Shown here: in pieces, positions 1 through 64,000 of the stretch | How the letters are laid out: each line of letters begins with the position of its first letter | How positions within the stretch are numbered: the first letter of the stretch is position 1 | Assembly: GCA_965218095.1 (NCBI GenBank) | Contig: OZ244587.1 | Coordinates: 5,440,001 to 5,504,000 of the forward strand | Origin: Candidatus Poribacteria bacterium | GTDB lineage: Bacteria; Poribacteria; WGA-4E; PCPOR2b | Length of the DNA stretch: 64,000 bases | Direction: 5' to 3' | Notes under the pieces: model-generated | Databases searched by the model: none | What the model saw: the letters and a program-made list of their open reading frames with translations, nothing else | Told to the model about the DNA's origin: nothing | Program-made: the position numbers and the translations under genes

Positions 1-349
1 AGGTGTAAAAGCGTGAACCGACATCTTGGATATCATATACCAGCACATCAATCCCAGTGAGCATCTCCTGTGCTGGCTGCCGTGTCTCTCCATAGAGGCT
101 GTAAATCGGAATCTGTTGCTGTTTGTCAATTGCAGAGGGAATGCGGATCGCACTTTGAACGTTTCCCCAGACGCCATGCTCCGGGCTGAAAAGCGCAGCA
201 AGTCGAATCTTGGGGTGTTCAGCGAAGAGCATCAGGCTGCTCCGCAACTGTGCATCAATTCCGGTTTGGTTGGTGATTAACCCGATGGATTGGCCCTCAA
301 CGAGTGCCAACCGTTCTCTGAATAAAACGCTTAAACCGACTTCAGTCAT
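1..349 (-). CDS. DUF1343 / NamZ-like exo-beta-N-acetylmuramidase family protein, N-terminal part (runs off window start)
   Basis: Manual translation from ATG at 349: MTEVGLSVLF...GLITNQTG...ALFSPEHG...YSLYGETRQP...DVLVYDIQDVGSRFYT, the DUF1343 signature motifs. Confidence 0.85.
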   Translation of the reverse strand, partial: MTEVGLSVLFRERLALVEGQSIGLITNQTGIDAQLRSSLMLFAEHPKIRLAALFSPEHGVWGNVQSAIRIPSAIDKQQQIPIYSLYGETRQPAQEMLTGIDVLVYDIQDVGSRFYT

Positions 350-371
350 AGTGGGGCTACGCTGACTCTCA

Positions 372-1253
372 TTATTTATTGAAGTCTACTTCCTTGGTTA
401 AACTCATTGGCACCACACTTTGGACATGCAAATCTCGCTGTGGAAACGGAATTGTAATACCTTGCTCTCGAAATGCTTTTACGATAGCAAAATTCAGATC
501 GCTTCTCACAAAATACTGACGGGGCGAGTCTTCGATCCAGACCAGCAAATCAAAATTAAGCGAACTGTCACCAAATTCCAAAAACTGTATTTTCGGTTCG
601 GGACTGTCCAAAACTTCTGGATGGGCGCGCCCCACCTGCAACAAGGTTTCCGCGACCAAGTCAACATCTGAACCGTAAGACACGCCGACAGATACATGAA
701 TACGCACTTTTGAATCTCGATAGCTCCAGTTTGTCACATTTTCAGATATGAAATTTGAATTGGGCACAATAATCGACACATTGTCTAGAGTTTCAACTAC
801 TGAACTGCGTGCTTTAATCCTACGAATATTGCCTTGTACACCACTGACCTCCACAAAATCTCCCACCTGCACAGGACGCTCAAACAACAAAATGAGCGCG
901 CTGATGAAATTACTGGTAATATTTTGCAACCCCAAACCAATCCCCACCATCAATACCGCACTTACCGCAGCCAAGGCCGTTAGATCAATCCCAGCCTGTT
1001 GTATGGCAATAAATGCGCCTAACAACATTATTATATAGTGCAATATGCGGCAGATGGTTGCCTGTGTACCTATGTTTAGGTGCATCCGTCTAAACACATT
1101 GCGCCGCAACATACGCTGGGACAAACGCGATACCCAAAATGCCCCTAACATAATCAACACAACCGTTATCAAAATGGCTGGTGTTATTGTCACATCTCCC
1201 AAAGAAACCAGTTTTTTCCCCAATATGTCAAGAATCTCTTCCCAGCTTTTCAT
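372..1253 (-). CDS. Small-conductance mechanosensitive channel (MscS family)
   Basis: TM helices followed by GLGLQNITSNFISALILLFERPVQVGD, IIVPNS and IPFPQRDLH motifs. Confidence 0.92.
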   Translation of the reverse strand: MKSWEEILDILGKKLVSLGDVTITPAILITVVLIMLGAFWVSRLSQRMLRRNVFRRMHLNIGTQATICRILHYIIMLLGAFIAIQQAGIDLTALAAVSAVLMVGIGLGLQNITSNFISALILLFERPVQVGDFVEVSGVQGNIRRIKARSSVVETLDNVSIIVPNSNFISENVTNWSYRDSKVRIHVSVGVSYGSDVDLVAETLLQVGRAHPEVLDSPEPKIQFLEFGDSSLNFDLLVWIEDSPRQYFVRSDLNFAIVKAFREQGITIPFPQRDLHVQSVVPMSLTKEVDFNK

Positions 1254-1471
1254 TCCCTATCCTCCTGAACCAATACGATAAGGTCATCCAGTTCCTGCAA
1301 TTGGCTTTGGACTATGAACGCTATCCCGAGACGACTGAGGCGATGGTGTGCGTTGCTTCCATTTACTTGATGCGAAACCGAATCTAATGATTCTTCAAAT
1401 AGGCTCTAAGCCACTAGGTGATAGTTAAATCACATCAGCCATTTCGTTCTTTCATCTGCTTAGAGATCTGC

Positions 1472-2257
1472 TCAAAACCTATAACTCAACCCATTAACAA
1501 TTTCTAAATCATGCGTCTCAACATCAGTCGGTGGCTCACTGTCGTAGCGAAAATTCAATCGAGTGTTGAATGATACCGTTTCTGTCACACGAAGTTCAAT
1601 ACGGCTTTCAAAGAGGAGGCGAAAATCAGAAAAACGTTCAAGATCCGGTTGATAATAACCGCTTAGGGCGACGGTGAATCGTTCATCAATTCGCCACGTT
1701 GAAGAGACGTAATTGGTAGAACGAATAATATCCGTTTCGACTTCGCCTTGTTGCGCGTCATTTATAGTTTCGTTTTCCCACATTGCCCCAATGCCGATAT
1801 AGAGGTTCAGTCCTGCACTGTTTTTCGTATTCGTGCGTTGCCTGAGAACTAAGACACGAATGCCGCCGCCAGCCAAATTCCTGTCTTGTAACAGAATCGA
1901 TTCGTTAAACTGTTTCTGAGTAAATATCTCTACGCTCAAGTGATTGTTGATGGAACGGGCACCCCGTAAGTGAATGAACCCCTTATCGGTATACAATTTT
2001 CCACCTTGCTTGCCTTGTTGAAAGGTCACAATACCGAACGTGTGATACTTGTCAACCCAATAATCCGATCGCAAACTGGTTTTGAATCTGAGTAGGTCTG
2101 TATTCCCGGATTGGTATGTTAAACTTAAAGTAATGTCGTTATACCAGCCCGGCTTTGAGTCCAGCCGCCGCAAAGTCTCAATATTGACCTGCCCTTTAGC
2201 ACTCGCGGTGAGAACAAACAGACAGGTCAAACCTACGGCATACTTTATTATGTGCAT
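1472..2257 (-). CDS. DUF481-like outer-membrane beta-barrel protein
   Basis: Signal peptide, QVNIE start of mature part, SGNTD motif, amphipathic strands, C-terminal GLSYRF. Confidence 0.7.
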   Translation of the reverse strand: MHIIKYAVGLTCLFVLTASAKGQVNIETLRRLDSKPGWYNDITLSLTYQSGNTDLLRFKTSLRSDYWVDKYHTFGIVTFQQGKQGGKLYTDKGFIHLRGARSINNHLSVEIFTQKQFNESILLQDRNLAGGGIRVLVLRQRTNTKNSAGLNLYIGIGAMWENETINDAQQGEVETDIIRSTNYVSSTWRIDERFTVALSGYYQPDLERFSDFRLLFESRIELRVTETVSFNTRLNFRYDSEPPTDVETHDLEIVNGLSYRF

Positions 2258-2301
2258 ATATCCTTGTTACTTTGACCTAAACATAAACGTTGGAACTTGA
2301 C

Positions 2302-3240
2302 TCAATTTTGGTCAACTTCTTGATTGAGGGGCACCTCCTTGAACACCGGTGGTAGAGAAGCCGTCTCAGACAGTTTATATTCTATGGCAGAATGAGGGTA
2401 GGCGAAGCCAAGTTGATCGCTCTTTCCAAACGCCTCTACGACTTTTGCAACGATCTCAGTCGATATCTTTTGTCGATCTACCGCAATTGATTGATAGCGC
2501 AGGCGCATAATAAACCCCGATTCAAAAAACTCCGCTCGCACTTCGGGTTCTTTTCCTGTATCTTCTACAATTTCCTTTGTGACCTCCCGCGCACAAGCAA
2601 TCAGCGTCGTTTCTGCCAGTCTATAATCCGAATCGTAGGATACCCTCACGGGCACCTCATCCAAAATGTATTTGGTCTCGTCAGAAACAGCATAATTGAT
2701 TACCATCTGGTCAAACAACACTGCATTGGGTATCAAAATGCCGCGATTAGAAGCCTCTTCACCACCCACTGTGCCTCCAACTTCACCTAACAAAATGTGT
2801 GTGGGTGTGATTTCCAAAACATCGCCCCGTACGCCCTGAATAATAATGCGATCGCCAATCATAAAAGGGCGCTTAATCATTACCATCAACCATGCTGCCA
2901 CACCTGTTACTGGCCGCTGGAGTGACCAGCCCAAAATCATACTGACAAAGGCAACAGTCAGTCCCATCGCAGCCAGAGATCCCGACATGCTCACAATGAT
3001 AAAAACAAAGGCAGCCAACATAAATGAGTATTTCCACATCGTCGTAAACTGATTAATTTGTGCATCCGTGCGCTGCTGCCCACGCATCGCCCTGACGATC
3101 AAATTCTTCGACACTTTATAGGCAATTAGCAATGCAATCAACAACACAAAAGCATATAGTCCGCCAACTATAGATTCTCCCAATACCTTTGTCATTGACA
3201 GCTTGATACTGTTCAAAAACGTCTTCAATGTCTCTTGCAT
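2302..3240 (-). CDS. MscS family mechanosensitive channel
   Basis: GWSLQRPV..., RPFMIGDRI, LIPNAVL, AYPH; start moved to ATG 3240 (MQETL) behind GAGAGGT, removing the overlap with the upstream gene. Confidence 0.85.
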   Translation of the reverse strand: MQETLKTFLNSIKLSMTKVLGESIVGGLYAFVLLIALLIAYKVSKNLIVRAMRGQQRTDAQINQFTTMWKYSFMLAAFVFIIVSMSGSLAAMGLTVAFVSMILGWSLQRPVTGVAAWLMVMIKRPFMIGDRIIIQGVRGDVLEITPTHILLGEVGGTVGGEEASNRGILIPNAVLFDQMVINYAVSDETKYILDEVPVRVSYDSDYRLAETTLIACAREVTKEIVEDTGKEPEVRAEFFESGFIMRLRYQSIAVDRQKISTEIVAKVVEAFGKSDQLGFAYPHSAIEYKLSETASLPPVFKEVPLNQEVDQN

Positions 3241-3262
3241 GTTTGTTACCTCTCTTTCAAAG

Positions 3263-4297
3263 TTAAAAAATGGATTGATAAAACTTGGCTCGAAAATCGA
3301 TGATGCCGGGATAGGAAGCATCGGGATGAACGCGGTTCGTCAGCAGGATAGCGAACATTTTCCTTTCCAGATTGACTCGAATCGAAGTTCCCGTAAACCC
3401 GGTATGGTAGAGTGAGCCGTCTTTCAATATAACCCAGCCAATGCCACGCGATTCGTTTAACCCCGTTGTATGAACGGTCGCCAGCCGCTTGATGCTTTCC
3501 ATCGTCAAGACGCCATCCCCACCATCGACCAGCATCTGACAAAAACGCCCGAGATCTGTGGCGGTCGAAAACAGACCGGCATTGCCTGAGACCCCACCGA
3601 GGAAATGGGCATTCTCGTCATGTACTTCGCCAACGATGATCCCTCCCCGCCAATCGTACCGATGATAGTCCACCATCCGTTTTTCAAAGCTGTTAGAATC
3701 TTCTGTCGCTGCACACCGATCTGCCCACTCCGGCGGCGGGTTATACCGCGTCCAATTCATGGCAAGTAGCTGAAAAATCCATTTTTTTGCGAGGCAATCC
3801 AGCGATTCTCCTGTCACTTGCTCAATGAGCGCCCCGAGCAGAATGTATCCCAGGCAACTGTATATGACCTGAGTCCCCGTTGGATACTCTAAAGGCATCT
3901 GACCGAGATAATTGACAACCAGATCTTTTGACTCCGATTCTAAGTAGGTCGCCCGCCAGTCCGGTAGCCCAGAGGTGTGGGTTAAGAGATCAAGGGCTGT
4001 CATCTGCCGATGTGCGAACTCAGGGAGGTACTTCTGGATTGGTACGTTGAGTGCTACATCCCCTTGCTCAACAAGGCGCATGATGAGCGTCGCAGTCACA
4101 ACCGGTTTGGTAAGCGATGCCAGGTCAAAGATTGTTTCGCGCTGCATCGGCTTGATCTCGGGAGTAATCATTCTATACCCAAATGCCTCATAGTAGGAGA
4201 TTTTACGACCTTCGGCGATATAGGCAACTGCGCCGGGGAAAACCTCTTCCGAAATGCCACCTTGGATGAGTTGGTCAATTTCATTTCCTTTCCCCAT
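3263..4297 (-). CDS. Serine hydrolase, beta-lactamase/AmpC family
   Basis: FDLASLTK (SxxK), LLTHTSGL, YSCLGY, GEVHDENA, GNAGLFS, HTGFTGT. Confidence 0.92.
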   Translation of the reverse strand: MGKGNEIDQLIQGGISEEVFPGAVAYIAEGRKISYYEAFGYRMITPEIKPMQRETIFDLASLTKPVVTATLIMRLVEQGDVALNVPIQKYLPEFAHRQMTALDLLTHTSGLPDWRATYLESESKDLVVNYLGQMPLEYPTGTQVIYSCLGYILLGALIEQVTGESLDCLAKKWIFQLLAMNWTRYNPPPEWADRCAATEDSNSFEKRMVDYHRYDWRGGIIVGEVHDENAHFLGGVSGNAGLFSTATDLGRFCQMLVDGGDGVLTMESIKRLATVHTTGLNESRGIGWVILKDGSLYHTGFTGTSIRVNLERKMFAILLTNRVHPDASYPGIIDFRAKFYQSIF

Positions 4298-4301
4298 TTT
4301 C

Positions 4302-5348
4302 TCAATCTCCTTTTTTCACAATTTCCCCCGGTTTCCCTTCAGCCCCATTGACTTCAAATTGAACGGGTAAAAACTGTTGAACCAACCAGATGTTTGTGGT
4401 GAGATGCCGCGTGATTCGGGAGGTTGTAAAACAGGATTCTCCTTGCGCAAGTGCCATCGGCAGGATGAGTTGATCCGCAAGGTGAGGCTCGATTGCTGTG
4501 TCTGACGCTAGGAAATCTTCCAGCGCTTGGCACGCTTCATCGGCGACCTGTTCAGCGCGTTTGCCGCGTGCGCCAAGGGCAGAGAATCCCGCCTGGACAT
4601 TTTCAAACTGCGCTTTCAGAAAAACGAGCGTTCCCTGCCCGATAGATTCCCCCTCGACCAGATCGATGTTGAGTTGTTGGCCAAATCGTATCAGGCGTTT
4701 CTGGCTCTGGTCGCGCTGTCGATTGAGGATATGTTCGGGCAGATTGGAAGCCGCAGAGATGCCTTGGATCTCCTTCAGTTTTCCCCGAACCCGTAAATCT
4801 ACGCCATGCCAATCAGATGAGGGCTGGATGCTTGCGATTGCTTCGCCCCCGCCTTTGGGATACCAGCCCCACCGGTTCAACTTCAGCGAACCTTGAAACC
4901 CAAATTTTGCTGCCATCGGTATGAAGATTTCCTGGAGGTAGTGAATAGCTGGACTCCAGGGAACATGCGTCCCGCCACGCAAGGTGGCGGTGGAAGGGAC
5001 TTCTGCGTGCGCCAGCGGCGCCGCAATCGACTGGAAAACCAGCGATAACGCCCCCGCACTCGGGCGAATATCGGCGACATCGAAGGTATAGCCTCCGCCG
5101 CGGATTTCTTGGGGAACGAAGGTCAAGGTCTGTGAGCCAAGTGATCCGCCGTTCACTTCGGCGTTGGTGATTGCGGCGACCGCATTGACACCGGTGAGGT
5201 GCTGCGCGGCGATCCCAGGTTTTTCGCGTCCTGCCCGTATGTTCTTAATCCGGATCGGCTGTCTAAGAATCGCGGACAAGCTCAGACTCGATCGCAGAAT
5301 CTGTCCGCCGCCTTCGCCGTAATTTCCGTCAATTTCAAGTAGGTTCAT
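4302..5348 (-). CDS. rtcA: RNA 3'-terminal phosphate cyclase
   Basis: GEGGGQILRS, IRAGR.KPG, GGTHVPWSP, GWYPKGGG, HLADQL, T.HLTTN. Confidence 0.95.
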   Translation of the reverse strand: MNLLEIDGNYGEGGGQILRSSLSLSAILRQPIRIKNIRAGREKPGIAAQHLTGVNAVAAITNAEVNGGSLGSQTLTFVPQEIRGGGYTFDVADIRPSAGALSLVFQSIAAPLAHAEVPSTATLRGGTHVPWSPAIHYLQEIFIPMAAKFGFQGSLKLNRWGWYPKGGGEAIASIQPSSDWHGVDLRVRGKLKEIQGISAASNLPEHILNRQRDQSQKRLIRFGQQLNIDLVEGESIGQGTLVFLKAQFENVQAGFSALGARGKRAEQVADEACQALEDFLASDTAIEPHLADQLILPMALAQGESCFTTSRITRHLTTNIWLVQQFLPVQFEVNGAEGKPGEIVKKGD

Positions 5349-5384
5349 TTGTTTCTTGTCATCCCCTTCATTACGTTTTACGCC

Positions 5385-5504
5385 TCACGCCTCATCCTCC
5401 TCGAATCCATACATAAACAGGTTATTCAGCGACTCCGCCAGCGTCAGGTGAGCAAAGATACCATCCCGAATCGCTGTATAAGGCACCTGACCCATCATCG
5501 CCAT
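5385..5504 (-). pseudogene. C-terminal remnant of a mercuric-reductase-like pyridine nucleotide-disulfide oxidoreductase
   Basis: Manual translation [30 protein letters not shown] resembles the conserved ...[18 protein letters not shown] tail; rest of the gene is absent. Confidence 0.6.
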
Positions 5505-5705
5505 CCCAAACGCGCAATGAATTGCGCTACTACAAACGGAATGTATAGTTCAATACTGAAAATTACTTAACCTTTGATGCTAGTTGGTGAGGATGTAGTT
5601 TCCACAAGGGTTGTAGAATTTACATATTCGACTTGGCAAAGAATAGATCGTTACTGACTGGATCTTTGATTTCAGACTAGTACATTAGTTATTATGACTG
5701 TTCCC

Positions 5706-6335
5706 CTATGACCAGGTGTTGCGAAACCAGACTTGTGGCAGCAGATTGAGCGTTGTTTCTTCACCCCCGCAATTGTATGCCGTAATGCGAATCAGTAAAT
5801 CTTCCGGCGAAGCCTTTGCGTACTCCACGAACACATCGAAGTATCGGTCTTCATCAAAGATGCCAATGTCTATAAGCTCAAACTCTAGTGGTTCTTTGCC
5901 GCGCTGGCGGTTTTCCTCTACAAGCTAGGCATACGGAGATTCCGACTGTGGATATTTGTAGAGCATTTTCATGTACGAATGGGTCGGCGTGCTATCCAGA
6001 TAGTAGTAATACTCTTTCACCTCCTCACCGTGATTGCCTTCGTTGTTTGTAAGGCCAAAAAGACGTCCTTTCAAAATGGCATCTCGCCCATTCCACAGCG
6101 CCAGCGAGAAGCAGAGGAATTGCAGTTCATCGCTGATTCCGGCGATTCCCTCTTCGCCCCAACGATAGGCTTTGCTGCGTGCCATATCGTGAGAAACATA
6201 TTCCCACGCGGCGCCGTGCGGACTGTAATCCTCCCGCACGGTACCCCATTGACGCTCAGTCAGATATGGCCCCCATTTCTTCCATGGGGCTTTTTGGTCT
6301 CTCACTTCTTGTAATCGTACCTTTTCTGCGTTCAT
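5706..6335 (-). pseudogene. Truncated MGH1-like/GH63 glucosidase
   Basis: [53 protein letters not shown]; in-frame TAG at 5925-5927, homology continues (LVEENRQRG...WFRNTWS) to TAG at 5706; most of the gene is missing. Confidence 0.85.
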
Positions 6336-6348
6336 AAGAAATCTTGGC

Positions 6349-7305
6349 TTAGTTTCGTAGTTCTTGCAGCAGACATTCCCATCTCTGCCGCTCGCGGTCG
6401 GGATGGACAATAGGCTTTAGTCGCTCACACCACACTTTGAGCGTGGTGTAAAATTCCAGGTCTGTTTCAACTCGCTGCAGGAGATTCGCCAACGCTTTTG
6501 TGTCTCCGACCGGAAAGTATCCCGGATAATCTTCTCCTAGCAAGCCAATCGAGCCCGATATCCGCGATGAGATGACGGGCACTGAACAAGCAATAGCCTC
6601 GCAAACGACATTAGCCCCACCTTCCATTTGCGAAGTGAGCGCGAGAAGCCGACTGCGAGCCAGGATGCGGAGCGCCTTCCAGCGTGGGAGTTCCCCTAAC
6701 CACTGGTAGCGGGGATTGGAGAATACTTCGGCATGCGCATGTATTTCCATATCTTTGGTGAGGGCGCCCCCAACATGCACCACCTGAACTCGTGAAGATG
6801 GAGGCAGCAATCGGGCTGCTATGGCGGTTCGGAATGGGTCCTTCACGGGACGCAGATGGCCCAGCACTGACACCTCAAAAACTCCCTTTTTGGGAGAAAA
6901 CGCTCCCGGCGGCGGTTTCACAGATTGATAGATTACCCACGCCTTGCCACGCAGATGCTCCGGCAGTTCCGCAATGCCTGCGGGTTGCAGCAGAATGAAA
7001 CGATCCGCCATCTCCAGAGATTCTTGAGCTGACGTAGCTGTGTGGATATCGCCGTAAAGATCCGTTCCGGTCAGCGCGAGGATAAGGGACAAGTCCGGAT
7101 ATTCACCTCGAAAGCGTGCGATGGAATTGTGGCTGCGGCGTGCGTGGAGGGCAATCATCAGATTGCATCGCTGCCCTTGATACTCCTGCGCGATAGTGAC
7201 ATGGTGACCGAGTTCTCGTAAGATGTGGCTCCACCGAAGGGCGGTCACACGATTCCCCTTGCGGGAGTATGTTGGAGCTGGGGTTATCAGACAGATTTTC
7301 ATCAT
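6349..7305 (-). CDS. senB: Selenosugar synthase (GT4-like glycosyltransferase) of selenoneine biosynthesis
   Basis: [59 protein letters not shown]; adjacent to selD and senA. Confidence 0.9.
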
Positions 7306-7319
7306 TGCTCCTTGAAACT

Positions 7320-8381
7320 TTATACAAAAACAAGGTGGTTCGAGTCAACGAGGGGCATCACATGCCCGATAATCCGCGCTTTTTCTACACCATCATTGTG
7401 TAGGGCCATCAATAGTGCCTGGCTTTGGGCTTCAGGCACAGAAACCAGGAGCCCACCACTGGTCTGGGGGTCAACAAATATTTCCGTATGCCACGAAGGT
7501 AGTGAATTTTCAAAACGCGCAAGGTCTGAAATTAACGCACGATTGGCAGCATTGACGCCTGTACTCATCCCTTTTTGGTACATTTCCAAAGCCTCGCGCA
7601 TGATCGGCACTTCGTCGGTGTAGATTTGCAAAGTGATGCCAGACCCCTTTGCCATCTCCAAGGCATGGCCAGCCAGTCCAAATCCGGTGATGTCCGTCGC
7701 CGCATGGATGTCAAAGTCAGCCATGATCTCTGCCGCTTTTTTGTTGAGCGTTGTGATAGTTTGTATACATTCCTCTAGTGCCTGATCTAATACCCAATTT
7801 TTCAGATTAGCATTAAAAATTACGCCACTGCCGATAGGCTTGGTCAAGATCAGAACATCCCCCGGTTTGGCACCGACGTTTCGCCAATATTTTTGCGGAT
7901 GCACAATTCCGGTGACTGACAGCCCGAACTTCGGTTCTTCATCATCGGTTGTATGACCGCCCGCTAGGACCGCGCCGGCTTCAGTGATTTTACTCAATGC
8001 CCCCTCAACAATTGCATGCAGGATTTCTGGCTCCAGTTTATCTGACGGAAAACCCACCAAATTTAGACAGGTTACGGGGCTGCCACCCATTGCATAGATG
8101 TCGCTGATTGAATTGGCTGCACCGATCTGACCAAACAGGTATGGGTCATCCACCGGTGGGGTGATAAAGTCGGCAGTAGTCACCAAAGCCATTTCGTCGT
8201 TCAGGCGGTAGATAGCTGCATCATCGCTGGTTTCAAATCCGACAAGCAGGTTTGGGTCATCTTTCTTCGGCAGCTTTGCCAAGAGTTCTCCCAGTCCAAC
8301 TGGACTGACCTTGGCCGCTCACCCACAGGTCTTCGCGAGGCTTGTGAGGGTATGTTTTCGTGACAGTTTATTTAAGTTCAT
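7320..8381 (-). CDS. selD: Selenophosphate synthetase (SelD/SenC), selenocysteine-containing
   Basis: ATG 8381 gives MNLNKLSRKHTLTSLAKTCG-U(TGA 8319-8321)-AAKVSP, continuing in frame into DDAAIY, DFITPPVDDPY, GGHT, TDITGFGL.GH, DPQTSGGLL. Confidence 0.93.
8292..8307 (-). promoter_or_regulatory. SECIS-like hairpin of selD
   Basis: CAGUCC-AGUU-GGACUG stem-loop beginning 11 nt after the in-frame UGA, GU in the apical loop. Confidence 0.75.
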
Positions 8382-8449
8382 CGTATTGCTCCAAAGCTTT
8401 TTTAAGAGGTGACGGTGATAGGTGACAAAGACACACCGGGGTTCGAGGC

Positions 8450-8659
8450 TCAATCCCCTATCGCCGCTTTTGCTTGCGCTACCCTGTTGGTTTCGGCTTC
8501 CTCTCTGGTCGAACCGGTAGATCGAGCGATGACGGCGCCGGGGCTCACATTGTCTACGGTACAAACATACGCATTCCCGAGTTGGTAAGACTTGATCCGG
8601 ATCGTCCATTTGCCAACGGATTCGGTTCGCGTTTGATGGTTTTTAGGGGCTTGAGCCAT
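8450..8659 (-). CDS. Small hypothetical protein (69 aa) in the sen cluster
   Basis: AAGGAGGT RBS before ATG; protein-like sequence SYQLGNAYVCTVDNVSPGAVIAR...TREEAE. Confidence 0.7.
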   Translation of the reverse strand: MAQAPKNHQTRTESVGKWTIRIKSYQLGNAYVCTVDNVSPGAVIARSTGSTREEAETNRVAQAKAAIGD

Positions 8660-8909
8660 GTCGTACCTCCTTCAGGGGATTCTTTTTGTCTAAAAACGAA
8701 AGGAGTTGAAATTCTTGGTTTTCCTCAGTTGTCAACGTAGCAGTATCGTAACGAATTCCGTTTTTGCTCAATTCATCAAGAATCGTCTGTAGCACAATGT
8801 AGACGCCTTCACGGACAAAAGTAGCATCGCAGTGATACTTTCTCATTAATCGAAAGATTTCTTTCCAGGCAGCTTGTTTGTCGCTTAGAATGCGCATCGC
8901 ATGGGACAT
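8643..8909 (-). CDS. Small hypothetical protein (88 aa)
   Basis: GAGGA RBS, co-oriented between senA and the 69-aa ORF, overlapping the latter. Confidence 0.5.
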   Translation of the reverse strand: MSHAMRILSDKQAAWKEIFRLMRKYHCDATFVREGVYIVLQTILDELSKNGIRYDTATLTTEENQEFQLLSFLDKKNPLKEVRHGSSP

Positions 8910-8988
8910 GTAATTCTATCCCTCTTTTTAATGCTCCCGATGGATAGACATATCCAAACCGAGCATAATCGGATCCGCCAACGACGGA

Positions 8989-10284
8989 TCAACCCAACGC
9001 ACAAGTCCGAAATCCCGCCCACACGTCCCGGCGATCTGGCGTATAAAAGTTCCGCCATGTGTTACGAAGCATACGAGCGCGGGTCGTCCAGCATCCACCT
9101 CGCAGGACTTTACGGGTTTTAAACCAGGGATCGGAATACTCTTTGTAGGGGTCAATCTCGAAGCCGGGGTAAGGGAGAAACGTGCTGCTTGTCCACTCCC
9201 ACAGGTTACCAATCATCTGTCGGCAGCCGAAGGGGCTGTCACTTTCAGGCAAGGCTCCCACATCGATACAACCCATGGTAGTCCAGTCGAGGTTAGCTCG
9301 ATCCGGATTCGGCGGTTCATCACCCCATGGAAAGTGACGCTTCCGCGAGGAGAGTCCCTGACCGTCCGAATTTGGCTCGACAGCGGCAGCAACCTCCCAC
9401 TCGGCTTCTGTTGGCAATCGGCGTCTAGCCCAACGACAGTAAGCTTCTGCCTCATGCCAGTTGACATGGATGACAGGCAGATCCGGTTCAAGCGCCCTCC
9501 ATTTGTCAAAATGCCGGCGCAGCCAGTCGCCGTTAACGTCACGTCGCCAGTAGACCGGGTGTTCCGCACTCTCCGTTTTCCGCCATTCCCATCCCTCCTG
9601 ACTCCAGAGCTCTTTTCGGCGATAGCCCGCATTGTCCACAAACCCTGCAAACTCGGATTGAGTTACGGGAGCGCGGGCAATGGCAAACGGTTCAATCTCG
9701 ATCGGATGCGCCCACTTTTCGTTGTCAAACACGAACGGTTCGTCCGATGTGGCCCCCAAAATGAACGCACCGCCAGGAATCTCTACGTCACCCAACAGCG
9801 CCCCCTCTTCGGCCTGTGAGTTGCCGCCACTGGAAAATCGCGGAGGTGGGTATGCCAGCGTCTGGCGCGTATAGGTAAACGCCTCATTGTGCATGTCTTC
9901 GTGATAGACCGTATAGCGCACAAAATAGACCTGTGCTTCGCTGGGCTCGCCCCGCTGAAGCTGCTCGATAACCCGATTGCACACTTCACGCATGTATGCC
10001 AACGTCCCTTCGCGGGAGGGCAGCGGCAAATCCCATCGCGTTGTATGGGGGATGGCAATCGAGTCCCAAAGTGCGTCGGCGTCATCACGAATCGGTTTCT
10101 GCTTGTAGACCTCCCGCAGGACCCATTTCTCCTGAAACCACGCCACATGCCCAATCTCCCAAATCAACGGGTTGATGATCGGCAGATAGGGACTCATCAG
10201 TTGTTCGTCGCTGAGATCTGCAACCAGATCGAAGGTTCGCTGACGGGCATCATGCACCCACTCAGCAAGTTCTGCGCTATCCAT
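8989..10284 (-). CDS. senA: Selenoneine synthase (EgtB-like DinB + FGE-sulfatase domains)
   Basis: INPLIWEIGHVAWFQE, HEDMHNE Fe-binding His motif, FVFDNEKWAH, RLPTEAEWE, GNLWEWT, WRNFYTPDRRD..AGFRTC; clustered with selD and senB. Confidence 0.88.
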   Translation of the reverse strand: MDSAELAEWVHDARQRTFDLVADLSDEQLMSPYLPIINPLIWEIGHVAWFQEKWVLREVYKQKPIRDDADALWDSIAIPHTTRWDLPLPSREGTLAYMREVCNRVIEQLQRGEPSEAQVYFVRYTVYHEDMHNEAFTYTRQTLAYPPPRFSSGGNSQAEEGALLGDVEIPGGAFILGATSDEPFVFDNEKWAHPIEIEPFAIARAPVTQSEFAGFVDNAGYRRKELWSQEGWEWRKTESAEHPVYWRRDVNGDWLRRHFDKWRALEPDLPVIHVNWHEAEAYCRWARRRLPTEAEWEVAAAVEPNSDGQGLSSRKRHFPWGDEPPNPDRANLDWTTMGCIDVGALPESDSPFGCRQMIGNLWEWTSSTFLPYPGFEIDPYKEYSDPWFKTRKVLRGGCWTTRARMLRNTWRNFYTPDRRDVWAGFRTCALG

Positions 10285-10433
10285 GATTCCCTCCTCATAC
10301 GTGAAACGTGAAGCGTGATTATAGCGCGGATTTGCAGAATTCGTGGATTGGCAAAAATCCGTTTATTCTGTCAATCCGTGTTCTTGTTCTCCTATTTCTT
10401 CTCTTCCCCTATCAACCGTCCCCCTGTCCCAGT

Positions 10434-11543
10434 TTAGCCCCACACCGCTCCGGCAGTTTCAACGATAACTTTCAGCTTACGCTTCTGATCTCCTACGGTG
10501 ATATGATTGCCGACGATTGAAGTCGAGAAACCACACTGCGGACTCAACGCCAACCGCTCCAGAGACACGAATTGACTTGCCTCCTTGATGCGCGCGATAA
10601 GTTCTTCCGGCGTTGCTCGGCGTGGTGTCTTCGTGGTGACCAACCCTAACACGGCGATCTTGTCATCAGGGATCTCCTTCAGCGGCTCAAACGAACCGGA
10701 GCGTTTATCGTCGTACTCAAGCAACAACCGCTGCGCATGGATGCCCTGGAAGATCGGTTTGGCAATCAGGTCATATCCGCCCTCAGTCAGCCACCGGCTG
10801 CCCTGGTTGCCGCGTCAAAGGTGAAAGCCAAACGTGACTTCTGGAAAATCGCGAATCACGGTGTTGTCCATCTCGATTCCTCGGCGCAGCCACTGATCGA
10901 GCGTCCAGCCCTGTGCCTCGTAAAAAGCCCTGGTTTTTGGATCGAGCAGCAACGGATAATGCGGTGCATCAAGTTGAATGTAAGTGGCGCCCAGGCGGGC
11001 CAGCTCGGCGACCTCCTCTCGCAAGATGTCAACCACATCCGCCAGAAAACTGTCGAGCGTGGGATAAACGGGGAGGGAGTATTCTGGTGACCAGAAGTTT
11101 GTCCACAGACTTGGGCTTGGCAGCGTGATCTTTGGTATGCGAGTCGTCCGGGCCCGCAGGTAGGTAAACTCCTCTGCTGAGAGGTGGCGCTTGCGGGTCA
11201 GTTTGCTCATAACGCCCATATTTTTAGGGCGTTCCAAGCGTCGATCTCCCACGCCCTCGTTGCCGCACCAGTCACCCCAGAGAAAGGTGTCGATGTCGTA
11301 TTCTCCGAAACCATCGACAGCTTCCGTCATCTGGCTCTGGAAGGATAACCGGCGCATTTCCCCGTCGGTGACGACTTCCAGGCCTGCTTCTTCCTGGAGC
11401 GCGATGGCTTTGTCAACCGCTTGGTCCTCGATTGCTTTGAACGCTGCTTGCGTCATACGGACCGTGGCTACATCCTCTCTCGCCTTGAGCAACTCGGGTG
11501 GACGGAGCAAACTTCCAACGACATCAGCATGTGTGTGAATCAT
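10434..11543 (-). CDS. Cobalamin-independent methionine synthase-like protein (single-barrel MetE/YxjH type) with probable selenocysteine
   Basis: ORFs 10815..11609 and 10434..10727 share a frame and are joined by one TGA in FGFHL-U-RGNQGS (canonical HxCRGN); also ADVVGSLLRP, TDGEMRR, IQLDAP, LEYDD.RSG.FEPL, LSPQCGFS; 369 aa if read through. Confidence 0.85.
10784..10805 (-). promoter_or_regulatory. SECIS-like hairpin downstream of the MetE-like UGA
   Basis: CAG-GG-CAGCC-GGU-GGCUG-A-CUG; upper stem starts 14 nt after the UGA, GU in the loop. Confidence 0.65.
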
Positions 11544-11566
11544 GATTTTTCCCCGCAAACGGTGAA

Positions 11567-11900
11567 CTATTCTTTTTCTGCTATTAATACCACATGGTCT
11601 CCAAAGCACCTCAAGAAGGGGAACACCTTAAATAATATCCAATTGATTTTTTCTAAACGTGCCCGATCGCCTGCTAAAGCACTTAGTACGGCGACGAAGC
11701 GAAATTTCTTGATTGTCAATTTCGGGAAGAACTTCTTAATGATCGAAATATCGTTTTTGTTTAATGGTCGTTCATCCGGTGTGTCGTGGTAACTGATTTG
11801 GCGCGAGAGGTTTTTAACGTCTTTTGGAATGAAATGGGTCACGATTTTGCTGTTTCTGATTCGATTGCGTACTTCCGTTTGCATGGAATCTTTAAAAATC
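11567..11900 (-). pseudogene. AT-rich orphan C-terminal gene fragment, possibly a class I methyltransferase tail
   Basis: ...HDTPDERPLNKNDISIIKKFF...FPFLRCFGDHVVLIAEK; no credible start, upstream part is a palindromic repeat. Confidence 0.3.
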
Positions 11901-12033
11901 GCGCATCCACAATGACGCCTTTGCATCTTGTATCTTGCATGAACAACGGATTCAAGATACAAGATGCAGGTATAGAAAGTGTAGTCTATACCATCTTGCG
12001 GTATATTTTGGGGACGCTCGCAGCTCTGATCGA

Positions 12034-13572
12034 TCACTCCGTTTTCAATCGAAGGCCTTTTGACACCAGTCCTCGCTCGGCGATCTCGAAAAGCCCCTGT
12101 ACCAATAGGGCAAGCCCCGCGGCTGGCACTGCGCCTTGCAGGATTAACCCAATATTGTCCAGGCGGATACCCGTGAGAATTGGCTGCCCATAGCCGCCCG
12201 CCCCGATCAGTGCCCCAAGCGTGGCAGTCCCGACGTTGATAACCGCCGATGTCTTGATGCCAGCCAGAATAGACCGTGCTGCCATCGGCAACTCCACCAA
12301 ACAGAGGCGCGCCCGCGGTGGCAGCCCTAGTGCTTCCGCAGATTCGCGTATCTGCACCGGGATGTCATGGAGCCCTGCGTAGGTGTTTCGCACGATCGGC
12401 AGCAGGCTGTAGAGGAACAGCGCGACAACCGCAGGCGGGCCGCCGATGCCCAAGAGTGGAATCATGAAAACGAGTAAGGCTAAAGAGGGGATCGTCTGGA
12501 TGATCCCCACTATTCCTAGGATGAATTGCCCAATCTGCGGGATTTTCGTTGCTAAAATGCCAAGCGGAATGGAGAGGACGATCGCCCCAAGTAGCGAAAT
12601 TGCTACTAAGAGAAGGTGTTCCTTTGTGTGCTTCACGAAACGGCTGACCATGTTTCCCTCCTGCTGCATCCTGGTCGTTAAGTTGAGGCTTGCCTCCCAG
12701 CGGTAGTCGAAGAGATCGTTTATCATTTCGATAAATTCAGATACCACAAGACTTTCCGGTTCCCGATCCAGCTTCACGCGTGCGTTCATCCGCACCATTT
12801 CTGCCTCGGAGATGCGCCCCTCTAGCTTCAACAGAGATAACACCACCTCCGGCGCCCGCTTCTGTAGGTCATCCCGGTAGAGCAGCAATGCTTTATAGGT
12901 AGGAAAGTGGTGCAGATCATCCTCCAGTCCTCGTAGGTTATAGTACTGGATTTCTGCATCAGTCGAGTACAGATCGATAGCGTGGATGGTACCGTCCTCC
13001 AGACCGCGGTAGGCGAGGTCGTGATCCATACCTCTCACATCGCGGTGTGGCAGGCTGTATCGGTCGCGCAGGCTTGGCCAGCCGTCTCCGCGGTCCATGA
13101 ACTCGTTTGAAAAACCGAGCTTCAAATCTGGGTGATTGCGCAGATCTGAGATTGTCCGAACCCCCAGTTTTTCGGCAATCTCTTCCTTCATTCCAATGAC
13201 GTAGGTGTTATTGAAACCCAAAGGAAGACTCACACGGATATCCCGATTAGCCAACGCCTTTAGGATTTCTTCCTCACTGCGTATTCCACTACCAGCCAAG
13301 ATTTCTCCACTAATTGTACCGGTGTATTCTGGATAGACATCAATTTCGCCTCCCAGCAAGGCATTCCAGAGCACCCGAGTCCCGCCGAGTTCTCGACGGT
13401 GGACGACATCAGCGCCGGCGCTTCGTGCTAAATAAGTAATCAATTCTCCCAAGATGACTGACTCGGTGAACTTTTTTGAACCGACCTTCACCTCCGGGAC
13501 ATCGCCGTTCACCGGCGGAATTAGCGCCCAGCATATCGCTGTGAGAAACAGAGTTAGCCAAAATTGCTTCAC
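12034..13572 (-). CDS. Betaine/proline-type ABC transporter, fused substrate-binding (N-term) + permease (C-term)
   Basis: VGSKKFTE, G.IDVYPEYTGT, LGFNNTY, YSTDAEI; permease QTIPSLALL, LYSLLPIVRNTY, GAGGYG. Confidence 0.92.
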   Translation of the reverse strand: MKQFWLTLFLTAICWALIPPVNGDVPEVKVGSKKFTESVILGELITYLARSAGADVVHRRELGGTRVLWNALLGGEIDVYPEYTGTISGEILAGSGIRSEEEILKALANRDIRVSLPLGFNNTYVIGMKEEIAEKLGVRTISDLRNHPDLKLGFSNEFMDRGDGWPSLRDRYSLPHRDVRGMDHDLAYRGLEDGTIHAIDLYSTDAEIQYYNLRGLEDDLHHFPTYKALLLYRDDLQKRAPEVVLSLLKLEGRISEAEMVRMNARVKLDREPESLVVSEFIEMINDLFDYRWEASLNLTTRMQQEGNMVSRFVKHTKEHLLLVAISLLGAIVLSIPLGILATKIPQIGQFILGIVGIIQTIPSLALLVFMIPLLGIGGPPAVVALFLYSLLPIVRNTYAGLHDIPVQIRESAEALGLPPRARLCLVELPMAARSILAGIKTSAVINVGTATLGALIGAGGYGQPILTGIRLDNIGLILQGAVPAAGLALLVQGLFEIAERGLVSKGLRLKTE

Positions 13573-14348
13573 GAGGAGCCTCCTTCTAACGCTTCCAGCG
13601 GACTGCGCTGGGCATTGATAAAACTGGTTACGAAGGGATCAGCAGGCGAGCGCACCAACGCTTCCAGCGTACCTTCCTGCACGATGTATCCATCACGCAG
13701 CAGCAAGATCTCGTCGCCGACGAAACCCGCCTCACCGATGTCATGCGTCACCATGACCACCGTCTTGCCGAGCGTCTGGAAGATTCCTCGGAGATCGGTC
13801 TGTAGTCCGGCGCGGATTATCGGATCCAACGCCCCCAACGGTTCATCCATCAGCAGCACATCCGGATCTAGCATAAGCGCACGCATCAAGCTTACACGCT
13901 GCTGCTGCCCACCAGAAAGTTGCGCCGGGTAACGCCCTAAGCCATCGTTCGGGAAGTGGGTCAGATCAGTAAGCTCGGTCAAACGCCCCTCAATCCGATT
14001 TTCGTCCCATTCGAGATAACGTGCCATGAGCGCAACGTTGTCTCGTGCTGTAAGGTGTGGAAAAAGCCCGCCATCCTGAATCACGTAGCCCATCTGATGC
14101 CGGAGATCAAGAACATTGTCAGGCGTCAGCTCCGTTCCTTCAAAGCGGACAGTGCCTGTATCTGGTTGGATAAGACCAATCATCAACCGCAGCAGGGTTG
14201 ACTTACCACAGCCGCTCGGGCCAATCAGCACCGTTGTTTTGCCAGACACAACGGCCAGATTCATTCGCTGAACCGCCTGTGTCTGGCCAAAGGTTTTCGA
14301 GACGCCGTTTAATTCGAGTATGTAGTTATGTTCCATGGCAACCCTCAA
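13569..14348 (-). CDS. ABC transporter ATP-binding subunit (OpuA/ProV-like)
   Basis: GPSGCGKS, GYVIQDGGLFPH, LSGGQQQRV, LLMDEPLGALDP, VTHD. Confidence 0.93.
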   Translation of the reverse strand: MRVAMEHNYILELNGVSKTFGQTQAVQRMNLAVVSGKTTVLIGPSGCGKSTLLRLMIGLIQPDTGTVRFEGTELTPDNVLDLRHQMGYVIQDGGLFPHLTARDNVALMARYLEWDENRIEGRLTELTDLTHFPNDGLGRYPAQLSGGQQQRVSLMRALMLDPDVLLMDEPLGALDPIIRAGLQTDLRGIFQTLGKTVVMVTHDIGEAGFVGDEILLLRDGYIVQEGTLEALVRSPADPFVTSFINAQRSPLEALEGGSS

Positions 14349-15349
14349 ATTGGGGTAAGCAGATTTAAAGAAAAGTAACCCCGATCATCCTGCCAGCTTT
14401 GAGCCAGGTGAAATCGAGTCTGGGAACACATCTCGATGATCTGTGCTTTGTTGTATTTGTATGAATTCTCCGTATGGATGGTCTCACCCTGTCTAAACTG
14501 GAATGTCTTATTGAGTTGACCGATATGTACCTCCTGCTCTTTTTCGCTGCGCAAGTGCATTTCTATGCGGTTTTTCTCTGCACTATAGAAAGCGAAATGA
14601 GAGAAATTCTTCACATTAAGATCACCGCCAAGCTCATGATTGATACGCCGGAGTAGATTCATATTAAACGCTGCAGTGACCTGCTGCGAATCGTCGTAAG
14701 CCGCTTCGAGGATCGGCACATCCTTCTGCATATCCGTACCGAGCAAGAAGTAATCATTACGATTCATCCCCCGGCGGATCTTACACAAAAAATCTGAGGC
14801 TTCATCGAGTTCAAAATTACCAATATTCGAACCGAGGAAAACAACCATCTTTTGCTCAAAATCTTCTTCAGCGATTCTCTGGATTCCCGCATTGTATTCG
14901 GCGACATGTGCAGTGATTCTCAGTTCAGGAAATGTCTTGAGAAGATGTTTGGCGCTTTGCACAAGCATTGATTCGGAAATATCAATTGAAAGATAGTGAA
15001 GGGCACCCTGTCGCGTAATGAGGGCTTCGATGAGCAAACCGGTCTTGCGGGAGTTCCCGCTTCCCAACTCGATGACCGACATGTTCCCTTCGGAATACCT
15101 TGCAATTTGCGGTGCGAAGCGTTGGAGGATTGAGCGCTCGGTGCGGGTGACGTAATATTCAGGCAGATTGCAAATGTCTTCAAATAACTTTGAACCGGTT
15201 TCATCGTAAAAATATCTGGGTGACAACCGTTTGGGCTGTGTGGAAAGTCCCTCAAGCACATCTTCAGCAAAATGAGACGTTGCATTGGCAGAGGAATTTA
15301 CCTTGACTGTCAGACGTACATTTAAGGATAAATCGCCGGATTGGGACAC
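14345..15349 (-). CDS. egtD: L-histidine N-alpha-trimethyltransferase (hercynine synthase)
   Basis: PK.LSPRYFYDETGSKLFE.IC.LPEYYVTRTE, ELGSG, FLGSNIGN, AAYDD...VTAAFN, IHTENSYKY; GTG start. Confidence 0.93.
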   Translation of the reverse strand: MSQSGDLSLNVRLTVKVNSSANATSHFAEDVLEGLSTQPKRLSPRYFYDETGSKLFEDICNLPEYYVTRTERSILQRFAPQIARYSEGNMSVIELGSGNSRKTGLLIEALITRQGALHYLSIDISESMLVQSAKHLLKTFPELRITAHVAEYNAGIQRIAEEDFEQKMVVFLGSNIGNFELDEASDFLCKIRRGMNRNDYFLLGTDMQKDVPILEAAYDDSQQVTAAFNMNLLRRINHELGGDLNVKNFSHFAFYSAEKNRIEMHLRSEKEQEVHIGQLNKTFQFRQGETIHTENSYKYNKAQIIEMCSQTRFHLAQSWQDDRGYFSLNLLTPI

Positions 15350-15406
15350 TGCAGAAACCTTTCTAACTGTTGTACAAAATCCAATGATTCACTTATTCCC
15401 ACTTAA

Positions 15407-15526
15407 GAGCTTATCCGGAAAGTCAGTCTTCACTTTTTTCGTTCCTGTTGGTCCCCGGATCGGGGGCTCGAACTCTCGCGCATTCTTATCTATCGGGGCC
15501 ACGCCAGGTATTTTCCGGATGGCCTC
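15407..15526. mobile_element. MITE-like element with IS5-family-like ends
   Basis: Terminal inverted repeats GAGCTTATCCGGAAA / TTTCCGGATGGCCTC (12/15), flanked by TAA on both sides. Confidence 0.55.
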
Positions 15527-16134
15527 TAAGCCTGAATTTCCGTTAATTCACATACTTTTTCACTCAGTCGTAATCTACCCATGAATAACTTCCGTGGGGA
15601 CTAGTACGGAGATTTCAGCTTAATCTTGGGATGGTTCAGAAATCGGTTATAACACGTTCAAACCGCAACAAAATGCGAGATCTCATCCTTGAGGTCGAGA
15701 GTTAATGAGAAGCAGCAAATAGAGTGAAAGGTGGTAACTTGGGTTTATATAATAGCATGGATTTGGAAAAATACAACCAAAATTTCAAATTTCATCCTGC
15801 GAACGTCATCAATTCAATCGTTGCCGATGTCATCCGATTATCGTATACAGGGTGAGTGGAGTGGTGATTTCGGGTCACTTACGACTCCACCACTCACCAA
15901 TTGAGAACATACTTCAACAATGACTATCATGTTGACTAAGACCTATGGAAATATCCCGGGATGCGTACTAGGTTCTGTTGACATTTCGCTGTCGCGAATT
16001 CGGCAAACGCTGTAATCATCGTGCGACCCGCCAAAAACCAAGACGGTTGTCCGAAATCGCCTCAAGGTGCATCAGGTCGAAGACTCTTGGAACGGAGATT
16101 GGTTCAATCCGTCAAATGTCAACAGAACCTAGAT

Positions 16135-17160
16135 TCAATCCCACGGCAGCGGAACCCCAAGCCGTTCACTCACAGCGCGCGCCGATTCCTGCTCCATTTC
16201 TCCGTAGCGGATGCCCTCATGAGAGTACATCTCAATTCGCTCTTCCTCAATGGCACCGGGAAGCAGTGCACGGTCATAGTTGGGCATCGGTTCGTAGGTT
16301 TCCCTCACGTCGCGAACCATCCGATCCACTTCAGCGCGGAAAACTGCCTCGGGGACTACAGTGCCCACATGGATGGCGAGGACCATGCCTCCCGACCGAG
16401 CCCCGCCTGTCCAACGTTCACGAACCCCCTCGTCGTCGGGAAGGGTGAATCCCGTCAGTCCACCACCCAGGAGGCTTGCGACAGCGGTATATCCCATGCT
16501 CTTGAAAAAGGCTGCGGGGATGGAGGACAGGAGTGCATCAAATTCGGAACCCCGCTGATAGTCAGCCATGATACAGGTCGCTGCGTCAAGAACCACAGAT
16601 GGCTCGTCACCAGCAGGGATGGCGAAGCAGATGGGTGGATTGCCGAAGTAGCCGAGTTGCGGTTTGGGTTTGCTTCCTGCCGCATTCCCTTGCCCTTGAG
16701 ATCCCTGGACGGAGAAGCCAACGCATCCCGCTTCCACGCACATCCGCGAGTAGTGCCCTGCCGAGCCGTAATGCCCAATGTGGCGCACAAGCCCCATGCC
16801 AAGCCCAACCTCCGTTGCTTTGGCGATGGCATGCTCGGTGGCTCGCGTCATCGGGAGATAACCGAGTGTTCCATCGCCGTCCAGGACCACGGCAGTCGGG
16901 GTTTCGTGAATGAGGCGGACGTTGGGTTGGGGATTCATATCCCCATTCTCAAAACCACTACAGTAACCGTTCACCGTCCGCGTGCCGTGACTCCGGACAC
17001 CGCGGAGATCTGAATTGACGAGCAGGCGGCTGATGAGCGCTGCGTGGTCGTGGTCTAGTCCTGCCTTCTTGAAACAGGCAGTACTGAAAGCGAGGAGACG
17101 GTCTTCCTGTATGCTAACAAAAGTTTCTGGCGGTTGATTCATGGTATGCTCCCTTGTCAT
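16135..17160 (-). CDS. Ldh_2 family oxidoreductase (malate/L-lactate/ureidoglycolate dehydrogenase type 2)
   Basis: DLRGVRSHG, LDGDGTLG, GHYGSAGHY, GNPPICFAIP, LPG..EE. Confidence 0.9.
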   Translation of the reverse strand: MTREHTMNQPPETFVSIQEDRLLAFSTACFKKAGLDHDHAALISRLLVNSDLRGVRSHGTRTVNGYCSGFENGDMNPQPNVRLIHETPTAVVLDGDGTLGYLPMTRATEHAIAKATEVGLGMGLVRHIGHYGSAGHYSRMCVEAGCVGFSVQGSQGQGNAAGSKPKPQLGYFGNPPICFAIPAGDEPSVVLDAATCIMADYQRGSEFDALLSSIPAAFFKSMGYTAVASLLGGGLTGFTLPDDEGVRERWTGGARSGGMVLAIHVGTVVPEAVFRAEVDRMVRDVRETYEPMPNYDRALLPGAIEEERIEMYSHEGIRYGEMEQESARAVSERLGVPLPWD

Positions 17161-17251
17161 TGATGATCAATGATTGATTATTGAATCTACACATGTCCAC
17201 TCACGAAGAACAGCGTAATGCGTAAAACGTGAAAATCCTATGCAGTATGTT

Positions 17252-18241
17252 TCACAGTCTAGCTTCAAGTGCCTTTAACATCGCTTTGACGTAAGCCACT
17301 GCATAAGCCGAGGCAATGCGCGGCTCCGGGTCGCCGGCATAGTTAGGCAGGCGATTGATCTGTAAGCCGCCGTCAAAGTCGACTTCCTTCAGAGTCCGAA
17401 GCACCTTGAACATGTTTGTGTCTCCATTGTCGAGGATAACTTCCATATATCCGCCCGTCGGAATCGTCCCCTGCACGTTCCGGAAATGGGTGTGGAAGAT
17501 TTTCCCCTTCGCTCCGAAATAACGAATATTCTCCAAGATGTCTACACCCGGCTCATAACAGGTGCCGATGCAATAAAGCAAACCACTGTGGTTGCTCGGC
17601 ACCGCATCCAGAATGGTAGCCCAGCGTTTCAGCGAAAATTCAGTCTCCGGCAGCGGCGGATCTGATGGATGAATGATGAGCTTCACCTCGTACTTTTCAG
17701 CGAGCGGAACAAGCTGTTGATACGTCTGCACGCAACGTTCCCAATGCTTTTCAACAGAGAATGGTTCAAGCGATTTCTCTGCGATACTCTGGTTCATCTG
17801 TTCTACATCAAACCCACCCAATGTATAACCACCTCGAAGGGGTTTGGTATATCCGCCCCGGTATCCCGGGTTGGCATCTCGGTGTTCCGGAGTTTGTGCC
17901 AGATGAACGGGCATCAACATAAACGGAATTCCTACTTGACCAGAAATCTCAAGCGACTTACACGATTCGATTGAATTCGTCAACATGCCCTAGTTCTTCC
18001 TCGCCACCCGGTTCGCCCATAAGAAACTTCTGTGGTTCGGCGGGTGCAACGCGGTAAATATTAAGCCCGGCGGCGTTGACCACTCTTTCAACTTCACCAA
18101 CTGTTCTAAATCTGAGTAGTCTTGCTCTACCAATCCGGGGACGCTTTCGGCATTATGGATGTCAAATCCATCGGCACCGATCTGCTGTGCAAACAAAATA
18201 TAATCGTTCGAAAGGTCACGTTGTCTCATTAGAATTTTCAT
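17252..18241 (-). pseudogene. Mannonate dehydratase (UxuA)-like gene, frameshifted
   Basis: Split into 83-aa (FAQQIGADG) and 244-aa ORFs (PLAEKYEVKLIIHPSDPP, KIFHTHFRNVQG, DNGDTNMF, AYAVAYVKA). Confidence 0.7.
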
Positions 18242-18482
18242 CGTGGCCTCCTCTCAATGGTGGTGTGCCAGAGAAATCAACGCATGAACCCATTTTCAAT
18301 TTTCTCACGCAACATGCATGATGCAGTAAAAAAAGTGTAGCAGAGTTCAGCTAGAAGATCAAGTCAAAAAGGATAATTTTCTGCCCTTGACCAACATTGT
18401 AATCTGTGCATATGTGGAGAATTATGGAGGCTCAGGCATCAAATCACATAACGATTATACTGAGCTTACAAAGGAGATTGCT

Positions 18483-19273
18483 ATGAGAAAATTTTCCCTC
18501 AAAGCTTATCTGCAAAACGGTTTTGAGTTTGGTTATTGTTGCAGGCTGGCTTCTGTCTGGTCAAATGACATAGGCCATCATCACATGGACCTTCGATTAC
18601 AGTGCAAACACCCCTGGCATCGGTTTCCTCGATCCTACGTTTGGAGGGGCCCGACGCGATGATTTGGAGACGGCAGTCATCAGTATGGCACTCTATTCAC
18701 CGACATGGGCAACATCACAATGGAGGTGACTTCTTCCGAGATCCGTTTGACGACACGGTGCCGTTTGAGGATGGCGGTGACCTGTTCGGAGTCTTGTCCC
18801 CGGATCCGGGACAGTGGACGCTTTTCGATTTCTTTATTGTTGCCCCCTTCTTCAACTTCATCATTGACGATTTCTTTGTCCTTGATCAGACCGCATGGGA
18901 TATGCACAGAATCGGAGGGGCAAGTCCCGACAATGGACTGTTTTTTGCCGGGCCAAATGCGGCAGCAGCCAACGGCAGAAACCCGGTAGGGTTTTATACC
19001 TCATTTTCTTTTTTTGAACCCGCGAGCAGCGTCAGCCATCTTGATGATGAAAATCCGATGCTCGCTGGGCTGTTGATGCTTGCCTTCGCGGATACAGGCC
19101 TCAGTGCGCGGCCCCTTAGCGGCATCGAAATAGGAATTTACGAGGATCTGGGTTATATACTCGTCGCACCGGAACCTTCAGTCGTACCGGAACCCTCTAC
19201 CCTACTTCTCTTTGTCGTGGGCATCCCTGGTATTATCGGCATGGGCTGGTGGCGTCGTAAGAAAGCCGCATAA
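18483..19273 (+). pseudogene. Degenerate PEP-CTERM sorting-domain protein
   Basis: C-terminus VVPEPSTLLLFVVG...WWRRKKAA; AAGGAG + ATG at 18483 but the N-terminal part is in other frames. Confidence 0.65.
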
Positions 19274-19665
19274 CAGCATCACCAACGCAGACACACAAAG
19301 CATCAAGATTTGCTCTGGATGCTTTCCTTGTGAATATAGTATCATAACGTCACGCACGCCTCGAAGAGGGTGCCGTAAAGGCGCCTTTCGGGGCGTTTTT
19401 TGTAGATTGACGCTTTGCATTGTCGTGAAGCGTAAAATGTGAGTGGTCAATGGTAAGTGGTTTGGGTCCTGACTCGACGATTCACCATTTCCTTTCCCGA
19501 AAAATGACTTGACTTTTATTCTCATATCGAATATACTGCTCCCCAGAAACAGAAAAACCTCTAAATCACCTATGTTTTGGAGGCTTTCTAATACTTCTAC
19601 TAGCGATAGTTAAATTGTTAGCGAAGCATCTCACTCAAACCAAACCATTTCATAAGGAGGATTCA

Positions 19666-20280
19666 ATGAAACTGAAGATTCTTTTCCGGTTGGCATTCGC
19701 CCTTGTAATCTGCTGCCTAACTTGGACGGTCCAGGGTCAGGGAGGCGAAAGTCAGGCCGTCCAACCGATGTACGGTGGGTTGCTGATAGACGGTTACGAT
19801 TTTAAGAAGGACATTGGTCCCAAGGGAACTATCTTATATGATAAGGAAGCAAACGAATTCCGAGGTACTTACATTGGGCTAAGGATGCCCAAGGGGCGTC
19901 GTGCAATTTTCGCGTGGCTCCACGATACAGTCAATCAAAAAAGTGAATATCTTGGCCCCGTTGGGTGGCTCAAAGTGGATACCGGCGGAAAAAGGAAGGG
20001 AAAGTTCCAAATCAAGGTTCCCAATAAGTTCAAAGGTGGGAATTTTGGGAATTATGAAATCATCGGGTTTACTTCCGAAAAAACATCGTATTTGAAGAAT
20101 GGCACGGAAGTCGTGGAGGTTCCAAAAGCGCCTTCTGGCAGCGATATTCTTGCCAAGCTGAAACCGGCCTTTTACCTATTTGCTGCCCTTCCGGGGGCGG
20201 ATACAGGCTTACATTACTGCGGTCACGGGCAGGATTTTTTTTATGCCAAAGACCTGGATAAACAATTTTGCTACGACTGA
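19666..20280 (+). CDS. Secreted hypothetical protein
   Basis: AGGAGG RBS, signal peptide MKLKILFRLAFALVICC, C-terminal YCGHG...FCYD. Confidence 0.75.
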   Translation: MKLKILFRLAFALVICCLTWTVQGQGGESQAVQPMYGGLLIDGYDFKKDIGPKGTILYDKEANEFRGTYIGLRMPKGRRAIFAWLHDTVNQKSEYLGPVGWLKVDTGGKRKGKFQIKVPNKFKGGNFGNYEIIGFTSEKTSYLKNGTEVVEVPKAPSGSDILAKLKPAFYLFAALPGADTGLHYCGHGQDFFYAKDLDKQFCYD

Positions 20281-20400
20281 CTATGCGGTCAAAAATATTC
20301 GGCCTGTAAGGCCGCTGGATTGAAAGCTCACTAGGGGTGGATAATAGTTCATTATTATTTCTATTGATCAACAAACAACTTACATCGAAAAGATTAACCA

Positions 20401-21321
20401 ATGAAAAAAACAACTTTGCGGTATGGCGTTAACAGGTTTCCTCATCGGGTTGTGCTTGTCGAATGCAGATGCGGAAAGTTACATGGGGAAGCAACACACA
20501 ATCGAGTTTTCGACAGGTGACTTGATAGCAATTCTAGACGATCAGGAGATAATAGCCCGGAGGACATGGTCAAAGCACTGTTTGAAAAGGTGCAAAGCAA
20601 GGGGGTGTCGCCGGAAATAACGGAGTCCACGCTTTACATCTCAGACAAAAAACTCCGCTTTGATACAGAAGCGCCAGAGGGAAAAATGTCTCAACCGATG
20701 CGGTTGGACGAGGGTAAGATGTACAACATCATGTGGGACAAAAAAACAGTACATAGAAATGTCGATTGAAAATATTCGGCAGATGCAGGCGAAAACCCAA
20801 AATGCCAGAGAGCAGATGAGAGGGATGGAAAGCATGCTTGAGAGACTTCCCCCAGAAGCACGCGCTGAATTGGAAGCACGAATGGGGAAGAAGATGGGCG
20901 GTGAGAGCAAGTCAGTGCGTATCAAAAAGACTGGCCAGAGCAAAACCATTAATGGCTTTCACTGTGAAGAATCCCGCATAAAAAACAAGTCCGAAAAAAA
21001 CAGGCCTGGGTGAGCCGCAAGTATCCTCCACTCCGGAAGGCTTTTGAAACCATGTTGATTGAATTTCCTAGTTTCGATGGTTCGGACAAGGAAGATAAGA
21101 CAGATCTCGAAATCTGGAAATAGATTCCTGACGCCTGACCTGTGGTGATGAAGGCGTTTGAATTTAACGCCTTCCGCGGGGAGGCTTCCCTTGATATACA
21201 AGAGATGGTGTCTATGGAGGAAAAATCTCTATCCTCGAAAACATTCGACGCACCTGCAGGCTTCAAAAGAACCACCATACAGGATATGATGCAGGGCATG
21301 ATGCCAGATGGTACACGATAA
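20401..21321 (+). pseudogene. DUF4412-like exported protein, multiply disrupted
   Basis: Fragments across frames: signal peptide, STLYISDKKLRFD, MESMLERLPPEARAELE, KKTGQSKTINGFHCEE, S.KTFDAPAGFK; frameshifts plus TAG/TGA. Confidence 0.6.
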
Positions 21322-21460
21322 AGAGGAGAAAAGGCACGACATTTCCAGTGTGCTTTGTGAACGGAGATTAAGCAACCATCGTGCTCCTTTCATCGGAAAA
21401 AGTTCCCGAACTTTTGGGAAGCTTGTTTTGTGAGTAGCGGTGCGTTAGTAGAGGTAGCCG

Positions 21461-22327
21461 ATGAAAGCCAAATACCATATGCGCTTCCTACTTTGTGTGA
21501 TATGCTTCGTTAGCGTGGGATGCAATACAGGGAAGTCTCAAGATCAACGACGTCCAGATACACAGAACAATGATAGCCATGAGAAAGCATCCCCTACACA
21601 CATCGCCGGCAAAGATGGCGCAGCGATGGCGCTGATTCCGACGGGAGTGTTTCAGATGGGCAGCGACAATGGTGCCCCCGATGAACAGCCGGTGCATACG
21701 GTCTACCTTGATGCCTTCTATATCGATAAGTATGAAGTCACCGCTGGGGAATACAAGCAGTTTGTCAAAGCAACTGGACATCCCGCTCCTGATTGGGATA
21801 GAGTCGTGGAATATGCCTCGACGGATGGACACCCAATCGTTTATGTCAGTTGGTACGACGCGATGGCTTATGCCAAATGGGCTGGAAAAACACTCCCAAC
21901 AGAAGCACAGTGGGAATATGCCGCCCGTGGTGGCTTGGAAGGGAAAGCGTACCCGTGGGGAGATGAGGCATGTGACAAAACGAAGGCAAACTACGACGGT
22001 TCAGAGATTGGAAAAACCACGCCTGTTGGTAAATATTCCCCAAACGGCTACGGTTTGTACGACATGGCTGGCAATGTCTGGGAGTGGTGCATGGATGAGT
22101 ACGATGTTGGCTTCTATGCGAAAAGCCCTGCCAATAATCCTGTATCGGGCGGTTTTATATCATTTGTTGACGACGTCTTTACAAAGGTTACCACCCGGCG
22201 CGTCGTGCGCGGCGGGGGGTGGGATGCCCCATCGCGTAGAGTACGTGTTGTGCATCGAGACGGCAATGGGCCAATCGGGGCGGTTGATAGCATTGGGTTT
22301 CGTTGTATAGCGCCTGTGGCGCCTTAA
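21461..22327 (+). CDS. Formylglycine-generating enzyme (SUMF1/FGE-sulfatase) family lipoprotein
   Basis: F.MGS...DEQPVHTV.LDAFYIDKYEVT, LPTEAQWEYAARGG, NGYGLYDMAGNVWEW, RGGGW, GFRC. Confidence 0.9.
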   Translation: MKAKYHMRFLLCVICFVSVGCNTGKSQDQRRPDTQNNDSHEKASPTHIAGKDGAAMALIPTGVFQMGSDNGAPDEQPVHTVYLDAFYIDKYEVTAGEYKQFVKATGHPAPDWDRVVEYASTDGHPIVYVSWYDAMAYAKWAGKTLPTEAQWEYAARGGLEGKAYPWGDEACDKTKANYDGSEIGKTTPVGKYSPNGYGLYDMAGNVWEWCMDEYDVGFYAKSPANNPVSGGFISFVDDVFTKVTTRRVVRGGGWDAPSRRVRVVHRDGNGPIGAVDSIGFRCIAPVAP

Positions 22328-22350
22328 GGCTATGAAAGGAGGCCCGTCGG

Positions 22351-22803
22351 ATGTCGTATCGACTGAGATGAGTTGAACTGAAGAGTTACAAGAATCTGGC
22401 TGCGACAAGTATTACCCTTGAACCGCTTACAATTTTGGTGGGCGCCAATGGCGCCGGCAAGAGCAACTTTGTGGACGCGCTTCGTTTCGTCAAGGAATGC
22501 TTGACCTAATCCGTCACTGTGGCCTTACAGAATCGCGGTGGAATTGGCGCCGTCCGCCGACATTCCAGAGGACATCTAACCCATTTCGGTTTTCGTTTCC
22601 AGATAGAAGGACCTCAACTGTCGGCCGATTATGCCTTTGAAATAGCCGCGAAATCTCATGGTGCCTTTGAAGTAAAGCGAGAGAGATGCCTTGTCGAATA
22701 CACACTTGGTGAACTGTTGCGGATGGGAGAAATGGTGACTGATAGTGAACCTGAAAAACAACCCATCCAGCAGCTTAATCTGTTTAGGACGAAGAAGGAT
22801 TGA
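22351..22803 (+). pseudogene. AAA_21/RecF-like ATPase remnant
   Basis: Manual: MSYRLR*VELKSYKN...LTILVGANGAGKSNFVDALRFV..*; internal stops and large internal deletion. Confidence 0.7.
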
Positions 22804-23428
22804 TGATGTTGGCAATTGTTCCAATCGTAGAGGGACATTCTGAAGTCAAATCCGTGCCTGTCCTCATGAGAAGAATCCTCAACCGGCATGGTATCTACGA
22901 TGTGGAGATCGCGAAACCGATCCGAGTCAAACGCCATCAAGTTGTTAAAGAGGGTGAGTTAGAAAAAGCAATTGGATTAGCTTGCTTGCGTCCCAACTGT
23001 GGTGCAATTGTCATTATTCTTGACGCAGATCATGATTGTCCAAAAGAACTGGACCTTGTTTACTTTGCCAAGGACAACAGGCGGCGTCAGACCTTCCTGT
23101 TTTGGTTGTTCTGCCCAAGTCTGAATTTGAAGCCTGGTTCCTGGGCAGCGTCGAATCTCTACGGGGAATCCGGGGTATTACAGACACGGCTGACCCGTTA
23201 TCCGATACGGAAGCAATCCGGGGTGCAAAGGCGTAGTTGAGCGAGCAGATGCCGGAACATCGCTATGTTGAAACGGACGACCAACCGGCTTTAGCCGAGC
23301 GTTTTTCTTTTGAGCAAGCCCATGAATAGTGCCGCTCATTCCGAAAGTTCATGAAAGATTTCAAAGGAATCCTGAACCAGATCTCCCAATTTGCAAATGC
23401 GCCCGGAGCGGTAACTGAGGCAATATGA
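22800..23428 (+). pseudogene. DUF4276 family (TOPRIM-like) protein, frameshifted
   Basis: IVEGHSEV.SVP.L, ILDADHDCP, EFEAWFL, E.IRGAK, YVETDDQP; frameshift and stops. Confidence 0.7.
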
Positions 23429-23444
23429 ATAAGGTTTCGGAATT

Positions 23445-24629
23445 ATGAAAATCATAGCCGTTGATCCATTTTACCTCAAAATGCCCCAAATCACCGACGC
23501 AGCAGATGGTACACAGGATACGCTCCTTGTGCGCATCCAGACAGACGAGGGGATCACCGGGTGGGGCGAATGCGATGCCTCACCGCTTGTATCGTTAGCC
23601 GCCTACTGCTGCCCGATGTCACATGGGAACATCATCAATATTCGTGAATCCTTAATTGGGGAAACACTTGATAGCCCCGACGATGTTTCCCGACTGCACA
23701 CAAAGGCGTTGCGTAACGGACTTGACATCCAGCAGATCCACCACGCCTACAGCGGCGCAGACATCGCCCTCTGGGACATTATCGGGCAAAAACTGGGTGA
23801 GCCGACCTACCGTCTGCTTGATAGCCAGTTCCAAAGCGCACATCCCAAGCTGCCGTATGCATCCGTTCTGTTTGGGGATACCCCCGAAGAAACATATCAA
23901 ATCGCATCACGGTTACGTGAGCAGGGGTATCGCGCTGCAAAATTCGGTTGGGGACCGATGGGGAAATTTGGTGAGGAGAACGATATTGCACTTGTCCGTG
24001 CCGCCCGCGAGGGCATGGGAGCAGATGCACAGATCATGATTGATGCTGGCGTGGCCTGGGGCGATGACCATGAGATAGCTTATGCCCGCGCCAAAGCATT
24101 TGCGCAATTTTCCCTTACATGGTTGGAGGAACCCCTCGCCCCTGATGCAATCGAGGCATATCGTGCGCTATCAAAGCAGAATCTACCTGTGCCAATTGCA
24201 GTGGGCGAGGGGTCTGGAACGTATCGCATGGCGGAAGACCTCATCTGTCACGGCGGGATTCAGTTTGTGCAGATCGATGTCGGGCGAATTGGCGGCATCA
24301 CAACCGCTTTCCGTGTGCGACAACTTGCCGAGCAGCATGGGGTTCAGTATGTGAATCACACTTTCAAGAGCCATTTGAGCCTTGCTGCTTCACTGCATGT
24401 GTTTGCGACCAATGAATCATTCAATCTGTTGGAGTATCCGGCTGCAGACTCTAAGCTATCTCAATGCCTGACGGTTGAGCGACTAAAAGTTAAATCTGAT
24501 GGACGGGTGGAGTTGACGGAGGGGCCGGGGCTAGGCGTGCGGGTTAATACAGAAGCGATGGGGGCGTATTTAGCCCCTGTGCGGATTCAGGTCGGTAACG
24601 AGGTTATCTTTGAGCCGGTTGAACTCTAA
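23445..24629 (+). CDS. Mandelate racemase/muconate lactonizing enzyme family
   Basis: TDEGITGWGE, DIALWDI.G, KFG, MIDAG, WLEEP, GEG, D.GRIGGIT, GPGLG. Confidence 0.92.
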   Translation: MKIIAVDPFYLKMPQITDAADGTQDTLLVRIQTDEGITGWGECDASPLVSLAAYCCPMSHGNIINIRESLIGETLDSPDDVSRLHTKALRNGLDIQQIHHAYSGADIALWDIIGQKLGEPTYRLLDSQFQSAHPKLPYASVLFGDTPEETYQIASRLREQGYRAAKFGWGPMGKFGEENDIALVRAAREGMGADAQIMIDAGVAWGDDHEIAYARAKAFAQFSLTWLEEPLAPDAIEAYRALSKQNLPVPIAVGEGSGTYRMAEDLICHGGIQFVQIDVGRIGGITTAFRVRQLAEQHGVQYVNHTFKSHLSLAASLHVFATNESFNLLEYPAADSKLSQCLTVERLKVKSDGRVELTEGPGLGVRVNTEAMGAYLAPVRIQVGNEVIFEPVEL

Positions 24630-24848
24630 CTTTACCCTCGCATAGCGAAAACTTACTGACTTCGATCTGGAATCGCCATATATTAAGTAGCGGACAAAAG
24701 TAGATCGATAATCGAAGGCACGTCACCCGCCGCTCAACTTTCAACTGTGCAACCTCAGAAGTGATTCATCACTTATCATGCCAGATGCCTGAACCACTGT
24801 TACTAAATGTTGAAATAATTCTGTCCAACGACTGACTGGAATCTAACA

Positions 24849-25619
24849 ATGGAGGAAAATATGATTCAAAAATATCTAGGTCTCTTGATTTTGAACCTTG
24901 CTATTATCGCAACAGCTTTTATTGCCTGTGCGATTTTCGTTTCTTGTGGAGATGAGGGGGAAGTGGTGACACCTGAGCCACCCACCCCGCAGCACCCATC
25001 GCCGGGTGAGCCAACACTTGAACCCCCTAGCCAACAGCAACCGGGTGAACAGACGCCGCAACCACAACCGGAACCACCGCTAGTTGAACAGATGCCACAA
25101 CCACCTGACCCACAACAACCGCAGCCAGCAGAACAGATGCCGCAACCACAACCGGAACCACCGCTAGTTGAACAGATGCCACAACCGGAACCGGAACCAA
25201 AGCCACCTGTTGCCCTTCCGGGACTCCCTGATGACACAGCGGGATATGAGCAGTGGTTGAAGCTGAACGCGCAACCGATCCCTCCGGTAGCGGGCTTCGA
25301 CCCACATCGTGGAACGAAAAATGTTTATGTCAACCAAACGCGTGAGGTCATTGCTCCGAATGGTCAGCAGCAGTTCCCTTATCCGGATGGCACGATTGTC
25401 GTGAAGGAAGCAATTCGTCCAGGTAAAGACTTTATTGGGCTGGTCGCAGTTATGTGGAAGGAAGCAGGAAGCAATCCCGCCGCTGGAGACTGGAAATTTG
25501 AGGAATTTACGCGAAACGCACCGGATGCAGAGTTTGGCTTGATTGCTGAGGGAGCAGCCTGCGCAGGTTGCCATTCGGGGGCTGCTGCTACAGACTTTGT
25601 GTTCACGCGACTTGAGTGA
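24849..25619 (+). CDS. Cytochrome P460-family lipoprotein with Pro/Gln-rich linker
   Basis: Lipobox-like FVSC, Pro-rich spacer, FPYPDGTIVVKE, AVMWK, GDWKF, C-terminal CAGCH...DFVF. Confidence 0.82.
   Translation: MEENMIQKYLGLLILNLAIIATAFIACAIFVSCGDEGEVVTPEPPTPQHPSPGEPTLEPPSQQQPGEQTPQPQPEPPLVEQMPQPPDPQQPQPAEQMPQPQPEPPLVEQMPQPEPEPKPPVALPGLPDDTAGYEQWLKLNAQPIPPVAGFDPHRGTKNVYVNQTREVIAPNGQQQFPYPDGTIVVKEAIRPGKDFIGLVAVMWKEAGSNPAAGDWKFEEFTRNAPDAEFGLIAEGAACAGCHSGAAATDFVFTRLE
25047..25186 (+). repeat. Intragenic 56-bp direct repeat (EQMPQPQPEPPLVEQMPQP)
   Basis: 25047-25102 and 25131-25186 differ at one base. Confidence 0.85.
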
Positions 25620-25689
25620 TAGACGATGGACAAATCAGCGTCTCTGTTTTTCACGCTTTATCACCTTTTACATATAAGGAGGTCATCAA

Positions 25690-26862
25690 TTGATATACAG
25701 GTTTCAGCTTGGATTTTTGGTCTTTTTACTCAGTGCATTGTTGGCAATTTCTTTCGTCCATGATAGCATGGCGCGCCCGGAATTTGCGGCGATGGAAGAG
25801 AAAGAGTGTAGCTTCTGCCACCTCGATCCGGCGGGCGGCGGACCACGCAACCCAGTTGGGCAAGTTTTTGAAGATAACTACTTTGAATTTCCTGAAGATT
25901 TCGATCCGGAAGCAATTATGGAGGAGGCGGAAGAGATTCGCCAGAAACTCACAACAGCGGTCAACATTCGTACCGCTTATGTCAAAACAACCGATGTTGA
26001 CCACGGAGGACGTGCAGGCAATTGCACGTCCTGCCACTCATCCATTGATAGTTTCCTGATGATGCAGGGCGAGTTGACCGTCAATGCACAAGCCTCGGAT
26101 AAACTTCGGATGACCCTATCCAACAATATGGGGACGCCCCTCAACATGTTTGCGACGGTTGATGCTATCCCCAAACACCTCTACGTCAAGGTGGGTCAAT
26201 TCCGCCTTCCCTTTGGTCTTAAACAGAAAGACCACAATATCCTGGTCCGTCAAGGGTATAACCTTGGATCGCATAAGCGGGATGTCGGGGTCGAGGTCGG
26301 GGGCACTTACGGCAAGTTGTTCTATAATGCCGCCGTGTTCAACGGAAATCGGAGTGCTGGGGGAGCCGTAGATACGAACCACCATAAGGGGCGGGTTGCA
26401 ACCGCTGGCGGTACGCTTGGACCCCTGCGGGGAGGCATCTCCTTTCTCCTTGATAGACCGTCAGATCGTGAAATGACCGCAGGAGCGTTTTTAACTGCCG
26501 TCCACAAAAATCTCACCCTCGAAGGCGAGTTCGATTTCGGAGGCAGTTTCGGCGACGATGAGAGCATCGGTTTCAGTGATGATGACATCACATCCAAGGG
26601 TTACTATTTTGGTGCGAAATATCGCGTGATGCCGGAACTGATGCTCTCTGGACGTTACGGATTGTTCGATCCGGATCGCACGCTCAAGGGGGATGCGAGC
26701 CAGCGCGTGACGCTTGCTGCACAATATATCTTTATGAAAAACGGTTCCCTTGAGCTATTCTATTGGCTCAATATCGCAAACGAGGACCACAACGAAACGA
26801 ACTCTGACCGGCAGCTTGAGGGGGTAGATCAGCTCATCCTGATGTCGCATTTTTGGTTCTAG
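25690..26862 (+). CDS. Cytochrome c - porin fusion (Cyc2-like) with two CxxCH
   Basis: Signal peptide, ARPEFAAMEEKECSFCH, second CTSCH, porin-like KVGQFRLPFGL and DVGVEVGG, C-terminal F. Confidence 0.7.
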   Translation: MIYRFQLGFLVFLLSALLAISFVHDSMARPEFAAMEEKECSFCHLDPAGGGPRNPVGQVFEDNYFEFPEDFDPEAIMEEAEEIRQKLTTAVNIRTAYVKTTDVDHGGRAGNCTSCHSSIDSFLMMQGELTVNAQASDKLRMTLSNNMGTPLNMFATVDAIPKHLYVKVGQFRLPFGLKQKDHNILVRQGYNLGSHKRDVGVEVGGTYGKLFYNAAVFNGNRSAGGAVDTNHHKGRVATAGGTLGPLRGGISFLLDRPSDREMTAGAFLTAVHKNLTLEGEFDFGGSFGDDESIGFSDDDITSKGYYFGAKYRVMPELMLSGRYGLFDPDRTLKGDASQRVTLAAQYIFMKNGSLELFYWLNIANEDHNETNSDRQLEGVDQLILMSHFWF

Positions 26863-26916
26863 TGCAGTTTTTAGCGAAAATTTCTAGAGGTTTGATCTAT
26901 AGGGGGAAGAGATAGG

Positions 26917-28002
26917 ATGTCTATTGCAACTAGTGCAATACTTGGTATTATTTTTCTTGGTTTGGGAAATGCCTCCGTGTTTTTGATGTATAAACTGTGG
27001 GGCTATCCCTTCGACCATGAAACCCGTACTAGCGCGGCCCCGAAATCGCTAATGTTTGTCCACCGCGCTATCGGCTATGCCTATCTGATCCTTTACATCT
27101 TCATGATGTGGCACATGGTGCCCCGCCTGTGGAATTATCAGGTTGAACTCCCACCGCGTACCGTTGCTCACCTGATGCTCGGTATCACAATCGGCGTTTT
27201 ACTTCTGGTCAAAATTTCGATTCTCCGCTTCTTCCGACACTTTGAGGAAGCGATGCCTTATATCGGGACAGCGCTCTTGATATGTACTTATCTGCTGATT
27301 GGTCTCTCTGTACCCTTCACATTGCGGGAAAGTGCTCTGCGGGTCAAGAGCGATGTCTTCAGCGATGCCAGCATCCAGCGGACGCATGCACGACTGCAAA
27401 TGGCGGGATTGCCGCCTGATGCGCCACTTGATAAGCTGGCTTCGAGGCGGAAACTGCGTGAAGGACAGGACGTTCTGTTGAAGAAATGCGTTCAGTGCCA
27501 CGATTTGCGAACCATCCTAGCGCGTCCACGCACTCCACCGGATTGGGTACGGACGGTGGATCGGATGGCAATCAAGCCGATGATAGGGGAACCGATTACC
27601 CAAGAAGATCAGTGGACGGTGTCCGCATATCTCATCGCTATCACGCCCGAACTGCAAAATTCAGCAAAAGAACAGCGGAAGCAGCGAATACAGGTCAGCA
27701 AAGCACAAACCGCCCTAGCCGTTTTAACGAATCCGGATGAAGTGATTGTAAATCCCGATGAGGTTGAGGAGACGGGTGAGATTCCTGCTGAAACGCCCTA
27801 TGCCCCGGACGTTGCGAAGGAGCTTTTTGAAATTACCTGTTCCCAATGCCATGAGCTTTCAGACGTTGATAATGTGCCGCCGACATCGGAGGAAGAAACC
27901 ACAGAACTGATCGCCCGCATGATTGATAATGGGCTCTTCATTGAAGAGGAGGATATCAAAATTATCGCTCGCTACCTGAATGAAACTTATGTGAATCGGT
28001 GA
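26917..28002 (+). CDS. Membrane-anchored dihaem c cytochrome with 4-TM His-containing N-terminal domain
   Basis: TM helices with HRAIGY and HLMLG, then CVQCH...W..TVDRM and CSQCH...RM. Confidence 0.8.
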   Translation: MSIATSAILGIIFLGLGNASVFLMYKLWGYPFDHETRTSAAPKSLMFVHRAIGYAYLILYIFMMWHMVPRLWNYQVELPPRTVAHLMLGITIGVLLLVKISILRFFRHFEEAMPYIGTALLICTYLLIGLSVPFTLRESALRVKSDVFSDASIQRTHARLQMAGLPPDAPLDKLASRRKLREGQDVLLKKCVQCHDLRTILARPRTPPDWVRTVDRMAIKPMIGEPITQEDQWTVSAYLIAITPELQNSAKEQRKQRIQVSKAQTALAVLTNPDEVIVNPDEVEETGEIPAETPYAPDVAKELFEITCSQCHELSDVDNVPPTSEEETTELIARMIDNGLFIEEEDIKIIARYLNETYVNR

Positions 28003-28305
28003 TGGGGAGCATGGGATTAGAAGTAACGCGAAAACCGATGGAGGGAACGAGACCGTTTGGCGGCTGTTATACTGCGAAAGGGCATAAATGACGCTTTTGT
28101 ATCTTGAATCCTGAATCTTCGATGGATATCACATTCAAGATGCAGGATACAGGACGCCAGTGATGTAAGTCATAACCTGTTGCGGTAATGTATGTATAGA
28201 CATGGTTTTTAAAGAGTAACAGATTCTCGGTGCTTCGCGGCGGGACTGGGGGAGAATCGCAAAAACTCCCCTGATCCACCGGGGAATTAGGGGCCGGGGG
28301 GCAAA

Positions 28306-29364
28306 CTAAAACAATCCAGAGATTGAAATCCGCTGCGAATCGCCGAGATCATGGGCGTTGAAAGCGTAGTCTGCAAAGAGCGTCGCTTCGCCGAAACGGA
28401 GGCGAAGTCCGGCGCCTGCTGCAAGTTCATCCCCCTCTACGCCGATACGGACGGCGACTATGTTGAACAACCAGTATTCCCCACCGAACCGGAAAAGCAC
28501 CTCAGAACCCCCAGTCGCCTTGAGCTCTTTCTGATCCGTCTCCAAATCTGCCCCGAACGTTGCATCACCGATTACAGGGAATGCGATATGGTAAGATACA
28601 CCAATCCGGAGCCGTAGAGCACGGGTGAACATGGGTTTGTCGGGCGTATTCCAGCGGATCTGTGTGCCGGTGACATCTTCCAACATCGCCCCGATCCGGA
28701 GTCCACGATATAGCTTAAGCATGAAGCCGAGATCAACCCCGAAACCATTCCCCCTGTTTTCAAAGAGCGACTGTCTGAGTAGCTTCAGATTCCCACCGAT
28801 CGCGAGCCTTTGACTGATCTGACGGGCATAGGAAATCAGCACCGCATTGTCTGTGTTACTGAAATATCCTGCGATCTGGGGAGGCTCAAAGTAAAACTCG
28901 CCTTCCTCCTTGATTCCGTTACCATTCTTATCTTGAAAATCATCTAAAATGCCATTGCCGTTTGTATCCGTGAAAGTGGTGTGCGGGATGTCGTTCACAC
29001 CGAGTCGAATCCAACTAAGCCCTAAGCTCCCGATACCTTCAATCTGATGAACGTAATTGACAAAGTTGTACTCTACCAAACCTTTGCTGAGAAAGCCTCC
29101 CCCTTCTGTCCCAAAGGAATCGGAGTACATCGCGGAGAAGGCGTGCTTTTGAATCTGGGCAAGCCCGGCTGGATTCCAGTATGCCGCCGTGGCATCATCC
29201 GCAATGGATACGAACACACTCCCCATGCCCAACGCCCGTGCCCCAACGCCGTGACTGAGAAATGCCGCTGCATGGCCACCTTCTTCAGCGAACGCCGCCA
29301 TTGATACAATCGTGAACCCGAGGGCAAAGGCGAATAGAAATACGATCAGATACTTTTCAAACAT
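28306..29364 (-). CDS. PorV/PorQ (UPF0164)-like outer-membrane protein
   Basis: FLSHGVGARALGMG, ADDATAAYWNPAGL, DYAF...DLGDSQRIS...F. Confidence 0.85.
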   Translation of the reverse strand: MFEKYLIVFLFAFALGFTIVSMAAFAEEGGHAAAFLSHGVGARALGMGSVFVSIADDATAAYWNPAGLAQIQKHAFSAMYSDSFGTEGGGFLSKGLVEYNFVNYVHQIEGIGSLGLSWIRLGVNDIPHTTFTDTNGNGILDDFQDKNGNGIKEEGEFYFEPPQIAGYFSNTDNAVLISYARQISQRLAIGGNLKLLRQSLFENRGNGFGVDLGFMLKLYRGLRIGAMLEDVTGTQIRWNTPDKPMFTRALRLRIGVSYHIAFPVIGDATFGADLETDQKELKATGGSEVLFRFGGEYWLFNIVAVRIGVEGDELAAGAGLRLRFGEATLFADYAFNAHDLGDSQRISISGLF

Positions 29365-29398
29365 AAAAATCTATGATATTTTGTAACATTTGTATTGG

Positions 29399-29830
29399 TC
29401 AGGAAGATGGCAGACAATTTACGGCTTGGATTTGGCGAGCAAAAGTGTCGATCATCCTATTGACCATTACAATATTTTGTAACATTCCTAAAATCTGTCC
29501 CATGTTGTCAAGATAGTAACCTTTTGATAAAATGAAATCACACTCGCCACTTAGCCCCTTTTCTGGAAGCACATCGAATCTTTTACCCGAATGAACTGCA
29601 AGATGTCCATGGTTTCTTTTGCCCAATTCCAGAAGAATTGGAGCGACAATAAACTCAGACCTTGCCTTCTCACTTGATGAAAATAGCCCCCAATCAAGAC
29701 TGACTGCAAATGTTTCCTTGAGCCATTCGCTCATCTCTAATGTGTCCACACTGTCAAACAGTTTCGCTCGTTCCTCAACTAAGTCAAATTCTGTTACAAC
29801 GTCTTGTAAACTAAAATCACTGTACGCCAT
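29399..29830 (-). pseudogene. Conserved hypothetical restriction-endonuclease-like protein, apparently internally deleted
   Basis: MAYSDFSL, SEKARSEFIVAPILLE, SG..FDV..EKGLSGECDFILS, then a direct jump to YYLDNMGQILG. Confidence 0.5.
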
Positions 29831-29909
29831 TGAAGAACACTCCCTTCTGCGGGACAATTTTCCTTACGGAAATATACAACAGCATCACATCCCATCTGTT
29901 TTTCCTTTA

Positions 29910-30175
29910 GAGCCTCTCCCAAAAATGTCATCCTGAGTGCAACGAAAGATCTCAAGGATAGTGGAAATTGAGATTCTTCACTTCGTTCAGAATGACAAGG
30001 TAAAAGCTAACAGAATCAGGACTTACGTACTTGAATGTTCCAAATTGAGCTGCAACCTGTTATAAATCCTGTATCTTGAATCGTGCACCAGATGCAGGAT
30101 ACAGGATGCAAAGTTCAGCATAGACACTCATTTCTTGTAGAAACTGCGTAAGTCCTAAGAATTTGGGATAGGCTC
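29910..30175. mobile_element. Composite MITE with nested REP/palindromic elements
   Basis: TIRs GAGCCTCTCCCAAA / TTTGGGATAGGCTC (13/14) flanked by TTA direct repeats; contains REP-like 29926-29997, IR pair 30018-30027/30147-30156 and palindrome 30066-30107. Confidence 0.7.
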
Positions 30176-30189
30176 TTAGTGCAGTCCGT

Positions 30190-31686
30190 TCACGTTTCAT
30201 CCCTGATAAGTCGCAGGCGGACGTGCCCAAACTCAAACGCCCCCGACGATGAGCCGGTAAAGACTTCTGCATTGAGCCCCCAGGCCAGTTTGTAAGCCGC
30301 AAGGATCTGGATCATGGAGTTAGAAGTATCACCGTGACAAAGAACGGCGACGGTCCCACCGCCACCGCCGCCGGTAATTTTCGCGCCGTAGAAACCACCC
30401 TGTACCCCAATCTTCCGAACCGATCCCACAATCTGATTCACCTGTAATGAGCCAAGGCCGACCCGGCAACGATAGCTCCAATCCGATGTGTACATCAGTT
30501 TTCCCGCATTCATCAGATGCCTCCGAATGTTTTGCGGTTCGGCATTTGCTTTTTTGAGATACATGATAAACTTCTGCACGCGGGCGTGTTCGTAAATCGG
30601 ATGTTCGACACGGCTGCGAACATGATAGGTCTTTTCGGGCTCGACTTGCGTAACGGTATCAACCGTTTCGCCGTATCGGTCAAGGAAATCTGCCCCTTTC
30701 ATCCGCGCGGGCAAAATCTCCCAACACTTTCGACGAAAATCTTCCACAGAGAGTTTGCACAGGTAATTATCCCGAAGTTCCTCCAGATCCAACTCTCTCT
30801 GAAGGATGGTCAGTCCCATAAATGCGGCGGTACGGGCATCAATATAGGCGGAACTCGATGTGCTCCGTTTGGCTTTGCTGTAGATACCGATCAACCTCGT
30901 ATTCGGAGGAAGTGGGACAGTTTCAAGAATCTGATCCGGCTGGCAGCGGATGGAGAGAATTCGATCCTTTTCTCCGACGGCAACGGTAATCTGATCCATA
31001 ATGCCACACGGGGTGCCGACGATACGGTTTTCGACAATTTGCCCGATTCGAGCGATTTCTAACGCACCGAGATTGAGCCCATATAGATGGTTGATTGCTG
31101 TCAGAGCCGCTACTTCGATTGCCGCAGAAGAGCTGATCCCCGCCCCCATTGGGATATTGCTCTTAATAGCAACGGCTGCGCCGTGTGGTAGGCGATCGAC
31201 TTTCCGCTCTTTTAGAAGCGCGAAAAATCCACCGAGAACGTATCCTGCCCACAGGGTTTGTGGACTTTGCCCGAAAAGTTGGCGGGCCTGCTCGTAAGAT
31301 TTAAGGTTCCCGTCTGTGTAGAAGTCATCGAGGGAGATCTGTAGGGCCGGCAGATGCCCTTCCGTAGAAACGGCAAAGGTTAACGCACTCAACCGGCGAT
31401 CCCGTCTTGCCTGGCAACCGACGACTGCTGCACGGTCGAGTGTCGATTCAAAGACGTTGGCGCCGCAGTAGTCAGCAATCCCACCCATGACATCGAGCCG
31501 CGCTGGTGCTTTTGTGATGATGACTTCTCCACTTTTTTCAAATCCATATTCGCCAAACATCCGAAAATCTTCATAGTGCAGCATGGATTCAAATTCAAGG
31601 ATTTCATAAAGTTTGGTTTCGGGGCCAAAAATCTGTTCAATTTTCATGGGGTTGTGCCCCTTGAGGACTTCGGTGGTTGCGTCCAT
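30190..31686 (-). CDS. GHMP kinase (galactokinase/L-arabinokinase-like)
   Basis: AP.RLDVMGGIADY, IPMGAGISSSAA, CGIMDQ, HPIYE..RV, GAKITGGGGGGTV; start set at ATG 31686. Confidence 0.88.
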   Translation of the reverse strand: MDATTEVLKGHNPMKIEQIFGPETKLYEILEFESMLHYEDFRMFGEYGFEKSGEVIITKAPARLDVMGGIADYCGANVFESTLDRAAVVGCQARRDRRLSALTFAVSTEGHLPALQISLDDFYTDGNLKSYEQARQLFGQSPQTLWAGYVLGGFFALLKERKVDRLPHGAAVAIKSNIPMGAGISSSAAIEVAALTAINHLYGLNLGALEIARIGQIVENRIVGTPCGIMDQITVAVGEKDRILSIRCQPDQILETVPLPPNTRLIGIYSKAKRSTSSSAYIDARTAAFMGLTILQRELDLEELRDNYLCKLSVEDFRRKCWEILPARMKGADFLDRYGETVDTVTQVEPEKTYHVRSRVEHPIYEHARVQKFIMYLKKANAEPQNIRRHLMNAGKLMYTSDWSYRCRVGLGSLQVNQIVGSVRKIGVQGGFYGAKITGGGGGGTVAVLCHGDTSNSMIQILAAYKLAWGLNAEVFTGSSSGAFEFGHVRLRLIRDET

Positions 31687-32134
31687 AAAGCGGTCTCCGA
31701 TCAAGATTGATTGAAGGTTACCCGGAATATAGGCTTTATCATCATTATAATATATTGTTGGTATTGTGTTGTCAACATCTTTGTCGTTAGTCCTCAACTT
31801 TATGCGGCTGCAGATTTCCAGGTTTTGTAGAATTTGCAAAGGTTACTGAATTCCAGAGACCCCATCAGTTTGGTTGATTTCTTTCGGCGAAAAGAGATCT
31901 AAAATACTGCGCTTTTTGATAGACACCTCCACGAATGTATGATAGCATAGTCTGTGATCGGGGTGTGATGCTAGGAGATGATTGACAGTCCTTGGCGGGG
32001 TTGGATATTGACCTTTTTCATCAACACCCCAAACTTCCGCGATGCTTGCGTCGCTGACAGCTATGCCGGTCTATTCTGTTATCCTGCTAAAATTGATCTA
32101 ACTTTCACTTGAAACTTAACTATGGAAGTAAACT

Positions 32135-32660
32135 ATGAAGCTAAGTGAAGGACAACTCGAACAGTTCAACGAAGAAGGGTTTGCGGTCGTTGGGAATACC
32201 TTGGAGGACAGTGACCTGGCTCCGGTTATCCAAGAGTGCGAGGAACATATTGACGGACGGTCCCGAGATCTTCTGGCTGAAGACAAGATTTCGCAACTCT
32301 ACGAAGACAAGCCCTTCGAGCGATAGCTGGCATGTATTTGCCGGGAGAACAACGAAATCTATCCAGAACTGGACATCATGCAGTTGCAGGGCAAAGTCTC
32401 GTTCGACTTCCTGCGCAACGACAACCTCTTGGATATGGTTCAGTCTATTGTTGGACCGGAGATTATCTGTAGTCCCATCCAGCGCCCGTGCCAAGCTGCC
32501 AGCCGGATTGACTCCGGGCGGTAAAGATGGCCATGTAGCTCCCTGGCACCAGGACGCCGGGGTGACGTGGGCTGAAGCAGATCCTCACTTTATTCTGACG
32601 GTTTGGTTCCCCTTGGGGAGGCTACCCTGGAAAACGGCTGCCTGCAAGCTATGCCACTTC
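32135..32660 (+). pseudogene. Phytanoyl-CoA dioxygenase (PhyH) family remnant
   Basis: LSEGQLEQFNEEGF..., TAG at 32324-32326, frameshift, APWHQDAG, LTVWFPL, ENGCLQ, then truncated. Confidence 0.75.
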
Positions 32661-32713
32661 GCGGGAATAAGTGAGTCGTTGAATGAAGCGAATATTTCGG
32701 AGGGTGGAGTGAT

Positions 32714-33211
32714 ATGCGCGATAATCTTTTTTCCCCCAATAAATTGGCTTATGTCAAAGGCCAGGCGCGTCCCGATGTCGAGTGTATTTTGTGTGCGGTT
32801 ATTGACGGAAACGATCAGGTGGATCGCCTGGGAGTTTATCAATCGGCGTTGTTCACTGTCTCCCTAAACCTTTACCCTTACAGCCCGGGGCATCTGTTGG
32901 TCTTTCCCAACCGTCATATTGTCGATGTGCGAGAACTGACCGAGGCGGAGGTTCTTGAGTTGCATCGTCTCCAGTGCTTGTGCCTCGACGTGCTAAATGA
33001 GGTCTACCAAACACAAGGTTACAACGTCGGCTACAATATTGGCAGCGCATCAGGGGCAAGTATTGACCACTTACACCTGCACATCGTCCCTCGATATCCG
33101 CGTGAGCTCGGCTTTATGGATGTTATCGGGGGCGCAAGGATTATCGTTGAGGATCCAAATGTCACGCGGCAAAAACTCCGCCAGGCATTTAACGCCGCAA
33201 AAATTGGCTAA
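32714..33211 (+). CDS. HIT family nucleotide hydrolase
   Basis: CILC, LNLYPYSPGHLLV.P.RH, GYNVGYNIG..SGASIDHLHLHIVPR. Confidence 0.92.
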   Translation: MRDNLFSPNKLAYVKGQARPDVECILCAVIDGNDQVDRLGVYQSALFTVSLNLYPYSPGHLLVFPNRHIVDVRELTEAEVLELHRLQCLCLDVLNEVYQTQGYNVGYNIGSASGASIDHLHLHIVPRYPRELGFMDVIGGARIIVEDPNVTRQKLRQAFNAAKIG

Positions 33212-33353
33212 ATTCAAAGCCCTTGTCTGAAAGTTCGTGATTTCGCAGGCTTTTTGACTGCCATGTTCGTCAGCCAATTGCGGATTGCAGACGCGATAGA
33301 TCGGGATGCAAGCACTTGAGGTGGCTTGATTGCAATTCCGGCAACTTGACAGA

Positions 33354-34652
33354 TTAACAAAAACGAACCATAAATGCTTCGATTTCATCAATCGTCTTCG
33401 GAACCTTAGCGGTCAGGACTTCACAGCCAGACTCGGTGACGAGAACATTGTCCTCAATCCGCACGCCAATTCCCAGATACTTCGGAGGGACGTTCTTGCT
33501 GTCAGGGGCGATGTAAAGCCCCGGCTCGACGGTCATTACCATCCCCGGTTGGAACGTCTTGTATTCTTCCCCCTCCCGTGTTTTCGCCATATCGTGAACG
33601 TCAATCCCCAGCATGTGCCCGATCCGGTGCGGGTAAAATTGCTTCTGCTTATCTTCCTTGATCAATTCCTCTTTCTTGCCTTCCAACAAGCCAAGTTTCA
33701 GCATGGCTTCGGTCAACATCTCCGTTGCCTTTTGGTAGGGCTCTCCAATCGATACACCGGGACGGATGCTTTCGATAATTTCAAGCTGGACATCGAGGAC
33801 AAGCTGATATACCTCGCGTTGGATGTTAGTGAATTTCCCATTTGCGGGAAATGTCCGCGTGATATCCCCATTGTAGTATTTGTACTCACACCCCGCATCA
33901 ATTACCACCAGGTCTCCGTCTTGGATCTGGCGGTCATTTGCTGTGTAATGCAGTATCGTTGCGTTTGCCCCACTTGCCACAATCGTTTCAAACGCCGGGC
34001 AGTTCGCCCCGTTCTTCCGAAAGATCGAGTCAATCAGCCCTTCCAACTCATATTCGTACATACCGGGGCAGACGGCTTTCATCACCGCAATGTGGGCTTC
34101 AATACTGATTTCTATAGCTCGACGAATCCGACTCAACTCCTCATAATCTTTAATGAGGCGCATCTCCGCAAGGATTTCAACGGGATCGATTACGACATAA
34201 GGGCCGGTTCCCTCGCGCAAGCGACGGCGGCGATACTGTTTGAGGAGCTCGATAATCTTTCGATTAAACGCCTCGTCTAATCCAAAACTGTAGTAGAGCC
34301 GATCCGCCTTGTTGAGATATTCGAGGATCTTCTCATCAAACTCCTCGATCGGATAGGCTGCGTCTGCGCCGAAGTCCTCTTTCGCACCCTCGACGCCAAC
34401 GCGCTTGCCCGTCCATACCTCCCGTTCTGGGGCTCGCGGACGAACAAATAAAGCATATTGATGTTCAGGGTGGTCTGGGGCGATTACACAGATTGTCCCG
34501 GGTTCTTCAAAGCCGGTTAAATAGTAGAAATTGCTGTCTTGATGGTATTTGTACTCAGTGGAGTGAGTGCGCATCGCTGATAACGCGCTTGGGAAGATCG
34601 CAGCACCTCCCTTGATCTTCTGCATAAACGCTTTGCGTTTGCTTTCGTGCAT
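33354..34652 (-). CDS. pepP: Xaa-Pro aminopeptidase
   Basis: Y.QDSNFYYLTGF.EP, IVASG.NATILHY, DAGCE...GDITRTFP, H.IGHMLGIDVHD, TVEPGLY, GVRIED; start ATG 34652. Confidence 0.92.
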   Translation of the reverse strand: MHESKRKAFMQKIKGGAAIFPSALSAMRTHSTEYKYHQDSNFYYLTGFEEPGTICVIAPDHPEHQYALFVRPRAPEREVWTGKRVGVEGAKEDFGADAAYPIEEFDEKILEYLNKADRLYYSFGLDEAFNRKIIELLKQYRRRRLREGTGPYVVIDPVEILAEMRLIKDYEELSRIRRAIEISIEAHIAVMKAVCPGMYEYELEGLIDSIFRKNGANCPAFETIVASGANATILHYTANDRQIQDGDLVVIDAGCEYKYYNGDITRTFPANGKFTNIQREVYQLVLDVQLEIIESIRPGVSIGEPYQKATEMLTEAMLKLGLLEGKKEELIKEDKQKQFYPHRIGHMLGIDVHDMAKTREGEEYKTFQPGMVMTVEPGLYIAPDSKNVPPKYLGIGVRIEDNVLVTESGCEVLTAKVPKTIDEIEAFMVRFC

Positions 34653-34678
34653 GTTTGGTTTCCCCTTCAAACGAACTG

Positions 34679-34711
34679 AACCTTGCGAAGGTTTCAAACC
34701 TTCGCAAGGTT
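34679..34711. repeat. Perfect palindrome, REP-like
   Basis: AACCTTGCGAAGGTTT-C-AAACCTTCGCAAGGTT; related AGGTTT...AAACCT palindrome at 51865-51891. Confidence 0.7.
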
Positions 34712-34725
34712 GTATTTGTTCAGTA

Positions 34726-37578
34726 CTATTCTCGTTGTGACCTATCATGCTGTGCTCGTCTTTTGGCTTGCAACAACCTTCCTGTGCCACTTCCCATTGC
34801 GGGTTGGATACCTGTAGATGCCCGTCCTGCCGAGATTGTGTCTGCCCGACTCCCCTGCTGATATTTGGATTGAGAAGCCGAAAGCGTGGCGAAGTCGCTA
34901 AATTGCGCTGCTGTTTTCTGCGCTAAAACAGCCTTCTTCTGGCTCAAGCGTGCCAGCGCCGGTGATGACGCCCCCTGCTCTCGATGGCGAAGGGTTCTCA
35001 ACTGCGCTTTGAGATCTGTGATATAGCCGCTTGCAATACTGAAACGGCGGAGTATCATCTCTAGGACAAACAGGAGGATACTCACGGTCAACAAAGCAAA
35101 TGAAAGCGGCCTCAGGTGTTCAATTCCTTTCCCAGAGTGTTGTGCAATCTGTTCAGGCGATGGTTCAAAAACACCGTTGGTTCGGCTGGCGAGTTCATTA
35201 AGCAATTGACGATTCGTCTCAAATTCAGTGAACTCTGCGGGGTAGGAGAGGACAAGGCTTTTGTGCATCGAACTTTCTACTTTTCCATCTTGTTTCTTCT
35301 GTGCAGTGACGAGATACGCTCCCCGCTCACGGATGGTGAATTCCCCCGAATATTGGGTTGGCGCGACGCGGTGAAGTTCAATCGCTTCCCCTTCGGCGTT
35401 TGGTCGAGCGACGCGCACATCGAATGTGGAAGATGAACCAGGGATTGCCCCAATCGATGCCGCGTCTATGATCACTTGTCCCTTGCCGTTGCCATGGGAT
35501 AGGTTCAGATCGAAATCTGTGTTCCCGCTTGTCTGTGGTAAAACCCAGTTGACTGCCTGCCCCCAAAACTTCCCGAAATTTTCCCACGCGATCCAATCCC
35601 TTCCCCAAGCCGGCTTCACATCAGAGGTAAAGGCGATTGATCGGCCGAGTCCGTAATCCCATGCGGCGAGAATTGGGTGTTCTTCGTGGGAGTGGATGTA
35701 AACCTGCGTGAGCTCTTTTTCCGACGTCGCGATGTAGCCGTAGAGCTTCGGCGTCTGATTGATGCCCGCTAAGATTGGGCCTTCCCCTTCGCTGATAATT
35801 GGCTGAAACGGCTCTTGAACCGTATACTGCTGTGTCTGCCGCACCTCGTCTGCCATCACCTTTGGCAGTTGGCTGACGTTCCGAACATCCCTGTGCGCTC
35901 CCCCTCCAGCCTCGGCAATCTTTTTCATCAGCACCCGATCTGCGTCACCAATGGCAATCGTCGAAATAGTTATCCTGTCTGCTGCGACCTGCTCCGCTAA
36001 GGGGATAAAATCGCCATCTGACTTGCCATCCGACAAAAGAATGATATGCTTTTGTTTGGCATCAATCTCCTTGAGTCGTTTATAAGCCTTTTCAAGCGCG
36101 GGATACATCTTCGTACCGCTGCCGGGGCGTAGCTTCCCAACTCCGCGGATGATGGACTTGTGATCAGTTGTCGGCTGAATCTCCATCTTGATCTTGGCTG
36201 CAAAACCGATCACCCCGGCTCGATCTTCATCATTAAGCGCACGGACGGATGCACGAACCCCTTCGATCGCCAACTGGATCTTCTGATCCCCTCCAACGTA
36301 GTTTGCCATGCTCCCAGAGGCATCAACCACGAGCATGAGTGCGAGGGATTCTTTTTTCTGGCGAGGTGTCATGTCAAGAGGCAGAACCCGTTCCAGTGGT
36401 GTGTCGTGATAGCCTCCCCTGCCGAATGCGCGATCTCCGCCAATCACGACTAACCCGTTCCCCAGATCGCGAACGCAGCTTTCAATTAACTCCATTTGCA
36501 CTGCGGAAAGGTCATCAGCGGATACATTGCTCAAGATCAGGGCGTCGTTATTTTGGAGTACAACGAGATTATTGGGAAAATTGGCGGGCGCAATAACTTC
36601 GACCGTCAAACGGTTTTCTTCAAGGACGGTCTTCAATGCTACCTGTCCCGCATCCCCTTCAACGTACAGGACGTGGGGGCTTCCAGACACCCGAATGAAG
36701 CCATACCCTGTGTTATTTTCGGCGATTGGATCATTGAGGGAAATTTCGAGACGATATTCATGGCTACCTTCCTCAGAGATCTGCTGCGGAAAATCGATTG
36801 GCTGTTTTCCTCGCTTCAACGCTATCGATTGTGCATCGGTCACAGGGGTATCATTGCGATAAAGTCTTGCCTGAACTTGCGCATCTGCCGTTGTTTCGAC
36901 AATGGCGCGGACATTGAAGACTTCGCCAGACCTCACCTGCGATGGTATCTGCAGATCGCGCACCCAGACCTCATATTCCCGCTCAGACACCAGCGGAATT
37001 GTGAAGAGCTCAATCTCACTTGCACGGACGAGGTCGAGTAACGCCGCTGCTTCACCGACGTTTTGCAAGCCATCGCTCAACAGCACTAGCCGTTTCTGTC
37101 GCCCCGGTCCTCCGGACGGGAGACTCATCGCCAGTTGAATCGCCTCCACAAGGTTGGTTGCCTCCTGATCGACTTCGGCGCCAGAGAGGATATCCTCCGT
37201 TAAACGGGAATGCTCCCCCTTTAGTTGCATCGGCAGGCGCACCGAAGCCTGCCCACCGAAAAGAATGACGCTGAACTCGTCAATGGACTTCAGCGCATCA
37301 ACGGCAGTGTTAATCTGCCCAATGCCCTCTGTCTGTTGTGAAATCGGAACGCTGTCAGAGACATCCAGAAGAAATACGACGGAAAGGATATCCTCCCGAT
37401 CCTTCTGCTGCAAACCTACTAACGCAAGGATAAGGCAAATTACCGCACCGAGACGCAGAGCAAGCGTCCCAATCTTCCGCCATGGTGCAGCCTCAACTCG
37501 CGTGCAGCGGTTGATAATCAGGAGGATTGGGATGAGACCGATAAGTAGAAAAAAGAGGGGATTGCTAATCTGGAACAT
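34726..37578 (-). CDS. Double-VWA domain membrane protein with glutamine amidotransferase-like (DUF1355) domain
   Basis: BatA-like N-terminal TM, DVSDS and DASGS MIDAS motifs, LLSDG twice, GGDRAFGRGGY..TPLE..LP, GLGRSIAFTSD. Confidence 0.88.
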   Translation of the reverse strand: MFQISNPLFFLLIGLIPILLIINRCTRVEAAPWRKIGTLALRLGAVICLILALVGLQQKDREDILSVVFLLDVSDSVPISQQTEGIGQINTAVDALKSIDEFSVILFGGQASVRLPMQLKGEHSRLTEDILSGAEVDQEATNLVEAIQLAMSLPSGGPGRQKRLVLLSDGLQNVGEAAALLDLVRASEIELFTIPLVSEREYEVWVRDLQIPSQVRSGEVFNVRAIVETTADAQVQARLYRNDTPVTDAQSIALKRGKQPIDFPQQISEEGSHEYRLEISLNDPIAENNTGYGFIRVSGSPHVLYVEGDAGQVALKTVLEENRLTVEVIAPANFPNNLVVLQNNDALILSNVSADDLSAVQMELIESCVRDLGNGLVVIGGDRAFGRGGYHDTPLERVLPLDMTPRQKKESLALMLVVDASGSMANYVGGDQKIQLAIEGVRASVRALNDEDRAGVIGFAAKIKMEIQPTTDHKSIIRGVGKLRPGSGTKMYPALEKAYKRLKEIDAKQKHIILLSDGKSDGDFIPLAEQVAADRITISTIAIGDADRVLMKKIAEAGGGAHRDVRNVSQLPKVMADEVRQTQQYTVQEPFQPIISEGEGPILAGINQTPKLYGYIATSEKELTQVYIHSHEEHPILAAWDYGLGRSIAFTSDVKPAWGRDWIAWENFGKFWGQAVNWVLPQTSGNTDFDLNLSHGNGKGQVIIDAASIGAIPGSSSTFDVRVARPNAEGEAIELHRVAPTQYSGEFTIRERGAYLVTAQKKQDGKVESSMHKSLVLSYPAEFTEFETNRQLLNELASRTNGVFEPSPEQIAQHSGKGIEHLRPLSFALLTVSILLFVLEMILRRFSIASGYITDLKAQLRTLRHREQGASSPALARLSQKKAVLAQKTAAQFSDFATLSASQSKYQQGSRADTISAGRASTGIQPAMGSGTGRLLQAKRRAQHDRSQRE

Positions 37579-37879
37579 TAACCGTTACGATAAAACCGCG
37601 TTAACTCAAAATAGAATTGGTATTATAACGTGATCTCGACCGGTCGACCATTCGCCCATAAACGACCGCGTCAGCCTTGTACATTTTTACGAGACGTGAC
37701 AATTCTGGTGTGGACCATCAATTCGGCTCTGCTTGAGCGCGGACGATTGTTCCTGTCTAAATCTGGTCGTCTGTGAGTAAGGATGCGTTTCATCATTTTA
37801 ATACTGCCTTTAGCTGATAAAATGACACAGATACTTAAGTTGGTCTACAAAACTGAAAACGAATCACCAACCTCTACTA

Positions 37880-40119
37880 TCATTCCTCGCTTCGAGACGG
37901 ATCATCCTTCCCGCCGCCAACTGCTATAACCGCCGAGGTTTCCTGCTGCGTCTCGACCAGGTTGTAGAAGATTCCTTTCCGAGCCATCAGTTCTTCGTGC
38001 GTCCCGACCTCTGCAATCACCCCATCGTCCAGGACGATCAGCCGATCCGCGTTGCGCAGGGTGGAGAGCCGGTGGGCGATGGCGAAGGTCGTTCGCCCTT
38101 TGACCAACCGGGCGATAGCGGCCTGGATCTTTTTCTCGGTTGGCGTGTCCAGCGAGGAGGTCGCTTCGTCGAGGATCAGAACTTCGGGTCGTGTAGAATC
38201 GCTCGTGTGATGGCGATACGCTGCTTCTCACCGCCGGAGAGTTGGTTTCCACGCTCACCGACCTTCGTGTCATACCCGTCTAGCTTGGCAACGATGAATT
38301 CGTGAGCTTCCGCCGCGATTGCCGAATGGACGATCTCATCGAAGGCCGCCTCCGGCTTTCCGTAGCTAATGTTTTCGGCGATTGTGCCGTCGAAGAGGAA
38401 CAGTTCCTGATGAACCATTCCGATATGGTGGCGCAAATCTTCAAGACGAATCTTCCGAATATCCACGCCATCAATCTCCAGACTGCCTCGATTCACATCG
38501 TAGAACCGACAGATTAGGTTGATGATGGTGGTCTTGCCCACCCCGGATTTGCCCACTAAGCCAATCATCTCGCCTGGTTCCACATCGAAGTTAATCTCCT
38601 TGAGGACCGGTTTGCCCGGATCATAACCAAACGTGGCGTCTTTGAAGGCAACCCGTCCGTCCATTTGAGGCATCGGGGTAGCGTCCGGATCATCAAATGG
38701 CTCAGATTGTGTGTCAATAAGCTCGAAAATCCGTTCGGCGCCTGCAAACGCCCGCGTGATAAAGTTGTTGATTTCGCTGAAGAACCCCAAAGGACGGTAG
38801 AGTTGCCAGAGAAAACTGATGAAAGCCATCAACACACCGAAGGTCAGATCGCCACGCAGAATCTGCTTTCCGCCGAAATACCAGATGAAGAACACACCGA
38901 AGCTCATCAGGAAATTCATTACGGCGAAAAAAATAAACCAATTCCGCTCACCGGTGACGCTGACCGCCCGCAGTTCATCGTTCCGCTCGTCGAAGCGGAC
39001 CGCCTCCCGGTCCTCCTGGGCGAAGGCTTTCACCACCCGGATGCCGGAGATCGATTCGTTGAGGTGCGAGGAAAGCCGAGACCACTTTGCGTGCCAGCGA
39101 CTCCAGATACGCCGCATGCGCCCCCAGATCAGGAAACCACCCAGCATAATGAACGGCACTGGTAGCAAGACGTAGAGGGTCAACTCCCAACTCAGGTAGA
39201 GCAGGAGCGCGAGCGTACCTACCAACATCAGCGTGTTGCTCAAAAGGAAGGGGATACCGAAAAGCAGGAACATCTCCAGCCGATCCGAGTCGTTGGTGAA
39301 TCTAGCTATCAAGCTGCCGACCTTCCGTTTATCGTAGAATCGCAACGGCATGTACTGCACATGCTGATAGAGTTCTGTGCGGATGTCCTTGCTGGTTCGG
39401 CTAGCAAGTTCGGCTCTCAGAAAACCACGGACGATTTCAAAGAGGAAGGTCAGAAGGTGGATACATAAGAGCCCCAGTACCAGCCATATCAGTAGCCCAA
39501 AGTTTGCCAGCGGTGTGAGAACGTCATCGATGATATGCCGAACGATAAGCGGAGGAAGCAACTCAACCAGGGGAGTCGCCGCCGCAAGGAACATGAGCAT
39601 GATGGCCTTGCCCCGATAGGGCGCAAGATAGCTCACGATCTGCTTCATGGTATCCCATTTTTTGACGCAAGCTGGGCAAATCCCGTCCTTCTCCGGGAGC
39701 AGTCGTCCACACTTATCATACCGCGACCGTTCCATCTCCGTCGGCAATGTGAGAACTTCGCCTTTGGAGAGTTGCTTAATGCCTTCGGTGACTTCAGTGA
39801 ACTTGGGAATCAACGAATTGGAATAGTACAGATAGGTCGGTTTGCCCTCTTTGGGTTCAACCTCCAGACGCCCACCGCCGACAAATTCCTCTGTTTTGGC
39901 TTCTTCTACCGCTTTGAGCAGCACTTCCACAACGCCATTGACCCCTTCTGAGGGGATAACGAACAGGCGCTCATCAGTCACCACCAGCCATCGTTCCCCA
40001 AAAGATCGGTCGTCGATGAGATCTGCAGCGACTTGAATGTGCACCTGTTCTTCTGAAGGTTTCATACTCTGGAGCTTGGTATCCACTTCAGGCGGCAGCG
40101 TTTCGAGAAACGGTTGCAT
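37880..40119 (-). pseudogene. ABC exporter (TMD+NBD, N-terminal extension), frameshift at the Walker B region
   Basis: GKSGVGKT, LSGGEKQR; HDPK continues in another frame as LILDEATSS...AIAHRLSTLRNAD, consistent with a 1-bp loss near 38180 (may be an assembly error). Confidence 0.8.
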
Positions 40120-40360
40120 GGTTGTATAAAACTCCGATAAACTTGAGATGTTAAAAAATAATTTGACTTTGTTAGATTAAAAGAACTCATCAGCAGATCC
40201 ACTGGTGGCTCGCCTCCCCGGTCCTTCAATGCTGGGGGAAAATCACACAAACTCCCCCAGGATTGGGAGCCGGGGGCGAATGTAATAAATCAAGGTAATG
40301 CGTATTGCGTAAAACGTGAAACGTAAAACGTGAGACAAATCCTTTCTTCCCTTCCTTATC

Positions 40361-42598
40361 CTACTCTCTGACTCCGATAATCTCTGCGGCCTCCTGCTGT
40401 AACTCCACGAGGTTGTAGAACACACTCTTTTTCTCCATGAGTTCCCTGTGCGTGCCGACCTCCACAATTCGTCCGTCTTCAAGCACCACCAGTCGATCTG
40501 CGTTTCGCAACGTCGAAAGTCGGTGAGCAATCGCAAAGGTCGTTCGATTTTTGATCAGGCGGCCGATGGCTTCCTGAATCTGTTTTTCAGTCTCCACATC
40601 CACCGATGATGTCGCCTCATCCAGAATGAGAATCTTCGGATTGTGGAGGATGGCACGGGCGATAGAGACGCGCTGCTTTTCTCCCCCCGACAGGTTGTTT
40701 CCCCGTTCCCCGACCTGTGTATCGTAGCCATCGGGCTTTGCCACGATAAAGCTATGGGCATTCGCTGCTTGTGCTGCCTGCATAATCTCCTCGAAACTGG
40801 CGCCGGGTTTGGCGTATCCAATGTTCTCAGCGATCGTCCCGCTAAACAGAAACGGTTCTTGAAGCACAATACCGATTTGGCTTCGTAGATCTTCCAAACG
40901 GATTTTCTGAAGGTCTACGCCATCGATCTCAATGACGCCACGGTCCACGTCATAGAAGCGGGCAATCAGGTTCACGGTGGTTGTCTTGCCCACACCGGAT
41001 TTGCCGACGAGCCCGATCATCTCCCCCGGCGCAACGTCGAGGTCAATCTCGTGGAGGACCGGCTTGCTCTTGTCGTAGCCAAAGGTAACTTCCTTGAAAG
41101 TCACCTGTCCTTTCATATCAGACATCGACATCGCGTCCGAATCATCGTAGGCTTCTGGGGAGGTATCGATCACCTCGAAGATTCGCTCCGCGCCGGCAAA
41201 CGCTCGTGTCATCCAACTATTAACCTGCCCAAACCACTCCAGGGGACCGTAGACAAGCCACATATAACTGTAGAAAGCTATGAGAGTGCCCAAGGTCAGA
41301 TTGCCACCGAGAACCTCCCGCCTACCAAACAGCCAGACAATCAACACCCCGAATCCGGTCACAAGGCTCATCATCGCGAAAAACAGAAGGAAGTTCCGTG
41401 CGGTCTTTCTGGAAATTTGCATCAACTCCATATTTTTCTTCTCAAATTCCCGAATCTCCCGAACTTCCTGGGCGAAAGCTTTTACCACGCGGATGCCGGA
41501 CAGTGCCTCATTCAATCGCGCGTTGAAGTGGGACCAGCTCTGACCATACTTGTTGAAAATCCGTCGCATACGCCGCCAAAAAAGGCTGCCCCAGATCAGA
41601 ATAAATGGGATGGGTACCAGGATGTAGAGGGTAAGCCTCCAGTTCATCCAGAAAAGGAAGCTGAGGATACCAACCATCATCAGGGCATTGATCACCAGGT
41701 AAGGCAGTCCATCAACCAGAAACTCGCGCAGCATGTCGCTATCCCGTGTGACGCGGGACATCAGCGCCCCCACTCGCCGTTTGTCGTAGAACTGCATTGA
41801 GAGCATCTCAAGCCGTCGATAGAGCTGGCTCCGAATGTCGGCCGTTACCCGCGCACTCAGCCAACTTACTATCCAACCGTGCAGCAATTCTGAACTCCAA
41901 CTCAACACGCGAACCCCAATCAGCGCAAGCACCCACAATCCCAGAAGTATTGCCCTTTTATCTATGCTCGCAGCCATCCCCTCCGGCGGTACGAGAACAT
42001 CATCCACGATACGCCGCGTAATCTGCGGTGGAGCGAGCTCTGCAACGATGGTTGCAAGGGATGCGAATATCAGGATGGCTGCACGCTACTTGTAGGGTTT
42101 CAAGTAATTGGTAATTCGCCCGAGCGTCGCCAGCCGACGAATGCAAGCCGGACAGATGCCGTTTTTCTCAGGCAGCAGCCTGCCACACTTTTCACATCGC
42201 GTCCGATCAAGCTCCGTGTTAATCAAGAATTCGTCTTCTTGGCGGAGCTGCTCAAGCCCGCGCGCTACTTCGGAGAACTCTTCCGCGAGTGAACTGGAGT
42301 AGGGAACAAAGATGGTCGTAGCTCCCTTCCGCTCGATTTCTAGGCGTCCCCCTCCGATTAAAGGCTCGATCCGGACAGTTTCCAATTCTTTAATGGGCAC
42401 GTCCACAACCCCGTCAATGCCCTCCGTAGCCGCTACGATAACCCGTTTCTCTGTGACGATGAGCCACTGCTCTCCGAAGTTTCCATCCTGATTGAGATCG
42501 GTGGAAACCCGGATGAGTTCATTTTCTTCAGCGGAAAGGACGATCTTCTCTTTGACCGCATCGGGCATCGGTTCAAGTAATTTCATCATCGGCCTCAT
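40361..42598 (-). pseudogene. ABC exporter paralog with one in-frame TAG
   Basis: ORFs 42086..42598 and 40361..42007 are in frame (LKPYK*RAAIL); CEKC...CPAC motif, Walker A GKSGVGKT, LSGGEKQR, ILDEATSS. Confidence 0.8.
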
Positions 42599-42684
42599 TC
42601 GTATGAGATTTTCAGTTAGCGAACGTCGGTTGAGTAACGAAGTGTTGGTGGTTGAGAGCAGAATGCATAGCGCTCAATGATCTG

Positions 42685-42967
42685 GTTATGCTTTCTTTTG
42701 CTTTTCGGCTTTATGTTTGCCCAGCATTCGCCGAAGCAGCGCGTCTATCTCTTGGCGTGCTGCTTCGGTCGGATCAAACCACTGATGACGGCAAGCCGCA
42801 CAATGCTAGTCAGGCCGATCAAATGAGACGAAGCACGAGCCGAGAACGACTTCTCCTCTCTCAACTATCCCCCAAGCTGCCTGCGTTGGGCGTCCGCCGC
42901 TGATGCGCTTAATGTCGCGCCCTCCACACTTGGGGCAAGTCGAAGATTTTCGTAGTTCAAGCATAAC
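42685..42967 (-). pseudogene. Integron-type gene cassette encoding a decayed small Zn-ribbon protein
   Basis: GTTATGC then MLELRKSSTCPKCGGRDI...(frameshift)ERGEVVLGSC...PD*HCAACRHQWF...KKA*, with the stop inside GCATAAC. Confidence 0.6.
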
Positions 42968-43100
42968 GATACAAGTTCAGTTGTCCGATAGATCGGACGA
43001 GCACGGCAAGGGTTGCCAGAAAACGTCGGGCAAACCGAAAGCGTCGTTTGCTAAAGAAAGATCACGTCTCCCCGCCGTCAACTGCAACGACTGGTTAGGC
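42961..43100 (-). mobile_element. attC-like integron recombination site (140 bp)
   Basis: Minus strand GCCTAAC-CAGTCG-TTGCAGTTGAC ... CAACTGAACTTGTATC-GTTATGC: RYYYAAC and GTTRRRY-like cores with complementary L boxes. Confidence 0.7.
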
Positions 43101-43366
43101 AGATGTGGTTTCTCTCCGCCCCACCCGACTGGTGCCCCGACCCAAAGACTTTGCGCTGTCGGTAGAAACTGGGCAATGTTCAAGGTGGCGGCAGGTGGCG
43201 CAAAGTCAACGGGAACAAGTGCAATCTCTAAATCCTCAAAGGTGAGACTCACCACTCTCATCCGCGTATATACGAATATATTTTGCGTGTTGCATTCTTC
43301 CTTCCTTATGAAACGAACCCTTGAGTCGCGATACACCACAGCGTTCCGACTTGACCGACGCTCGCC

Positions 43367-44908
43367 TCATTTGCACGGCGGGAACATCGGACGATATTTT
43401 GCAGCCGGCGACATGGCGATGATCTGGTCACCTCGCCAGTCGATGGTATAGTTTTCAAAGCAGATACTCTCCACCGTCCGTGCTTCGCGCAACGGAAAGG
43501 TGATGACGCTCGATGAGGGAGTTTGATCGCCGGCAAGGAGCAGATACGCCCCGATGAACGTCTTGGAAGCTTCAGCGGCGTTTACTTTCAGGCGAACGTT
43601 TTTCTTCTCCACCCAGGACGGGATACGCACCAGCAGATTGCGTCCACTCCGGTTTTCGATCTCAAGGCGCCCCTCTCTCGAAAGATGGCTGGTAACGCGC
43701 ACACCTTCCGCCTCGTGGCTCAACAGCAGGTTGACGCGCAGTCCGGCGTTATCTGAGGTAATAATAGACCACAGGGCTTCGCATATCCCATCCACAGCGC
43801 CAGACGTAATATCATACGTTGCAATGGTGGCATCTCGATGCAAGAGATAATCATTGGGCGTCGGAAAACTGAAGCCGCCGCGGAGACGTGAGGCTCGGCG
43901 ATGGCGGCTGTCATCCGTCTCATCGGGTTCATCGGGCAAGTCATCCACATCGATAACCTGTGAGGGGAGCAGATGCCCGCGGAGGATACGTTCTGCGTCC
44001 TCGAAGTATTTGGGCCATCCAGCGTGGCCCAAGAGCAGCGCGGCGCGCAGCAGGTCACCAGTGTTGTTGGACTCGCCGCGGGGGTGAAATTTATGCAGCG
44101 ACTCCATCGACCAGCCGAAACTGCTGTTAAAGCGCGGGCAGCCCACATCATAGATGGCTTTGACTTGCTCCAGCAGGTTGGCGTCGTTGGCGACACACGC
44201 GAAATCCAGCATTCCGGCGACCATGGCGTTGAGGGAGTGGCCATGGGTGCCGGCTTCCTCTTTAACCCTTCCTTCGGGTGTAAAACAGTGTTTCAGCGCA
44301 TAGGAAGTCATGAGTCCTGCCAACTCCAGGGCAACCTCGTCCCCGGTGACGCGATAGTTCCGAACAAGCGCATCGACTGCACGCCCCTCCTGCGATGGCT
44401 GGTGGTTGTAGTCCGAAACATAAGAAGGGAGCCGGCCGAGATGAATGGTACCGTCATCGTCCAGCGCGAAGCGGACGGCGCGAATCATCCGCCGACTCCA
44501 CTCCCGCGCACGCTCGTCACCGCGACGGATGAGAGCAGTCAGGGCGTGCATGGATTCCCGTATGTTGTGGAGATGGACGAAACGCTCGCCTGTTTTATCG
44601 TCCGCCATCCCCGGCAGATTATCTGCCTCATCGAACAGTGCCATCTGAAGGTCCGCGAGATCATTCCAGATGGCTTTGTCAATACTTTCCCCTGTGACTT
44701 GCTCTGCCATGCCGATGGCGTGAATGGCTCGGGCGACGTCGTGACACCAATCCCACGCGCCGGCATGACCAAACGGCTTCAACTGCCCTTCCGCAAAGCC
44801 GATAGACCAGTAAGGCATGTATTTTTTCGTTGGGTCGAGCCCGCCCACGAGCGAGTTCAGTCCTAGTCGGATGTGATACAAAATATCTACCGGTTCCAGA
44901 TGCTGCAT
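43367..44908 (-). CDS. Hypothetical protein, probable (alpha/alpha)6-barrel GH127-like
   Basis: 513-aa ORF with AGGAG RBS; GTHGHS, GESNNTGD, AERILRGHL, C-terminal VRIPSW and WRGDQI...MSP. Confidence 0.65.
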   Translation of the reverse strand: MQHLEPVDILYHIRLGLNSLVGGLDPTKKYMPYWSIGFAEGQLKPFGHAGAWDWCHDVARAIHAIGMAEQVTGESIDKAIWNDLADLQMALFDEADNLPGMADDKTGERFVHLHNIRESMHALTALIRRGDERAREWSRRMIRAVRFALDDDGTIHLGRLPSYVSDYNHQPSQEGRAVDALVRNYRVTGDEVALELAGLMTSYALKHCFTPEGRVKEEAGTHGHSLNAMVAGMLDFACVANDANLLEQVKAIYDVGCPRFNSSFGWSMESLHKFHPRGESNNTGDLLRAALLLGHAGWPKYFEDAERILRGHLLPSQVIDVDDLPDEPDETDDSRHRRASRLRGGFSFPTPNDYLLHRDATIATYDITSGAVDGICEALWSIITSDNAGLRVNLLLSHEAEGVRVTSHLSREGRLEIENRSGRNLLVRIPSWVEKKNVRLKVNAAEASKTFIGAYLLLAGDQTPSSSVITFPLREARTVESICFENYTIDWRGDQIIAMSPAAKYRPMFPPCK

Positions 44909-44995
44909 CTGTTTGCTCCTTTTTGAAATGTATTCTTAACCCGAGTTGCTACCTATAAGCAGATGATGCAGGTAAGAAGACTGGGAATCCAATTT

Positions 44996-45065
44996 ATAGC
45001 ACAGATCAACGGAATTAACGGATTAAATATGCGATATATCCGTTAATTCGCATTATCCGTGCTAT
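44996..45065. repeat. Imperfect palindromic intergenic repeat
   Basis: ATAGCACAGAT...GAATTAACGGAT...ATCCGTTAATTC...ATCCGTGCTAT; similar element at about 10321-10385. Confidence 0.5.
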
Positions 45066-45197
45066 ACGGCATCTCCCTACTCTCGTCAATATAGGTATAG
45101 GGTTATTCTTATGTTCGATTCAGCTTTCTCCATCCTCTTGAGCGCTGCATCTTGATGTGAGAAAATCTGTAGAGGGGAGGAGAGACCTTTCTGTGCT

Positions 45198-45662
45198 TTA
45201 TACAACATGTGAGTGGACTGGTAAACTATCATGGCTATGCTTCATGATGCTGTGGTAATGTTCGCCGGCTTCTTCGACGGGGTCAATATGAATGACTGCC
45301 CTGGAAAGATAACTCACACGACTTGGAAGGTTATTGATAAAGGGATACCCTAACATACCATCAACTTGACCCTGTGCGACGCGACAGAGGTCGGAACAAT
45401 CTCTAACAGATATGAATTGACGCCTCAATCGCACCGCTTCTACGGCAAGTTCAACAATGGTGATGTGAGCATGCTTGTTAACAAAATCTAAGTGTCTCAG
45501 TTGTAGCCTCTAGGCAACTTCAGGCGAAATCCAATTGCCTCCACACCCCGTATCAAGTACGAATAGAAACGGAACTTCTCCGTTAATTTTGACAGGCACA
45601 CACAACAGCCCATTGGGACGAATGTCGAGTTTAACTTCGTAGCTATTTCGATGTGTGATCAT
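45198..45662 (-). pseudogene. Retropepsin-like aspartyl protease with in-frame TAG
   Basis: VPVKING..PFLFVLDTG...ISPEVA*RL...VDGMLGYPF; TAG at 45510-45512 joins two ORFs in frame. Confidence 0.65.
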
Positions 45663-45812
45663 CTTTTTCCCTACAAATTCTGGAATGTGTACTATCACTA
45701 AATGTTTGGTACGTTTTGGACACATGCACCCTGCGACATGGTATATGATGCGCAAAACGTGATGCGTGATATTCTTCCCGGTTAACAGCGCAGTTCCATT
45801 TCTGACGCGTTC

Positions 45813-46841
45813 TTAATCCCGTGGCAAGGGCAAGTGAACCTTCGCGCTGTCGCGCGATTGGGAGAGCAGCGCCCCTAACATGATCTCTAACGTGTTTCGG
45901 GCGCGGCGTGGAGGTGAACTGCTCGGTGCGTCGTTCCAAACCATTTGGGCAAGCTCTCGGACAGGATAAATCAAACTCTCGCCAAGGAAGTCCCCGTAGG
46001 TATCGCCCTGCGGGGCAGGTGCCTCCGTAGCGGTTCCTTCGGGTTGGTCTGTCTTCCAGGCTTCGCAGCGGGTATCGTTCAGCCGGAAGCGACCAGTCGG
46101 TCCCTGAAGGTCGAATTCGCAGCCTGCGGGCGTCATTTTGGCGCTGTTGACGATGCCGCGCACCCCGTTGGCGAACTCAATGATAATCGACGACGCCGGA
46201 TCGAGGGCTGGGTCTTTTCCCCCTTCTCCCTTGTATTCCGTGCCATAGTCTTCAAAACCCTGCTCGTGTGCGGCGATTACCCAGACCGGGTCGACGTCGG
46301 CAAAGTAGCAGACCCCATCAATAAGATGGGTGCCATTACGAAAAAGCATCGACCGACGCCCGCCCATGTGGGCGACAATGCGAGTGAGCCCGCCAATTTC
46401 GCCCTCCCGAACCGCTTTTCGCACCGCTTGGTACAGCGGCAACCAACTCCGGGTGTGGTCGACCGACATTTTGGTGCCATTCCGCTCGACCGTCTTGATG
46501 ATTCGGTCAGCGGCGTTGAGGTTAATAGTCAACGGTTTCTCACAGAAAACACCTTTGACCCCGGCGTCCGATGCATCACACACTGGATTGGTGTGATAAT
46601 CGTCCGGCGTCGCCACGCTGACGACGTCCAGGTTCTCCTTTTCGAGCATGGCGTGGTAGTCGGTGTATTCCCGGACGGAGCCGCGTGTGACCCGCGACCG
46701 CTCGAAGAAGTTGTTGAGGACATCGGGTTTCAGATCACAGACTGCGACGATCTCAAATTCGGGGGCGTTGACGTAGGCATATCCATGATTCGCTCCCAAG
46801 CCGCAGCCAATAACACCTGCACGTAATTTTTCGTTTGGCAT
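45813..46841 (-). CDS. Gfo/Idh/MocA family oxidoreductase
   Basis: GVIGCGLG, DVVSVATPD..H, FCEKPL, GEIG, GTHLID. Confidence 0.92.
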   Translation of the reverse strand: MPNEKLRAGVIGCGLGANHGYAYVNAPEFEIVAVCDLKPDVLNNFFERSRVTRGSVREYTDYHAMLEKENLDVVSVATPDDYHTNPVCDASDAGVKGVFCEKPLTINLNAADRIIKTVERNGTKMSVDHTRSWLPLYQAVRKAVREGEIGGLTRIVAHMGGRRSMLFRNGTHLIDGVCYFADVDPVWVIAAHEQGFEDYGTEYKGEGGKDPALDPASSIIIEFANGVRGIVNSAKMTPAGCEFDLQGPTGRFRLNDTRCEAWKTDQPEGTATEAPAPQGDTYGDFLGESLIYPVRELAQMVWNDAPSSSPPRRARNTLEIMLGALLSQSRDSAKVHLPLPRD

Positions 46842-47235
46842 TCGTTTACCTCATTATGTCGGTGAGATGGTCTTGAAGCCATTCACGTCTTATTTATATC
46901 TCGTGTCTTGCAGTTGGATTCAGGATTCAAGATGCAGACGCCATCAATCTGCTTGCTACCCGAACAGACGCTGTTCAGGACTCAATGCGTTCCACTATTG
47001 AGGACAATATCTTATATGCAGCAACACCTCTTGGACTTCGGCTTCAGCGAGAACTTCAAGGGGCAGGTTTTTGCTCATCAGCCACTCCAAATCTCACTCA
47101 CTCAAAACATATATCTCCCGCGGCAAATAACTTGACCAGCAGTTTCTCATAATGGTATAAAAGGTTTCCTCTGCCAATTCCTTGTCATCGGTTTTGATTC
47201 GGATCGCTGGCATTTTCATGTTTCCCCTCTACAAT

Positions 47236-48090
47236 TCAACCGCTAGGTTGAGGCAAGTCCGCTGGAAAGCCGTAGGGCAGGTCGGTGCGATCCGCAGGCA
47301 GGGGCCAGCTTTGCCCACCCAGGTTCTGGAATAACTCGTGGCAGCCGCAAAGCCACAAGAACATTTCCGACACCTTGATCGCGTCACGAAACTGCTCCAC
47401 ATACTCCCCGGCAGGCCCGGCGTATTTGGCCGTGGCAAAATCGAAATCTGGCTCGACGACCCAATCCCGCTTTGGTGGGGTCGTGCGCCAGTAGAAGTAC
47501 TTGAGCAGATTGCGGATGCCCGAAGCTGTTGATGGTCCCCGGCGATGCCAGATGTGGTAGATAGTCAGGAAGATAGAACCAGCGGGCGCGGTCGTGGGGA
47601 TGGCGCCCCGGATATTAGCCAGATGTCCCATGAATCTGGCTTTGTTCCGCACGAGATGCGTCCCCGGCACCATCTGCGTCGGCCCCATTTCAATCGGCGT
47701 ATCTTGGGGATAGTAGAAAACTTGCAGGAAGTTGAGTTCGTGCGTATAGTCATAGTTGCCATCCACATGCCAACCACCGACTGTCTGGATCGGGCACTGC
47801 ACGCGATGATTGCTCATCAGTATCGGCAGGTGGAAATCAGCACCCAGAAGCGAGCACACGGCGCCGGCGGCGGCCGGATTGACAATCACATTTTCGACAA
47901 ACCAATCTTCCCCCAGAATCCCACTCGGCTCGGTATAAGAGTGTTCGTCGCAGTATGCCATCGTCCTGCGATTTACGTCATCGGGGACAACGCCCTCAAG
48001 CATCAGATAGCCGTTCTTGCAGAACTCCAGCACCTGCGTATCCGTCAGGGTCGGTTCACAATCGTAGGTTTTCTGCTCCGATATTCGCAT
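47236..48090 (-). CDS. Phytanoyl-CoA dioxygenase (PhyH) family
   Basis: GWHVDG, YYPQDTP.EMGPT..VPGTH, IWHRR. Confidence 0.88.
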   Translation of the reverse strand: MRISEQKTYDCEPTLTDTQVLEFCKNGYLMLEGVVPDDVNRRTMAYCDEHSYTEPSGILGEDWFVENVIVNPAAAGAVCSLLGADFHLPILMSNHRVQCPIQTVGGWHVDGNYDYTHELNFLQVFYYPQDTPIEMGPTQMVPGTHLVRNKARFMGHLANIRGAIPTTAPAGSIFLTIYHIWHRRGPSTASGIRNLLKYFYWRTTPPKRDWVVEPDFDFATAKYAGPAGEYVEQFRDAIKVSEMFLWLCGCHELFQNLGGQSWPLPADRTDLPYGFPADLPQPSG

Positions 48091-48093
48091 GGT

Positions 48094-48465
48094 TTACCTC
48101 CATCGTTCCAGAATGAATTCAAAACCAAGTCCGTAAAACTCTTTTTTGTCCACAGTAAGCAGCGCCATGTTGGGGAAAGAGATAATCCGCCACCCCTCCC
48201 GGACGGCATCCAACACGGTCTGGTAGGGCCAGTCATCGGGGTCAGGCGGCCCTTCGGAGAGCTCACCGTCCTCAATCAAGAGCATACCCACCACCGGCGA
48301 TTCGGGGGAAGTGCTTCTCGCTTGCAGATAAAGAATATCCTGCCGTTGATGACCGTTTTGTCCCACGATGTCCGTGATTCCTTGGCGGAGTCGGTCTGCT
48401 GTCAACGCGCCGCGCTGTAGTTTCACCGTCAGTGCTTCCATTATTTCTTTCTGCGCTTCAGTCAT
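48094..48465 (-). CDS. Hypothetical protein coupled to the PhyH gene
   Basis: AAGGGAG RBS; RQDILYLQA, WPYQTVLDAVREGWRIISFP, EFILER; 3 bp from the PhyH start. Confidence 0.75.
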   Translation of the reverse strand: MTEAQKEIMEALTVKLQRGALTADRLRQGITDIVGQNGHQRQDILYLQARSTSPESPVVGMLLIEDGELSEGPPDPDDWPYQTVLDAVREGWRIISFPNMALLTVDKKEFYGLGFEFILERWR

Positions 48466-48586
48466 TCAGCTTCTCCCTTCCTTGAAATTGCGGTTCATTG
48501 AACTTGAGTGTGATTATGGTAGCCTCTACACTCCACAGTTGCGGTTGGAAGTGTTGAAAGATTCAACTCATCTCACGCAATACGCT

Positions 48587-50077
48587 TCACGTTTCACACT
48601 TTTCCAAAAATGTCTGCGCCGCCTTGAGTGCGTCTTCAGGTGTGTGGATTTTTCCTTCAAACTGAAGGTCTTCGATATGCTTCAGGATGCGTCCGATCTT
48701 GACACCGGGCGCCAACCCAAACCTTCGCATGATGTCATTCCCAGTGATTAACCTGCCGCGAGTCATCATTGGACGGATCTCTTGGTAATAGAGATCCGCG
48801 ATCCGCCTCATCAGCGCTTCCGTTTTCGACGCATCAGCCGGTTGGCGCAGGGTTCCCTGCGAGGCTCGCAGGACTGCGTATGATAGCAGGAGAACGCCCA
48901 ACCAATCATCACCTGTGTTTCTCAAAAAGCGGATCATCGCCTGTCGCACTGGTCCACCAGCGTTGGTCATCAGATACAGGTGATTCTGCACGAGGCAGTT
49001 CATCAGCTTTGCGACCTTCCCGCCCAGGCGCAGACGATTCGTAATTTCGACAGCCATCTCCGCCCCTACCTTTTCATGACCGATAAACCGCGTATTTCCT
49101 TGAGAGTTGACCGTTTTTGTTGCTGGCTTCGCCATATCGTGCAGCAACAAAGCCAGTTTGATAATCTGCCATCGTCGCTTATCGTAGATTAGATGTTCGC
49201 GCAGGTATTCCTTAATTTCCTGGTGGTACGGTTGCCAGGTATCCGGTATCGGTTTCGCCTCAAACATTTCGAGAGCGAGCAGAGAATGTCCCCAGACATC
49301 AAGGTGATGATAATCGTTCTGCTGAACACCACGCATTTCCTCAATTTCCGGGATGATTTGCGAGAGGAGGCGGATCTCGTCCATTTGGCGCAGGTAGATT
49401 GTCGCGTTTTTAACATCTAAGATTTTGACGAATTCATCGCGGATGCGTTCAGGCGCAATCCCGTTACGTGGGATTTCACTTCGTTCAACTTGCGACAACC
49501 GATCTTTATGCTGTTGGATGAGACTGATTGTTGCTTCGGGTATCTCAAATCCCAATTGTGCGGCAAAGCGATATACCCGCAGCAATCGCAGCGGATCATC
49601 AAGAACAACCTGCTCACCCGGAAAACGGAGGGTTCGGGCTTCCAGGTCGCGATAACCGTTGCACGGATCGATTAGATTCACCCTTGGCTGTGTCAAGAGC
49701 GATGAAAGGTCGAGCGCAATTGCGTTGATGGTGAGATCGCGCAGGCGCAGGTCTGCTTCCAAAGTCTCAGCGCGGAATTGGGCAAAATCCAAGCTAAGTT
49801 GCGTCTCTCGAATCACGATTCGTGCTGTTGGCGGTTGTTCTTCTAGCTTTACAAAAGCCTCGCCGATCCGGTCCGCAAACGTTTTGGCGAAGGCAACTGT
49901 ATCGCCATCAAGGGCGAAATCGAGATCTGTGACCGCCCGATTGAGCAGTACATCCCGGACGGAGCCACCGACGAGGTAGAGTTGGACGTCCTGCTCATCT
50001 GCAAATGCATGGAGTTGGTGGATGAGGTGTGGGTCCGGTAGATTTTTGCGTAAGGTTGTGCTTGGAATGGATTGCAT
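48587..50077 (-). CDS. CCA tRNA nucleotidyltransferase / poly(A) polymerase family with HD domain
   Basis: LVGGSVRD, DLDF, DLRLRDLTINA, DDPLRLLR..RF, ERIRDE, LLHD.AKP, F.GHE..GA. Confidence 0.92.
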   Translation of the reverse strand: MQSIPSTTLRKNLPDPHLIHQLHAFADEQDVQLYLVGGSVRDVLLNRAVTDLDFALDGDTVAFAKTFADRIGEAFVKLEEQPPTARIVIRETQLSLDFAQFRAETLEADLRLRDLTINAIALDLSSLLTQPRVNLIDPCNGYRDLEARTLRFPGEQVVLDDPLRLLRVYRFAAQLGFEIPEATISLIQQHKDRLSQVERSEIPRNGIAPERIRDEFVKILDVKNATIYLRQMDEIRLLSQIIPEIEEMRGVQQNDYHHLDVWGHSLLALEMFEAKPIPDTWQPYHQEIKEYLREHLIYDKRRWQIIKLALLLHDMAKPATKTVNSQGNTRFIGHEKVGAEMAVEITNRLRLGGKVAKLMNCLVQNHLYLMTNAGGPVRQAMIRFLRNTGDDWLGVLLLSYAVLRASQGTLRQPADASKTEALMRRIADLYYQEIRPMMTRGRLITGNDIMRRFGLAPGVKIGRILKHIEDLQFEGKIHTPEDALKAAQTFLEKCET

Positions 50078-50187
50078 GGAGATTGAAACAGCCTCTGCCT
50101 ATTTTGATATAGTTTAACACAAACCCCTATCCCATTCAATTCAAAAGTGACCAGCTTTGTCACGCTTTGGCCGCTATGTGTTACATC

Positions 50188-50221
50188 AAAAAAGCCCGGT
50201 GGAAAATATCCCTACCGGGCT
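50188..50221 (-). terminator. Rho-independent terminator-like hairpin
   Basis: Minus strand AGCCCGGTAGGGA-TATT-TTCCACCGGGCT followed by a T run. Confidence 0.6.
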
Positions 50222-50495
50222 GTTCGGCGTTCAGTTTTCTTTGTGCAAGTACGGTGGGCTTGCGATCCGTATGCCAGCAGCAAGTGGAGCGAAACGAAAT
50301 CCCACGAAGCGGGGCTCTGCCGCCCTCTTAGGGTTCGGTCCGATTCTCGGATGAGAACGGGAGCCTCACCCTTGCTCCTGCCGGTTCATATCAGTACCTC
50401 CATTTGATGTAGTTGTCGCTCTTACGGCAGGTTAAGCATGTAGGCGACCCAATCAACTTCTGAGTTGAGGCGCTTTTAACTGCACTCTTCCTTGT

Positions 50496-51650
50496 TCACG
50501 ACCTTTTCCATTGCGCCATCTGCTCCATGTACCGCTCCCTGCCCCACAGGTCTTTCTTGTAGTGCCAGCGCCACTTCTCTGGGTACATCACAAGGCTTCG
50601 GTCCTCAATGGGAAACTTAACCGCTGCATGACCCCGTCGATGAGATTTTCTCAACCCAATCGCAATCTCCAACGCATGGCGGAGATCGTCCCCGGTGGTC
50701 ACGTTGAGCGTTACGCCCTTTTCCAGTGTATCGACAATTGCCTGGACAATCCCCATCATCGTGTCCCCCGGATACAGCCAGCCCTCGTCATCATAGCCTC
50801 TTTCGTCGACGCTGTAATCCTGAAACAGGCCCTTGACCTCCTGCAGATCTGCAGGTCCCCGCCGGTCGGCGCCGTCCGCTACCTTCCAGAGGTGGAGGCC
50901 GAGACCGGTGTTGTTCCAGTTATAGAGCACCCCGCGGGAACCTATGACTTCGATTCCCTTCCACCCGATGTCTTTGAAGTTACTGAAACACTCTATACCA
51001 TTGGAGAAGCGGATATAACCGCCGATTTTTCCAAATCCGGTATCGCCTTCGTTGTAGGGCTCTTCGTAGTCGCTAAAGGGGTCTCCGTCTACCCATCCCA
51101 TGACCCAATCGACATCCGCTTTATTTGCGAACTTGCGAGCCAAGTTTAGCCCGTGGCAACCGCCCTGATTATTCTTCCCATAGAGATTGATTCTCTGGAC
51201 TTCACCTATCTCACCCGACGCGACCAACTCGTAGGCTTTCTGGTAATCTAGATGGCTTGAGATAACAACCCCGGCGGCGAGGTGAACTCCCCTGGAGTGG
51301 CACGCCTCCACCATACGATCGGCGTCTTCCAAGCTGGCAGTGAGAGGCTTCTCGCAGAAGATTGCCTTCACGCCGGCTTCGGCTGAAGCTACCACGGCAT
51401 CGGCATTTGGTCTGACCGGCAGGACGGGCATAGCGATGTCGATCTGCTCGTTGTTGAACATCTCCTCGTAGTTATTGTATCCGGGAACGTTGAAGCGTTG
51501 GCAACCCAACTCTAGGTTCTCCGGGTCGGTGTCAGCAATGGCGACGACCTCGCACAGCGGGTGAAGGTCGAAGGCTCGGGCGCGGGTAGTCCCCGCTCTC
51601 CCACAGCCAATGATGCCAACTCGGTATTTGGGCTTTGTGGACTCGGTCAT
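50496..51650 (-). CDS. Gfo/Idh/MocA family oxidoreductase
   Basis: GIIGCGRAG, AIFCEKPL, SGEIGEV, GGCHG. Confidence 0.9.
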   Translation of the reverse strand: MTESTKPKYRVGIIGCGRAGTTRARAFDLHPLCEVVAIADTDPENLELGCQRFNVPGYNNYEEMFNNEQIDIAMPVLPVRPNADAVVASAEAGVKAIFCEKPLTASLEDADRMVEACHSRGVHLAAGVVISSHLDYQKAYELVASGEIGEVQRINLYGKNNQGGCHGLNLARKFANKADVDWVMGWVDGDPFSDYEEPYNEGDTGFGKIGGYIRFSNGIECFSNFKDIGWKGIEVIGSRGVLYNWNNTGLGLHLWKVADGADRRGPADLQEVKGLFQDYSVDERGYDDEGWLYPGDTMMGIVQAIVDTLEKGVTLNVTTGDDLRHALEIAIGLRKSHRRGHAAVKFPIEDRSLVMYPEKWRWHYKKDLWGRERYMEQMAQWKRS

Positions 51651-51727
51651 GTTTGCTCCTCCTCAAGTCGTATTCATAAAAGGCATTATTTCAATCTGAA
51701 ATTAGCTTTGTCACATTTGTTTTGACA

Positions 51728-51752
51728 AGTAGAGCAAGCAGCTTGCTCTACT
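51728..51752. repeat. GTAG-type REP-like palindrome
   Basis: AGTAGAGCAAGC-A-GCTTGCTCTACT. Confidence 0.55.
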
Positions 51753-51899
51753 CTAACCCTCATAATCTATTTCACGGTGTGTAATCGTCGTTGCTGAGGA
51801 CTCGCCGATTTTTTCAGGTGTTGTTATGTCTACCTCTCCTTCCTACGCGATGGTGGAAATTCCCCCTGACAGGTTTTTGAAACCTGTCAGGCCTGTGCC

Positions 51900-52751
51900 T
51901 CACTCATCTAACCCAAGCAGAGCAAGTGAATGGCGATGGATGATGCCTTCGATTTCGTCCTCCGGGATCTGCGGCATACTGGTACCTTCGGCGAATCGGT
52001 TGGCAGTGCGTAGCGCGTCAACCGTTTGCTCAATTGTGACAATCGGGAAATCGCTGCCGAAAAGCAGTTTGTGCATCACGCAATTTTCATGACAGAACGC
52101 GAGCGCCTGATATCCCCACCACGGACGTAACGACACGCCCCCGGAAACGTCGGCGAAGACATTCGGGTGTTTGCGTATCATCACCATCGCATCGGTGTAC
52201 CAAGGCAGTCCGATGTGAGCGAGAATGATTTTCAGATTTGGGAATTCGCGGGCCACAGGGTCGTACAGCAGCGGGTTCGCCCATTCCATCGGCGTATTGG
52301 CGATGACATGGTACGCTGCGTGCGTGAGGATGGGAAGCCCCAGTTCTTCCGCACGGCGATGCACCCGTCGCGCCCTGTCGCCGTTTGGGTCATAGTGTTG
52401 ATAGACCGGGCTCATCTTGATGCCTTTGAGCCCTAGATCGTTGACACATCGGTCGATCTCGTCCAGCGCATCCGGATCGTTCGGATCGACCGACATGAAT
52501 CCGATGATCTTGTCCGGGTGTGCCTTCGCGTAGGCCGAGATCTGGTCATTGGGAGTGTGCATTCCCAACGCGATGGAGTTGATGCCGAACACGATCGCGC
52601 GTGAAGTGGCCTCCATTGCATGCCAATGTTTTTCGGGCGTCACATGCAGGTCGATCCCGCGGTAACCGGTATGTTCCGCATCGAACACTTCGACGAATAC
52701 TTTCCCCCACTGCTTGCGGGTGGAAAGATGGGTATGTACGTCAATAATCAT
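51900..52751 (-). CDS. Amidohydrolase_2 family protein
   Basis: MIIDVHTH, GLKGIKMSP, ILTH, ILAHIG, NVFADVS, LFGSDFP; start ATG 52751. Confidence 0.9.
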   Translation of the reverse strand: MIIDVHTHLSTRKQWGKVFVEVFDAEHTGYRGIDLHVTPEKHWHAMEATSRAIVFGINSIALGMHTPNDQISAYAKAHPDKIIGFMSVDPNDPDALDEIDRCVNDLGLKGIKMSPVYQHYDPNGDRARRVHRRAEELGLPILTHAAYHVIANTPMEWANPLLYDPVAREFPNLKIILAHIGLPWYTDAMVMIRKHPNVFADVSGGVSLRPWWGYQALAFCHENCVMHKLLFGSDFPIVTIEQTVDALRTANRFAEGTSMPQIPEDEIEGIIHRHSLALLGLDE

Positions 52752-53052
52752 GATGAATTCTCCGACTTGGGCAGCCCTCGCCCCGATTTTTTTATTTGGC
52801 AATTAACATTTGCGCGTAGCAGAGAAGGGGTTTCGGCGGTAATCATAAAGTACATCTCCTCACTGCACGTCCCCAATATGATCGGGATCTAAAGCGACCT
52901 GAAGCTAAGTCAACGAAGGTCATGCCGTAAATTTCCTATGCCGACCTCCCCCAACTCCTCCTTCCCAAGGGGGAGTTAGAGGGGGTTGTATTATGGGAAA
53001 TTATTTTCTTATTTTCAATTAAGTCTAGTATAAGAGCCCTCCAGCGCCTTCC

Positions 53053-53096
53053 ATACTTCACGAGAAAGATTTCAATACTTCACGAGAAAGATTTCA
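53053..53096 (+). repeat. 22-bp tandem duplication
   Basis: ATACTTCACGAGAAAGATTTCA twice, at the 3' end of the ADH gene. Confidence 0.85.
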
Positions 53097-54197
53097 ATCA
53101 AACACGACCAGCGACCGCGCCACATCCCCCTTCTCCAGCGCGTCAAAGCCATCGTTAATCTCCTCCAGCGACAGGCGCATGGAAATCATCTCATCCAGCA
53201 GCAGCCGCCCTTCCATGTACAGGTTCGCCAAGCGTGGAAAGTCAACGCGTGGCCGACTCATTCCGTAAGAGGTACGCACGATTTCGCGTTCCCCCATCAG
53301 GATGTGGAAGGGAAACGAGACTTCCTCCCCAAATGGGGTCTTGCCGAGAATCACAACCCGTGCGCCGGGGCGTGACGCTTCCAAAGTCTGCCGAATCGAG
53401 ATATTTTGGCCCGCCGCTTCGATGGCGTAGTCGGCGCCTCGTCCCTGTGTGAGGTCTCGCACAAATTCGATTGGGTCATCTTTTGTGCTGTTGACAATGT
53501 GCGTAGCGCCGAACTTCTCTGCCCACTCCAGCTTCAAGGGGTTAATGTCTACCCCCACGATGATCGACGCGCCCGATATCCGAGCCCCTTGAATCACACT
53601 GAGCCCCACCGCACCGCAGCCAATCACCACGACACTGGTTTCCGGTTTGATGCGGGCGGCGTGGATGGCTGCCCCATAGCCGGTCATGACGGCGCAGCCG
53701 AGCAGAGCAGCACAGTCGAGTGGAAAGTCTTTACGCAGCGGCACCGCCGCCTGTTCAGCAATCACATTGTACTCAGCGTGCGATGAGACGAGGCTATAGT
53801 AATGCACCGGCTTACCGTCGAGCGACATTCGCGTGGTGCCATCGAATAGCACACCTCTCGCGTTAGCGTCTCGCGCCACTTCGCAAAGGATGGGCTGACT
53901 GTGGTCACAGTAAAAGCAGTGGCCACAGTTTTGGCTCAACGAGCACACAACATGGTCGCCGACCTTGACGCGCGTGACACCTGGACCGACTGACTCCACA
54001 ACGCCAGCGGCCTCGTGGCCAATCACAGCAGGCAGGTTCACCGGCTGATAGCCGTGCATGGTCTCCCAGTCCGTGTGGCAGAGACCGCTGGCGGCGATCT
54101 TTACACGCACTTCGCCCGGACCGGGGTCAGCGATATCGATTTCCTCGACGGAGAGTTTTCCTGGCGTCGAGTACAGGATAGCTGCTTTCATCTTCAT
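53094..54197 (-). CDS. Zn-dependent alcohol dehydrogenase (class III-like MDR)
   Basis: GLCHTD, GHEAAG, CGHCFYC...C, LLGCAVMTG, GCGAVG; start ATG 54197. Confidence 0.92.
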   Translation of the reverse strand: MKMKAAILYSTPGKLSVEEIDIADPGPGEVRVKIAASGLCHTDWETMHGYQPVNLPAVIGHEAAGVVESVGPGVTRVKVGDHVVCSLSQNCGHCFYCDHSQPILCEVARDANARGVLFDGTTRMSLDGKPVHYYSLVSSHAEYNVIAEQAAVPLRKDFPLDCAALLGCAVMTGYGAAIHAARIKPETSVVVIGCGAVGLSVIQGARISGASIIVGVDINPLKLEWAEKFGATHIVNSTKDDPIEFVRDLTQGRGADYAIEAAGQNISIRQTLEASRPGARVVILGKTPFGEEVSFPFHILMGEREIVRTSYGMSRPRVDFPRLANLYMEGRLLLDEMISMRLSLEEINDGFDALEKGDVARSLVVFD

Positions 54198-54240
54198 GGT
54201 GTTTGTCCTAACTAATGGCCCGTCAAATTCATCTGTTGAA

Positions 54241-55854
54241 TCAAGCAAGGGCACCAACTGTTCGGGCAAAGCTATCTTGATACACCTGCGGATCAACCCG
54301 TGCGTCAATGAGCGTCGTTCCATCCCCTTCCATCGCAAGTTTCAACTCGCTTTCAAACTGTTCGGGCGTGTCCACGGTCACACCTCTCAAGCCGCACGCT
54401 GTGGCAATTCCGGCGAAATCGACGGGATGGAGATTCAAGCTGTATTCGGGCATGCCGCGCGATTTCTGTCGGGACTTCATTGTTCCCAGCGCTTGGTCAT
54501 TGATAATAACTAGCGGTGTTGCGACACCAGTCCGCGCAAATGTCTCCAGTTCACCCAGACGCATCAACAGGCTGCCGTCCGCGCCAATGCCCACCGCGGG
54601 CATGTCGGGCTTTGCCAGCTTTGCGCCGAGAATGGCTGGCAGCATCAACCCCATGGTTCGTCCGCCCGCCGTTCCCCAATAGGTACTTGGATCATCCACG
54701 GGCCACAGGGTTTCAACCATACGGATATAAACGCCCGTTTCTGAAAATAAAACGCCTTCTGCTGGCAGTACATTACGTGTGATTTCGACGATGTCTTGTG
54801 CTGCAAGTTGAACCCCCTCCGGACGCTTAAAGTATTGCAGGATTTTCTGACGCGTCTCCTTGATTTCGTCTTCGGAAAAGCCCTGCTGCTTATGCTCCGA
54901 TAAGTTCTTGAGCATCGCTTTCAAATCGCCGTTCACACGAACCTTCGGGTTGGGCGACAACGTTTCATATTCCGGTTGGGGGACGAGCTCGCAGGTTGGG
55001 AGATCGACGTTCCACGGGACGTGTGTCATCATGGCGTCTGCGCCGACCAACAGCACCCTGTCTGCTTCAGCCATGAGCTCGGTCTCAATGGTGTTGGGGC
55101 CGTAACCGCCGGTCATGACGCCTGCCCAACGGGGATGGGATTCGGGAAAAACGCCGCGGGCATCCATGTTAACCAGCACCGCCGCACCGATGTTCTCAAC
55201 CAGGGTCAATAACTCCTCATTTGCCCCAGCCCGCACGACATCCGTACCGGCGATGACGGCCGGTCGACGAGCGGTTTGAATGAATTCGCGGACAGCGGTA
55301 AGTTGAGCCTCATCTAGTGGAGGCGCCGGCGAAGCCTTGGGGGGCAAGGGATTGCCGCATTCGGCTAGGCCCAGATCCGAGGGAAGGTTTAAGAGGACGG
55401 GCCCAGGTCGTCCGTCTGTCGCCTGAAATACAGCTTCCTGCACAGATGCCGCCGCACTGTCAGCAGTCAAGACGCCCTGGCACTTCACCACCGCGCCGAA
55501 TAACTGCGCGTGATCGCAGTGCTGAACCATCTCTCGCTGCATCACATGTGCCGGTGAAGACTCACAGAGACAGACGACCGGCGCACGTTCAAAATAGGCA
55601 TTGACGGCGCCACCGGCGAGATTGCCTGCGCCAATTCCCTTCACGGCCAACGCCAGCCCTGCCGTGTCCTTCATAAGGCCGTAGTACGCCGCCATGATCG
55701 CTGCGGACGATTCGTGCGCAACGCTTACAAAATCGACGCCGAGCTGTCGTCCGGCTTCCATCATGTCCAACGGAGAGCCGCCACCGGGAAGACCGAAGAA
55801 GTGTTGCAATCCCCGCGCTCTTGCTTCAGTGAGAATCAATTCTGCCAGTTTCAT
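54241..55854 (-). CDS. Thiamine pyrophosphate-binding enzyme (acetolactate synthase-like)
   Basis: FGLPGG, HESSAA.MA, GRPGPV.L.LP, ADGSL...IIND TPP motif. Confidence 0.9.
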   Translation of the reverse strand: MKLAELILTEARARGLQHFFGLPGGGSPLDMMEAGRQLGVDFVSVAHESSAAIMAAYYGLMKDTAGLALAVKGIGAGNLAGGAVNAYFERAPVVCLCESSPAHVMQREMVQHCDHAQLFGAVVKCQGVLTADSAAASVQEAVFQATDGRPGPVLLNLPSDLGLAECGNPLPPKASPAPPLDEAQLTAVREFIQTARRPAVIAGTDVVRAGANEELLTLVENIGAAVLVNMDARGVFPESHPRWAGVMTGGYGPNTIETELMAEADRVLLVGADAMMTHVPWNVDLPTCELVPQPEYETLSPNPKVRVNGDLKAMLKNLSEHKQQGFSEDEIKETRQKILQYFKRPEGVQLAAQDIVEITRNVLPAEGVLFSETGVYIRMVETLWPVDDPSTYWGTAGGRTMGLMLPAILGAKLAKPDMPAVGIGADGSLLMRLGELETFARTGVATPLVIINDQALGTMKSRQKSRGMPEYSLNLHPVDFAGIATACGLRGVTVDTPEQFESELKLAMEGDGTTLIDARVDPQVYQDSFARTVGALA

Positions 55855-55911
55855 TATGATGTCCTCCTGTAAGTGTCTTTAACGGAAATTTTGGATATAA
55901 TTCATTTTATC

Positions 55912-56060
55912 TCAGGGATGGTCGCCAGAAAGAATCCACCGTTTCTTGGCGATTGCAAACGCGGTATCGAGCCCGCCAAGTTCATCGACAAGCCCGATTT
56001 CCTTCGCCTGTCTTCCGGTCCAGATCCGGACCTGGGCAATCTCATCAATCTCCGCTAATG
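55912..56060 (-). pseudogene. sppA: Signal peptide peptidase SppA remnant
   Basis: EIDEIAQ.RIWTGRQAKEIGLVDELGGLDTA..IAK fragment only. Confidence 0.65.
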
Positions 56061-56455
56061 GTGGGCGGTTAAGAGGTATCATGAGTCTTCGCCGATGAGA
56101 ATTGAAATTAGGGGCTTTTGACCCATTTTTCCGAGCGGGAAAAGGGGGAGAGGTAAAGCGCCGCCAGTTCAGGGACATTAGGCATCTGAAGCGATTCCTG
56201 CCTCAAAATATCTTCCCAACTCCGAGTCCGACACCTTTGATTGGGTCGAACTCAAGCCGATTTAGTGTTCATCGGTGTCCCAACACTAGCCGTGCCACTA
56301 GAAACTGTCAAAGTCGGGTTTCATAGGTGGAGAGTATTTAATTAAGACGACCAAAAATTATGATGAATATAACAAGTACGATCCGCAGAATGTTTGGTTC
56401 ACGGCGGATGCAGTGACGGAGATTGAAGTTCGTATTTTCTATGGCAGGTGAGGCC

Positions 56456-56821
56456 TTATGGCTCTTTGTAAAATGGATTATAAGTGCTCCGTTCCCCAAT
56501 TCGTCCTGCAGCCCTCCTACCTGTACTGTAGCCATCAAGCGTATTAAGTCCCTCTGTGATTCTTTCAAGATACTCTACACAGTATTCTAATGTTTCTAGG
56601 TTACGACCAAGATCGTAAATAAGAATTGATTTACCTGATTTTGTTGTTGCGAATATTGATGTTCCAGCATTTGTCTTTTCTATGAAACTAATTTCTGAAA
56701 TCCTTATAAGGCTTCCATTGTGAGTAACAAGCCACTCAGGTTCTTTATCCCTTTCTACATCTAACCCTTTACATCCTACTACTAAAAAGAACATGAAAAA
56801 TAGGCACTTTAATTTCAGCAT
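56456..56821 (-). CDS. Hypothetical AT-rich lipoprotein
   Basis: Lipobox VVGC after a hydrophobic leader, AGGGG RBS. Confidence 0.55.
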   Translation of the reverse strand: MLKLKCLFFMFFLVVGCKGLDVERDKEPEWLVTHNGSLIRISEISFIEKTNAGTSIFATTKSGKSILIYDLGRNLETLEYCVEYLERITEGLNTLDGYSTGRRAAGRIGERSTYNPFYKEP

Positions 56822-57409
56822 TTTTAACCCCCTATCAAGATAGAGGTATTATAGTAGAATTCACAGAAATTGGCTACCGTTTTTTAGGATATAGTAAAAG
56901 ATATGGACTATCGTGGAGATTTGCCGAATAAGCCGCTGCATGAGATTCGGGACGAAGATCATTTATTAAAGACAGTGCAGCATCTGCTGGGGATTAATGT
57001 TTAGAAACTCACTTTACTCGTTTGTCGCCCGCAAGATTTTGATTGACTTTATCTTTCGCATAAACTTTGACGCTTATTATTGTAACAAAAGTTGAAAATT
57101 AGTGCAATAATATAAATTATTGAGGAACGATAACCCCCTATGGTTTTTCTGGAACTGCTGTGCCAACTCATGCGTTTTCAAGATAATCTCGGCGGGACAT
57201 TTGCTGGAGCAAAACAGGTTTATTCAGCGCTTTGTACAACTGCCGTTCAATCGCGATCTCGTAACGACAGATTGCGACATCGCAACTATCAAAACCGTCT
57301 AAAAGTAGGTCGATTTTCCAAAATCGACATTCTGGAATAGGGAGCAACTTGCGTTAGAATAGGTAGAAACTTGGGTTAATTTAACATCCCTTCGGTAGGA
57401 GAATAATCA

Positions 57410-57522
57410 TTGCCAAAAAATAACACCGTCGTAAATACTCCACAAACAACAATTCCGTTTTCCGCATCAGATCAAGAACAATTAGACATATCCACCCTTG
57501 AAACATGGCTATGGGCTGCCGC
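57410..57522 (+). pseudogene. hsdM: Duplicated 5' fragment of hsdM
   Basis: MPKNNT..TPQTTIPFS..DQEQLDISTLETWLW nearly identical to the start of 61903..63543, with the same AGGAG RBS and TTG start. Confidence 0.85.
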
Positions 57523-57612
57523 CGGGGACGTTTCGTTTCATGCGCATCCGAGGAGAAGAATTCCCGGGACGGGTCTGAATCCTTCAGCCAGCCGTGAACG
57601 CGGGGACTTCTG

Positions 57613-58254
57613 TCATGCCTCCATTGTTTTCCTTTGGTTACGTTTTAGAGATTCCACGTCGTCTAGGTGACATTTTTTATATTTCTTTCCGCTTCCACAG
57701 GGGCACAAGTCGTTTCTACCAAGGTTCCGTTCCGCGAAATTGAAGATTTCCGAGCGGTATTCCCTTAGTCCTTCTTCGCCATGCGAGTATTCTCCCCAAA
57801 GGTCATTTCGACTTGCGGCAATGCCAAATTTTTCTGTGTAAGAGAGCCAATAAAAAAATGGAATTACTAGTTCCTGAAGGAACTTTTCGATGCTAAGATC
57901 CTTGTTATCTCCGCATTTGAGACCCAAGCAACACAAGTCATCGTCTGAGTAAAAGTGCAAGTCAACGAGTGGAACGTTGCATTTTTGGGCGATTTGATAA
58001 TGCCGCCCGCTGACTTCATACACTTTTGGCCATCCGTTCGGGTCGGGAATCTCCAAGAAAATCTCAATCTCGAAAACGTCGCAAATGAAGCGGTTGGCTG
58101 TTCTGGCACCATCGTCAACTATCACTTTTCCCGATTCGCTATCATACGCGGCGCAAAAGTCAAGTTCGCCTACAATCTTTTGAGAATCTGCCTCGTATTG
58201 TAGGTTCGGAAAGCGCGATTCTAACCATTTGATGTCGCTGTTGGTTATTTTCAT
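57613..58254 (-). CDS. CBASS ancillary protein: prokaryotic E2-like domain + SEC-C motif
   Basis: WPKVYE...LHFYSDDDLCCLG resembles a UBC/E2 active-site region; WGEYSHG; GRNDLCPCGSGKKYKKCH is SEC-C. Confidence 0.7.
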   Translation of the reverse strand: MKITNSDIKWLESRFPNLQYEADSQKIVGELDFCAAYDSESGKVIVDDGARTANRFICDVFEIEIFLEIPDPNGWPKVYEVSGRHYQIAQKCNVPLVDLHFYSDDDLCCLGLKCGDNKDLSIEKFLQELVIPFFYWLSYTEKFGIAASRNDLWGEYSHGEEGLREYRSEIFNFAERNLGRNDLCPCGSGKKYKKCHLDDVESLKRNQRKTMEA

Positions 58255-58262
58255 GGATAAAA

Positions 58263-59210
58263 CTACCTTGCATAAGGCTTTCTGGGCGTTACTATTACCG
58301 GCGCAACACCTTTGTGAGTGTCATCCTTGAGTTTTCCAAAATTGTCATTAAACAATTCTCTCCACTTTTTGACACTGGTGTTGTGGTCTTTCGCATCAAA
58401 CGCTTCGTTGATCTTAGCGTTGTAAAGATCGAACATTTTCCGAAAATGACTATATTTGCCTTGGTCCCAGTGTCTGGTGAAACTTTCTGTAGGTAAAACC
58501 GGATTATAGATTTCGGGCATTAAGGAATTGTCCTGCAAAAAAATGTTGATCCGGTTTGAGATTATCTTTAAAGACGTTGGAATGTCCTTAAAATTTTCGC
58601 TACCCTCATCACTAGCATATACACTGTTACCAATAAGCGTGGTTAGGAGAATTGATTTTACGGAAAAGTTCCCTTTGTGGTCTCGAAGAAATTTTAACAA
58701 TCGCGTGCCCCGCTTTAAATTCCCGTTGGTAATTCTCGTTTTCTCGTTGAACCAATCCCTATAGCCTGTCCCATCAGTCTCTTCAAGGCAATTTTCCTTG
58801 TTATTGCAGATATAATGTTCCGCTCCGTCCGTAATGCAGGGAACAAGATCTAAGTGGAAGTCGCCTGCATAATCAATATAGACACACCGGGTTCTTCTGT
58901 GGACCTTATCTTCATAATTGCCGTTTTCCTTTAAGCAGTCATAAACGTCGTTGATATAGTCCTTTGGTTCTTTGTCGTCATCGGATGTCATGTACAAGAG
59001 CATATCAGCATCATATTCGCGATCGCCCACAGGTTTAATAATTGTCTTCAAGCCGTAGGAGCCTTGCCGTTCAGTCTTTTGGTATGCATCCAAATTTTCG
59101 CTGAGGTAGGTGTCCACAGCCGAAGAACTTTGATTCAACTTTTGGAGTCGCGTTTCATTAAGATTTACCTCAGTGCTGAGGAACTCTTGGAAATATGTTA
59201 TATGCTTCAT
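58263..59210 (-). CDS. CD-NTase (SMODS / cGAS-DncV-like nucleotidyltransferase)
   Basis: QGSYGLKTIIKP, EYDAD, RCVYIDYAGDFHLDLVP, NPVLP.E.F, KKWRELF...FG, C-terminal PRKPY. Confidence 0.9.
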   Translation of the reverse strand: MKHITYFQEFLSTEVNLNETRLQKLNQSSSAVDTYLSENLDAYQKTERQGSYGLKTIIKPVGDREYDADMLLYMTSDDDKEPKDYINDVYDCLKENGNYEDKVHRRTRCVYIDYAGDFHLDLVPCITDGAEHYICNNKENCLEETDGTGYRDWFNEKTRITNGNLKRGTRLLKFLRDHKGNFSVKSILLTTLIGNSVYASDEGSENFKDIPTSLKIISNRINIFLQDNSLMPEIYNPVLPTESFTRHWDQGKYSHFRKMFDLYNAKINEAFDAKDHNTSVKKWRELFNDNFGKLKDDTHKGVAPVIVTPRKPYAR

Positions 59211-59329
59211 TCTTTTTTCTCCTAATCTAATTTTCCTAGGTTTTATCGGTCACCTTCAAGATGACCTGGTATAGGATAACAGGGTTTAAGTCAAGACGTA
59301 CCAGTCTAAGCTAAACATTGTCGCAATAC

Positions 59330-60274
59330 TCAATTGTGAAAAGCATCAAATGGTTCTACTGGATTGCCAAGAAAAATCTCTTGGAGTTTAGGCAACGCGT
59401 GTCGGGCCTCAGAATGCCCAAGACCTTTCAACGAGTTAATTTCTTTTGTCCCGTCTAAATTAAACCTCCTACGGGGAACGACTGGATCAATCCTGATGAT
59501 GTTGTCATGCCCCGCAAGAAGTTTCGCTGTTCCGAGAGATCCATGGGATTGTGCGTGCATAAACACGTCAAGTAGCTTGGGTGTCCAATATGAAAGGCCG
59601 CGTGGGATTCTTCTTCCCCGATCGATATTTAATGGTTCGGTCGTACAACCTAAACTCAAGATTTTTAACGAATCTCTTGGCCACTCAAGTACCGAAATTG
59701 CTTCAACAACGGACATCCCCACAGGATTATTCGCCCACACACCACCATCTATCAAAGGAGTACCTGTAGCGGACCGATGTGCGGGAAAGTAAGTTGGGGC
59801 GGCGGAGGTTGCAAGTGCCACATCTACTGCCTTTTCCTTATAATCTCTCTCCAATCGAGGATGATGGGCGGTTTTGTAGATGTAGACCTCGCCATTTTCA
59901 AGGTTCAATGATGGAATGACAAGCCGCTTTCTGCTATCGCCCAATTTCTTTTCGCCGAAACGGTCCTTCAGTGCTTCCTTAAGAGGGGCACTATTGTACT
60001 TTGCGGTGCTAAGCCACCTAAGCCACCGTAACAAGCGATTTCCACCAAAAATGAGCGGCCCAGATTCTTCATAAAATGCCAATATCTCCTTGGCGGACAA
60101 TCCTAGACCAAGACCCAAAGCAATAATGCCGCCTGTTGAGGTCCCGACGATTAAGTCGAAGTAGTTTGCTACGTTGTCTCGAATTGAATCTTCAACAGTG
60201 GCGAGAAAGGAGGTTGGGAATACCCCCTTAATCCCGCCGCCGTCAATTGCTAGAATTCGTCTTTGTCTACTCAC
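59330..60274 (-). CDS. capV: CBASS patatin-like phospholipase effector
   Basis: ILAIDGGGIKG, GTSTGG, YKTAHH, ATSAAPTYF, DGGVWANNP; directly upstream of the CD-NTase. Confidence 0.9.
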   Translation of the reverse strand: MSRQRRILAIDGGGIKGVFPTSFLATVEDSIRDNVANYFDLIVGTSTGGIIALGLGLGLSAKEILAFYEESGPLIFGGNRLLRWLRWLSTAKYNSAPLKEALKDRFGEKKLGDSRKRLVIPSLNLENGEVYIYKTAHHPRLERDYKEKAVDVALATSAAPTYFPAHRSATGTPLIDGGVWANNPVGMSVVEAISVLEWPRDSLKILSLGCTTEPLNIDRGRRIPRGLSYWTPKLLDVFMHAQSHGSLGTAKLLAGHDNIIRIDPVVPRRRFNLDGTKEINSLKGLGHSEARHALPKLQEIFLGNPVEPFDAFHN

Positions 60275-60335
60275 TGTAACAATCTCCTTATTTTGATATT
60301 TTTCAAGTATGGGCTTAATTTTTTATGATTGCATT

Positions 60336-60364
60336 AGTATATTGTATAAAAAACGCGGTGTCAA
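60336..60364 (-). promoter_or_regulatory. Sigma70-type promoter of the CBASS operon
   Basis: Minus strand TTGACA (60364-60359), 17 bp spacer, TATACT (60341-60336). Confidence 0.7.
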
Positions 60365-60457
60365 GGTTTTTTTCATTGATTCGATTTTTAGTATTTACTT
60401 GAAAATCGTTTTCTTATATAATAGGGGTTACGCATATGGTCAGAAAATAGGTTATAA

Positions 60458-60493
60458 TACAGGCTATGAATCCACTACAGGCTATGAATCCAC
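60458..60493 (+). repeat. 18-bp tandem direct repeat in the divergent promoter region
   Basis: TACAGGCTATGAATCCAC twice, starting at the end of a TATAAT at 60453-60458. Confidence 0.85.
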
Positions 60494-60598
60494 TCAAATG
60501 CACTGAATACGACTATATCAACTTTCTGACTGCGGCTCCGAGAAACTACAGTTATACCGAGACAGCCAGAATCCAACCGAAAGGAGAAAAACACCGCC

Positions 60599-61852
60599 AT
60601 GAAATTAGGAGAACGCCTTCGTTCTATTCGTAAGGAGCACAAGCTAACTTTAAAGGAGTTAAGGCAGTACGCTGACCTGTCTGTTCCCTATCTGTCGAAT
60701 CTGGAGCGTGGTATCGTTAATCCATCTATAGAAACCCTTCAAAAGATTGCTAAGGCTTATAATATAACAGTCAGGGATTTGTTTAGCGGTGTTGAGAATC
60801 TAGGAGAATCAACACATGCAACTTACCCCAAAGAATTTGAAGCATTTCTAAAGGACCCCGAGTACAGTCAGGAAATCAGTGATGACTGGAAAGAGTTACT
60901 GATGAGAATTAATTTGCGTGGCAAGCGGCCCTCCTCTAAGAGAGAATGGGTCGAATTGTATCTTCACCTTAGACGGATTCTTTCCCAACAGGAGGAAAAA
61001 GTGATTGACATAAAAGCACATGTTATCAAATTAGTTCAGAATACTGTCAGGAAATATGCTTCTACGGAAATCCCCGATTTTGATGAAGTAAGTTCCGGCT
61101 TAGGGTTAGTTGTAAAGGAGGTTCCACTACCGCCGAAAGTAAACGGGGCAATTGAAGGAAGGACAATTCTTATCAATTCCCGGATTCAAAACAAAGAGCG
61201 GAAACAATTTACTCGATTTCATGAAGTCACGCATCACTTGATCGATGAAGATGAGGAATTAATCTCTGTACTTCACGATGTCACTTGGGATCAAAATGGT
61301 GAATACGAAAGACAAGTAGAAAGGCTTTGCAACATTGGTGCGGCTGAGTTTTTGATGCCTCGCGAGGAATTTACAAAACTTTATAAAGAAAAGGGATTTA
61401 GTGTCGAACTGATTCCCTTTGCCGCCAATTATTTTGAGAGTTCGGCAATTGCGACGACCATTCAACTTGCTCAAGTTGCACCGAATTCGTGTATTACCGC
61501 TATTTGCGAATTTGGATTAATCTCGAACAAAACAGCAAGGTCTCAAGGCGATCTTTTTGATGAGAAAAATCGTACTCCCAAACCGAAGTTGCATGTGGTC
61601 TATTCGGCTTCGTCTCCCGCAACGAAATATTGGTTGGCAAGAGACACGAATATTCCCGATGACCACCTGATCAATCAAGCATTCTTGGAAGCCCAACCTC
61701 TTGAAGGGGAAAGCTATGTCCCTTTTCGTAGTGGCAATCAGATGCCTTGTGACTGTGAAGCATTGCCAGACAAAGATAGGAATAGAGTTTATGCCTTATT
61801 CCATATGATCCCTCCACCGAATCCGAATCCTGACCAATTGACATTTATTTGA
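60599..61852 (+). CDS. Fusion of DdrO-like XRE repressor and IrrE/PprI-like Zn metallopeptidase (CapH-CapP-like)
   Basis: N-term SVPYLSNLERG..NPS.ETLQ...I.LRGKRP..K.EW.ELYLHLRRIL (DdrO-like); C-term FTRFHEVTH (HExxH), LCNIGAAEFLMP, PDDH, SYVPFRSG..MP (IrrE-like); no stop between. Confidence 0.88.
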   Translation: MKLGERLRSIRKEHKLTLKELRQYADLSVPYLSNLERGIVNPSIETLQKIAKAYNITVRDLFSGVENLGESTHATYPKEFEAFLKDPEYSQEISDDWKELLMRINLRGKRPSSKREWVELYLHLRRILSQQEEKVIDIKAHVIKLVQNTVRKYASTEIPDFDEVSSGLGLVVKEVPLPPKVNGAIEGRTILINSRIQNKERKQFTRFHEVTHHLIDEDEELISVLHDVTWDQNGEYERQVERLCNIGAAEFLMPREEFTKLYKEKGFSVELIPFAANYFESSAIATTIQLAQVAPNSCITAICEFGLISNKTARSQGDLFDEKNRTPKPKLHVVYSASSPATKYWLARDTNIPDDHLINQAFLEAQPLEGESYVPFRSGNQMPCDCEALPDKDRNRVYALFHMIPPPNPNPDQLTFI

Positions 61853-61902
61853 GATCTGGCAATTTAAACCCTATTTCAGGAAAACAACAAGGAGCATAAC
61901 CG

Positions 61903-63543
61903 TTGCCAAAAAATAACACCGCCGCAGATACAACACAAACCACAATCCCGTTTTCCCCTCCAGATCAGGAACAGTTAGACATATCCACCCTTGAAACATG
62001 GCTATGGGACGCCGCCTGTGTGATTCGTGGGGCGACCGATGCCCCGAAATTCAAAGATTTCATCCTACCCCTGATTTTCTACAAGCGGCTCTCCGATGTG
62101 TTCGATGATGAATTTGCGAAACAGGTCGAGGAATTCGGCGATAAAGAGGTGGCGCGGGAAATCATTGACGCCGACCATCAGGACGCACTAAAGAGCGGAC
62201 GCAACCCGATTGTTCGTTTTTATATACCTAAGCAGTATTGTTGGGAGGCACTTCGTGACCATCCGCCAGATGGTCGCTTAGGAGAATTTGTCACCGAAGC
62301 GATGCGCTTGGTTGTGAGTCAGAACCCGCGGTTAAGTGGCGTCCTTGACGTACAGGACTTCAACGAACAACAGAGCGGACAGCGAACCCTTGACGATGCC
62401 CGACTAGTCTCACTGATTGAGGTCATAAGCCAACATCGGCTTGGACTTCAAGACACAGAGCCGGATATCCTAGGGCGCGCCTACGAATATCTGTTACGGA
62501 AATTTGCCGAAGGACAGGGACAGAGTGCGGGTGAATTCTACACCCCGAAAGAGGTTGGTCAGTTAATGGCACGCCTCATCAACCCCGAACCGCACACCAC
62601 CATCTACGACCCAGCCTGTGGTTCAGGCGGGCTGCTTATCAAACCCCGCCTCCTATTTAAGGAAACACATCCGGATGAACAGAGCGCGGCTCCAAGAATC
62701 TACGGGCAGGAACTGACCGCTACCACCTACGCCATGGCAAAGATGAACGCCTTTCTGCACGATTTTATCGGTGCAGATTTGCACATCGGCGACACCTTCC
62801 GCAACCCGCGTTTTGTTACCGACGATTCGGGCCTGCAACGCTTTGACTATGTGCTCGCCAATCCGATGTGGAACCAGAAGGAGTATAACGATGCCTTTTA
62901 TGCCAATGACCACTGGCAACGGTTTCCCTATGGCGTTGCGCCGAGTTCCTCCGCGGATTGGGCGTGGGTTCAGCATATACTCGCCTCCCTGAAAGAGACC
63001 GGACGCGCCGCGATTGTCCTTGACACCGGCGCGGTGTCTCGTGGTTCTGGCAGTGTGCAGACCAGTCGGGAGCGGGATATTCGCAAAAGGTTTGTGAAGG
63101 ATGACCTGATTGAAGGCGTGATACTTCTGCCCGAAAACCTGTTCTACAACACCAGCGCACCGGGGATTATTTTGCTGCTGAACTGCAGCAAGCCAACGGA
63201 ACGTAAAGCACAGATCCTGCTTATCAACCTTTCCAACTATTTCGTAAAGGAGACTCCCAAAAACGCCTTGACCGATGAAGGGATTGATCTCGCAGCGGAA
63301 GTATATCAGGCGTGGGAATTGCGTGAGAAGTTGAGCCGTGTTATCACGCTGGAAGATGCCCGAAAAACCGATTATAACCTGAGCCCTTCCCAGTTTGTGG
63401 ATGTGGGAGATAAGGTAGAACACCGTCCTATCTATGAGATTCTGGCGGACCTGACGGAAGCACGGATCGCCCGCGAAAAGGCGGATAGGACGTTGGAAGA
63501 TCTGTTGACTCGTCTTGGACTCAATGGGGAGGGTCTACAATGA
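61903..63543 (+). CDS. hsdM: Type I restriction-modification methyltransferase subunit M
   Basis: LWDAAC.IRG, DILGRAYEYLLRKFA, AGEFYTP, YDPACGSGG, ANPMW, LPENLFYNT. Confidence 0.95.
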   Translation: MPKNNTAADTTQTTIPFSPPDQEQLDISTLETWLWDAACVIRGATDAPKFKDFILPLIFYKRLSDVFDDEFAKQVEEFGDKEVAREIIDADHQDALKSGRNPIVRFYIPKQYCWEALRDHPPDGRLGEFVTEAMRLVVSQNPRLSGVLDVQDFNEQQSGQRTLDDARLVSLIEVISQHRLGLQDTEPDILGRAYEYLLRKFAEGQGQSAGEFYTPKEVGQLMARLINPEPHTTIYDPACGSGGLLIKPRLLFKETHPDEQSAAPRIYGQELTATTYAMAKMNAFLHDFIGADLHIGDTFRNPRFVTDDSGLQRFDYVLANPMWNQKEYNDAFYANDHWQRFPYGVAPSSSADWAWVQHILASLKETGRAAIVLDTGAVSRGSGSVQTSRERDIRKRFVKDDLIEGVILLPENLFYNTSAPGIILLLNCSKPTERKAQILLINLSNYFVKETPKNALTDEGIDLAAEVYQAWELREKLSRVITLEDARKTDYNLSPSQFVDVGDKVEHRPIYEILADLTEARIAREKADRTLEDLLTRLGLNGEGLQ

Positions 63544-64000
63544 GTGAGATGAGTTTGCCAGCGCATTGGAAAGCGGCTAGGTTCGGAGAACTAGGAGATT
63601 TGGTTCGCGGTGTTTCTTATAAAAAACAAGAGGTAACTGATACTGCGGAGCTTGGATATTTACCAGTTCTTAGGGCAACAAACATTCAAGATAGAGAGCT
63701 AATGTTAGGAGAGGAACTAGTATACGTTAAAGCTGAAAAGGTTTCAGATTCACAGCTTTTACGCATGGGTGATGTGATAATTGCAATGTCTAGCGGAAGT
63801 AAATCTGTAGTTGGAAAATCCGCCCAGTTAAATACGGATTGGAATGGTTCTTTTGGTGCATTTTGTGCGGTTTTCCGCCATAATTCAATGGTAGAATCAT
63901 TTTTTATTGGTCATATTTTTCAGACTAAGAATTATCGGGAGCATTTACTTAGAGAAGTTCGTGGCACAAATATTAACAATTTATCGAAAAATCATATTCT
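63540..64000 (+). CDS. hsdS: Type I R-M specificity subunit S (runs off window end)
   Basis: ATGA overlap with the hsdM stop; MSEMSLPAHWKAARFGELGDLVRGVSYKK...LPVLRATNIQ...GDVIIAMSSGS..VGKSA...GTNINNL. Confidence 0.88.
   Translation, partial: MSEMSLPAHWKAARFGELGDLVRGVSYKKQEVTDTAELGYLPVLRATNIQDRELMLGEELVYVKAEKVSDSQLLRMGDVIIAMSSGSKSVVGKSAQLNTDWNGSFGAFCAVFRHNSMVESFFIGHIFQTKNYREHLLREVRGTNINNLSKNHI

Follow-up and report, generated by a model that had tools for sequence, protein, structure and literature searches.

A short MetE-like gene in the Poribacteria window analysed here (the whole stretch of 64,000 nucleotides) carries an in-frame TGA at the codon of a predicted zinc ligand, and very probably encodes a genuine selenoprotein with selenocysteine (Sec) at the zinc-ligand position of a MetE-like enzyme, as judged from sequence comparison. 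The original prediction did not know it as a characterised selenoprotein family, and none was found in the selenoprotein literature searched; the available part of a recent prokaryotic selenoprotein catalogue (PMC13188914) contains neither PF01717 nor the terms "methionine synthase" or "homocysteine". The gene would add a selenoprotein family to the known prokaryotic set. Its features are the following:

10434-11543, minus strand: short MetE-like (Meth_synt_2) selenoprotein CDS, 369 residues (ATG 11543-11541, TAA 10436-10434)
10815-10817, minus strand: in-frame TGA, read as Sec (U243), opposite the E. coli MetE zinc ligand Cys643
10821-10823, minus strand: codon for His241, opposite the E. coli MetE zinc ligand His641, invariant in 20/20 rows
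10716-10718, minus strand: Glu276 codon, probable counterpart of zinc ligand Glu665
10533-10535, minus strand: codon for Cys337 in SPQCGF, opposite the E. coli MetE zinc ligand Cys726, invariant
10785-10803, minus strand: SECIS-like hairpin with stem CAGCC/GGCUG (10800-10796 / 10792-10788) and GGU loop (10795-10793)

Translation of the minus strand confirmed that the only internal stop in an otherwise full-length frame of 369 codons is this TGA, exactly at the Cys of the HxCRGN motif (FGFHL-U-RGNQGSRWL). The product begins with MIxxHAD, the common start of the protein and its homologues, matches Pfam Meth_synt_2 (PF01717) over residues 8-342 (57.1 bits, cut-off 21), and has the SPQCGF motif that holds Cys337. 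It had been anticipated that pipelines would call a split gene; indeed, the ORF list shows two pieces (10815-11609 and 10434-10727), and automatic annotation would break it up or cut it short in sponge symbionts, NC10 bacteria, Acidobacteriota and other groups.

The comparative evidence for a real UGA-encoded Sec at this Cys, in a Sec-decoding genome and beside senA, is strong. Cys-bearing homologues at the aligned position and a stem-loop immediately 3' of the UGA are used to recognise selenoproteins (PMC9312934), and the present gene combines a conserved TGA column, Cys homologues, a 3' stem-loop, Sec machinery and constraint past the TGA. The search for homologues with TGA aligned to this Cys gave a clear answer: the TGA column is kept in 23/23 orthologues (one in the window's genome and 22 in genomes from three further genera, 79-84% identity; 61 genomes searched). 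In a wider set, 35 of 80 rows have TGA and 45 have TGC or TGT, a ratio that is not a census, these being the best 80 of 575 confirmed stretches and one of the two scan patterns, FHLCRGNQ, favouring Cys forms. The rows comprise 79 fetched loci and the window's own gene; fetched locus L100, which has no motif, was left out. Since the same column is affected throughout the orthologues and in so many of the best 80 of 575 stretches, the TGA is no accidental lesion. The Poribacteria loci among the 80 rows probably overlap the 61-genome orthologue set and are not independent of it. Eighteen TGA loci within the best 80 of 575 stretches come from phyla other than Poribacteria, and the record titles of TGA rows in this set name Poribacteria, Acidobacteriota, Methylomirabilota, Anaerolineales, Nitrospinaceae, Cytophagia, Latescibacterota and Tectomicrobia. 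Sampling of full-length homologues from the database (75-80% identity) showed Cys in this column in 19/19 cases.

Constraint continues past the TGA, with a median dN/dS of 0.098 downstream and 0.100 upstream (231 pairs, dS 0.6-0.7), and the frame after it stays open for 126 codons in 22/23 orthologues and for 132 in one. Nor do reads replace the TGA by TGC or TGT: contigs spanning it show no other letter, both in one DNA run and in three RNA-library runs, the latter from a single study, at a depth of 2.5-4.9 and possibly containing DNA.

It is very improbable that the TGA is something other than Sec, whether a translation stop in a pseudogene or split gene or a codon read as Arg, Cys or Trp by another tRNA. 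The split call described above would agree with it, as would a second TGA at Arg130 in one relative, whose copy may be broken. Moreover, one canonical tRNA of 75 nt in this genome, a derivative of tRNA-Arg(UCG), bears the anticodon UCA and might read UGA. However, this tRNA is unique to the window's genome, the anticodon being UCG in 15/15 relatives examined, which keep the TGA. A stop is also difficult to reconcile with retention of the TGA in every orthologue at the dS and downstream dN/dS given above, and a separate C-terminal ORF would begin 29 codons past the TGA, leaving the invariant RGNQGSRWL untranslated. Furthermore, selA, selB, tRNA-Sec and selD are all present. Reassignment of TGA to a sense codon was rejected because TGA terminates 536 of 1373 long ORFs and is the commonest ordinary stop, and a split gene was rejected because downstream dN/dS matches that upstream.

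Regarding the decoding machinery, the window's genome contains selA (605.7 bits) and selB (353.7 bits), a 94-nt tRNA-Sec adjoining selB, and one copy of selD over the cut-off, itself with an in-frame TGA. SelA and SenA were counted in 50 genomes, with 12 Cys-form loci (L115-L117, L120-L128) left out. The co-occurrence with selAB and selC proposed as a check was found: besides the genes just listed, selA is over the cut-off in 15/18 other TGA-form genomes, and it was not found in three of the 18 (assemblies of 1.3-3.6 Mb). SelA is also present in 21/32 Cys-form genomes, and Sec use is therefore optional in the short MetE-like family.

Bacterial SECIS elements have a G in the apical loop and lie at a suitable distance from the UGA. 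A hairpin had been predicted at 10784-10805, and a stem-loop with a GGU loop does lie inside that span, the stem beginning 14 nt past the TGA and the loop 19 nt past it, at +23 to +25; two further lower pairs (10803-10802 / 10786-10785) are added to the 5-bp stem. The folding energy of the 60 nt past the TGA is not unusual (z = -0.83; 36/200 shuffles fold at least as well), and the hairpin was therefore judged by comparison. Among the best 80 of 575 stretches, the GGU loop is found in 34/35 TGA forms versus 12/45 Cys forms, a contrast in loop G with a Fisher value of 2.4e-11 uncorrected for kinship, for which an independent-pairs test has three well-supported pairs and cannot reach significance. 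The 5-bp stem is also present in 27/45 Cys forms in this set because the peptide GSRWL dictates it. At the level of these alignments, the stem is not Sec-specific and the loop G alone sets TGA forms apart. RNAalifold recovers seven pairs, with one both-sides change (G18-C30) in L109. An Rfam scan of 8200-10900 (E <= 10) gave no SECIS match and is uninformative, the selD hairpin in the same stretch being missed as well. That Cys forms already hold most of the hairpin suggests a coding sequence pre-adapted to repeated Cys-to-Sec switches.

In E. coli MetE, H641, C643 and C726 are zinc ligands, whereas S433, E484 and D599 bind homocysteine (PMC7857596, available text). In hhalign comparisons (probability 97.6%), H241, U243 and C337 pair with the three zinc ligands, and S11, E62 and D192, all invariant, stand opposite the three homocysteine-binding residues. 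By this alignment, the His/Cys pair and the Cys of SPQCG would be MetE-type zinc ligands, in agreement with the original prediction. As for the fourth ligand, hhalign pairs Glu665 with H269, a variable position. Glu276 is probably the likelier match, being invariant, conserved as E in five paralogues and the last residue of strand 272-276 of the AlphaFold model (pLDDT 84.6), which serves for fold and strand positions only and not for metal geometry. The best structural matches of the model are 1YPX and MetE catalytic domains. The match to MetE covers only residues 429-731 of 753, the N-terminal folate-binding barrel being absent, and the protein scores 36.2 bits with the full-length MetE family TIGR01371, below the cut-off of 929.95. 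Two other NCBIfam models are below cut-off too (PRK06520, 228.6 vs 313; PRK06233, 215.1 vs 576).

Several known proteins resemble the predicted enzyme. The nearest structure, PDB 1YPX (profile E = 1e-61; model TM 0.74/0.84), is a structural-genomics entry among the Cys forms named "Cobalamin-independent methionine synthase II family protein". They have the same length, fold and HxCRGN/E/PQCGF motifs, with Cys where the window's gene has UGA, and no tested function was found for them in the literature searched. The catalytic C-terminal domain of E. coli MetE has counterparts of both the zinc and the homocysteine sites, Sec replacing Cys643 here. Both sites are likewise kept in the core methionine synthases MesA, MesB, MesC and MesD, single-domain MetE relatives that use non-folate methyl donors (Price et al., 2021, PMC7857596); the word "selenocysteine" is absent from the available text of that paper, which describes no Sec for MesA-MesD. 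The MesD structure (3RPD) is a weak profile match (E = 3.7e-11). Formate dehydrogenase has Sec as a ligand of Mo/W in place of Cys, and Cys homologues exist. Similarly, Sec replaces a Cys ligand of Ni in [NiFeSe] hydrogenase, which also has Cys homologues (PMC13582414, available text). Both are oxidoreductases with redox metals, whereas the short MetE-like enzyme is predicted to use zinc for alkyl transfer; no paper pairing "zinc ligand" with Sec was found in the literature searched. A Sec at the zinc-ligand position of an alkyl-transfer enzyme would offer a natural Sec/Cys pair for the tuning of zinc-thiolate reactivity by ligand softness, and also opens the question of whether Sec protects the oxidation-sensitive MetE site.

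Within the best 80 of 575 stretches, TGA and Cys forms are 67-84% identical in their best segments, and Cys forms have 67-77% identity to the window's gene (best segment; 68-80% across the list). Both forms interleave in the tree, with at least eight changes, at least three of them on well-supported branches; as midpoint rooting was used, these changes are given without a direction.

The selenoprotein gene is part of a same-strand array in the order egtD, ABC transporter, short MetE-like gene, senA, selD and senB:

14345-15349, minus strand: egtD (histidine N-alpha-methyltransferase), first in the array; TIGR03438, 374.7 bits, cut-off 290.9
12034-14348, minus strand: ABC transporter, with ATPase (14348-13569) and fused betaine-type binding domain and permease (13572-12034); the frames overlap by 4 nt
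11567-12037, minus strand: 156-codon ORF with no family match; overlaps the permease stop by 4 nt and ends 24 nt before the selenoprotein start
8989-10284, minus strand: senA (selenoneine synthase), 150 nt downstream of the selenoprotein gene; NF041186, 526.4 bits, cut-off 420
7320-8381, minus strand: selD/senC, with in-frame TGA 8321-8319 (residue 21, TCGUAAK) and a hairpin with AGUU loop
6349-7305, minus strand: senB (selenosugar synthase); TIGR04348, 387 bits, cut-off 300

The original prediction had placed the gene directly upstream of senA and likened its hairpin to the selD SECIS; senA indeed lies directly downstream, and selD has its own TGA and hairpin. Operon boundaries could not be set from sequence signals, as a scan of 6000-16000 gave 7 promoter-like sites versus 8.9 expected and 7 terminator-like sites versus 10.2 expected. 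The array shares senA, senB and selD/senC with the sen cluster described by Kayrouz et al. (2022, preprint), and egtD, which the available text reports as co-located in a subset of sen clusters. SenA, SenB, SenC and EgtD suffice for selenoneine synthesis in vitro according to the same text, in which neither "MetE" nor "methyltransferase" occurs in the main part, although Supplementary Fig. 1 may show the gene.

Co-location with sen genes recurs across unrelated lineages. Among the best 80 of 575 stretches, senA lies directly downstream in 9/18 non-Poribacteria TGA loci and is found (>= 59% identity) at 1/45 Cys loci. In loci titled Methylomirabilota and Tectomicrobia, egtD immediately precedes the gene and senA immediately follows it (median gap 55 nt), with no selD found in the fetched flanks, and gene order differs among this window and the loci of Nitrospinaceae and Latescibacterota. 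In L125, a Cys form lies between egtD and selD/senA. The 16 other Poribacteria loci in the best 80 of 575 stretches all have selD-senB downstream, with neither senA nor egtD found within their 10-kb flanks; senA is located elsewhere in the genome in 10/10 g4 genomes searched. Four genomes of the sister genus g5 have senA and no orthologue of the short MetE-like gene (E <= 1e-20). Again among the best 80 of 575 stretches, no sen gene lies near six TGA loci whose flanks are complete, and clustering of all flanking ORFs revealed no recurrent neighbour of Cys forms. SenA is over the cut-off in 10/18 TGA-form genomes versus 9/32 Cys-form genomes. With many copies outside such clusters, the tie of the gene to selenoneine is suggestive only. 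Nevertheless, its repeated place beside egtD, senA and selD is a testable lead to an accessory selenoneine step and to the methyl donor of the large "methionine synthase II" family.

Based on these data, a mechanism can be proposed in which SelB and tRNA-Sec would recode UGA243 to Sec, guided by the short downstream hairpin, and Sec243, His241, Cys337 and probably Glu276 would hold the catalytic zinc in a zinc-selenolate centre. As the examples of MetE and the core methionine synthases suggest, this zinc would activate the homocysteine thiol to attack a methyl group, whose donor is expected to be other than folate. The resulting conversion of homocysteine to methionine might offset the consumption of three SAM by EgtD for each hercynine. 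Taken as a whole, this statement (Sec enzyme, zinc-selenolate homocysteine methyl transfer and metabolic role for EgtD) has in our view an even chance of being right. The original prediction is supported in part: its Sec reading strongly, whereas the function it proposed, regeneration of Met for EgtD or methylation of selenohomocysteine or another Se metabolite, stays a hypothesis. The conserved homocysteine-binding residues and the adjacency of egtD and senA in several phyla are in favour of such a function. The Poribacteria loci in whose flanks senA and egtD were not found, the g4 genomes with senA elsewhere, the g5 genomes and the location of nearly all Cys forms outside sen clusters are against a tight coupling. 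The metabolic role is also disfavoured by the in vitro pathway, for which SenA, SenB, SenC and EgtD are enough.

It is possible, although we consider it a minority reading, that the same enzyme serves as a core methionine synthase of general use and takes no part in selenoneine or hercynine synthesis, its adjacency to sen genes and selD reflecting a shared dependence on selenium. Indeed, the genome's sole selD belongs to this cluster, the 16 other Poribacteria loci (best 80 of 575) keep selD-senB in the absence of senA and egtD, Cys forms are common and stand alone, and TGA loci without sen genes and selA-bearing Cys-form genomes both exist. However, shared selenium dependence fits poorly with the Methylomirabilota and Tectomicrobia loci, where egtD and senA flank the gene and selD was not found in the flanks, and the differing gene orders argue for repeated selection and not for one copied cassette. 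Moreover, because the Cys form of L125 sits amid egtD and selD/senA, the link is independent of the gene's own need for selenium.

A role in selenium chemistry itself seems unlikely, namely that the enzyme methylates a selenol (selenoneine, the SenB selenosugar or selenohomocysteine) or takes a methyl group from a betaine, for instance hercynine, and that Sec adapts the zinc site to selenium chemistry. The linkage to senA, senB, selD and a betaine-type ABC transporter and the higher SenA frequency in TGA-form genomes are consistent with this role, as is a gene for an MttB-family quaternary-amine methyltransferase directly upstream in L083. In addition, related methyltransferases of the UroD superfamily have been tied to methyl-selenium metabolism (PMC10418091, available text). 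By contrast, the three residues that in MetE bind the amino-acid end of homocysteine are invariant, most family members occur in genomes or places without sen genes, and the reconstituted selenoneine pathway needs no such reaction. A change of substrate with Sec is also unlikely because TGA and Cys forms are so similar and interleave on the tree. We regard as rather doubtful the broader proposal that this is the first natural zinc-selenolate catalytic centre and that its Sec form is a dedicated selenoneine accessory, either using a non-folate donor (possibly a transported betaine) to meet the methyl demand of hercynine or methylating a pathway selenol. If true, this accessory function would unite Sec decoding with selenometabolite synthesis in a single operon.

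Against the metabolic role proposed above, the window's genome also has MetH in split modules and a further five short MetE-like genes. In favour of the proposed mechanism, the genes upstream of the short MetE-like gene include those of methionine salvage (ARD, HAD) in the fetched locus L069, and MttB together with a homocysteine S-methyltransferase in L083. The genes that precede the NC10 cassette have unrelated housekeeping functions (aminotransferase, HAD, amidohydrolase, menaquinone synthesis, YicC and RpoZ).

Judging from its sequence, the MetE-like gene very probably encodes a genuine selenoprotein, with selenocysteine (Sec) at the zinc-ligand position equivalent to Cys643 of MetE in a short MetE-like enzyme. 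Translation confirmed the original prediction that the sole lesion of a full-length 369-residue ORF is a TGA at the Cys of the HxCRGN motif, and the ORF list split the gene, as anticipated for automated pipelines, into 10815-11609 and 10434-10727. The gene lies, as had been noted, directly upstream of senA, in an array on one strand that runs from egtD through ABC genes, an ORF, the MetE-like gene, senA, two small ORFs and selD to senB:

15349-14345, minus strand: egtD, first gene of the array
14348-13569, minus strand: ABC ATPase
13572-12034, minus strand: fused betaine-type binding domain and permease
12037-11567, minus strand: unassigned 156-codon ORF
11543-10434, minus strand: MetE-like gene, 369 residues, terminal stop TAA, one internal TGA
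10817-10815, minus strand: the in-frame TGA, residue 243 (U243), within FGFHL-U-RGNQGSRWL
10284-8989, minus strand: senA, next known gene after the MetE-like gene
8381-7320, minus strand: selD/senC, with its own in-frame TGA (8321-8319, residue 21, motif TCGUAAK)
7305-6349, minus strand: senB

The product matched the Pfam domain Meth_synt_2 (57.1 bits, cut-off 21), which forms the catalytic part of cobalamin-independent methionine synthase; in NCBIfam, all that matched were models of short "methionine synthases", both below threshold: PRK06520 (228.6 vs 313) and PRK06233 (215.1 vs 576). The family profile aligned with residues 429-731 of E. coli MetE at 97.6% probability (hhalign), pairing the following residues:

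H241: MetE H641, zinc ligand in MetE
U243: MetE C643, zinc ligand in MetE
C337: MetE C726, zinc ligand in MetE
S11: MetE S433, binds homocysteine in MetE
E62: MetE E484, binds homocysteine in MetE
D192: MetE D599, binds homocysteine in MetE

All six columns, with U or Cys at 243, were invariant in a 20-row alignment. The available text of Price et al. (2021, PMC7857596) gives H641, C643, E665 and C726 as MetE zinc ligands and S433, E484 and D599 as substrate-binding residues; the His/Cys pair and the SPQCG Cys thus align with MetE zinc ligands, as originally stated. E665 falls opposite the variable H269 in the hhalign alignment; E276 would be the likelier match of this fourth ligand, since it is invariant, ends a beta-strand in the structural model and is kept in five paralogues of the same genome. 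The AlphaFold model (pLDDT 84.6, pTM 0.88) best matched 1YPX, several MetE catalytic domains and MesD 3RPD, 1YPX being also the nearest solved structure by sequence (E = 1e-61). Unlike MetE, the protein lacks the folate-binding half. No full-length MetE was found in the genome, MetH occurs as separate modules only (6266870-6280094 and 2481868-2482722 of contig C1), and there are five further short MetE-like genes (L014-L018), all with Cys and with HxC, E and C intact. Together with the Sec form, these five paralogues make the set of core homocysteine-methyltransferase-like genes unusually large.

When 61 genomes (this one and 60 relatives) were searched in six frames, 22 others, from three other genera within the family, yielded an orthologue (79-84% identity), each with an internal TGA; paralogues at 29-39% identity had none. 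The column HL*RGN was TGA in 23/23 orthologous genes, and TGA aligned to this Cys was recovered from other phyla as well. The codon appeared without any other letter in contigs from an independent DNA run and from three sponge metatranscriptome libraries of one study, the latter shallow and possibly including DNA; TGC or TGT was seen in none of them. Contigs of the DNA run over 10770-10830, which holds the TGA and the hairpin, were several short pieces with a summed depth of 89.5 vs 17-21, a breakage that several strains with this invariant segment in common would be expected to cause.

Selection was about equally strong on either side of the TGA, with dN/dS of 0.100 over the 200 codons before it and 0.098 over the 126 after it (231 pairs of the 23 orthologues, median dS 0.6-0.7), and the frame past it was open in 23/23. 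A separate C-terminal gene was rejected, as a start 29 codons past the TGA would leave the invariant RGNQGSRWL untranslated. A reassigned code was ruled out because TGA is the commonest ordinary stop of the genome, closing 536/1373 long ORFs. The expected co-occurrence with the Sec machinery was found: selA and selB are present, a 94-nt tRNA-Sec adjoins selB, and selA was above cut-off in 15/18 other TGA-form genomes (the remaining three being assemblies of 1.3-3.6 Mb) and in 21 of the 32 Cys-form genomes tested, 12 Cys-form loci being left out. The window's selD/senC, itself a TGA-bearing selenoprotein gene, is the sole selD of the genome to pass its cut-off and must therefore serve both Sec and selenoneine synthesis.

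The gene belongs, as a Sec variant, to a widely distributed and uncharacterised "methionine synthase II" family, with thousands of full-length homologues in the protein database and Cys at the U243 column in 19/19 sampled (75-80% identity). Each species was scanned through one genome, which yielded 575 confirmed stretches, the best 80 of which were fetched as loci; the motif was found in 79/80. Together with the window's gene, these gave 35 TGA and 45 TGC or TGT forms, a ratio that is not a census, because the two scan patterns included one biased towards Cys forms and no stretches beyond the best 80 were taken. By record title, TGA forms came from Candidatus Poribacteria (16, relatives of the window), Acidobacteriota (6), Methylomirabilota/NC10 (5) and, singly, Anaerolineales, Nitrospinaceae, Cytophagia, Latescibacterota, Tectomicrobia, Gammaproteobacteria (almost identical to an NC10 locus) and an "uncultured bacterium". 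At least eight Sec/Cys changes were counted on the midpoint-rooted tree, at least three of them on well-supported branches (33/77 inner branches unresolved).

The likeness of the hairpin to the selD SECIS held in part. With the U of UGA numbered 1, CAGCC (18-22) pairs with GGCUG (26-30) around a GGU loop, and 15-16 pair with 32-33 past a 1x1 mismatch; all seven pairs were kept by RNAalifold across 24 distinct TGA-form sequences, and the AGUU loop of the window's selD hairpin lies at a similar distance (+21 to +24). SelB requires a G-U in the loop, at roughly such a spacing from the UGA. The folding energy was ordinary (z = -0.83), and covariation amounted to one clear both-sides change, G18-C30 in the Cytophagia locus, through two synonymous substitutions. 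The five stem pairs were intact in 32/35 TGA forms and also in 27/45 Cys forms, since conservation of the peptide GSRWL largely imposes the stem. It is the loop, not the stem, that separates the two forms: GGU (Arg codon CGG or AGG) occurred in 34/35 TGA vs 12/45 Cys forms, where CGC dominated, and in 22/23 vs 11/42 distinct 30-mers (Fisher p = 2.4e-11 for the forms, uncorrected for kinship; an independent-pairs test was underpowered). With the stem largely shared and the loop base the difference, Cys forms thus bear a near-complete proto-SECIS.

With its zinc and homocysteine sites conserved, the enzyme would be a methyltransferase that acts on homocysteine, as MetE and core methionine synthases do, from a donor other than folate. 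Further clues to its role come from gene neighbourhoods alone. Where the gene is clustered, an accessory part in the methyl cycle fits best. Alternatively, it may merely share a selenium supply with the sen genes. Several findings speak against a strict tie to selenoneine: the 16 other Poribacteria loci, ordered MetE-like gene, small conserved ORF, selD, senB, had neither senA nor egtD within 10 kb (senA lay elsewhere in 10/10 genomes searched of the Poribacteria genus g4); four genomes of the sister genus g5 had senA and no orthologue; six TGA loci with full flanks had no sen genes nearby; and selenoneine synthesis, according to the available text of the preprint by Kayrouz et al. (2022), was reconstituted with SenA, SenB, SenC and EgtD alone. 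Against a shared supply only, senA was directly downstream in 9/18 non-Poribacteria TGA loci (median gap 55 nt), with egtD directly upstream in seven of these nine, and gene order differed between lineages (Nitrospinaceae locus, Latescibacterota locus, window). Among Cys loci, egtD, selD and senA were nearby in 1/45 (L125, Gemmatimonadetes) and a selD-like gene in one more; SenA was above cut-off in 10/18 TGA-form vs 9/32 Cys-form genomes. Methionine-salvage genes precede the MetE-like gene in locus L069, and in the Anaerolineales TGA locus L083 an island between two transposase genes (4517-13555) carries a homocysteine S-methyltransferase, a GNAT acetyltransferase, a SAM methyltransferase, an MttB-family methyltransferase and then the MetE-like gene. 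Homocysteine methylation as its chemistry, and a link to hercynine and selenoneine synthesis, are both reasonable, if unproven, proposals.

The original remark that this is not a characterised selenoprotein family agrees with the literature covered. "PF01717", "methionine synthase", "homocysteine" and "MetE" were absent from the accessible text of the 2026 prokaryotic selenoproteome review (PMC13188914), which gives Pfam/NCBIfam models per family, as was a MetE-like selenoprotein from the available portions of the deep-Sep and marine trace-element papers. No NCBIfam selenoprotein model matched the protein, and open-access full text, supplements aside, returned nothing relevant for selenoprotein terms with methionine synthase, MetE, Poribacteria or zinc ligand. 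Sponge symbionts are enriched in selA and selB, according to the excerpted text of a 2017 sponge-metagenome paper (PMC5649159).

Several further features were observed. The ABC genes (12034-14348, minus strand) between egtD and the MetE-like gene have 4-nt overlaps, and the ATPase and binding-domain/permease pair also recurs downstream of senA in loci of NC10 and Tectomicrobia; the architecture resembles that of the ergothioneine importer EgtUV, and hercynine, ergothioneine and selenoneine are possible substrates. A 69-codon ORF (8450-8659, minus strand) without family match is kept upstream of selD in 16/16 other Poribacteria loci (66-86% identity, tblastn). In one Poribacteria orthologue (L025 / L055), a second in-frame TGA replaces the conserved Arg130, whether through a nonsense mutation, an error of assembly or some other cause; tRNA-Arg(UCG) is normal in that genome. 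The window's own genome carries a 75-nt canonical tRNA with anticodon UCA (C1 4577829-4577903, complement; locus L146, 1501-1575) in a Leu-Lys-X-Pro-His-Arg array, where 15/15 relatives examined have tRNA-Arg(UCG); its anticodon arm differs from the latter's at three places, and it could be an Arg tRNA that reads UGA or else a gene in decay.
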